The notes: generated from the sequence alone by a model not told the origin. 32,000 bases of DNA from Candidatus Nitrosopumilus koreensis AR1 (GCF_000299365.1 NC_018655.1:1170001-1202000); one strand, 5' to 3'. Shown: positions 1-32,000, counted from the stretch's first letter. Program-made: numbers and translations.

Positions 1-2
1 AT

Positions 3-269
3 GAAGACAAGATTTCTCTGAGTCTTTTTGAGTATAGAGGAGATGGAGGAATAAGAACAACACTTGCAAATCCAAAATTTGATGCAAACTCTAGATTTTT
101 GATCGAAACAGGTCCCAACACAAACACATTTGAAGTAAAAATTAAGATCCCAAGAGAGATAGATGGGAAGATAATTCACATAGGAGACAAGTATGAGATT
201 AGATACATCGATAGAAGTACACCATCTGGAACAGAAGAGAAAATAATTTTCAAAGGAAGGATTGGATAG
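3..269 (+). CDS. C-terminal end of an unidentified protein (5' end lies outside the window)
   Basis: Frame 3 is open from the window edge to TAG 267-269 (...DKYEIRYIDRSTPSGTEEKIIFKGRIG*). It is absent from the ORF track because no start lies in the window. No motif recognised. Confidence 0.35.
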   Translation, partial: EDKISLSLFEYRGDGGIRTTLANPKFDANSRFLIETGPNTNTFEVKIKIPREIDGKIIHIGDKYEIRYIDRSTPSGTEEKIIFKGRIG

Positions 270-334
270 ATGGATCAGTTTTGTCAAAGTTCAGTATAAC
301 CTAAAGATTTTATTCAAACCAACAAACTATTGTT

Positions 335-1170
335 GTGCTCAATACCGTATACAAAGATGCAATAATCAACAGGGACAAGATGTTATCTATTCTCAAAGGT
401 CCAAAATTTGAGCAGATTTTACAAAAAGCAAGAGAAAATTGGGTGGAATTTACGCCTGTGAAAGAAGAAGCAGTTACAGCAGGAATTGATTCTAGTTTTA
501 ACAATACAAAATTTCAAGGGATTGAGCTTTGGGCAACTACAGCAGTTTCCATTAAAGCAGATGGAGAAATATTAGTAGATTTACATGAGTCAGGATTAGG
601 ATCAGATACTGATCTTTCAAGAATTGCAAGTAAAATGGAAATTGATGCCTGTGAAAAAACCATAGATCAGGTTGATTTGGTATTGATGGATGGTTCTTTG
701 CATTCCCAGTTTATGACCAGACAATCAGCTTTAGATGCACAAGTTGTCAGAACAATGAAAAAAAAGACAATGTAATTTTTATTGCAAAAACATCAAACAC
801 AAAAAAACAATTTGAAAAATTAGGTTCGCTTGCAGGAGATATTTTTTATTATAATCATGTTACAAAAGGTCCAGGATTCAGTAAGTTATTTGTAGAAAAA
901 AAATATGGAACTGACAAAATCATATCATCAACATTTGTAAGATTAAGTGATTCTACACCAATTATCAAGTTAGAATTTCTTGGAGAACAGCATGATGAAA
1001 AAGAGATAAAATTAGTCATAAACAAACTATACAAAACAAGTATTGGAGGATATCCATACGCATTAAAACTTGCACATAATAACTGTAAAATATCTGATAA
1101 AGAGCTTGCAAAGATGGTTAGTTTGTTAGGTCTAAGTAACGAGATTGGTTCACGTGAGGTACTGGGTTGA
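335..1170 (+). pseudogene. nurA: NurA-type 5'-3' nuclease gene with the reading frame broken once inside an A8 run (frameshifted gene, homopolymer assembly error, or slippage-dependent expression)
   Basis: Frame 2 from GTG 335 gives 146 codons with NurA-like acidic motifs (AGIDSS, LVLMDGSL) and stops at TAA 773-775. Frame 1 is open 676-1170, has no start codon of its own and continues the same protein (DNVIFIAKTSNTKKQFEKLG...IGGYPYALKLAHNNCKISDKE...SREVLG*). The stop TGA 1168-1170 overlaps the herA start (GTTGA). Confidence 0.75.
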
Positions 1171-2699
1171 GTCTGGGTTTTGTTGTTGGTGAATCCAAAC
1201 CAACATTTGTTACTGCAATTACACAGAGAGCATTATCAGTTGGAGAATACATCAAAATATCTTCAGATGAAGGAGAGATTTTAGGATTAGTTGAAAAATC
1301 AGCAGTGTCTAGTGCTGCCTTTGCAGATGTTAAGAATTTTGATGAAGCATCAGAGAGCACAGAAATTGCAGAGATAAACAAGCGTGACAAAACATTTACT
1401 GCACATATTGGAATTTTGGGTTTTTTAGAAAACTTGAGGAAGGGTCAATCAATAATACCTGCAATACCACCAATCCCAGGCACTGAAATCACCCAACCAA
1501 GCAAGCAAGACCTAGAAGAGATTTTTAGTCCAAAAAATGAAGGATGGGTAAAGATTGGAAATCTTTTGAGAAATAAAACAATCGATGCGAAAGTAAACTT
1601 GGACAAAATTGTTTCAAGACATCTAGGAATTTTAGCGATGACAGGAATGGGGAAAAGTAATCTTGTATCACTAGTTACAAAACAGATTTCAAAACTAAAA
1701 GGCACCGTAATAATTTTTGATTATCATAATGATTACACGGCACTAAACATTCCACTAATCAATGTAATAGATGCAAAGATCAATCCAAGATTACTCGATG
1801 CAGACCAACTCTCAGAAGTTTTAGAAATTAGAGATGGTGCAAATGTTCAACAACGTGTTTTAAGAATGGCATTCACAAAACATGTCAAAGAATCAAAAGA
1901 GTTTTGGAGTAAATTAGAAAACGAGGTAGATTTTATTGTTAATTCAGAAGACAAAAAGCTAAAAGAGATCAGAACGTCAGCATATAGAGTTCAAGACATC
2001 ATAGAAGAAGCTCAACGTAGGTTTGAAGACATTTTAGATCCTGACATGGGTGATCCGATTAGTTTTATCAAAGAAGGACGTACCAACATCCTAAACATTT
2101 CAGAATTATCAGAAAAACAAGCAAATGTTGCAGTTGCATTTTACTTACAACAACTACTCAAAGATAGAAAAGATGCAAGTATTGCAAGACATGGTAAAAG
2201 TAAGAGAGAAAGAAGTTACAAATTCAATTCACCAATTTTTGTAATAATAGAAGAGGCACATGTTTTTATTCCAAAAGATCATGATACGAGTGCAAAATAC
2301 TGGGCCGCAAAAATTGCAAGGGAAGGAAGAAAATTTGGATTAGGATTAGGAATTGTATCTCAAAGACCTAGGAGTGTCGACCTTAATGTTCTCAGCCAGA
2401 TGGGTTCATTTGCAATAATGAAAATAATTCAAGAAGACGACCAACGCCAAATAGCCTCAGCAACAGAGTCAACTAGCCGTGAGTTGATTGCTCAACTGAC
2501 ATCACTAAATGTAGGTGATGCAGTCCTGGTTGGACAATGGACAAATTTACCATCACTTGTACATGTGGAGGAGGTCAAAGAGAAGATAATGGGAGCAGAT
2601 CAAAGTGCAGTCAATGCATGGGCCAATGCAGAAAAAATGAAAAAAGTTGCAGTAGAGTCAACACAGGGACTTGTTCAAAAAGATTTGTTATTAGACTGA
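1167..2699 (+). CDS. herA: HerA-type hexameric DNA translocase/helicase ATPase
   Basis: 510-aa ORF (TTG start) with Walker A (LAMTGMGKSNLV) and Walker B (PIFVIIEEAHVFIP) and an N-terminal barrel-like region. It sits between nurA and mre11 with overlapping stop/start codons. Confidence 0.9.
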   Translation: MSLGFVVGESKPTFVTAITQRALSVGEYIKISSDEGEILGLVEKSAVSSAAFADVKNFDEASESTEIAEINKRDKTFTAHIGILGFLENLRKGQSIIPAIPPIPGTEITQPSKQDLEEIFSPKNEGWVKIGNLLRNKTIDAKVNLDKIVSRHLGILAMTGMGKSNLVSLVTKQISKLKGTVIIFDYHNDYTALNIPLINVIDAKINPRLLDADQLSEVLEIRDGANVQQRVLRMAFTKHVKESKEFWSKLENEVDFIVNSEDKKLKEIRTSAYRVQDIIEEAQRRFEDILDPDMGDPISFIKEGRTNILNISELSEKQANVAVAFYLQQLLKDRKDASIARHGKSKRERSYKFNSPIFVIIEEAHVFIPKDHDTSAKYWAAKIAREGRKFGLGLGIVSQRPRSVDLNVLSQMGSFAIMKIIQEDDQRQIASATESTSRELIAQLTSLNVGDAVLVGQWTNLPSLVHVEEVKEKIMGADQSAVNAWANAEKMKKVAVESTQGLVQKDLLLD

Positions 2700-3841
2700 T
2701 GCAATTTTCACATATTTCAGACACACATTTAGGATTAGTACAGTACGGTTCAGAGGAACGTGCACAAGACGTCTACGATGTTTTCAATCAATCAATAGAT
2801 ACATCAATTAAAGACCACATGGATTTTGTGATTTTTGCAGGAGACATTTTCCACGTACCAAATCCTAATGGAACGGCAATTGTACAAATGGCAAATGGTC
2901 TTAAGCGATTAAAACAAAATAATATTGATTCCTTTTTCATTCTAGGGGAACACGATATTAGTAGAATTAGGACCACGCCAATTCCATATGTTTATCATAA
3001 TTTAGAATTCTCAAGATATATCGGCCAAGGAAAACCAATTGAATACAAAGGAATACTTCTTGCAGGATTTGATAAAATTAGAAAAGCAGAGATTTCACAA
3101 TATGAAGAAAAATTTGCCGAAGTTGATAAGATTGCAGAAAACTTTTCAGGTCACAAAATACTAGTTCTACATCAAGGAGTAACAGAGTTTAATAAATTTG
3201 CAGGAGAATTACAATCAACAGATCTTCCAAAAAATTTCACATATTATGCAATGGGACATCTTCATGATAAAGATATTAAAAAATTCAATCACCTTAATGG
3301 TCCAATTGCATATCCAGGTTCAATCGAATTGACAACCAGTGAAGGAATCAAAGAAACTAAAAAAGGGTTCTTTGAAGTAGATATTTCAGGAAAAGATGCA
3401 AAACTAGATTGGATAGAGCTGGATACCAGACCACAGTTTTCGTTTAAAGCACAATATCAAGAATTATCAAAAACAATAGATGAGATTTCTGAAAAAATAG
3501 CAGGATTTACAAAAAAACCCATTGTGGAGGTAAACATACAAGGTGAAAAAATAGAGACAGACCACATTCAGGCACAAATTGCAAGGTTAAATTCCATGGT
3601 TTTGAGGTGTTTGTGGAGAATCAGTACAAAGAAGATTTCAGATTCATCAGTATTTCTAGACAAGCCAAATGTAATTGATGAGGAGATGTTTAGACTATCA
3701 GTTGACGTATTAGGTTCAGAACAATATGCTAGTTTTGCAATCAAAGAGCTACTTCCAGTTTTATCATCAGGGGAAATTCAAGAAGCATCACAGATAATTA
3801 TTGAAAATTTTGAAAAATTCAAAAAGGAGAGAGAAAAATGA
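2699..3841 (+). CDS. mre11: Mre11 DNA double-strand-break repair nuclease (calcineurin-like phosphoesterase)
   Basis: Phosphoesterase motifs occur in order: HISDTHLG, VIFAGDIFH, GEHD, LVLHQGV, AMGHLHD. ATG 2699-2701 overlaps the herA stop (TGATG). The longer ORF-track start at 2537 is an out-of-frame read-through of the herA 3' end. Confidence 0.9.
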   Translation: MQFSHISDTHLGLVQYGSEERAQDVYDVFNQSIDTSIKDHMDFVIFAGDIFHVPNPNGTAIVQMANGLKRLKQNNIDSFFILGEHDISRIRTTPIPYVYHNLEFSRYIGQGKPIEYKGILLAGFDKIRKAEISQYEEKFAEVDKIAENFSGHKILVLHQGVTEFNKFAGELQSTDLPKNFTYYAMGHLHDKDIKKFNHLNGPIAYPGSIELTTSEGIKETKKGFFEVDISGKDAKLDWIELDTRPQFSFKAQYQELSKTIDEISEKIAGFTKKPIVEVNIQGEKIETDHIQAQIARLNSMVLRCLWRISTKKISDSSVFLDKPNVIDEEMFRLSVDVLGSEQYASFAIKELLPVLSSGEIQEASQIIIENFEKFKKEREK

Positions 3842-5947
3842 TCACATCAATTGAATTAGGAGATTTCTTGGCGCATTCTGAAACAAAACTAGATTTTGAT
3901 AATGGAGTTACAGTTTTTGTAGGCCATAACGGTGCAGGAAAATCAAGCATAATAGATGCAATCACATTTGCATTATTTGGTCAGCATACAAGAAAATCAA
4001 ACAAAGGTCTAATCAAACGAAACGCAACACAGGGATTTGCCAAAATAAGCTTTTCAGTAAACGGAAGAATTTTTGAAGCTGTAAGAAAGATTGACAGTAA
4101 GGGGGCACTTTCTGCAAAATTCACAGAAATAGTTGACAATAAAAGAGTAGAGATAGCAGCAGGAGAAAGAAAGCAATTTGGCGAATCAATGACACAAGAG
4201 ATTGAAAAAGTAATAGGTCTTGATTTTGAAAAACTAAAAGTAGCATCAATTGTTCAACAAGGAGAACTTAATGCAATAATCAATGCAAAACCAAAAGAAT
4301 TCAAGGAGTTGTTAAATGCAATAATAGGAATCGACAAGCTTGATGTAGCTTCAGAATCTATGAAGATAGTAAACAAAGAATTTCGTGAAAATATTAAAAG
4401 AAAAATAGGGTATGATGACACACACATAGAAATTTTATCAAGAGACTTGGAAATGTATCAAAAAGAGATCAAAGAGTCAGAACCACAAAAAAATCAGTTA
4501 CAATCAAAACAAGAGACATTACAAAATGAAGTCAAAAATTTAAGAGAGGAAGTGGAGGCAGAAGCCCCAAAAATTGACAAAATCAACCAACTGGAATTAC
4601 GAAAAAAAGAATTAATCGAATATGCAAAAGGTGCAATTCATGAAATTCAACATGAAATTAGTGAAAATGAGCGTAAAATACACGATTGTGAGGCATGTTT
4701 TGAGCCTGCAAGCCTAAAAGGAGATTTAGAATCAAAAATTCAAAAAATAGAGCAAGCAGTAGAAGAGACTTTAAAAAAAGTTCAAGATATGAGGAACCAG
4801 ACCGCTTCTCTTAAAGAAAAACAAATTCTTGCATCAAAACTTCAGTTAAAAGACAACAAATGCCCAGTTTGTGATTCCAGTGTAGAAAAATTAAAACCGA
4901 TATTCCAAGAAGACCATCTAAAACAAGAATTAATGTCATTAGAAGAGCAGATTATTAGAAAAGAAGAAGAACATCAAATGTACAATCAAAAAAGAAAAGA
5001 GTTTTCTGAAAAATTACAAGCTGCAAGAGATGCAGAAGCCACGCTTAGAGCACATTCCATAACTTCAAAAGACCAACTAGAAAAAATTCAAGAGAATGTA
5101 AGAATCAAAAGACAAAATATCCAAAAAATTCCAGTGGTGAACAGCGGGAATTTGATTGAAATCTCACAGATTGATTCTCATGCAAAAACAATTTTTGAGA
5201 ACATATCAAAATTAGAATCAGAGACCAATGGTTTTGATGAGCAAGAATTTTTGAATCTAAAAAAATTAGTTAATCAAAAACAGATGGAATTGTCAAGTGT
5301 TGATCAACAGATAGGGGCAATACTAGAGAAAATATCAAAAGGAAAAGAACAAATTAGAATTATTGAAAACGCGATTTCTGAACTGCATGTTGTTAAAGAA
5401 TATGTAACAAATCTTGCTGAAATTCAAAATAATATTTTTAGTAGAGATGGTCCTGTTGCTACAAGTCTAAGATCATGGGCATTAAATGCAATTTCAGCCA
5501 AGGCATCAGAATATCTTGCATTACTTAATACAAAAATTCAAAGAATCCAATTGACAGAAAAAGCTAGAGATATTTCAATTAACAGAAAAAGCTAGAGATA
5601 TTTCAATTATTTGTAATTCAAAAACAGAAGAGTTAGATTTAGAGTCGTTGAGCGGAGGTGAAAAAGTCAGTGTTGCATTAGCCTTAAGATTAGGCATGGC
5701 AAGTCTCCTAGGAGCATCAAACCTTAACTTGATGATACTAGATGAACCTACAACACATCTTGATGCAGAAAGAAAAAAATCTCTAGTAGGAGTATTGTCT
5801 CAACTATCAAATATTTCAAATTCAGAAACGCCCATGCAATTTATCATAATTACGCATGATTCAGAGATTTTCGAGGATTCTACAGTTGAGCAAATTTACA
5901 AATTCGAGTCATCTGAACAAGGTAGCAAAGTGTCATTATTGAATTAG
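3838..5947 (+). pseudogene. rad50: Rad50 SMC-like ATPase gene, interrupted by a 28-bp tandem duplication that shifts the frame before the signature motif
   Basis: ATG 3838 overlaps the mre11 stop (ATGA). The ORF has Walker A GHNGAGKSS, a long Glu/Lys-rich coiled coil and the zinc hook CPVC (4861-4872). It ends at TAG 5593-5595 inside the second repeat copy. The frame-2 continuation (ORF track 5648-5947) carries the signature LSGGE, Walker B LMILDEP and ITHD. Deleting one 28-bp copy restores ...TEKARDISIICNSKTEELDLESLSGGEKV... Confidence 0.85.
5554..5609 (+). repeat. Perfect tandem duplication, 2 x 28 bp (acagaaaaagctagagatatttcaatta)
   Basis: 5554-5581 and 5582-5609 are identical by direct reading. 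The flanking bases differ (5553 g vs 5581 a; 5610 t vs 5582 a). 28 is not a multiple of 3. Confidence 0.95.
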
Positions 5948-5956
5948 TTTTAAGAA

Positions 5957-7222
5957 TTATTCTACGTGAACTATTCCAGTCATCCAAGGATGAACCATGC
6001 AGAAGTAATCATAAGTTCCAGGTTTTTCAAATGTGAATTCAAAAGTAGCACCAGACAGGAACAATCCAGAATCAAACATTCCAGTAGCACCTGCATTAAC
6101 ATTTCCGCTTGTCACAGTGTGTGCAGCAGAATCATCATTACTCCAAATGATTGTTGAATCAACTGGCACAGTTGCTTCATAAGGCAAATAGCATTCGTTA
6201 GTTTCATTGCATCCTGGAGCCCCAGACCCTTCAGGAATTGAAATAGTCAAAGATATTGGCAAATCAGACTGAGATTCAGGTAATTCTCTAGGTTCTGCAG
6301 TAGGTTCATCCATTAATTCCTCTGTTGGTTCAATTACAATCATTTCAGAGACTTCATTAACAATGACTTTACCAGTCATCCAAGGATGAACCATGCAGAA
6401 GTAATCATAAGTTCCAGGTTTTTCAAATGTGAATTCAAAAGTTTCACCTGCCATAAACAAACTTGAATCAAAGACTCCAGTTGCACCATCTTGTATATTG
6501 CCACTAGTTACTGTATGAGCAGCCGTGTCAACATTATTCCATTGAACAGCATCCCCAATGAAAATTGTAATTGTATGGGGCAAGTAACATTCGTTTGTCT
6601 CTTCACATCCAGGACCGCCAGAGCCTTGTGTAATTTCAACCACATGTTTTTGTGGTGGTGCAGGAACTGCAGAGGTCACCTCACCTAACACTAGAGTATC
6701 AGGTTCTTCAACAATTTTTGATTTAGGGGTGACTGTCAGCACATACTCACTGGTTATTGGAGTAGCAACATCTTTGCCATGCCCCAGACCAGTAACTAGA
6801 ATTTTGATTGTAACATCAGAATTGCCAAGCACACTTGTTTTGTGAACAGGGAATAATTCAATTGCATATCCATCATCGTCAACACTTGTATGTCTATGAG
6901 ATTCCTCATGGAGGATTTCATTCCCATCTTGGGTTGCAGATATTGTATAATAGACATGGTTTACAATTTGACCATCATCTCCGATAAATTCAGATTCAAT
7001 TTCTAAAATTTCACCTTCAACTGCAGAAATAGGCAAAAGTTGTGGATTTACAAGGATTTCAGTAACTTCAACTTCCATGCTGGGTGTGACAATGGGCATA
7101 TTATTCTCAACCACTCTTGGCTCAATAATTTCATCTGGAGACATTGCGATAAATCCAATTGATATTGCTGCCAATACTCCAACTGCAGTTATAATTCCAT
7201 AAGAAAAGTTCATCTCATCCAC
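5957..7222 (-). CDS. Membrane-anchored blue-copper protein with two plastocyanin/cupredoxin domains
   Basis: Type-1 Cu ligand pattern occurs twice (AAHTVTSG ... YDYFCMVHPWMTG). N-terminal hydrophobic anchor (GIITAVGVLAAISIGFIAM). The ORF-track start 7222 is GTG; ATG at 7213 (MNFSYG...) is more likely and lies 1 nt after the upstream HEAT gene stop. Confidence 0.85.
   Translation of the reverse strand: MDEMNFSYGIITAVGVLAAISIGFIAMSPDEIIEPRVVENNMPIVTPSMEVEVTEILVNPQLLPISAVEGEILEIESEFIGDDGQIVNHVYYTISATQDGNEILHEESHRHTSVDDDGYAIELFPVHKTSVLGNSDVTIKILVTGLGHGKDVATPITSEYVLTVTPKSKIVEEPDTLVLGEVTSAVPAPPQKHVVEITQGSGGPGCEETNECYLPHTITIFIGDAVQWNNVDTAAHTVTSGNIQDGATGVFDSSLFMAGETFEFTFEKPGTYDYFCMVHPWMTGKVIVNEVSEMIVIEPTEELMDEPTAEPRELPESQSDLPISLTISIPEGSGAPGCNETNECYLPYEATVPVDSTIIWSNDDSAAHTVTSGNVNAGATGMFDSGLFLSGATFEFTFEKPGTYDYFCMVHPWMTGIVHVE
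5976..6046 (-). repeat. Intragenic direct repeat, copy 1 (71 bp, 100% identical to 6372-6442)
   Basis: ccagtcatccaaggatgaaccatgcagaagtaatcataagttccaggtttttcaaatgtgaattcaaaagt was read at both positions. It encodes TFEFTFEKPGTYDYFCMVHPWMTG in both cupredoxin domains. Confidence 0.95.
6372..6442 (-). repeat. Intragenic direct repeat, copy 2 (71 bp)
   Basis: Identical to 5976-6046; the offset is 396 bp (in frame). Confidence 0.95.
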
Positions 7223-7703
7223 CTGTTAACTTTGCAAACTTTTCGTTCTTACTTAACTTTTCCATAAATTCAATATTAGATAGAGCTACAACTGCAGATT
7301 CAACAACTGGTTTGTCTGGATCGTTTAATGCTTTTTCCAGAGCATCTTTTGCATCTTTATTTCCAACAACACCTAATGCAATTGCGGCTTCATGTCGTAC
7401 AAACATACTTGGATCATTTAGAGTTGCATCAGTAAGTGGAGGAACAGAGCTAGAATAACACATTTGACCTAGAGAAAAGGCAGCTTCGTGTCTTACTAAT
7501 TCATTATCATCATTTTTTAAAACTTTGGCAATATAGTGAACTTTATCCTCTCCACCAAAATCAACTAAGATACAGGTAGCTCTTGTTCGAACCACATAAT
7601 CAGGATGATCCAAAAGATTTACAAAATATTCAGTATCTTTTTGCTCATATTTTTTTTCCATCTCAGCAAAAAGTGTTAATCGATCATCAGTAACTACTTG
7701 CAA
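7215..7703 (-). CDS. HEAT-repeat (PBS-lyase-type HEAT-like) protein
   Basis: 162 aa with repeated helical units of the type VRxxAAxALG (VVRTRATCILVDFG, VRHEAAFSLGQM, VRHEAAIALGVVG, VVESAVVALSNI). Directly upstream of the blue-copper gene on the same strand. Confidence 0.7.
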   Translation of the reverse strand: MQVVTDDRLTLFAEMEKKYEQKDTEYFVNLLDHPDYVVRTRATCILVDFGGEDKVHYIAKVLKNDDNELVRHEAAFSLGQMCYSSSVPPLTDATLNDPSMFVRHEAAIALGVVGNKDAKDALEKALNDPDKPVVESAVVALSNIEFMEKLSKNEKFAKLTGG

Positions 7704-7800
7704 TGTTTTTGGAGATTTTTGTGTCCTATATTTAGTTAATCAGAAGAAATTCAAAATTTCTGTAGGTATGTATTTAATGGAAAAAATATGATGGTGTTTC

Positions 7801-8466
7801 ATGAGCGCAGTAATTGGTGAAAAAGCACCAAATTTTGGAGTTTCAGAATGGGTTCAAGGTGCACCAACGAATTTTGATCAAGAAAAAGACCATATTGTTT
7901 TAGTTGAGGTATTTCAGGTAAATTGTCCGGGTTGTTTTATGCACGCATTGCCTGAGGCAATTGAGATCTACAACAAATACAAAGATGAAGGCGTAAGGGT
8001 AATTGGTATTGCTACTGCCTTTGAAGATTTTGATAAAAATACTTTAGACAATTTGAAAATGCTTGCAGAAACTGGAGAGATAGTTGGAGAAACCAAAAAG
8101 GCATTTCAGATGAGCGGACAACTTCAGGAAGGCAACAAGCTACCATACAAAATCCCATTCCCATTAGCAATGGATAATTTGGTAAAGACAACAGGGGAAA
8201 TAAGTCAAGAAAAAATTATGCAGTTTATCTACCCTCAGATTCCAGAGTTTGATTCACAACCAGAGGAATACAAAAAACAGATCATTCAAAGAGTCAAAGA
8301 TTACATGAAATCAAAAGAATATTCTGCTGAAACCTTTGAAAAGTTTGCACTTCAAGGAACACCATCAACCATCCTAGTTGATAGAAAAGGGATTCTCAGA
8401 GATGTTTCATTTGGACAAGTCGGACAAGCAGAATCAATGATTCAGAAATTACTCAATGAAGGTTAG
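7801..8466 (+). CDS. Thioredoxin-fold redoxin (TlpA/AhpC-TSA-like) with CPGC active site
   Basis: 221 aa. A hydrophobic strand is followed by CxxC (IVLVEVFQVNCPGCF), and the C-terminal part contains GTPSTILVDRKG, typical of thioredoxin-like folds. Confidence 0.7.
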   Translation: MSAVIGEKAPNFGVSEWVQGAPTNFDQEKDHIVLVEVFQVNCPGCFMHALPEAIEIYNKYKDEGVRVIGIATAFEDFDKNTLDNLKMLAETGEIVGETKKAFQMSGQLQEGNKLPYKIPFPLAMDNLVKTTGEISQEKIMQFIYPQIPEFDSQPEEYKKQIIQRVKDYMKSKEYSAETFEKFALQGTPSTILVDRKGILRDVSFGQVGQAESMIQKLLNEG

Positions 8467-8622
8467 ATCATACAAATAAAACAAGAGTGATCGATAGTGC
8501 TACAGCTACAACAAATCCTCCAATAAGAGCAATTTTTGAATTATCCACAAAATTTGGTTTTAGATTATGAATTTTAAGGATATTATCAAAAACATTAATT
8601 CAAATCAAAAGCATCATTGACT

Positions 8623-8715
8623 ATGGAAGGAGAACAGATCATTGTTCCATTGTTGATTGTGCTTGCGGTAGGGATTTTTGTAGGTACTAGAATCTGGATT
8701 ATGTTTAAAAAATAG
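8623..8715 (+). CDS. Possible 30-aa single-pass membrane micro-protein
   Basis: ATG 8623, MEGEQIIVPLLIVLAVGIFVGTRIWIMFKK*. Hydrophobic core with a basic tail. Below the ORF-track size cut-off; no other support. Confidence 0.2.
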   Translation: MEGEQIIVPLLIVLAVGIFVGTRIWIMFKK

Positions 8716-9523
8716 ATTTTTTAATTTTCATAATTACAATTGCAGGCAATCCAAAATACATACCAACATTTAGTACAATCAAAGATATTCCAATGGACAA
8801 TACTTCAGATTCTGTTTCTGCATAATCCATAAGAGACAATGTAGTTATCATAGGAGTAATTCCTGCCTTGATTATCTCATTGAATACAGGGTTTTCTCTT
8901 TGATAATCTGCTATTTGCGGACTGAACAGATAATAAAATTTGTTAAAGGAATTCATGAAAGATTTTCCTGATTCTGTTTGCATTAGTTTGTTATCTCTTA
9001 ATTCTCTTAATTGTTGTACCTGAGGTGCCAGTTCAGAGCCAAACGTTGCAGTTGCAATCAAACATCCACCACCAGACTCCTCATCAGAATAATTTTTTTG
9101 ATCAGATGTAGGCACTTCAATTTCTTTTACACCAGTCAATGCGTCTGTTCCAATGATGTCAATTTTGTTATTACCAATTCCAGTAAAATTCAAAGTGATA
9201 AATGAAATTCTATCATTTGATTTTGATTTTTGGATAGTCTCAACATCGTTGATAAAAAAAGTGAAATTTCCATAAAGTAAATTTTTAGGAATTGTTACTT
9301 CACCTAAATTATTTTCCAATCCGCTGTTAATGAAAAGTGTCAAACGTTTTTCATCTTTATCAAATTCATGTTCCAAAACATCAAAGTTTGAAACAGTCAC
9401 AACTTCAAAAGTATGTCCACCGGCATCCACATCAAGACGAGTCAGCAATCCTGTTCTATCAGATAGTTGACCAAATACAGGAGAGATTATCAATAGTAAC
9501 GGAATTAAGAAAATTATTTTCAA
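8705..9523 (-). CDS. Secreted/anchored protein with a Cys box (GGGCLIATATFGSE...LRELRD) and a C-terminal hydrophobic helix
   Basis: 272 aa. Signal-like N-terminus (MKIIFLIPLLLIISPVFG), a beta-rich domain ending IDIIGT, the motif C-L-I-A-T-A-T-F-G-S followed by VQQLRELRDNKL, and a C-terminal TM-like segment. Confidence 0.6.
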   Translation of the reverse strand: MKIIFLIPLLLIISPVFGQLSDRTGLLTRLDVDAGGHTFEVVTVSNFDVLEHEFDKDEKRLTLFINSGLENNLGEVTIPKNLLYGNFTFFINDVETIQKSKSNDRISFITLNFTGIGNNKIDIIGTDALTGVKEIEVPTSDQKNYSDEESGGGCLIATATFGSELAPQVQQLRELRDNKLMQTESGKSFMNSFNKFYYLFSPQIADYQRENPVFNEIIKAGITPMITTLSLMDYAETESEVLSIGISLIVLNVGMYFGLPAIVIMKIKKSIF

Positions 9524-9524
9524 T

Positions 9525-10022
9525 TTATGCTGTCTGAGATATTCGTTTAGTTAATTCTTTATCTTGTGCAACTCTTGGATGATCTGGATCTGCCAAGATT
9601 ACTTCAAACCAATAGTGTTTTCCATCTTTATAGATAAAGTAAGAACCCAAAAGTTTCATGTTTGGATATCTTTCACTTACTCTTCGTTCTGCAACAGTTT
9701 TCATATTGTCATCTGCCTTGATTCTTGTTACACCAAGATGTTTTGGTCTTCTACCACCAGTAGGTCTTTGTTTTCTCATACCACCAGTACCAACCCTCAT
9801 TCTAACAACAATAATGCCTTGTTTTGCTTTGTACCCCAATCTTCTTGCTCTTTGTAATCTGCTAGGCTTGTCAATACGAGTAATTGCATTTTGTTTACGC
9901 CAACCAACTATACGTTCACGTAGCTCTGGAGCATTTTCTTTCCAGAGTCTGATCCATATTTGGTCTTGACGACTAGGCATATCGGGCATAGTAAAATCCC
10001 CTTTAATAACTGATTTCCACAT
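9525..10022 (-). CDS. rpl15e: 50S ribosomal protein L15e
   Basis: RLGYKAKQGIIVVRMRVGTGGMRKQRPTGGRRPKHLGV and the C-terminal YWFEVILADPDHP are characteristic of L15e. The true start is probably an internal Met (MPSRQDQIWIRLWKEN, about 9980) rather than 10022. Confidence 0.9.
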   Translation of the reverse strand: MWKSVIKGDFTMPDMPSRQDQIWIRLWKENAPELRERIVGWRKQNAITRIDKPSRLQRARRLGYKAKQGIIVVRMRVGTGGMRKQRPTGGRRPKHLGVTRIKADDNMKTVAERRVSERYPNMKLLGSYFIYKDGKHYWFEVILADPDHPRVAQDKELTKRISQTA

Positions 10023-10245
10023 TTGTTAGGGTTTGAATATAAAATAAAAAAGGAAAGAAAATTAGGCTAATTTCCTGAGATTAAATCCCAGATAAAACCA
10101 AATAATTCTCTAAACACAGTTTTTTATCTAAAAAATTGTAGATAATCTCAAAACTAAAAATTCACTGACATTAATGGAACAAAATTTCAACCGAATATTC
10201 CCAATCTTGTTTTGTTTCATTACATTTGAGACATTTTTTAAGATA

Positions 10246-10380
10246 TCACGGATTAGATTTTACCAAAGAATTCATCTTTCTTGAAAAATAATGTTCAGCC
10301 TCATGTCCTTCATACAACAAACATTGGTTTTCATCCACATCACATCGAACAGGACATCTTGGTGGAGGTTGAAAGGGCAT
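10246..10380 (-). CDS. Possible 44-aa Cys-containing micro-protein
   Basis: ATG 10380..10378, MPFQPPPRCPVRCDVDENQCLLYEGHEAEHYFSRKMNSLVKSNP*. Not in the ORF track. It competes with the + strand ORF 10281-10487, which looks non-coding. Confidence 0.25.
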   Translation of the reverse strand: MPFQPPPRCPVRCDVDENQCLLYEGHEAEHYFSRKMNSLVKSNP

Positions 10381-10487
10381 GCATGAAAGTAATATACACC
10401 ATATTTAGATCAATCGCATCTTTGACATGTTTTTGCACAATGTCACAAAATAATTTTACGTTGTATGGTTTTACTGACATTTACTAG

Positions 10488-10940
10488 TCATAATAAATTC
10501 AGACTGAATGATAATCCTGATTGGTCAAATCCCAGTCGTTTGTAAAATTTGTGCGAATCTTTTCTTCTGTTACCTGATTCAAGCCTAATTCTATAACATT
10601 TTTTAGATTTTGCTAATTTGACACATTCTAAAATTAGTTTTTTTCCAATTCCTGAATCTCTAAATTCATTTTTTACTACCAATTCCGGAATATACATTTC
10701 AAATTTAGCACGGTTTAGTCGTCTAAGAAGAACAATGCTTACCACTCCCACAATTTTTGAATTTATTTCTGCTACAAGAATAAACTTTGAAGAATCTGAA
10801 AAATAATCTTTTATTTTGTCTTCAAATACCTTAACTTCCTTTTTATCTATTGGTTCTGGCCTCCCTAACTCGTAAAGTAATTCTAGAATTGATGGGATGT
10901 CTTTTTTAGATGCGTTTCTGATTTCTGCTTCCACCAACAA
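10488..10940 (-). CDS. GNAT-family N-acetyltransferase
   Basis: 150 aa. Acetyl-CoA-binding motif region VVKNEFRDSGIGKKLILECVKLAK and the C-terminal FYKRLGF typical of GNAT. TTG/GTG start region. Confidence 0.8.
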   Translation of the reverse strand: MLVEAEIRNASKKDIPSILELLYELGRPEPIDKKEVKVFEDKIKDYFSDSSKFILVAEINSKIVGVVSIVLLRRLNRAKFEMYIPELVVKNEFRDSGIGKKLILECVKLAKSKKCYRIRLESGNRRKDSHKFYKRLGFDQSGLSFSLNLL

Positions 10941-11028
10941 TAATTTGTATTTAATATTTTTAAAGAATATGCAATGTTTCCTAGATCATTCACAATGTTA
11001 ATTTACTAGAACTATTCCATATTTTTTC

Positions 11029-11154
11029 GTGATAGGTGTTTGTCAAAAATGCCATTGTTCTGGAATCAAGATAGTGAAAACTCCCGTTTTGTTAAGCGAG
11101 ATAGGGGTAGCAGACTTGCCACTATGTGAAAATTGCAGAAAAACCAACTATTAA
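11029..11154 (+). CDS. Possible 41-aa zinc-ribbon micro-protein
   Basis: GTG 11029, VIGVCQKCHCSGIKIVKTPVLLSEIGVADLPLCENCRKTNY* with two CxxC pairs. An 11/13 relative of the island palindrome (ttcacaatgttaa, 10989-11001) lies upstream. Confidence 0.3.
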   Translation: MIGVCQKCHCSGIKIVKTPVLLSEIGVADLPLCENCRKTNY

Positions 11155-11185
11155 AAACAAGTTGAAAATTTTTATTTTATTTTAA

Positions 11186-12775
11186 TCAGGAAACAGGGGC
11201 AATCATAGCTGTTCCTGAACTGGTTGGAACAAACTGTATCATTACAACATCTTCTCCCATAAAATTGGGTTCAACTACAAGATCATTGATGAGAATCCCA
11301 TTGACAGAGACAGCATAATTCTCAGGTAGAAGAAGATTGTTTGGGATGAGTAGAATAACATATTCTGGTTTGTCAAATGAAAAAGTGATCATGCCAATTT
11401 CAGACTGGTAATTGAAATTTGAAATGGTTGAAGGTGTTCGGATGTCTACTATATTATCACCTATCCATTGAGGTTGGTATTTTTCTCTAATATCTTCAGT
11501 AAGAGGAGATACTTCATACTTTTCTGAATCTTGAATTTCCAGTCTTAATCCTTCTACACAGTAATTTCGTGAAACATCATCTACAATCACATCACATAAT
11601 TCTTGACCTTTTTGAAAGTCATGGTTGGTGAAAAATGCAAGAGTGGTTCCAGTAGACATACTGCATTCTAAATAATCATTTTTTGCTAGATGTTCGGAAT
11701 TGCAAAGATTAGAAATTGTTTCTTCAGATAATCCATCTCTAGTTAAAACATTGTCCGTGTACTGCATCATTACACCTTTAACACACAAAATGTTTTGATA
11801 CAAAGATAATTCATGACAGGATGCTAGCGAAGAATCCAAATCATCGCCAAAGTAATGAACAAAACCATGACCCAATCCATGAACACAGTCTTGGTAGTTG
11901 GAAGAGCCAATCAAGTCATCACAAATAGTTTTGTATGAATTTGGAAATGGCTTGTCCAATTCACCAATATTGTGGAAGTAAGATGCCAAAACTCCGTGGA
12001 AATATCCACCTCGGCACATAGTACCATCCATCCCCTGAAGACTTTTTGATACATCTCCTGTTTCTTCATAAGCCACATGACCAATCTCATGAGATACGAA
12101 ATGACAGTCGTCCATGGTGCCCATCTTGGATAATGCTATAGATAATTCAAGTGCATCAGCATTATTTTTCTCAGATTCGGCGAGTCTGCCAAAAAATTCA
12201 GAATAACAAACAAGACGTAGTGTACCGTCATTCATGTCAGCACAAGTGCGAATATCTTGGAAGTATTTTGTAGCCAAAGATTCTGAGGGCAACACAGGAA
12301 CATAGTCATCAATATCTAAAATTCCATCGTTGTCATCATCTGGATCTTGATTTGAACCTATTCCATCAAAATCAAAATCTGCCCAATCTATCGGATCTGT
12401 ATCAAACTGGTCAAGAGAGTCAGATACACCATCGTTGTCATCATCTGTATCTTTGTTATCACCTATAAAATCAAAATCAGAGTCTGCCCAGTCAGATGGA
12501 TCTGTATCAAACAAATCAACATCATCATTAAACCCATCATTATCATCATCTAAATCACATACATCTCCTAGGTTGTCTGAGTCAAAGTCTGCCTGGTCAA
12601 AATTACTATCTGTCGGACAATTATCAATAGAGTCAATCACCCCATCATTGTCAAAATCGGCAAAAGAAACAGTTCCATTCCATGCCAAAAAGGACACAGT
12701 CAGACTAACAGTCAACAAAACAAGCATCAGTTTCATTTTTTTAGTTATTAGTGAAGACACAACAGTATTTTTCAA
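11186..12775 (-). CDS. Secreted protein with thrombospondin-type-3-like Ca-binding Asp repeats and a Cys/His-rich C-terminal region
   Basis: 529 aa with a signal/anchor (MKLMLVLLTVSLTVSFLAW). Repeated DxDxDGxxD units (DFDNDGVIDSIDNCP, DDDNDGFNDDVD, DDDNDGVSDSLD, DDDNDGILDIDD) include a roughly 34-aa tandem unit (FDTDPxDWAD.DFD.IG...DDDNDG). These are followed by repeated C..H..GHG-type modules, including HEIGH. Confidence 0.7.
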   Translation of the reverse strand: MKNTVVSSLITKKMKLMLVLLTVSLTVSFLAWNGTVSFADFDNDGVIDSIDNCPTDSNFDQADFDSDNLGDVCDLDDDNDGFNDDVDLFDTDPSDWADSDFDFIGDNKDTDDDNDGVSDSLDQFDTDPIDWADFDFDGIGSNQDPDDDNDGILDIDDYVPVLPSESLATKYFQDIRTCADMNDGTLRLVCYSEFFGRLAESEKNNADALELSIALSKMGTMDDCHFVSHEIGHVAYEETGDVSKSLQGMDGTMCRGGYFHGVLASYFHNIGELDKPFPNSYKTICDDLIGSSNYQDCVHGLGHGFVHYFGDDLDSSLASCHELSLYQNILCVKGVMMQYTDNVLTRDGLSEETISNLCNSEHLAKNDYLECSMSTGTTLAFFTNHDFQKGQELCDVIVDDVSRNYCVEGLRLEIQDSEKYEVSPLTEDIREKYQPQWIGDNIVDIRTPSTISNFNYQSEIGMITFSFDKPEYVILLIPNNLLLPENYAVSVNGILINDLVVEPNFMGEDVVMIQFVPTSSGTAMIAPVS

Positions 12776-13117
12776 AATACATTTTATGGTATTTTAACTC
12801 ATCTACTAAATTATTTGATCTATGGTATAACCCACCAATTACTGTTTTAGATTATCTATGTAAATAAAAAAGAACCAGTCATTACGAAGTGTAATAGAAA
12901 ACAGGTTCTTTAGTTAATTTGATTTTCATCATTACAGGATTATTTTTTCTTTTTATCCAAGGTGTGGCCCTCCAATGCTTGATTCCAATGAATGTATTTT
13001 TACTGTTGAATAGTTATTGTCACCCTGTACGAAATCAACTAGTTAACTTGCTACTGACAGAAATCAAAAATATTTTTTCTTAATACCACGATCAGTATTT
13101 CTGGTTAATTAGTAATT

Positions 13118-13126
13118 AAGGAGGTG
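13118..13126 (+). promoter_or_regulatory. Strong Shine-Dalgarno sequence AAGGAGGTG
   Basis: A nine-base purine-rich match to the consensus archaeal/bacterial SD (complement of the 16S 3' end), 5 nt upstream of ATG 13132. Conspicuous in otherwise AT-rich intergenic DNA. Confidence 0.5.
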
Positions 13127-13131
13127 CAAAA

Positions 13132-13212
13132 ATGTCAAGACCAAAACGTACTGCAGAAGATTATGATGATTTTGATGATGACGATGATGATTTTGATGAT
13201 GACTATTACTAG
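13132..13212 (+). CDS. 26-aa extremely acidic micro-protein (MSRPKRTAEDYDDFDDDDDDFDDDYY)
   Basis: An ATG with a near-perfect SD at optimal spacing. Basic N-terminus followed by a 17-residue Asp/aromatic tail. Ends 5 nt from the convergent usp stop. Confidence 0.4.
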   Translation: MSRPKRTAEDYDDFDDDDDDFDDDYY

Positions 13213-13217
13213 TCTAG

Positions 13218-13685
13218 TTAAATGTCACCAATGTCTATGAGATAGACAGGGCAGGTCACATGTTCTACAATTTTCCTTGAAACGCTTCCAAGACTAAGTA
13301 GTTTCTTTAATCCTTTTAACTTTCTTCGTTTTGCCATAACGATCAAATCAACGTCTCTTTCTAAGACAATTCTCAGGATTTCTTCAGCAGCGTCTCCTTC
13401 TACTACTTTAACCTCTATGATAGTCTCGGTTCCCAATTCCTCAATTTTGTCGGCAAGAACTTTTTCCATTGATTGTTTTATTGTCTTGTTTGCATCGTCT
13501 ATGTTATTCACAAGTTTTTCTCTTTCTGACTGTGATAATGCAAAGCTTGGGGGAATCGGAATACTTTCAACCACATGTAATACGATAATTTTTGCAGAAT
13601 CTGTTTTTGCAAGATGCATAGCATGTCTTAATGACTCATCTCCTGCAGGGGTTCCACCGTGAGGGACTAGAATGGTCTTGTACAT
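13218..13685 (-). CDS. Universal stress protein (UspA family)
   Basis: 155 aa. N-terminal ILVPHGGTPAGDESLRHA, and the C-terminal nucleotide-binding-type motif LSLGSVSRKIVEHVTCPVYLI. Confidence 0.85.
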   Translation of the reverse strand: MYKTILVPHGGTPAGDESLRHAMHLAKTDSAKIIVLHVVESIPIPPSFALSQSEREKLVNNIDDANKTIKQSMEKVLADKIEELGTETIIEVKVVEGDAAEEILRIVLERDVDLIVMAKRRKLKGLKKLLSLGSVSRKIVEHVTCPVYLIDIGDI

Positions 13686-13689
13686 GTAC

Positions 13690-13908
13690 TCAATTCAACT
13701 CCTCGTAATTGGTCTCTATTTGTTCAAAGCTTGTACCTTTGCATTGAGGACATTCCGAAATATGTGATACACCTGCCTTTTTTGAAAAAACATTTCCGCA
13801 GTTTTTGCATACTCGTAATTCTTCAATTATAACCATATTTGGATACTCTCTGTTGTCTGTTTTAAAATTTTGCAAATTCTCATTCATGATGGAACATCGC
13901 AAATCCAA
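13690..13908 (-). CDS. Small zinc-ribbon protein
   Basis: 72-aa ORF with CKNCGNVF...CPQCKG (two CxxC knuckles). The stop is 4 nt upstream of the usp start, so the two are probably co-transcribed. The true start may be an internal Met. Confidence 0.5.
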   Translation of the reverse strand: MDLRCSIMNENLQNFKTDNREYPNMVIIEELRVCKNCGNVFSKKAGVSHISECPQCKGTSFEQIETNYEELN

Positions 13909-13963
13909 GTCGATTAGATTGTTATTTGTGAGATTATAGTTAAGATTCTAAAACAAATTGTAC

Positions 13964-14686
13964 CTAGAACAAAGATTTTGCTTTTGTCAACTCCATCTTA
14001 ATAGAGTCAATTTTTGCATCAATCATATCAGACGCATCACCATTTTTTATCATGTTTCGAAGATCTACACGTAACATCAATTCTATTTTCTCCATCAGAG
14101 GGCGGTCTTTTTGTGCAATAGCACTTTCAACATACTCATAATTTTCTAAGTATGCATTTGTTGCAAGTGAGAAGGCAGTGTCCTTTTCACCATTTCTATA
14201 ATTTATTGACACATCATCTAGGATTTTTTCTATATTATTGATTATGTCTAGCACCTGACTTTGTTCGGTAATTGAAGTGCCCATCATGTTTCCCATCATT
14301 CCAGAGCCCATCATATGACTGTCCATCATCATATCTAGCATCCGTTGTTGGTATTGAGGATCATTCATCATGGTGTTCATCATTGGTTGCATCATCATGT
14401 TCATGTGTTGTTGGTTATTCATCATCATGTTGTGCATCTGTGTCATAGCTTGCGGATCATTCATCATAGTACTCATCCATTGATTCATAGCATCAGGGTT
14501 ATTCATCATGGTTTGATGCCATTGGTTCATCATATTAGGATCATTCATCATTTGTTGCATTTGTTGAGGTGTCATTTGCATGAAATTATTTTGAGGTGTT
14601 GAGGTTTGCATCATGGCATAACCTATACCAATTCCAGCAAAGAATACTCCTACTGCAATTCCAATCATCACGTATTGGCTAACCAT
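13964..14686 (-). CDS. Membrane-anchored, extremely Met/Asn/Gln-rich protein with a helical C-terminal domain
   Basis: 240 aa with an N-terminal TM (VMIGIAVGVFFAGIGIGYA). A 112-residue segment follows in which I count 38 Met, with repeated MMNDPxxMxQ units. The C-terminal part is an ordinary-composition helical domain. Confidence 0.7.
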   Translation of the reverse strand: MVSQYVMIGIAVGVFFAGIGIGYAMMQTSTPQNNFMQMTPQQMQQMMNDPNMMNQWHQTMMNNPDAMNQWMSTMMNDPQAMTQMHNMMMNNQQHMNMMMQPMMNTMMNDPQYQQRMLDMMMDSHMMGSGMMGNMMGTSITEQSQVLDIINNIEKILDDVSINYRNGEKDTAFSLATNAYLENYEYVESAIAQKDRPLMEKIELMLRVDLRNMIKNGDASDMIDAKIDSIKMELTKAKSLF

Positions 14687-14767
14687 GTTTGAATTTCGTC
14701 AATGTCAGATATATGTTATTATCCAAAACTCATGTCTGATTATCAATTTGGATTATGGTGAATCTTT

Positions 14768-14811
14768 AGTTTGATTCTTAGTTTATCTTGATTCAATAAA
14801 AATTACATCAA
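14768..14811. repeat. Direct repeat, copy A (44 bp; 40/44 identical to 16292-16334)
   Basis: agtttgattcttagtttatcttgattcaataaaaattacatcaa. It covers the last codons plus stop of the minus-strand 86-aa ORF and the sequence just downstream of it. Confidence 0.85.
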
Positions 14812-15043
14812 CAAGATCATTATTGCTTCTTTTAGTTACAGTATCCCTACTTGCATTGTGGAAATTTTGCAGATGTGCTTTTCTTGTTTTAATTCCATAT
14901 TCTCGACATAATCTGCAAAAATAGGTCACTTGTCTTTGAGATTTTGGCATCACGTGGTTTTCACATTCTAAAATTGCAGTTTGCATAAGAGAAAACAGAA
15001 GAGCAGATATTTTAATATTGTCATATTTATGACATATTGTCAA
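14783..15043 (-). CDS. Hypothetical small protein with a C2H2-like pattern
   Basis: 86-aa ORF containing FCRLCREYGIKTRKAHLQNFH (CxxC-x10-H-x4-H). The start is uncertain because of internal Mets. Confidence 0.4.
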   Translation of the reverse strand: MTICHKYDNIKISALLFSLMQTAILECENHVMPKSQRQVTYFCRLCREYGIKTRKAHLQNFHNASRDTVTKRSNNDLVDVIFIESR

Positions 15044-15077
15044 GTATGTAGAAAATATGCAAAATCTTTATATTTTG

Positions 15078-15106
15078 TAATCACCATTACACTAATTTGG
15101 TGATTA
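15078..15106 (+). promoter_or_regulatory. Perfect 8-bp inverted repeat TAATCACC-N13-GGTGATTA between a TATA-like box and the hsp20 start
   Basis: Read directly. The TTTATATTTT box is at 15067-15076. The 3' arm contains the SD-like GGTGAT, 6 nt before ATG 15111. The 5' arm ATCACC mimics the anti-SD. Confidence 0.5.
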
Positions 15107-15110
15107 AAAG

Positions 15111-15605
15111 ATGTTTGATGACCAATTCGAAAGAACATTTCGAAGATTGTCGAGTCCCTTTTTTTCAATGGGAGATATCTTCGAAAGCCCAAATGATAGA
15201 ACAGTCCAGACTTTTGGACCATACTACTACGGTTATGTAAAGACTGTAGGGGAAGATGGCATTCCTCATGTAACTGAATGGGGCAATGCAAAACCAGCTA
15301 ATTCTCTTGCAGATACTACTGTAAGAGATCCATACGTTGATGTTTCAGTCAATGAACAAGAACGTACTCTCAAGATTGTTTCAGAGATGCCAGGAATTGA
15401 AAAGTCTGACATCAAACTCAATGTGTCAGATAAACAAGTATTACTTTCAGCCCAACACGGTGAAAGAAAATATGAAAAGAAAATTCCACTACCATCAAAA
15501 GTAGATGAAAACTCTGCAAAAGCCAAATACACAAACGGAGTCTTGGAACTGACAATACATCTTGCCAAGGAAAAACCTCAAGGCAAGTTAGTGTCAGTTG
15601 AATGA
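15111..15605 (+). CDS. hsp20: Small heat-shock protein, Hsp20/alpha-crystallin family
   Basis: 164 aa. Alpha-crystallin domain layout (VDVSVNEQERTLKIVSEMPGIEKSDIKLNV...LLSAQH...YEKKIPLPSKVDENSAKAKYTNGVLELTI). Confidence 0.9.
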   Translation: MFDDQFERTFRRLSSPFFSMGDIFESPNDRTVQTFGPYYYGYVKTVGEDGIPHVTEWGNAKPANSLADTTVRDPYVDVSVNEQERTLKIVSEMPGIEKSDIKLNVSDKQVLLSAQHGERKYEKKIPLPSKVDENSAKAKYTNGVLELTIHLAKEKPQGKLVSVE

Positions 15606-15621
15606 TCTGGAGGTAAAAAAG

Positions 15622-15744
15622 ATGGATTGTAATTCATCCCTAAAACAGGTCAAAGACTCTATCAAATCTTCTGTGGAAAAGGTTTCTTCATATCCTGAGG
15701 AAATCATTTCCAAATGGAAGTTTGGTAGGAGAAATTTTCCCTGA
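15622..15744 (+). CDS. Possible 40-aa micro-protein downstream of hsp20
   Basis: ATG 15622 is preceded by GGAGGT (15609-15614, 7-nt spacer). MDCNSSLKQVKDSIKSSVEKVSSYPEEIISKWKFGRRNFP*. Confidence 0.3.
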   Translation: MDCNSSLKQVKDSIKSSVEKVSSYPEEIISKWKFGRRNFP

Positions 15745-15755
15745 GGTGAGAAAAA

Positions 15756-15938
15756 ATGCCAGACACTTTGTGTAGACAATGTGGTGGAGAACTGGATACA
15801 GAAAGACAATGCATGCATTGTCATCAACCAGTTCAGCTAGTTTGTACAAAATGTTTGCAGCCCACAGAAGAGAGATTTCACAGTAAATGCATGTACAGTG
15901 AGGAGATACTATGTCACACAGTCGCAGCACTTGCATAA
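15756..15938 (+). CDS. Small zinc-ribbon protein (three CxxC pairs)
   Basis: 60 aa, MPDTLCRQCGGELDTERQCMHCHQPVQLVCTKCLQP... GAGGTGA (15743-15749) lies 6 nt upstream of the ATG. Confidence 0.5.
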   Translation: MPDTLCRQCGGELDTERQCMHCHQPVQLVCTKCLQPTEERFHSKCMYSEEILCHTVAALA

Positions 15939-16102
15939 GTCATAGATCACCTAGTTTGAACATGTGGAGAGTCCCTTCCTCTCCATATGTTTCAACTTTT
16001 GTTGGTCTATGTCATAGATGTTGGTCAAGCAATGTACCAATAACCTTGACTGAATCCTGTGATATATTGTGCAGTAAATGTATCGGAGAGAACTCTAAAT
16101 GA
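15911..16102 (+). CDS. Possible Cys-rich small protein
   Basis: 63 aa with CHRC and CSKC pairs. GAGGAG (15900-15905) lies 5 nt upstream of the ATG. It overlaps the previous ORF by 28 nt. Confidence 0.3.
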   Translation: MSHSRSTCISHRSPSLNMWRVPSSPYVSTFVGLCHRCWSSNVPITLTESCDILCSKCIGENSK

Positions 16103-16291
16103 TAAAACAGAGTGCCAGAACGAGCATTGACTGCAAACACTCTATTTTATTAAAAAACTATCAATCAAACAAATACTACTGCATAAAATGTGACATACAA
16201 TTTAACCTAAAAGAGGAAAAATAAGCCATCCAAGATATTAAGAAGTCAAAATGAATCACTTTCTAACTTGTGATCAGACACAAATCTATAG

Positions 16292-16334
16292 AGTTTGAAT
16301 CTAAGTTATCTTGATTCAATAAAAATCACATCAA
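16292..16334. repeat. Direct repeat, copy B (43 bp)
   Basis: agtttgaatctaagttatcttgattcaataaaaatcacatcaa. On the minus strand it would read ...FDVIFIESR*, but no ORF leads into it. Confidence 0.85.
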
Positions 16335-16342
16335 AATGAGAA

Positions 16343-16420
16343 TTAAAAAAGAAGGATGCCAAATATTTGTGCAATTATTGCTGCGACAACCAAAATTAAA
16401 ATTTTTATTCCTAATTTCAT
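16343..16420 (-). CDS. Possible 25-aa hydrophobic micro-protein
   Basis: MKLGIKILILVVAAIIAQIFGILLF*. One TM-length hydrophobic stretch; no other support. Confidence 0.2.
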   Translation of the reverse strand: MKLGIKILILVVAAIIAQIFGILLF

Positions 16421-16449
16421 GTTAAATCATAAATCCATTAGTTAATGTT

Positions 16450-16977
16450 TCAAGATTCTTGTTCTTTGATAACATTTAATGTCATACTTGAAACAATATG
16501 AGGTATTTTTCTAATTGCTTTGGTAATAACATTGTCTAGTATTTCATCACTAGACGATTCAACAATACAAATAACATCATACAGTCCAAAAACAACATCA
16601 GCTTCTTTTACTTCAGGAATATGGCTCAGATCTTTCAGTATTGGATATTCTTCTCCTTTTTCACAATGAATAACGACGTAAGCTTTGACAATATTTTGTC
16701 CAAGCATTGCTCCAATTAGTTTATCAGATGGTTGAAACAGTTCTCCTGATTCTGAACGAATTAAGGTCATGGTAGAACGAATTTTTGGCATTTTACGAAT
16801 TTGTTTAGTAACTACTTGTTGAATTTTCTCTTCAGAGTCCAATTCAATTTGTGCAACAATGTCATAAAGGCCAAATGTACCATGAACACCTTTTATCCCT
16901 TCCATGTTTTTTAGGGATGAAATGATCTCTTTTTCTGAGCCCAAATTACAATTCATTAAGACATACGCTTTTGCCAT
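16450..16977 (-). CDS. Tandem Lrp/AsnC-type ligand-binding (RAM) domain protein without an HTH
   Basis: 175 aa made of two roughly 75-aa repeats (AYVLMNC..GSEKEI...V.G.FGLYDIVAQIE...IRKMPKIRSTMTL and AYVVIHC.KGEE....VVFGLYDVICIVE...IRKIPHIVSSMTL). GGAG lies 9 nt before the ATG. Confidence 0.7.
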   Translation of the reverse strand: MAKAYVLMNCNLGSEKEIISSLKNMEGIKGVHGTFGLYDIVAQIELDSEEKIQQVVTKQIRKMPKIRSTMTLIRSESGELFQPSDKLIGAMLGQNIVKAYVVIHCEKGEEYPILKDLSHIPEVKEADVVFGLYDVICIVESSSDEILDNVITKAIRKIPHIVSSMTLNVIKEQES

Positions 16978-17149
16978 TTCTATGAATCTCCTTTCAAAAT
17001 CAAAAAAACATCAAAAATTATATAATTTTGATCCATCATATTACTCCGACAGGGATAAAGAGAGATTTCAAAGTGACATGTACAATCAATGTTTCAAATT
17101 CCATTTAAGATACAGCAATTATAAAGGAAATTCTTTACTTTAACAAAAC

Positions 17150-17162
17150 TGAACATTGTTAA
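17150..17162. promoter_or_regulatory. Near-copy (12/13) of the island palindrome: TGAACATTGTTAA
   Basis: Read directly. It is followed by GTATGCCATAAATAG, which resembles the flanks of the other copies, but no ORF longer than 8 codons follows. Confidence 0.4.
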
Positions 17163-17245
17163 GTATGCCATAAATAGAAAACAAAAAACAGGTATGTTTT
17201 GATGAAATTCTTACATCAAAATGAATAAAACATCAGCATTCCAGA

Positions 17246-17329
17246 TTATTTTGTAACCATTACCAATGTTGCAATTATACCAAGTATTGCAATGAAAATC
17301 AATGTGTTTCGTATGTAGGATTTTCTCAT
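17246..17329 (-). CDS. Possible 27-aa single-pass membrane micro-protein
   Basis: MRKSYIRNTLIFIAILGIIATLVMVTK*. It starts 5 nt after the stop of the C2H2 ORF on the same strand. Confidence 0.25.
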   Translation of the reverse strand: MRKSYIRNTLIFIAILGIIATLVMVTK

Positions 17330-17334
17330 TAATG

Positions 17335-17499
17335 TTATTTTTCACGCTTTGGCTTTGAATGAGCCTTTATCATGTGTTTTTTTGTTCTTTCTGGATCGGT
17401 AAATTCCATATCGCAAATGGTGCATTTGTTAGAAAACGTTGTTTCTCTTTTCAGGATACTTTTTAGCTTATTTTTGTTAAAGGGTAATCGAGATTTCAT
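17335..17499 (-). CDS. 54-aa canonical C2H2 zinc-finger protein
   Basis: MKSRLPFNKNKLKSILKRETTFSNKCTICDMEFTDPERTKKHMIKAHSKPKREK*, i.e. C-x2-C-x12-H-x4-H. Not in the ORF track. Its ATG lies 35 nt from the palindrome at 17535-17547, with TTATAA in between. Confidence 0.55.
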   Translation of the reverse strand: MKSRLPFNKNKLKSILKRETTFSNKCTICDMEFTDPERTKKHMIKAHSKPKREK

Positions 17500-17534
17500 A
17501 ACAAATACAGAAATCAGAGATTATAAGGCATTGC

Positions 17535-17547
17535 TTAACATTGTTAA
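17535..17547. promoter_or_regulatory. Palindromic operator-like site TTAACATTGTTAA (copy 1)
   Basis: Exact 13-bp palindrome in the divergent region between the C2H2 ORF (minus) and the wHTH gene (plus). Confidence 0.6.
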
Positions 17548-17598
17548 TTATAACTACTAGGAACAATAGTTAAAGTGTCATTTATTCAATAGTACATA

Positions 17599-17931
17599 GT
17601 GGCCGAGCCAAAAAAATATAGAGATAGAATCTATATTGTAAAAGACATTATTCTTACACTTTCAGAATATGGGGAGTTGAATCAAACTGCATTGTTTAGT
17701 TTTTGTGGATTAAATATTTCAAAGCATAAACAAATTTTAGATAATCTAGAACAAAATGACATCATTCAACGAACAGAGAAAGTAGAAGGAAAAAGAGCTG
17801 TTACGATTTTTAAGGTCACTCCAAAAGGAATGAATTTTTGCCATGAAATATTGGAACCATATGAAAAACTATTTCCAAGAAGTGGTAAATCCTCGGATTC
17901 ATTAAATTTTGGATGCTTATTCTTCGTCTAG
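17599..17931 (+). CDS. Small winged-helix DNA-binding protein (archaeal wHTH type)
   Basis: 110 aa (GTG start). RDRIYIVKDIILTLSEYGELNQTALFSFCGLNISKHKQILDNLEQNDIIQRTEKVEGKRAVTIFKVTPKG has the helix-turn-helix plus beta-wing layout of small archaeal wHTH regulators. The family assignment is by pattern only. Confidence 0.55.
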   Translation: MAEPKKYRDRIYIVKDIILTLSEYGELNQTALFSFCGLNISKHKQILDNLEQNDIIQRTEKVEGKRAVTIFKVTPKGMNFCHEILEPYEKLFPRSGKSSDSLNFGCLFFV

Positions 17932-18285
17932 GTGATATTTTGAGGAGATGGCCTTATCCAAGTTTTCTCTTTTTTCCAGATAATTACAATATCGTTTGTT
18001 CCAGGAACTAAGAGATTTGAATTGCCGTATACCTGCAGATAACCAAACACCAGATGTGACCAGAACGACGGTTAACAAAATTATCAGCAATAATGCAAAA
18101 TCATACTCACTTTCAACCAAATGCAGGAATTTTGGATGAGTGACAAGATATAATGAAATTCCTATTGCAAGAGGGGCTAAAATCAGAGCAGATAATGAAA
18201 CACCAAGCATTAAATTTTTGAGTTGTTGAATTTTTTCAATAAAAAGATCCATAGAACTTAAAATATCGTTTCCAAAATCAGACAA
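17917..18285 (-). CDS. Hypothetical membrane protein (two predicted TM helices)
   Basis: 122-aa ORF (TTG start; an internal ATG is possible). Hydrophobic segments LGVSLSALILAPLAIGISLYLV and FALLLIILLTVVLVTSGVWL. It converges on and overlaps the wHTH 3' end by 15 nt. Confidence 0.45.
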   Translation of the reverse strand: MSDFGNDILSSMDLFIEKIQQLKNLMLGVSLSALILAPLAIGISLYLVTHPKFLHLVESEYDFALLLIILLTVVLVTSGVWLSAGIRQFKSLSSWNKRYCNYLEKRENLDKAISSKYHLDEE

Positions 18286-18397
18286 ACTTGTATACCTCTA
18301 ATGAACCAAAATTATTTCTTTTAATATATTTTTGATGAATTTTAATTGAGATATCAAAAATGTTTTGATTTTTCACTGTTTCTGTTGTGTATGTGTA

Positions 18398-18425
18398 GTA
18401 TTTAGGAAATACTTAACAATGTTAA
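18398..18425. repeat. Left arm of a 28-nt inverted repeat (contains palindrome copy 2, 18413-18425)
   Basis: The reverse complement ttaacattgttaagtatttcctaaatac matches 18765-18792 (ttaacattgttaagcatttcctaaatat) at 26/28 positions. Confidence 0.85.
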
Positions 18426-18460
18426 TTTAATTTTATTAGAAATTCATCATAATTGATTTT

Positions 18461-18565
18461 ATGACTGAGGATAATGATTTAGAGGAAGAAAATCTTGCAA
18501 CCAAGAAAAATAAAGACTGGTGGAGATTAGAAAAATTTCAGATAGGTAGGAAAAGGTTTTCATAA
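18461..18565 (+). CDS. Possible 34-aa charged micro-protein
   Basis: ATG 18461 lies 35 nt after palindrome copy 2, with TTTTATTA in between. MTEDNDLEEENLATKKNKDWWRLEKFQIGRKRFS*. It stops 2 nt before the next ATG. Confidence 0.3.
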   Translation: MTEDNDLEEENLATKKNKDWWRLEKFQIGRKRFS

Positions 18566-18567
18566 AC

Positions 18568-18768
18568 ATGGCATTTTCATGTAAAGGCATATGCGACTCA
18601 TTAATGGAAGAACCAGTTCCCAGCGGTTTACGCTACAAACTCGGGCAGAAGAGATGCACATTATGTGGTATTTTTGTTAAAACTACGAATCTAAGATGTC
18701 CTTGTTGTAATGCTCGCTTACGAACAAGATCAAGAAACAAAAAACATTCTAGAAAGCGTATCCATTAA
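18568..18768 (+). CDS. Small Cys-rich zinc-ribbon protein with a basic tail
   Basis: 66 aa with CTLC...CPCC knuckles and the C-terminal RLRTRSRNKKHSRKRIH. Its TAA stop lies inside palindrome copy 3. Confidence 0.5.
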   Translation: MAFSCKGICDSLMEEPVPSGLRYKLGQKRCTLCGIFVKTTNLRCPCCNARLRTRSRNKKHSRKRIH

Positions 18769-18792
18769 CATTGTTAAGCATTTCCTAAATAT
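18765..18792. repeat. Right arm of the 28-nt inverted repeat (contains palindrome copy 3, 18765-18777)
   Basis: ttaacattgttaagcatttcctaaatat, see the left arm. A 24-codon ORF (ATG 18814, MQSKLLQKGNNDNCCSILVFIYCH*) starts 36 nt after the palindrome. Confidence 0.85.
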
Positions 18793-18938
18793 CAAAAAAA
18801 TGAATCATAATTAATGCAGAGCAAACTACTCCAAAAAGGAAATAATGACAACTGTTGTTCTATCCTAGTTTTCATTTACTGCCATTAGACACGGTAATTT
18901 CCTTTTTGCTCCTGCAGTACCATTTATCTAAATTCGGG

Positions 18939-18951
18939 TTAACAATGTTAA
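18939..18951. promoter_or_regulatory. Palindromic site TTAACAATGTTAA (copy 4; extended GTTAACAATGTTAAC)
   Basis: Exact copy, 38 nt upstream of the DUF1059-like ATG, with GTATATTA in between. Confidence 0.6.
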
Positions 18952-18989
18952 CTGAAGTATATTACATACAAATCTGATAAAAATACAAA

Positions 18990-19154
18990 ATGGTAAAACT
19001 CAAGTGTGTTGATTATGGATTTGAATGTGATTTTGTAGCAGAGGGAGAGATGCAACAAGTAATTGATGAATTTGGACATCATACTGATGAAGAACACGGA
19101 ATTGATTATTCCAAAGAAGCTTTGATGCAATTTATCTTGAGAAAAACCACGTAA
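18990..19154 (+). CDS. DUF1059-like small metal-binding protein
   Basis: 54 aa, MVKLKCVDYGFECDFVAEGEMQQVIDEFGHHTDEEHGIDYSKEALMQFILRKTT*. The pattern M-x-[KF]-x-C-x-D-x-G-x-x-C-x-F ... H-x4-5-H-G is typical of that family. It replaces the antisense ORF-track entry 18948-19157. Confidence 0.6.
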   Translation: MVKLKCVDYGFECDFVAEGEMQQVIDEFGHHTDEEHGIDYSKEALMQFILRKTT

Positions 19155-19166
19155 CACAAATCAAGG

Positions 19167-19826
19167 ATGAATTTAATGATTGAATTTTTTGACCATAATC
19201 TAGTATTACAGTTCCTAGATTCTGTTTTTCTTCAAGGAGATGGAGGCATATTTGGATTTATGGGTAAAGGTCGAGATGCATTAGGTAGTGATGATCCCAT
19301 AGTAAAGGGGCTTATTCCAACATTATTTGGAGTGACTTTATTTGGAATTTTATTGAATTTCTTCAATTCTGCAGTTAGAAAGAAGATGGTTGATCAAACA
19401 AAACTAAAACGAATAATGAAGGAGACTCGTAGATGGCAAAAAGAAAGAATGGCTGCAATGCGAGCAAAAGATACTGCAAAAACAGCTGAACTAAACAAGA
19501 AATCTGCATACATGAACAAGATGTCAATGGAGATGATGCAGATGAATATGAGACCGATGATGATTACGTTCGTTCCTTTGATTTTGATTTTTTATTTGGT
19601 TTTGCCTCAATTATTTGCCCACACAGTTGCATTAAGTCCAATACCACTAAATGTGATTCCAGGTGATTTTTTTCACCTAACATGTACTGCTGAACAAGTA
19701 GCAGATCCAGACAATGTCTGCACCCAAGAAAATGCGTTATATCTTTGGGCATGGTATTTCCTTTCATCCATTGCATTTAGTGGAATAATTATGAAATTAA
19801 CCAAAACATCAATGGGGGCAGATTAA
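19167..19826 (+). CDS. DUF106 / EMC3-TMCO1-like integral membrane protein (archaeal YidC/Oxa1-like insertase candidate)
   Basis: 219 aa. A TM helix is followed by a long basic coiled region (KKMVDQTKLKRIMKETRRWQKERMAAMRAKDTAKTAELNKK), a Met-rich segment (MNKMSMEMMQMNMRPMM) and further TM helices. This is the characteristic DUF106 layout. Confidence 0.6.
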   Translation: MNLMIEFFDHNLVLQFLDSVFLQGDGGIFGFMGKGRDALGSDDPIVKGLIPTLFGVTLFGILLNFFNSAVRKKMVDQTKLKRIMKETRRWQKERMAAMRAKDTAKTAELNKKSAYMNKMSMEMMQMNMRPMMITFVPLILIFYLVLPQLFAHTVALSPIPLNVIPGDFFHLTCTAEQVADPDNVCTQENALYLWAWYFLSSIAFSGIIMKLTKTSMGAD

Positions 19827-19859
19827 AAATCTGAATCAAGTTCATAAACTTAAAAAAGA

Positions 19860-20015
19860 TTAATTATTATTTCTAAATGACCATTTTGTTTCTTCATGAG
19901 GCCTTACAAATTTTTCAGGAGAAACTTTACTATGATCACTTTTGATATGAGACATGTAATTTACAAGTGATGAGAAATTCTGATTGCATATTGGGCAGAC
20001 TTTTGTAAATCCCAT
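19860..20015 (-). CDS. 51-aa canonical C2H2 zinc-finger protein
   Basis: MGFTKVCPICNQNFSSLVNYMSHIKSDHSKVSPEKFVRPHEETKWSFRNNN*, i.e. C-x2-C-x12-H-x4-H. Not in the ORF track. Its ATG lies 35 nt from palindrome copy 5. Confidence 0.55.
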   Translation of the reverse strand: MGFTKVCPICNQNFSSLVNYMSHIKSDHSKVSPEKFVRPHEETKWSFRNNN

Positions 20016-20050
20016 AAGCATTATTGGAAAATATTTCTTTTAGAAGTTCC

Positions 20051-20063
20051 TTAACAATGTTAA
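20051..20063. promoter_or_regulatory. Palindromic site TTAACAATGTTAA (copy 5)
   Basis: Exact copy upstream of the minus-strand C2H2 ORF. Confidence 0.6.
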
Positions 20064-20207
20064 TTATCACATACATTTAGAAAAATTATTTCAACAGTAT
20101 ACTGCTTATGTTTTTCCAAACTCACTAATTCAACAATTAGCCAGTTAAATGAGCAAAAATGTCTACTTTGTAAACTATAAACCAACCCCAAATACTAAGT
20201 TAAAATT

Positions 20208-20245
20208 CTCTTGAGTGGGGCATCACATTCCACGCACTCGAAGAG
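20208..20245. other. GC-rich imperfect hairpin in intergenic DNA (candidate structured RNA or 5' UTR element)
   Basis: CTCTTGAGTG (20208-20217) pairs with CACTCGAAGAG (20235-20245), leaving one bulged G. The surrounding 45 nt are about 60% G+C by my count, against an AT-rich background. No ORF. Confidence 0.2.
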
Positions 20246-20350
20246 GTGCTTCCGCAGAAAACTCGATAATCAAATTACTCCAAAGTTGTTAAAAAGTATT
20301 CCTGATAATTGATTTGAGATTTTTATTGAGCAAAAATAGCATGAAAAAAT

Positions 20351-21007
20351 ATGAAAACAATTGCTGTAATCATAGCCATAATAATAGCATTCAGTCTGAC
20401 ATTATATCCATCTGCATATGCAGAGCCCTCTGTGGAGATAATTATGGAAAAAACAACTTACAGTTATTGTGAAAAATTATTCTATACAATCAATGTTTCA
20501 GAGATCACAGGAAATCCTGCAATTATTCACATCCGAGATGAAACAGGAAAAGGCAGTAGTGCAATACCTATTCCAATAACAGATTTACAAAATCCAGTAC
20601 CATCACGTGTTGCTTTTGAAAAAGAAATTTTTCCATTAGGAAAATATTTCATTGATGTAGAATATGAAGGAGTTCAAACCACAGCAGAGTTTGAATTAGT
20701 TGATTCAAACAAACCATGTATCCCAGAATTGATTAAACCAATAATGGCAAATTGGCTTTCAGGTAATATTTCTGATGGATTTTTAATTGACGCTTTTCAA
20801 AAATATGTTGACAGTCAAATAATAGACATACCTTTTGAAATTAACGAAACAAATGTTTATGACATCACTATTCCAGAATGGGTAAAAAATGTAGGATATT
20901 GGTGGATTGAAGGGGTGATATCAGATGATGATTTTGGACAAGCGGTAAATTACCTAATTGAGAAAAATATAATCAAAAATACAAGTCAGGCAGAAAACGA
21001 ATTATGA
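20351..21007 (+). CDS. Secreted hypothetical protein
   Basis: 218 aa with a signal peptide-like N-terminus (MKTIAVIIAIIIAFSLTLYPSAYA) and the C-terminal W-rich motif WVKNVGYWWIEGVISDDDFGQAVNYLIEKNII. Confidence 0.6.
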   Translation: MKTIAVIIAIIIAFSLTLYPSAYAEPSVEIIMEKTTYSYCEKLFYTINVSEITGNPAIIHIRDETGKGSSAIPIPITDLQNPVPSRVAFEKEIFPLGKYFIDVEYEGVQTTAEFELVDSNKPCIPELIKPIMANWLSGNISDGFLIDAFQKYVDSQIIDIPFEINETNVYDITIPEWVKNVGYWWIEGVISDDDFGQAVNYLIEKNIIKNTSQAENEL

Positions 21008-21519
21008 ACAAGTATTCAATCATCACAGTTATTGCAATCATAGTTATTGTTATTCCATTTGCACATTCTGGGTTAAGTATAGCAGGGATGCAGCAACTGG
21101 AATACAGATGGAATGGTCCTGGTGAATTTACTTTTTTTGCAATGTCAAATTCAGGAGATGTTGAATTTTGTAATACATTACCAATTTGGATGAGTTTTCA
21201 GAAATTTGAAATTGCAACATTTTATGAAAAAAATCATCTAGGATCATTTGTAGTAGGGCCAACCACCATCAACCCATTATCAGCAACAGTCAATGAGGGT
21301 GTTTTTACATCAGAAGAAATTACAGCAGCTCAACATAATTTTATGACATTTGATTTTGAATTTGATGGGGGAGATATCAGACTAGATCCTAATCAATTCA
21401 TAGTTGTGATCAGTTCAGAGACACCAATAATAGGAATAATCCCATATTCATCAACAACTCAGATTACAGGTTATGATTTTGATCAAAAGATGAATGTTAA
21501 TGATTTGACTTGTAACTAG
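21004..21519 (+). CDS. Membrane-anchored hypothetical protein
   Basis: 171 aa. ATGA overlap with the upstream gene. N-terminal TM (IITVIAIIVIVIPFA) followed by a beta-rich domain. Confidence 0.5.
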   Translation: MNKYSIITVIAIIVIVIPFAHSGLSIAGMQQLEYRWNGPGEFTFFAMSNSGDVEFCNTLPIWMSFQKFEIATFYEKNHLGSFVVGPTTINPLSATVNEGVFTSEEITAAQHNFMTFDFEFDGGDIRLDPNQFIVVISSETPIIGIIPYSSTTQITGYDFDQKMNVNDLTCN

Positions 21520-22556
21520 TCGCTACTTTTACTGGCTTTGGACATTAATGCCAATATTATTGCCACTGCTCCAGTAATGATAAACGCGGCCATAACTCCA
21601 TATCCTAATTCTTTACCAAGTCCTTTGAAGGAAGTTTCTTTAGGAACAGATGTTTTAGGTTCAACCACACACATTCCATCTTTTAGAACAGTTCCAGAAC
21701 CGCATCTTTCATCTAAAACACATACACCGTCTTTTAGAATAGTTCCTTCTCCACATTCTGTTGTTTCTTTAGGAGTATCCACAGGTGTTTCTACAGGGGT
21801 TTCAACAGTAGATTCAGACTGTTCTTCTTCAATTTCTGCAATTAGTTTATCTAATTCAGATTTTGAAATATCTAGTGCTTCATGAAAAGTATAGTCTGAA
21901 TAATTATCTTCAAACCATTTTTTGTAAGAGGGTTCAGTGACATATCTTTCAACATAATATTTTGTATCTTTAGAAGAATCTACAAAAGATGCGGGAATTT
22001 GTTTTTCAGTTGTTTCATCTACCATAGATTCATCATCAGATGATTCATCCAGAGTTTGGCCAAATACAGTTCCAATTATTTCTAAATCTTCAGAACCAGC
22101 AGGTATTTTGATGTTTAAAGTTCTACTTTGAGCAGTGGTGGTTTCTGAAAAATCAGCTTCTAAACCATCAACTATAACGAAAAATGGATCATCTTCACCA
22201 TCATAAATTGAATCAAAAAATGTACGTTCAAAAATTATATTTAATTCTCCAGAGTCACCAATTACATTAATTCCAAAAAGCAGTTCTGCAGAATCAGATA
22301 AAGTTTCGGCAGTAACACTAGTAATTTCAACTTGTTTAGCAGTATATTCAAAATCATAAGGCGTGCCATCAACATCAACTGACATTGTTTCAGCATACAC
22401 AAATGCTGATGAGATAATTGTAAAGAAGATCAATCCAAGAGATATTTTTAACAAAGAATTTCCATTTGGCAAATGTCTTAGTCGTTCAGATTGAAATTGT
22501 CTCATGCTAGTGTTATTCAATACGATTAACGTCCTCCAAATAGATGTTAAAAACAA
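21516..22556 (-). CDS. Secreted, C-terminally anchored hypothetical protein with a PVET linker and duplicated Cys module
   Basis: The ORF-track start is TTG; ATG at 22505 (MRQFQ...) is more likely. Signal/anchor LLKISLGLIFFTIISSAFVYA, a domain ending LEIIGT, a PVETPVETPVDTP linker, CGEGTILKDGVCV / CGSGTVLKDGMCV, and a C-terminal TM plus KASKSSD. Confidence 0.6.
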   Translation of the reverse strand: MFLTSIWRTLIVLNNTSMRQFQSERLRHLPNGNSLLKISLGLIFFTIISSAFVYAETMSVDVDGTPYDFEYTAKQVEITSVTAETLSDSAELLFGINVIGDSGELNIIFERTFFDSIYDGEDDPFFVIVDGLEADFSETTTAQSRTLNIKIPAGSEDLEIIGTVFGQTLDESSDDESMVDETTEKQIPASFVDSSKDTKYYVERYVTEPSYKKWFEDNYSDYTFHEALDISKSELDKLIAEIEEEQSESTVETPVETPVDTPKETTECGEGTILKDGVCVLDERCGSGTVLKDGMCVVEPKTSVPKETSFKGLGKELGYGVMAAFIITGAVAIILALMSKASKSSD

Positions 22557-22624
22557 AGAGACGACAATAAATCACGTAAAAGTCAATTTTTTTGCTTATT
22601 TTTAAAGTTCAGGCAGAAATTCTT

Positions 22625-23557
22625 CTAGATTACGCCTCTCAAAATCTGAACAATCTTCTCAGCAATTACATTTGCAGCCAAAGATTGCGCTTCTTTTGTT
22701 TGAGCGCCAATATGAGGAGTTAAGATTACATTGTCAAGTTCTGCTAGCTTTGTTCCAATAGCAGGTTCTTTTTCAAATACATCTAAAGCTGCACCACCCA
22801 GAGTACCATTTTTGAGAGCATCATAAAGTGCATCCTCATCAACCACACCACCTCTAGAAGTATTGATAATTTTTGCAGTATTTTTCATAGTAGACATTTT
22901 TTGTGCATCCAATAGATGATAAGTTGAATCTAATAATGGAACATGAATAGAGATGTAATCAGAGCTTTGAAGCAATGTATTCAAATCTGCTTTCATCAAA
23001 CCAACTTCTTTTGAAAATTCTTCATCGATTGGAACCACATCATATCCGATAATGTTCATGTTTAGTGCATGTGCAAGTCTACCTAATCTTTTTCCAATAT
23101 TTCCTAGTCCAATAATTCCAAGATATTTTCCCCTAAGTTCCGTTCCTTTCAATTCTTTTTTGAGCCATTGTTCATTTCTAATTCCTCTATCACCACGTGT
23201 GGTTTGTCTTGCAAGAGATAACATTAAGCCTAAAACTAATTCAGCAACGGCATTCATTGCGCCTTCAACGGCATTAATTACTCGAATATTTTTTGCTTTT
23301 GCAGCTTCTTGATCAACATTATCTAGTCCAACACCTACACGAGCAATAATTTTACAATTATCAGCTTTATCGATCATGTCTTTTGTAATTGTAGTTCTAC
23401 TTCTAACAATTACAATATTGTAGTTAGCAATTTTTTCTAAAATTTGTTCAGGGGTAATTTCTGGTTCATATGATACTTTCAGACCATTATCTTCTAAAAT
23501 TTTATTTAAAATTGGATCTACTTCATCACAAATTAGTACAGAATCATCAAATCCCAT
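22625..23557 (-). CDS. serA: D-3-phosphoglycerate dehydrogenase / D-isomer-specific 2-hydroxyacid dehydrogenase (short form)
   Basis: 310 aa. NAD-binding GIIGLGNIGKRLG, plus NTSRGGVVDE and LTPHIGAQT catalytic-region motifs. Confidence 0.8.
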   Translation of the reverse strand: MGFDDSVLICDEVDPILNKILEDNGLKVSYEPEITPEQILEKIANYNIVIVRSRTTITKDMIDKADNCKIIARVGVGLDNVDQEAAKAKNIRVINAVEGAMNAVAELVLGLMLSLARQTTRGDRGIRNEQWLKKELKGTELRGKYLGIIGLGNIGKRLGRLAHALNMNIIGYDVVPIDEEFSKEVGLMKADLNTLLQSSDYISIHVPLLDSTYHLLDAQKMSTMKNTAKIINTSRGGVVDEDALYDALKNGTLGGAALDVFEKEPAIGTKLAELDNVILTPHIGAQTKEAQSLAANVIAEKIVQILRGVI

Positions 23558-23624
23558 GAAATAAGAAATAGAGCTACGGAATATAATTCATTCAAAATAA
23601 TAAAAAGAAAAAGATGTTATGTTA

Positions 23625-25037
23625 TCAAGAAGTTAGCATTTCGGCTACTACAGGAATTACTTCCCATAATGCGACATAATCGCCACTTGCTTGCATTTCA
23701 GAAGCTACTTCATCAGTGTATAAACCGTGAATGTTTAGTGCAGGATGAGCAATACTGTTTGCTCCCATTGGTGGGACAGCATCACTTGGATTGCCTAAAG
23801 CGTATGCATAAGATGCTACTGGTGCTGGAATAACTCCTTTCTCAACGAGAACTGGGTTCAAGCCGAATGGGTCACCTGCTACAAAGACTGTAGCTGCGCC
23901 AGTGTAAATTGCTGCATAGTCATGGTTTACTGCTGCATATGCACCTGGTTCATCAAAGACCAAGTCAACAATCATGTTCTGTGAGCCACCGAGTAACCAT
24001 GTTTCAGTTGCTGCGGATTGGACTCTATTGCCTTGGACAACTCTATCCAAAATTTCTCCAACAATGTGGAAGAATAGTGGTTCGTTACCATGGTTTTCAA
24101 TAAAGAGTCTCACGTGTTGATCATTTTCAACAAACAAGAGTTGTGATTGGTATTGCTTGTGTTCAAGTCCATTCCATGGTTGTGCAACAAAGATGTTCTT
24201 GTTTACATCGCCATTGACGAGTAAGTTATGAGCCATGTTTGGTACATAACCAAATTGCATTCCGTTAACAACTGTTGCAGTGTTATGATGTTGGAACATT
24301 GCTCCTGCATCATAGTTGCCTTCAGGTGTAAGGTACAATTGATTGTATTGGAGTTGGAACTCTAATGCATCTGCATCATAGAATTTTCTGTCAATTTCGC
24401 CACTTCCACTGGTTTTCTCAACCATTAATTTCTTGTATCCATCAGCTGGATCAACAATTGCAATTCCGTACATGCCGGAAAGTACATGTTGGTCCATACC
24501 AATTAGTTTGACACCAGAACAATGGTATTTGAAAACACCAGCAGCTTCAGCGATGTAACAGTACTGACTTGTTTCACCAGGATTAACTGATTCAAAGTTT
24601 CCTGCTGACATTTGTGATGCGTGCATGTCGTTACCGTGTCCAGTAACTTCATCATCTGGAATTGTAAGTGTCATTTTTACAACATCGCCTTGTGTGACTC
24701 TAAGTGTTGGTCCTGGGACTTGTCCACTAAAGGTCATGGCATTGTAAGTTTTTCCTCCCATAATTGGAAGTTCAACACTTTCACCAGTCAAGTTAAACTC
24801 AACTACTGTTCTACCAGAATTTTCTAGAACACCACAATCAGTTTCTGCGAATGCTTGAGGCATTACAAGCTGCAAACCGCCCATTTGATGGATTTTCTCA
24901 ATTACATCGATATCCATTTTTTCCATATCGAGTGATTGCCCACCAATTTGGGTTTGTGTGTATGTGCTTCCGAATAAGGTTGCGCCCATTACAGCTACTG
25001 CTGCAATTGTAAAGAGCATACTAACACGCTTATTCAT
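23625..25037 (-). CDS. nirK: NirK-like multicopper oxidase (copper nitrite reductase family)
   Basis: 470 aa with an N-terminal signal/anchor. HGNDMHAS corresponds to HNxDFHAA, and the segment also contains PGETSQY...FKYHCSG...DQHVLSGMYG (type-1/type-2 Cu ligand pattern) followed by a second cupredoxin-like domain. Confidence 0.7.
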   Translation of the reverse strand: MNKRVSMLFTIAAVAVMGATLFGSTYTQTQIGGQSLDMEKMDIDVIEKIHQMGGLQLVMPQAFAETDCGVLENSGRTVVEFNLTGESVELPIMGGKTYNAMTFSGQVPGPTLRVTQGDVVKMTLTIPDDEVTGHGNDMHASQMSAGNFESVNPGETSQYCYIAEAAGVFKYHCSGVKLIGMDQHVLSGMYGIAIVDPADGYKKLMVEKTSGSGEIDRKFYDADALEFQLQYNQLYLTPEGNYDAGAMFQHHNTATVVNGMQFGYVPNMAHNLLVNGDVNKNIFVAQPWNGLEHKQYQSQLLFVENDQHVRLFIENHGNEPLFFHIVGEILDRVVQGNRVQSAATETWLLGGSQNMIVDLVFDEPGAYAAVNHDYAAIYTGAATVFVAGDPFGLNPVLVEKGVIPAPVASYAYALGNPSDAVPPMGANSIAHPALNIHGLYTDEVASEMQASGDYVALWEVIPVVAEMLTS

Positions 25038-25146
25038 TATCAGCGTTGGTCTCTGAATCCTATATAATAATTCCCATTATGGATATATGATTTTATGAAA
25101 ATATCTGAAAAAGAATGAATAGTGGGGCAAAATAATTGGTTTTAGA

Positions 25147-26508
25147 ATGAAATTTCGATTAGATCAAGACTCACTAGGTAAAGTCAAAATCCCATCTGAC
25201 GCATATTATGGGGCATTTACTGGTAGAGCAATCAAGCAATATCATGTAACAGGAAACAAATCTCACGAGAATTTGATAAAGTCGTTTGTCATGATAAAAC
25301 GATCAGCTGCTGTGGCAAACATGAAAACAAAGGTTATTGACGCTAGACGTGGAAAAGCAATAGTTTCTGCTTGTGATAAAATTTTGTCAGGAAAACACGT
25401 TGATCAGTTTGTTGTAGACATGATAAACTCCGGGGCAGGAACTGCATTTAACATGAATTCAAACGAAGTAATTGCAAATGTAGCATTAGAAATTTTACAT
25501 AAAAAGAAAGGACAATACGAGTTCTTACATCCAAATGATCACGTAAACATGTCACAATCAAGTAACGATACATATCCAACAGCCATGCATGTTGCAATTT
25601 TGATGAATCTCAAAGAAACAATTCTATCTATTGATATTTTGATAAAGTCGTTATCAAAAAAAGCAAAGCAATTTTCGTCATTTAAGAAAATCGGAAGAAC
25701 ACATCTTATGGATGCATTACCAGTTACATTAGGTAGTGAATTTGCAGCTTATGTTACATCAATTACAAAAGCAAGAAATGAAATTGTTGCATCACAAAAA
25801 GAATTACAAAATGTTGCATTAGGAGGAACGGCTGTTGGCTCTGGTGCAAATACACCAAAAGGTTACAGGAAGATTGCAATTTCAGAACTTGCAAAAATTT
25901 CAAAATTATCATTAAAACCTGAAAAAGACATGCAGCATGGATTGCAAAGCAAGTATGCAGTTGCAAATTGTTCAAGTGCATTACGCAACCTAGCATTAGA
26001 AATTGGAAAACTTGCAAATGATATCAGATTAATGGCATCAGGTCCAATTGCAGGGCTAGCAGAGATTGGAATTCCTGCAGTTCATGCAGGTTCCTCAATT
26101 ATGCCTGGAAAAGTAAACCCATCATTAGCAGAATGCATGAACATGATTTGTTTCAACATTATTGGAAATGATACTGCAGTATCTTATGCAGCACAAAGTG
26201 GACAGTTTGAGCTTAATGTAATGCTGCCAGGAATGCTAAAGTGCATGTTAGAGTCAACAGATATGTTAAAGAATTTCTTGCCAATATTTTCTGCAAATCT
26301 TATTGATGGTTTAACTGCAAACAAAGATAAATTGCGTGCTGACATTGAAAACAGTCCAGTAATTGTTACGCTGTTAACACCAAAAATCGGATATCTAAAA
26401 TCTGCAGAACTTTTCAAAGAATCGTTAAAAACAGGAAAAACTATCAGAGAATTAGTTGTTTCAAAGAAATTAATGACTAACAAAGAAATCGACTCTCTGT
26501 TTGGATAA
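25147..26508 (+). CDS. Class II fumarate hydratase / aspartate ammonia-lyase family enzyme
   Basis: 453 aa with the family signature GSSIMPGKVNP, plus SSNDTYPTAMH and GRTHLMDALP. I cannot separate FumC from AspA by eye (DAYYG and ICFNIIGND resemble AspA; GKVNP resembles FumC). Confidence 0.85.
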   Translation: MKFRLDQDSLGKVKIPSDAYYGAFTGRAIKQYHVTGNKSHENLIKSFVMIKRSAAVANMKTKVIDARRGKAIVSACDKILSGKHVDQFVVDMINSGAGTAFNMNSNEVIANVALEILHKKKGQYEFLHPNDHVNMSQSSNDTYPTAMHVAILMNLKETILSIDILIKSLSKKAKQFSSFKKIGRTHLMDALPVTLGSEFAAYVTSITKARNEIVASQKELQNVALGGTAVGSGANTPKGYRKIAISELAKISKLSLKPEKDMQHGLQSKYAVANCSSALRNLALEIGKLANDIRLMASGPIAGLAEIGIPAVHAGSSIMPGKVNPSLAECMNMICFNIIGNDTAVSYAAQSGQFELNVMLPGMLKCMLESTDMLKNFLPIFSANLIDGLTANKDKLRADIENSPVIVTLLTPKIGYLKSAELFKESLKTGKTIRELVVSKKLMTNKEIDSLFG

Positions 26509-26511
26509 AGT

Positions 26512-27780
26512 ATGGCAAAAATTTTTGTAGAATCTTATGGATGTTCTGCAAGTTTTGCAGATTCAGAAATGATTTCAGGATTAATTCTAAATGGAGGTCA
26601 CACACTAGTAGAAGATTCTGAAGAGTCAGATCTAAACATTGTCGTCACATGTTCTGTGAAAGATGCAACAGCAAACAAGATGATTCACAGAATAAAATCA
26701 TTGAAAACAAAACCTCTTGTGGTAGCTGGTTGCTTACCAAAAGCTGAAAAAGAAACAGTTGAAAGATTTTCTGAAAATGCTAGTCTTTTAGGTCCAAATT
26801 CATTAGGTAAAACTCTTCAAGTGATTGATTCTACACTTCAAGGAAGAAAAGAGATTGCATTAGAAGACTCTGATTTATCAAAAGTAGGACTCCCAAAAGT
26901 CAGACTAAATCCAGCAGTAGGAATAGTTGAGATTGCAAGTGGGTGTATGAGCGAATGTACGTTTTGTCAAACTAAAATTTCCAAAGGCGATCTCCAAAGC
27001 TACAGACTGGGAGATATTGTTAGACAAGTAAAAACGGAAATTGATGAAGGATGTAAAGAAATTTGGTTAACATCAACTGATAACGGATGTTACGGATTGG
27101 ACATTGGAACAGATTTACCTGCATTAATTAATGCAGTTTCAGAAATTCCAGAGGACTTTATGGTTAGAGTTGGAATGATGAATCCAATGTACATGCCAAG
27201 AATTAAAGAAAAATTAATTGAATCATACGAAAATGACAAAGTCTTCAAATTTCTTCATATTCCAGTACAAAGTGGAAGTGACAAAGTACTACAGGATATG
27301 AAAAGAGGTCATACTGCAGGAACATTTAGAGAGATAGTAAAAAAGGCAAAAGAGAGATTTCCAAACTTTACTATTTCAACAGATATCATAGTAGGTTTCC
27401 CATCAGAAACAAGAGAAGACTTTGAAAAAACAGTAGAATTACTTGATGAAACAAGACCAGATGTAGTAAATTTATCAAAATATAGCGCCAGACCAGGAAC
27501 CGAAGCTGCTGAATGGGAACAAATCGATGTTGCAGAAGTAAAGTCAAGAAGCAAGGAGATTTTTGAGCAGATCAACAAAATATCGCTAGATAACAACAAA
27601 AAATGGATCGGGTGGAAAGGAAACGTCCTCTTTGATGAAAAGACAGAGGATGGCATCAAAGGTAGAAACTTTGCTTACAAGCCAGTGTTTGTTCCAGAAC
27701 AAGTAGACATAGGACAATCACATACAGTAGAAATTATCGATGCTACTCAAAACAGCCTGCTTGGAAAGATCGCAAGCTAA
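26512..27780 (+). CDS. MiaB-like radical-SAM tRNA methylthiotransferase (archaeal/eukaryotic-type MTTase)
   Basis: 422 aa with radical-SAM CxxxCxxC (GCMSECTFCQT), N-terminal MTTase Cys residues (YGCSAS, VTCSV, AGC) and a C-terminal TRAM-like end. It starts 3 nt after the upstream stop. Confidence 0.85.
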   Translation: MAKIFVESYGCSASFADSEMISGLILNGGHTLVEDSEESDLNIVVTCSVKDATANKMIHRIKSLKTKPLVVAGCLPKAEKETVERFSENASLLGPNSLGKTLQVIDSTLQGRKEIALEDSDLSKVGLPKVRLNPAVGIVEIASGCMSECTFCQTKISKGDLQSYRLGDIVRQVKTEIDEGCKEIWLTSTDNGCYGLDIGTDLPALINAVSEIPEDFMVRVGMMNPMYMPRIKEKLIESYENDKVFKFLHIPVQSGSDKVLQDMKRGHTAGTFREIVKKAKERFPNFTISTDIIVGFPSETREDFEKTVELLDETRPDVVNLSKYSARPGTEAAEWEQIDVAEVKSRSKEIFEQINKISLDNNKKWIGWKGNVLFDEKTEDGIKGRNFAYKPVFVPEQVDIGQSHTVEIIDATQNSLLGKIAS

Positions 27781-27853
27781 ATTTTTTAGATCTAAAATTT
27801 GATTAAAAAAACGTAAGAAGGTTTTTTATGGAATTCAGTGAATAGGAACTGAA

Positions 27854-28804
27854 ATGAGTTTTCAAGTAAAAGAACCAATTTTAGTAATAGGTCTGGGTGG
27901 CGCAGGCTCAAAATTAGCAGTTAAGGCAAAAGATGCACTAAATTCAGATTGTCTTCTAATCAGTAATGATTCAAAGGACTTCATAGAAGAAGTGCCATCT
28001 GTTCATGTTTCAACTGATTCTGTGATAAATCCATCTATGCAATTAATCAGAGGCTCAACTTATGATGTTTCAGAAGAGATCAAGTCAAAAATTTCAGGTT
28101 ATTCTACTGTGGTAATGATGAGTAATTTGGCTGGAAAAGCAGGCTCAGCCATAGCACCAGTTGTTTCAGAAATGTGTAAGGAATCAAACAAAGGACTGAT
28201 TTCATTTGCAATTATGCCTTTCAAATACGAAAAAGATAGAATTTTCAATTCTGGTGTTGCATTAAAGAGAGTTAGAGAAAACTCTGAATGTACTGTTGTG
28301 CTTGATAACGATTCATTACTTGAGAGCAATCCAGATTTGACTCCAAAAGCATGCTATGATATTGCAAACTCTGCAATAATACACGTAGTTGAATCACTTG
28401 GAGCCTCAGAGATGGCTTCTGAGACAAATATTCTTACAACAAGCAAAGACGGACAAAATATCGAAGATTCGCTTAGAGATTCACTAAAAATGCTATATGA
28501 AAATGCCCCACCAAATACAGTAAAGCGTTCAATGCTATATGTCGTAGGAGGAAGCAATATTCCAGTAGGAGTATTAAATTCAATTACAAATCTTACAAGC
28601 GGAATTCTAAATGAGAGTAATTCACAAATTGATATGACTTCAACTACCGAAGAATCTAAAGTAGTGATGTTGTCATCCATTCAAGGAATGACAAAATTTG
28701 ATAATTATGATCCTCTTGGGATGATTTCACAAGAAAATACACTTGACTGGGTTACACCAGATTGTAGTATTGATTGTAAACTAGATTTACCACAACTAGA
28801 ATAA
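27854..28804 (+). CDS. Divergent FtsZ/tubulin-superfamily protein with a degenerate GTP-binding signature
   Basis: 316 aa. ILVIGLGGAGSKLA corresponds to the FtsZ N-terminal loop, and VVLDNDSLLE to the NDxLL region. The GGGTG[ST]G position reads NLAGKAGSA. Confidence 0.6.
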   Translation: MSFQVKEPILVIGLGGAGSKLAVKAKDALNSDCLLISNDSKDFIEEVPSVHVSTDSVINPSMQLIRGSTYDVSEEIKSKISGYSTVVMMSNLAGKAGSAIAPVVSEMCKESNKGLISFAIMPFKYEKDRIFNSGVALKRVRENSECTVVLDNDSLLESNPDLTPKACYDIANSAIIHVVESLGASEMASETNILTTSKDGQNIEDSLRDSLKMLYENAPPNTVKRSMLYVVGGSNIPVGVLNSITNLTSGILNESNSQIDMTSTTEESKVVMLSSIQGMTKFDNYDPLGMISQENTLDWVTPDCSIDCKLDLPQLE

Positions 28805-29119
28805 AACTTTGTCTTCAACTTTTGGAGTTTCTTTTTCGGTAGTTACTTTAGATTCAATTTCTTCCTCATATGGAGAAACAAGAACATAGCCCTCGTCAGT
28901 CTTGCTCATTCGAACTCTAATTTTTCTTGGAGGGCTACGAATTCCTTTTGCCCAAATTTGATGAGCCAAGTCTTCTTCAATTTTAATATCTTCAACTTTC
29001 ATGTGATGACGAGCAAATTCTTTAATCATGTTAATTGCTCTGACTGCTCTATGTTGTGATTGTGAGAGCAATACTTTGCCGAGATTAATTGTATAAACAC
29101 GTTCTAATTCTTGAGACAT
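28796..29119 (-). CDS. rpl31e: 50S ribosomal protein L31e
   Basis: 107 aa. ERVYTINLGK...RAVRAINMIKEFARHHMK...IWAKGIRSPPRKIRVRM is characteristic of L31e. Its 3' end overlaps the convergent ftsZ-like gene by 9 nt. Confidence 0.85.
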   Translation of the reverse strand: MSQELERVYTINLGKVLLSQSQHRAVRAINMIKEFARHHMKVEDIKIEEDLAHQIWAKGIRSPPRKIRVRMSKTDEGYVLVSPYEEEIESKVTTEKETPKVEDKVLF

Positions 29120-29278
29120 CTATCCTACCTCCACATCAGTTGATCTCCAAGCTCTACGTTTTGGATTTGTTCTAACACTTCTCTTTGTTTTGAGAATAAT
29201 CCAAGCTGGTACAGGTGATGCCTGTTTTGTTTTTTTCAACAGACGAATTTTCCTTGGAGAGGACTTACGTGCAGCCAT
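29120..29278 (-). CDS. rpl39e: 50S ribosomal protein L39e
   Basis: 52 aa, not in the ORF track: MAARKSSPRKIRLLKKTKQASPVPAWIILKTKRSVRTNPKRRAWRSTDVEVG*. The stop abuts the L31e ATG. A TTTAAAAA box lies about 28 nt upstream of the ATG. Confidence 0.8.
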   Translation of the reverse strand: MAARKSSPRKIRLLKKTKQASPVPAWIILKTKRSVRTNPKRRAWRSTDVEVG

Positions 29279-29315
29279 AGTTTTTCAGGCACGAAGAGCT
29301 CTTTTTAAATGAATC

Positions 29316-29867
29316 TCAGGATTTTAGGCCACTATGAATTTGTTTTAGTATTCTAGCAGAAGCACCCCATACTATTTTGTTTTGATACTCAAATGTATAC
29401 ATCTCTTGAATGATGTTATGAGTGGGATTAGGGTCTTGTGCCATAGTTTTCAAAAAAGACTCCAAAGGTATATGAAAAATTTTTTCAACTTCACAGTTTG
29501 CAGAAAGTTTGGGTATTTCATTAACAACAGAAATGAAGGGCAAGATAAGAAAACCAGAGTTCAATGTAACCACAGGATCTAATTGTCCTACAACCTGATC
29601 TCGGGTAATGGTCAACCCAATCTCTTCACTAGTTTCACGAAGTGCAGTATCAAGAAGATCAGAATCACTAGTATCCAGTTTTCCTCCAGGAAAAGATATT
29701 TCGCCTGCATGAAATTTCATATTTTTTGGTTTCTCAGTCATCACAACCTTTGGTTCCTGTCCATAAATTACAACAAGGATTGAAGCCAAACGATATTTTT
29801 TAGTATTTTCTAAAATAGGATCAATCGGAGTAGAAAATAGGGATTCAATTTTTTCCAGTGTTAACAT
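29316..29867 (-). CDS. Nudix hydrolase (CoA-pyrophosphatase-like)
   Basis: 183 aa with the Nudix box GGKLDTSDSDLLDTALRETSEEIGL (G-x5-E-x7-RE-x-xEE-x-G). Confidence 0.8.
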   Translation of the reverse strand: MLTLEKIESLFSTPIDPILENTKKYRLASILVVIYGQEPKVVMTEKPKNMKFHAGEISFPGGKLDTSDSDLLDTALRETSEEIGLTITRDQVVGQLDPVVTLNSGFLILPFISVVNEIPKLSANCEVEKIFHIPLESFLKTMAQDPNPTHNIIQEMYTFEYQNKIVWGASARILKQIHSGLKS

Positions 29868-29936
29868 TACTTTCCCACTTTTCCATATCGGTTTTAGTAT
29901 TCAAAGGTTTTAACCAAGGATACAAAAAATTACAAT

Positions 29937-30674
29937 ATGACAATTAGATATGAAGCTAATCCTCCTAAAATTTTACCTAATGTAGATACAGACGAATCGA
30001 TAAAGAAATTCATTGAGAAGATAAAAAGTATTTCAAAAAAATGTGACGCAATTCATCTTACAGAAAATGTGTTAGGATATCAAAGAGTATCTCCATTAGA
30101 CGTAGGAAAAATAATAAGAAAAGAAATTCCAGATTTGCCAATAACAGTCAGTCTTAGAGTTAGAGATAAGACCGAAGAAGAAATTTCACAGTTTGTAGAA
30201 AAATGTATTGATATTAGTTTTTCAGGAATTCTGGTTTTGATGGGAGACCCCTCACAAACAGGTAAAACCGATTCAGGTCAAATTCCAAGTTTGACTGTAA
30301 AAAAATTAAGAGAAAAGAACATTGATTCAAAAATTGATTTGTACCTTTCAGTATCAAACAAACCAAATTTTTCAAAACTTGAAAAGAAACTTAATGCAAA
30401 ACCAAAAGGATTCATGACTCAAGTGGTACAAAACATACAGCAAGTACAAGACTTATCAGATAACCTAAAAGAATTTTCAGTTATTCCAATCATATTATTT
30501 CCCTCACAAAAAAATGAAAAATCTGCAAAGTTTTTGAATTTGGATTTAGAGTCATATAGTCAAGGATTTGAAGAATTGTTAAAAAAATCACATAAAATTA
30601 CAGGGGATATTCTAATTACATCTCCAAATGATTTTACAGGATTAAACGAGTTTTTGAGTAAAATAACTTTCTAA
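29937..30674 (+). CDS. Methylenetetrahydrofolate reductase-like (MetF-like) protein
   Basis: 245 aa. YEANPPK, IHLTENVLG, SLRVRDKTEEE...GILVLMGDP and KPKGFMTQVV parallel the conserved MTHFR blocks. Adjacent and convergent to metH. Confidence 0.55.
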   Translation: MTIRYEANPPKILPNVDTDESIKKFIEKIKSISKKCDAIHLTENVLGYQRVSPLDVGKIIRKEIPDLPITVSLRVRDKTEEEISQFVEKCIDISFSGILVLMGDPSQTGKTDSGQIPSLTVKKLREKNIDSKIDLYLSVSNKPNFSKLEKKLNAKPKGFMTQVVQNIQQVQDLSDNLKEFSVIPIILFPSQKNEKSAKFLNLDLESYSQGFEELLKKSHKITGDILITSPNDFTGLNEFLSKITF

Positions 30675-32000
30675 AGTACAAAGTATTGTGCTTTAGGATG
30701 ATGCACCACCATTGCTGCAGTAGATTGTTCAGGAATTATTTGACCTGATTCGGTTAATTCCATTCCAGATTTTTCAGGTTCCAAGAGTTTCCATACCAAA
30801 TTATGTTGCATTACATCAGGACAACTAGGAAAACCCCAAGAGTATCTCAATCCACCTTTATCTAAATTCAATTCAGATTTTATTTTTCGATTAATCCATT
30901 CAGCTAGTGCTTCTGCAACTTCAACTGCCAATCCATGAAGATAGTATGCATCAGTGTATTTGTCTTCTTGATTCCATTGTTCAATAATATCTGCAACTTT
31001 GTTTCCAACTGTGACTGCCTGAAATGCAACAACATCATCATCACCAAAATAATCAGTTAAACACAAGTGTTCAGGTTTAGTAGAACGAGGAAAATCAAAT
31101 TCTACATCATCACCATGAGGATTATCTACAAGTAATTTTCCATCTTTGTTATGGCATTTGAAATATCCATAAACCACTTCAGGTTCAAATAATTTTTCTC
31201 GAATAATTCTAATCTTCCATTGGTTAAGCAGTTGTTCATGATCTGCTTCTGATTCAGAACCTGCTTTACCCCTAAGACCCCAAGAAAGTTTGAAGAGTGA
31301 TTTTTTATCAATTAATTGCCATACTTCGTCCATCTTTATTTGATCTGATTTTAGACGAATTGGTTCACCGATAATTTTTGGAGTAGGGGCAGACACAGGT
31401 TTTATTTCACTTTTTGGAAGACTAGCAGGATCAACTTTTGCAGTGGATTTTTCTTTCCAGTTTTCTAATTTCTCCTTCCATTGTGATAAGAGTTTTGGTT
31501 TTTCATCAGAAATCAGAGCATCCATTGTTTTTAGTCCTTCAAACATTGTATTACAGTAAAAAACTCCGGACTCGTAGATTCCATCTTCTTTTGCAATTCG
31601 ATTAATGTAATTGCTGTTAATTGCTGCACCTCCACAAAGAATTGGGATGTTCATTTTGTTTTTTCTGGCATGCTCTACAAAGAATTGCATTTGTTTTGAA
31701 GTAGAAACTAACAATGCAGAAAGACCAACAGCATCAGGATTTACTTCGTCGATTTTTTCAATGAATTTTTGTAATGGAACCTGTTTTCCAAGATCATAAA
31801 CTGTGTAACCATTATTTTGGAAGATAGTTTTTACCAAATTCTTTCCAATGTCATGGACATCACCATATACAGTACCTAAAACAAGCTTGCCTTTGCTTGA
31901 TCCCTCTTCTTTGACAAGATACTTTTCCAATTCTCCAACCGATGCTTTCATGCATTCGGCAGATTTTAAAACAAATGGAAGAATTAATTCTCCTGCACCA
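30671..32000 (-). CDS. metH: Cobalamin-dependent methionine synthase, C-terminal part (B12-binding and AdoMet-activation domains); the 5' end lies outside the window
   Basis: B12-binding motifs DVHDIGKNLV (DxHxxG), SALLVSTS (SxL) and CGGAA (GG). The frame stays open upstream of the ORF-track Met to the window edge (GAGELILPFVLKSAECMKA...), matching the cap region of MetH. Confidence 0.85.
   Translation of the reverse strand, partial: GAGELILPFVLKSAECMKASVGELEKYLVKEEGSSKGKLVLGTVYGDVHDIGKNLVKTIFQNNGYTVYDLGKQVPLQKFIEKIDEVNPDAVGLSALLVSTSKQMQFFVEHARKNKMNIPILCGGAAINSNYINRIAKEDGIYESGVFYCNTMFEGLKTMDALISDEKPKLLSQWKEKLENWKEKSTAKVDPASLPKSEIKPVSAPTPKIIGEPIRLKSDQIKMDEVWQLIDKKSLFKLSWGLRGKAGSESEADHEQLLNQWKIRIIREKLFEPEVVYGYFKCHNKDGKLLVDNPHGDDVEFDFPRSTKPEHLCLTDYFGDDDVVAFQAVTVGNKVADIIEQWNQEDKYTDAYYLHGLAVEVAEALAEWINRKIKSELNLDKGGLRYSWGFPSCPDVMQHNLVWKLLEPEKSGMELTESGQIIPEQSTAAMVVHHPKAQYFVL

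Follow-up and report, generated by a model that had tools for sequence, protein, structure and literature searches.

A palindrome in fixed phase with TATA boxes marks a putative small regulon of ammonia-oxidizing archaea

The 13-bp palindrome TTAACAWTGTTAA, with the core TTAAC-N3-GTTAA, was searched for throughout the 32-kb window, i.e. the whole stretch of DNA that was analysed, which belongs to Ca. Nitrosopumilus koreensis AR1. Five exact copies (at 17535, 18413, 18765, 18939 and 20051) lie within 3 kb, against an expectation of 0.009 per window from base composition, and no sixth exact copy is present elsewhere in the 32 kb. The scan thus bears out an earlier note on this DNA, which had described five exact copies and a 12/13 copy in a 3-kb island. 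Copies with one mismatch are found at 17150 (TGAAC...) and 10989 (TTCAC...); the latter had been counted as 11/13 but actually matches at 12/13 positions. It is true, as claimed before, that copies are intergenic or touch a stop codon: all are intergenic, and at 18765 the palindrome shares bases with the stop codon (TAA) of the gene for the 66-aa Zn ribbon. The 10989 copy lacks the TATA geometry described below, and neither its surroundings nor the sequence downstream of the 17150 copy are kept in related loci. The 17150 copy is an orphan promoter-like site. A small hairpin is present at this copy. Table 1 lists the features of the island.

Table 1. Coordinates of palindrome copies, promoter elements and genes in the island
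Feature	Position	Strand	Remarks
12/13 palindrome copy TGAACATTGTTAA	17150..17162	.	TAAATA at 17171-17176 (+), 8 nt further on
54-aa C2H2-type zinc-finger protein, paralogue a (C2H2a)	17335..17499	-	ATG 35 nt from palindrome
TATA box TTATAA, C2H2a promoter	17521..17526	-	8 nt from palindrome
Exact palindrome, between divergent C2H2a and wHTH genes	17535..17547	.	kept at about -64 from wHTH start in most Nitrosopumilus loci
Conserved box AATAGTTAAAGT, probable wHTH TATA region	17565..17576	+	upstream alignments of orthologues
110-aa winged-helix (wHTH) protein NKOR_07150, candidate regulator	17599..17931	+	100% identity to NKOR_07150
122-aa two-helix membrane protein NKOR_07155	17917..18285	-	putatively driven from minus side of 18413 palindrome
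32-aa leader ORF between promoter and NKOR_07155, status uncertain	18278..18376	-	related ORF in relatives
TATA box TAAATA, minus side of 18413 palindrome	18399..18404	-	8-nt spacing
Exact palindrome, two divergent promoters	18413..18425	.	kept at about +813 from wHTH start
TATA box TATTAG, 34-aa/Zn-ribbon operon	18434..18439	+	8-nt spacing
34-aa micro-protein with conserved ..DWWRLEKFQIGRRRF motif	18461..18565	+	kept as protein in 30 loci
66-aa Zn-ribbon protein, basic tail, operon's second gene	18568..18768	+	synteny
Exact palindrome, small-RNA promoter	18765..18777	.	overlaps Zn-ribbon stop codon
TATA box TAAATA, small-RNA promoter	18786..18791	+	8-nt spacing
Structured non-coding RNA, ~104 nt	18814..18917	+	covariance model, 87 bits for window copy
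Exact palindrome, DUF1059 promoter	18939..18951	.	motif scan; position kept in relatives
TATA box TATTAC, DUF1059 promoter	18960..18965	+	8-nt spacing
54-aa DUF1059 protein NKOR_07160	18990..19154	+	Pfam DUF1059 27.2 bits, cut-off 21.1
219-aa EMC3/TMCO1-like (DUF106) membrane protein	19167..19826	+	Pfam EMC3_TMCO1 E 1.3e-17
51-aa C2H2-type zinc-finger protein, paralogue b (C2H2b)	19860..20015	-	true start ATG 20015; homologues start at equivalent Met
TATA box TAAAAG, C2H2b promoter	20037..20042	-	8-nt spacing
Exact palindrome, C2H2b promoter	20051..20063	.	plus side faces membrane-anchored cupredoxin in related genomes

For comparison we used a set of 80 loci around orthologues of the wHTH gene NKOR_07150. 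The conserved protein-coding targets are the two C2H2 fingers, the 34-aa protein with the Zn ribbon, DUF1059 and the two-helix membrane protein; other genomes add the membrane-anchored cupredoxin, whose gene is absent in the window, where only a degenerate TATA is left on the plus side of the 20051 copy. Genes of the C2H2 family are the commonest neighbours: 36 loci hold 51 instances downstream of the palindrome, 44 of them with a 35-nt gap, and homologues of C2H2b likewise start 35 nt from it; around the palindromes of the Nitrososphaera and Nitrosocaldus loci we found no C2H2 gene. Pfam matches are weak for C2H2a (zf-C2H2_2, E 1.5e-4; zf-C2H2, 20.6 bits vs a cut-off of 25.2), and C2H2b scores 23.3 bits for zf-C2H2 (cut-off 25.2) and 21.2 for zf-met (cut-off 21.2). 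NKOR_07155, for which searches of Pfam and NCBIfam returned no match, runs towards the wHTH gene, and the 3′ ends of the two overlap by 15 nt (the same overlap occurs in N. evergladensis); its family adjoins that gene in 78 of 80 loci. A related leader-like ORF ending ...EFVR stands after the palindrome in 10 loci, and the exact sequence of the 32-aa ORF is absent from the protein collection. Of the 30 loci with the 34-aa protein, 24 place its start at a 35-nt gap from the palindrome, and a Nitrososphaera homologue of the Zn ribbon directly follows a palindrome. DUF1059 is found after the palindrome in 31 loci at 33–40 nt, mostly 38–39, also in rearranged loci such as L038. The DUF106 gene begins 12 nt after DUF1059, an adjacency that is frequent, not universal, and the two are possibly co-transcribed.

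The island also encodes a previously unnoticed small RNA, which is conserved and structured. A covariance model recovered 37 copies, in whose alignment 92.3% of cells are paired and compensatory changes occur in 7/7 pairs of helix 2; none of 500 shuffles reached the observed pairing statistics, and the window copy folds with z = -2.8. The RNA has no match in Rfam, and a tRNA search identified no tRNA. All 37 copies have a palindrome 35–37 nt upstream (exact in 22) and a TATA box 8 nt after it (TAAATA in 35, TATATA in 2). A 24-aa Cys-rich micro-protein gene had been proposed at 18814; this ORF was rejected, as it is not kept as a protein and corresponds to the 5′ end of the structured RNA.

The geometry of these promoters is nearly invariant. 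At all six island copies an A/T box starts exactly 8 nt past the palindrome, rather than at the 6–15 nt given earlier, and half-site plus TATA (WTGTTAA-N8-TWWWW) matches 7 times in the window, always in the island, versus 1.17 expected. Among 143 distinct oriented sites, a T is found at +9 in 142, the logo shows a BRE-like A at +4, and the ATG follows at +36 to +38, so that start codons lie about 27 nt beyond the T. T plus WWWW at +9 occurs on at least one side of 123/130 exact sites, compared with 4.7% per side at random. TATA boxes stand 8 nt away on both sides of the 18413 copy and, in related genomes, of the 20051 copy; these two sites therefore serve divergent promoters. Between copies, conservation is confined to the 13-mer and the TATA box and does not extend into the flanks; the TATA-proximal half-site is better conserved than the distal one. 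The previously listed gaps from palindrome to start codon (35, 35, 36, 38 and 35 nt) were all correct on recheck. They fit the leaderless or near-leaderless mRNAs that had been proposed, in agreement with the peak of TATA-like hexamers 28–31 nt before the ATG in ordinary genes of these genomes.

The putative regulon and its palindromic site are found across ammonia-oxidizing archaea (AOA). In Nitrosopumilaceae the palindrome recurs at the same promoters, at about -64, +813, +1167 and +1350 relative to the wHTH start. In forty loci of this family, exact copies number 124 (0.56 per kb) in the interval from -2.5 to +3.5 kb around the wHTH gene and 6 (0.016 per kb) beyond it; chance predicts 0.18 in the total of 597 kb. 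These distant copies are of the promoter type, which indicates that the regulon is not purely local. In Nitrososphaera and Nitrosocaldus the palindrome takes the form TTAAC-N3-GTTAA. Upstream of its wHTH gene, Nitrososphaera has TTAAC[CG]TTGTTAA or GTAACCATGTTAA, and the cupredoxin/membrane-protein operon converging on that gene is preceded by TTAACNNNGTTAA-TCATnnCC-TAAATA; Nitrosocaldus has an exact copy at -72 from wHTH, and Nitrosotalea retains only the TATA-proximal half, at unchanged 8-nt spacing. The element occupies orthologous promoters in three orders, whose genomes have 29–58% GC, and persists through rearrangements of gene order. A palindrome ahead of the wHTH gene itself is missing in N. 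evergladensis, some Nitrosarchaeum and all Nitrosotalea loci. Within the searchable literature we found no earlier account of the motif, in line with the view that the module is undescribed.

Which protein might recognize the site? NKOR_07150 scores above the Pfam cut-offs for HTH_45 (27.4 bits; cut-off 25.5) and, narrowly, MarR (24.7; cut-off 24.6). Its AF2 model (pLDDT 81) has a MarR/PadR-like fold that includes N- and C-terminal helices of the kind seen in dimeric regulators, and resembles dimers of the MarR/PadR/Sso10a type. No sequence relation to solved structures is detectable. Orthologues across AOA share 53–86% identity. C36, H43 and C81 are invariant among 14 sequences of Nitrosopumilus/Nitrosarchaeum relatives, with Cys36 and Cys81 kept in nearly all orthologues. 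Across AOA the recognition helix hardly varies, paralleling the motif; no protein-site co-variation was seen, the helix being identical in lineages with full and degenerate motifs. The wHTH gene adjoins palindrome-driven promoters in Nitrosopumilaceae, Nitrososphaera and Nitrosocaldus, which upholds its earlier nomination as the best candidate, and by this co-localisation NKOR_07150 is most likely the palindrome-binding factor. It was said to be the only DNA-binding fold of the island, but the C2H2 fingers and the Zn ribbon, with its weak, non-significant similarity to GATA fingers (E 0.2–0.9), could bind nucleic acids too. Autoregulation through a TTATAA abutting the palindrome had also been suggested. 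Related loci do not keep that TTATAA; the box they share is AATAGTTAAAGT, which lies about 22 nt downstream of the palindrome, with its TTAAAG starting 29 nt ahead of the wHTH GTG. Because of this, and because the palindrome stands at differing distances from the wHTH start (-53 to -117), autoregulation is not established.

Given the observed motif statistics, fixed geometry, conservation across orders, targets and RNA structure, an as yet undescribed regulator most likely binds the palindrome, whose position, as anticipated, is that of a protein-binding site directly upstream of BRE/TATA. It is quite possible, if slightly short of probable, that a dimeric factor, most likely NKOR_07150, activates a small AOA regulon from TTAACAWTGTTAA. 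The dimeric wHTH factor would occupy the palindrome immediately upstream of BRE/TATA, with its centre near -42 relative to the start codon or the start of transcription, and would contact TFB/TBP and thereby activate transcription, at two sites in both directions. We infer contact and activation from the 8-bp phasing to TATA and the better-kept TATA-proximal half-site. Archaeal activators (Ptr2, TFB-RF1 and the upstream SurR and TrmBL1 sites) bind directly upstream of the BRE in fixed phasing. The outputs would be leaderless or near-leaderless mRNAs for the two C2H2 fingers and for the 34-aa protein with the Zn ribbon, the DUF1059 mRNA, perhaps with the insertase-like DUF106 gene, NKOR_07155 and the ~104-nt RNA. 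Several points count against this reading: the half-site centres are separated by only about 8 bp, a small distance for many MarR-type dimers; the wHTH protein is tied to the site by co-localisation, and some wHTH genes have no palindrome ahead of them; helix and site do not co-vary; the nearest named family includes chromatin proteins; and the regulon encodes other potential nucleic-acid binders.

The same wHTH protein at the same site could instead be a repressor that blocks TFB/TBP recruitment until a metal or thiol-oxidation signal releases it. Its closest structural neighbours are mostly repressors released by oxidation or ligands (SarZ, OhrR, AbfR, MarR, PadR-type), the conserved Cys36 and Cys81 would suit such a switch, and with good TATA boxes such as TAAATA and the BRE-like A the promoters might fire unaided. 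However, the archaeal repressors known so far mostly sit over BRE/TATA or the start site, whereas the palindrome lies wholly upstream with a strict phasing that occlusion does not need, and the better-kept proximal half suits protein-protein contact; we regard repression as rather unlikely. Another binder, be it a zinc protein of the regulon (C2H2 finger or GATA-like Zn ribbon) that forms a feed-forward loop or a factor encoded elsewhere, would make the wHTH gene a mere neighbour or target. The 51 C2H2 instances, the basic tail and marginal GATA-like matches of the Zn ribbon and the non-standard geometry of the wHTH promoter speak for this, as does a single C2H2 finger of an archaeal virus that binds DNA (PMC3541406). 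Yet palindromes in Nitrososphaera and Nitrosocaldus lack a nearby C2H2 gene while the wHTH gene is always present, monomeric single fingers poorly suit a perfect 13-bp dyad, and the Pfam scores of the zinc proteins are below or barely at family cut-offs, which leaves this alternative unlikely.

AOA encode several TFB/TBP paralogues, and a specialised one might read the palindrome as an extended core-promoter element, with the dyad arising from back-to-back divergent promoters. The strict coupling to TATA, the more conserved proximal half and the two divergent sites would fit. However, the distal half is intact at strictly one-directional promoters, e.g. the RNA promoter (22/37 exact), where it overlaps the end of a coding region, and the palindrome spans 9–21 bp upstream of TATA when BRE contacts normally extend only about 7 bp, making such an element very improbable. 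A non-regulatory repeat, spread as promoter cassettes duplicated locally or left as a scar of a mobile element, would account for the clustering in one 3-kb island and for the paralogous C2H2 genes but hardly merits belief, since the 13-mer and TATA alone are conserved between copies, in orthologous promoters of three orders and through rearrangements.

As to the signal acting on the putative wHTH activator, nothing examined points to the zinc theme of the earlier note. The conserved membrane-protein/cupredoxin operon and Cys36/Cys81 hint only weakly at copper or redox, which is slightly better anchored through that operon; the sole hint from expression is the putative N. viennensis cupredoxin orthologue, assigned by synteny only, which changes by just +0.77 log2 under copper limitation.

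Among known families, NKOR_07150 is close to the HTH_45/ArnR1-like/Sso10a group (PF14947): it passes the HTH_45 threshold, Sso10a-2 is among its structural matches, and UniRef names one orthologue ‘ArnR1-like’. The nearest named NCBIfam family, Sso10a_fam, which includes chromatin proteins, is matched at 26.3 bits vs a cut-off of 60, and the C-terminal helix is short, without the long Sso10a coiled coil. Unlike ArnR, NKOR_07150 has no membrane domain; instead, the convergent gene encodes a two-helix membrane protein of its own. The best structural matches (TM ~0.5–0.65) are MarR/PadR-type proteins (OhrR, SarZ, AbfR, LmrR and Rv3488), in keeping with the borderline MarR match and with cysteines resembling those of thiol-sensing regulators. 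Identity to these is 13–23%, though, NKOR_07150 is smaller, and its putative operator measures 13 bp rather than the usual 16–20 bp and lies upstream of the promoter instead of over it. SurR of Pyrococcus furiosus, a redox-switched wHTH regulator with the site GTT-N3-AAC, is likewise a small archaeal winged-helix protein with a short palindrome of 3-nt spacer beside a divergent target gene, whose action is set by the position of the site relative to BRE/TATA. The motif here has the inverse arrangement, AAC-N3-GTT within TTAAC-N3-GTTAA, and NKOR_07150 has two conserved cysteines 45 residues apart in place of a CxxC. The established systems of Ptr2 (Methanocaldococcus), TFB-RF1 (Pyrococcus) and the upstream TrmBL1/SurR sites differ in sequence, protein family and phylum (here Nitrososphaeria), and binding and activation are predicted in our case. 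With them, the AOA element shares a short dyad abutting the BRE in fixed phase with TATA, the capacity to serve divergent promoters and a regulator gene, here the candidate NKOR_07150, that adjoins its targets.

The 13-mer TTAACAWTGTTAA, a palindrome with the core TTAAC-N3-GTTAA, occurs at five exact positions in the 32-kb window from Candidatus Nitrosopumilus koreensis AR1, where base composition predicts 0.009, and at two positions with one mismatch. Copies are named here by their window start and listed with the other features in the table below. The earlier note, made from the sequence alone, had reported the five exact copies and their distances to the start codons, and both proved correct. 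Two of its details were revised: the 10989 copy, described as an 11/13 relative, has one mismatch only, and the A/T box placed 6-15 nt after the palindrome is a TATA-like hexamer exactly 8 nt past each copy in the 3-kb island (about 17150-20063). The hexamers are TTATAA, TAAATA, TATTAG, TAAATA, TATTAC and TAAAAG at the exact copies, with a TATA box on either side of the 18413 copy, and TAAATA after the 17150 copy; the start codon follows the hexamer by 21-24 nt. The pattern WTGTTAA-N8-TWWWW matched seven times in the window, all inside the island, against 1.17 expected. The 10989 copy lacks a TATA box at +9 and conserved surroundings; it was therefore rejected as a regulon member and left out of the count.

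Positions of the features in the window
Feature	Position	Strand
Palindrome, exact copies	17535; 18413; 18765; 18939; 20051	
Palindrome, one mismatch	10989; 17150	
240-aa ORF	13964-14686	-
13-mer GGATCATTCATCA, three copies	14358; 14454; 14538	+
175-aa RAM-domain protein	16450-16977	-
Region after the 17150 copy (RNA-type promoter GTATGCCA-TAAATA, hairpin, T-run)	17163-17262	+
27-aa hydrophobic ORF MRKSYIRNTLIFIAILGIIATLVMVTK	17246-17329	-
C2H2a zinc finger	17335-17499	-
wHTH (NKOR_07150)	17599-17931	+
wHTH C-terminus (hydrophobic tail)	17887-17931	
32-aa ORF	18278-18376	-
66-aa Zn ribbon	18568-18768	+
Structured RNA	18814-18917	+
C2H2b zinc finger	19860-20015	-
426-aa gene	30671-31951	
TTTTGGAGTAG	31376-31386	+

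To place the motif in a wider context, orthologues of the 110-aa winged-helix protein NKOR_07150 (wHTH), the candidate regulator, were aligned. This gave 80 loci, one genome per species, covering Nitrosopumilus, Nitrosarchaeum, Nitrosotalea, Nitrososphaera, Nitrosocosmicus and Nitrosocaldus. They contain 133 exact palindromes in 1.16 Mb, with recurrent positions at about -64, +813, +1167 and +1350 from the wHTH start. The 40 Nitrosopumilaceae loci (597 kb) alone carry 130 exact copies, compared with 0.18 by chance. The motif is concentrated near the wHTH gene, with 0.56 copies per kb from -2.5 to +3.5 kb against 0.016 per kb beyond, and phased to TATA box and ATG. The TATA rule is kept on at least one side by 123 of the 130 sites, with a random rate of 4.7% per side. 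A logo of 143 distinct oriented sites showed the T of the TATA box at +9 in 142, the ATG at +36 to +38 and an A-rich position at +4; the flanks are otherwise not conserved. TATA-like hexamers of ordinary genes in these genomes peak 28-31 nt ahead of the ATG, indicating that leaderless transcripts are the local norm. The regulon fits this norm, in line with the leaderless mRNAs that had been postulated.

Outside the Nitrosopumilaceae, Nitrososphaera carries TTAAC[CG]TTGTTAA or GTAACCATGTTAA 60-74 nt ahead of the wHTH start, with additional TTAAC-N3-GTTAA copies further downstream, and Nitrosocaldus an exact palindrome at -72. The palindrome is thus kept at orthologous promoters of all three groups while the flanks have diverged. 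A search of the Nitrosotalea loci for a replacement palindrome gave only unrelated conserved features; the remnant of the motif there is a half-site at the cupredoxin promoter. A conserved 15-bp palindrome unrelated to the motif, AGATTATATTAATCT, lies at about -1905 from the wHTH start, in fixed position in L041, L048, L049, L052 and 11 other Nitrosotalea-type loci. Scanning metagenomes for TTAACAWTGTTAA-N8-TA returned, among the matches listed, almost only single chance matches on unrelated contigs. Three metagenome contigs, L123 (5757-6241), L183 and L136, hold clusters of three to five copies of TTAACRTTGTTAA that lack the TATA geometry. These contigs have a GC content of about 42% (L123, L183) or 29% (L136) and no similarity to the loci of ammonia-oxidizing archaea (AOA); the clusters may be the operator of another factor in another organism.

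The ORFs that follow the motif in the related loci were clustered into target families, which are summarized below.

Target families following the palindrome in the related loci
Family	Occurrence	Distance from palindrome
C2H2-type fingers	51 instances in 36 loci	35 nt in 44
DUF1059	31 loci	33-40 nt, mostly 38-39
34-aa ..WWRLEKFQIGRRRF protein, then 66-aa Zn ribbon	30 loci	35 nt in 24
Cupredoxin (YYCSIHPDM)	24 loci	34-43 nt, mostly 35-37
Cys-containing protein, about 150 aa	10 loci	34-41 nt, 35 in 6
Membrane protein, NKOR_07155 family	3 loci	30-33 nt
Short leader ORF	10 loci	32-41 nt, 38 in 6
wHTH gene itself	12 loci	35-49 nt

Both zinc-finger paralogues of the window, C2H2a and C2H2b, contain the C-x2-C...H-x3-H pattern. 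Their Pfam scores are weak, 20.6 and 23.3 with PF00096 (cut-off 25.2), and C2H2b reaches 21.2 with zf-met, equal to the cut-off of 21.2. For the viral finger protein AFV1p06, a 2013 paper found no homologue in Thaumarchaeota (PMC3541406). The DUF1059 protein NKOR_07160 matches PF06348 with 27.2 bits, above the gathering threshold of 21.1; a PDB sequence search with it gave no significant match. The 66-aa Zn ribbon, which has a basic tail, gave marginal matches only (E 0.2-0.9), mostly to GATA-type fingers (AreA, GATA-1, GATA-3).

Two further small ORFs were noticed in the island. The start codon of the 32-aa ORF lies about 36 nt away from the 18413 palindrome on its minus side, and the ORF shares 8 nt with the start of the membrane-protein gene; relatives ending in ...EFVR were found in 10 loci. 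The ORF might encode a leaderless leader peptide or be no more than 5' UTR. The 27-aa hydrophobic ORF lies directly downstream of C2H2a on the same strand and may encode a membrane micro-protein co-transcribed with it. On the strand opposite the 3' end of this C2H2a operon, a 9-bp hairpin and a T-run follow the RNA-type promoter at the 17150 copy. A short transcript from this promoter is possible; the region is not conserved in the related loci.

The 24-aa Cys-rich ORF counted among the micro-proteins in the earlier note is not a protein, and a conserved structured RNA stands in its place. The ORFs starting from the common ATGCAGARGC vary in length, the conserved internal box falls into different frames between species, and the peptide was not found in the protein collection. 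The RNA, about 100-130 nt long, has a terminal helix of 10 bp, which is invariant, and a second, long-range helix GGAAA../..UUUCC; two boxes, CUACUCCA and CCUAGUUUUCAUUUACUGCC.UAGACAC, are conserved and single-stranded. Searching with a covariance model gave 37 copies, all of them from Nitrosopumilaceae: one in the window (87 bits) and 36 others in the loci L001-L034, L079, L139 and L161, with two copies each in L011, L032 and L034. In the pairing test, which favours the structure since the alignment was fitted to the model, 92.3% of cells were paired compared with 40-61% in slid controls, helix 2 showed compensatory changes at all seven of its pairs, and none of 500 shuffles reached the observed values. 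An independent per-sequence duplex search indicated the same helix. In every one of the 37 copies the 3' flank is T-rich, the palindrome lies 35-37 nt upstream with an invariant proximal half, and the box at +9 is TAAATA or TATATA. Rfam 15 gave no relevant match for the RNA at E up to 5, and a GHRLOS match in the region was rejected as a chance hit outside the RNA. No tRNA or tmRNA was found by the respective search. Looking for an mRNA target of a conserved single-stranded box of the RNA within the window, we obtained only one perfect 11-nt complement, TTTTGGAGTAG, which is antisense to the 426-aa gene and therefore probably due to chance. The annotation of this region was corrected accordingly, with an RNA replacing the micro-ORF.

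Gene-order mapping showed that the wHTH gene is convergent with a two-helix membrane protein of the NKOR_07155 family in 78 of the 80 loci, and this pair is the universal core of the loci. The 3' ends of the two genes overlap by 15 nt in the AR1 window, as they do in N. evergladensis. A membrane-anchored cupredoxin gene stands ahead of the membrane-protein gene in Nitrososphaera and Nitrosotalea, in the same orientation and apparently in one operon. The promoter of this unit reads TTAACNNNGTTAA-TCATnnCC-TAAATA in Nitrososphaera and N. evergladensis; Nitrosotalea retains the TATA-proximal half only (..CTTTGTTAA or ..CTTTGGTAA) with the 8-nt spacing kept. The Nitrosopumilus cupredoxin has shifted to a different palindrome-driven promoter, on the plus side of the 20051-type site. 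In AR1 the gene is missing next to the 20051 site and a degenerate TATA remains. The cupredoxin of the related loci matches PF13473 (34.2 bits vs 27) and carries the type-1 copper ligand motif C-x2-H-x4-M within YYCSIHPDM. Locus L005 has a second, co-oriented wHTH and membrane-protein pair upstream of the main wHTH gene, which suggests a paralogous duplication of the module. In the Nitrosotalea-type loci L040-L080, the gene downstream of the cupredoxin has GGNCCNNNNGGNCC runs at about +1460 to +1570 from the wHTH start, resembling Gly-Pro-rich, collagen-like repeats.

The candidate regulator encoded in the window is 100% identical to NKOR_07150, with NKOR_07155 and NKOR_07160 as neighbours, and its identity across the loci is 53-86%. 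It matches HTH_45 (PF14947, ArnR1-like winged helix) with 27.4 bits against a gathering threshold of 25.5, and PF14947 is precomputed for many orthologues. The Pfam MarR threshold is barely passed, and the score of 26.3 bits with the Sso10a family chromatin protein NF053610 (NCBIfam) is far below the cut-off of 60. A PDB sequence search gave no significant relative. In the AF2 model (pLDDT 81) the winged helix is flanked by a long helix at the N-terminus and a further helix at the C-terminus, and the model's Foldseek neighbours are dimers of MarR, PadR and Sso10a-2 type (TM about 0.5-0.65). A predicted MarR/PadR-like dimer fits the reading of a dyad. The residues C36, H43 and C81 are invariant in an alignment of 14 Nitrosopumilus and Nitrosarchaeum sequences. 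We found no co-variation between recognition helix and motif, since the helix is nearly invariant over the 80 loci. A hydrophobic tail, ...LGCLFF[VI], closes the Nitrosopumilus and Nitrosarchaeum proteins; it is disordered in the model and absent from other lineages.

The site ends 8 bp ahead of the TATA box and abuts the BRE-like region, so that a factor bound there would be placed for stereospecific contact with TFB/TBP, leading to activation. Given this spacing and abutment, the strict phasing and the better-conserved TATA-proximal half, together with what is known of Ptr2, TFB-RF1, SurR and TrmBL1, we favour activation over repression by occlusion, which we consider the less probable mode of action. 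The argument for autoregulation, which had been based on a TTATAA box abutting the copy upstream of the wHTH gene, did not hold. This box is not conserved, the conserved box of the wHTH promoter lies about 22 nt downstream, and the distance from palindrome to wHTH start varies from -53 to -117, with some genomes lacking a copy at this place.

Nitrification by AOA runs on a copper-based electron-transport chain. Apart from the kind of products, nothing was found to support the zinc signal suggested in the earlier note. A link to copper or redox is weakly suggested by the cupredoxin, which is conserved, and by two cysteines present in nearly all wHTH orthologues. In the available part of a copper-limitation study of N. 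viennensis, NVIE_021960, a putative cupredoxin orthologue by synteny alone, is up 0.77 log2 under copper limitation, a faint sign of a copper response and the only one from expression. The two motifs reported in that study both differ from the palindrome. NVIE_001860 ('winged helix') was rejected as the wHTH orthologue, its gene neighbourhood being at odds with the synteny of N. evergladensis. An improbable further reading is that wHTH, membrane protein and cupredoxin form an AOA-specific copper/redox sensing circuit driving a second-tier cascade. Here, the condition of the electron-transport chain would be signalled to wHTH by the membrane protein and the cupredoxin, and wHTH would switch on, through the palindrome, a second tier of regulators made up of the small RNA and of zinc proteins of the eukaryote-like C2H2 and the GATA-like type. 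If true, all AOA would share this conserved regulatory cascade.

Other features of the window were also recorded. The three GGATCATTCATCA copies, spaced 84-96 nt apart, lie within the 240-aa ORF and resemble an internal protein repeat. The 175-aa protein lacks an HTH; it comprises two Lrp/AsnC ligand-binding (RAM) domains and adjoins the island in many Nitrosopumilus loci; in the related locus L002 a homologue directly follows a palindrome at 37 nt.

In the searchable literature nothing relevant was returned for the motif string, for promoter motifs or regulons of AOA, or for C2H2 or DUF1059 proteins of these archaea, in agreement with the assertion that the regulon had not been described. Overall, what had been observed in the window was confirmed and greatly extended, and its interpretation was supported in part. 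To our knowledge, very few AOA regulons have been defined. This one provides a precise cis-element, a candidate factor, a clear promoter architecture and a conserved target list, with a dedicated cupredoxin, micro-proteins missing from the original annotation and a new small RNA, in a system that is experimentally tractable.

The candidate regulator differs from its closest known counterparts. ArnR and ArnR1 carry a C-terminal transmembrane and sensor domain fused to the winged helix, whereas the model of NKOR_07150 (110 aa) has neither, with only one C-terminal helix and a disordered tail besides the wHTH. SurR possesses a CxxC redox switch, which is absent from the NKOR_07150 alignments, and its site is GTT-N3-AAC, in contrast to AAC-N3-GTT here. 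A transcription factor site with its regulon is a known type of system; the regulon described here is new and deeply conserved.
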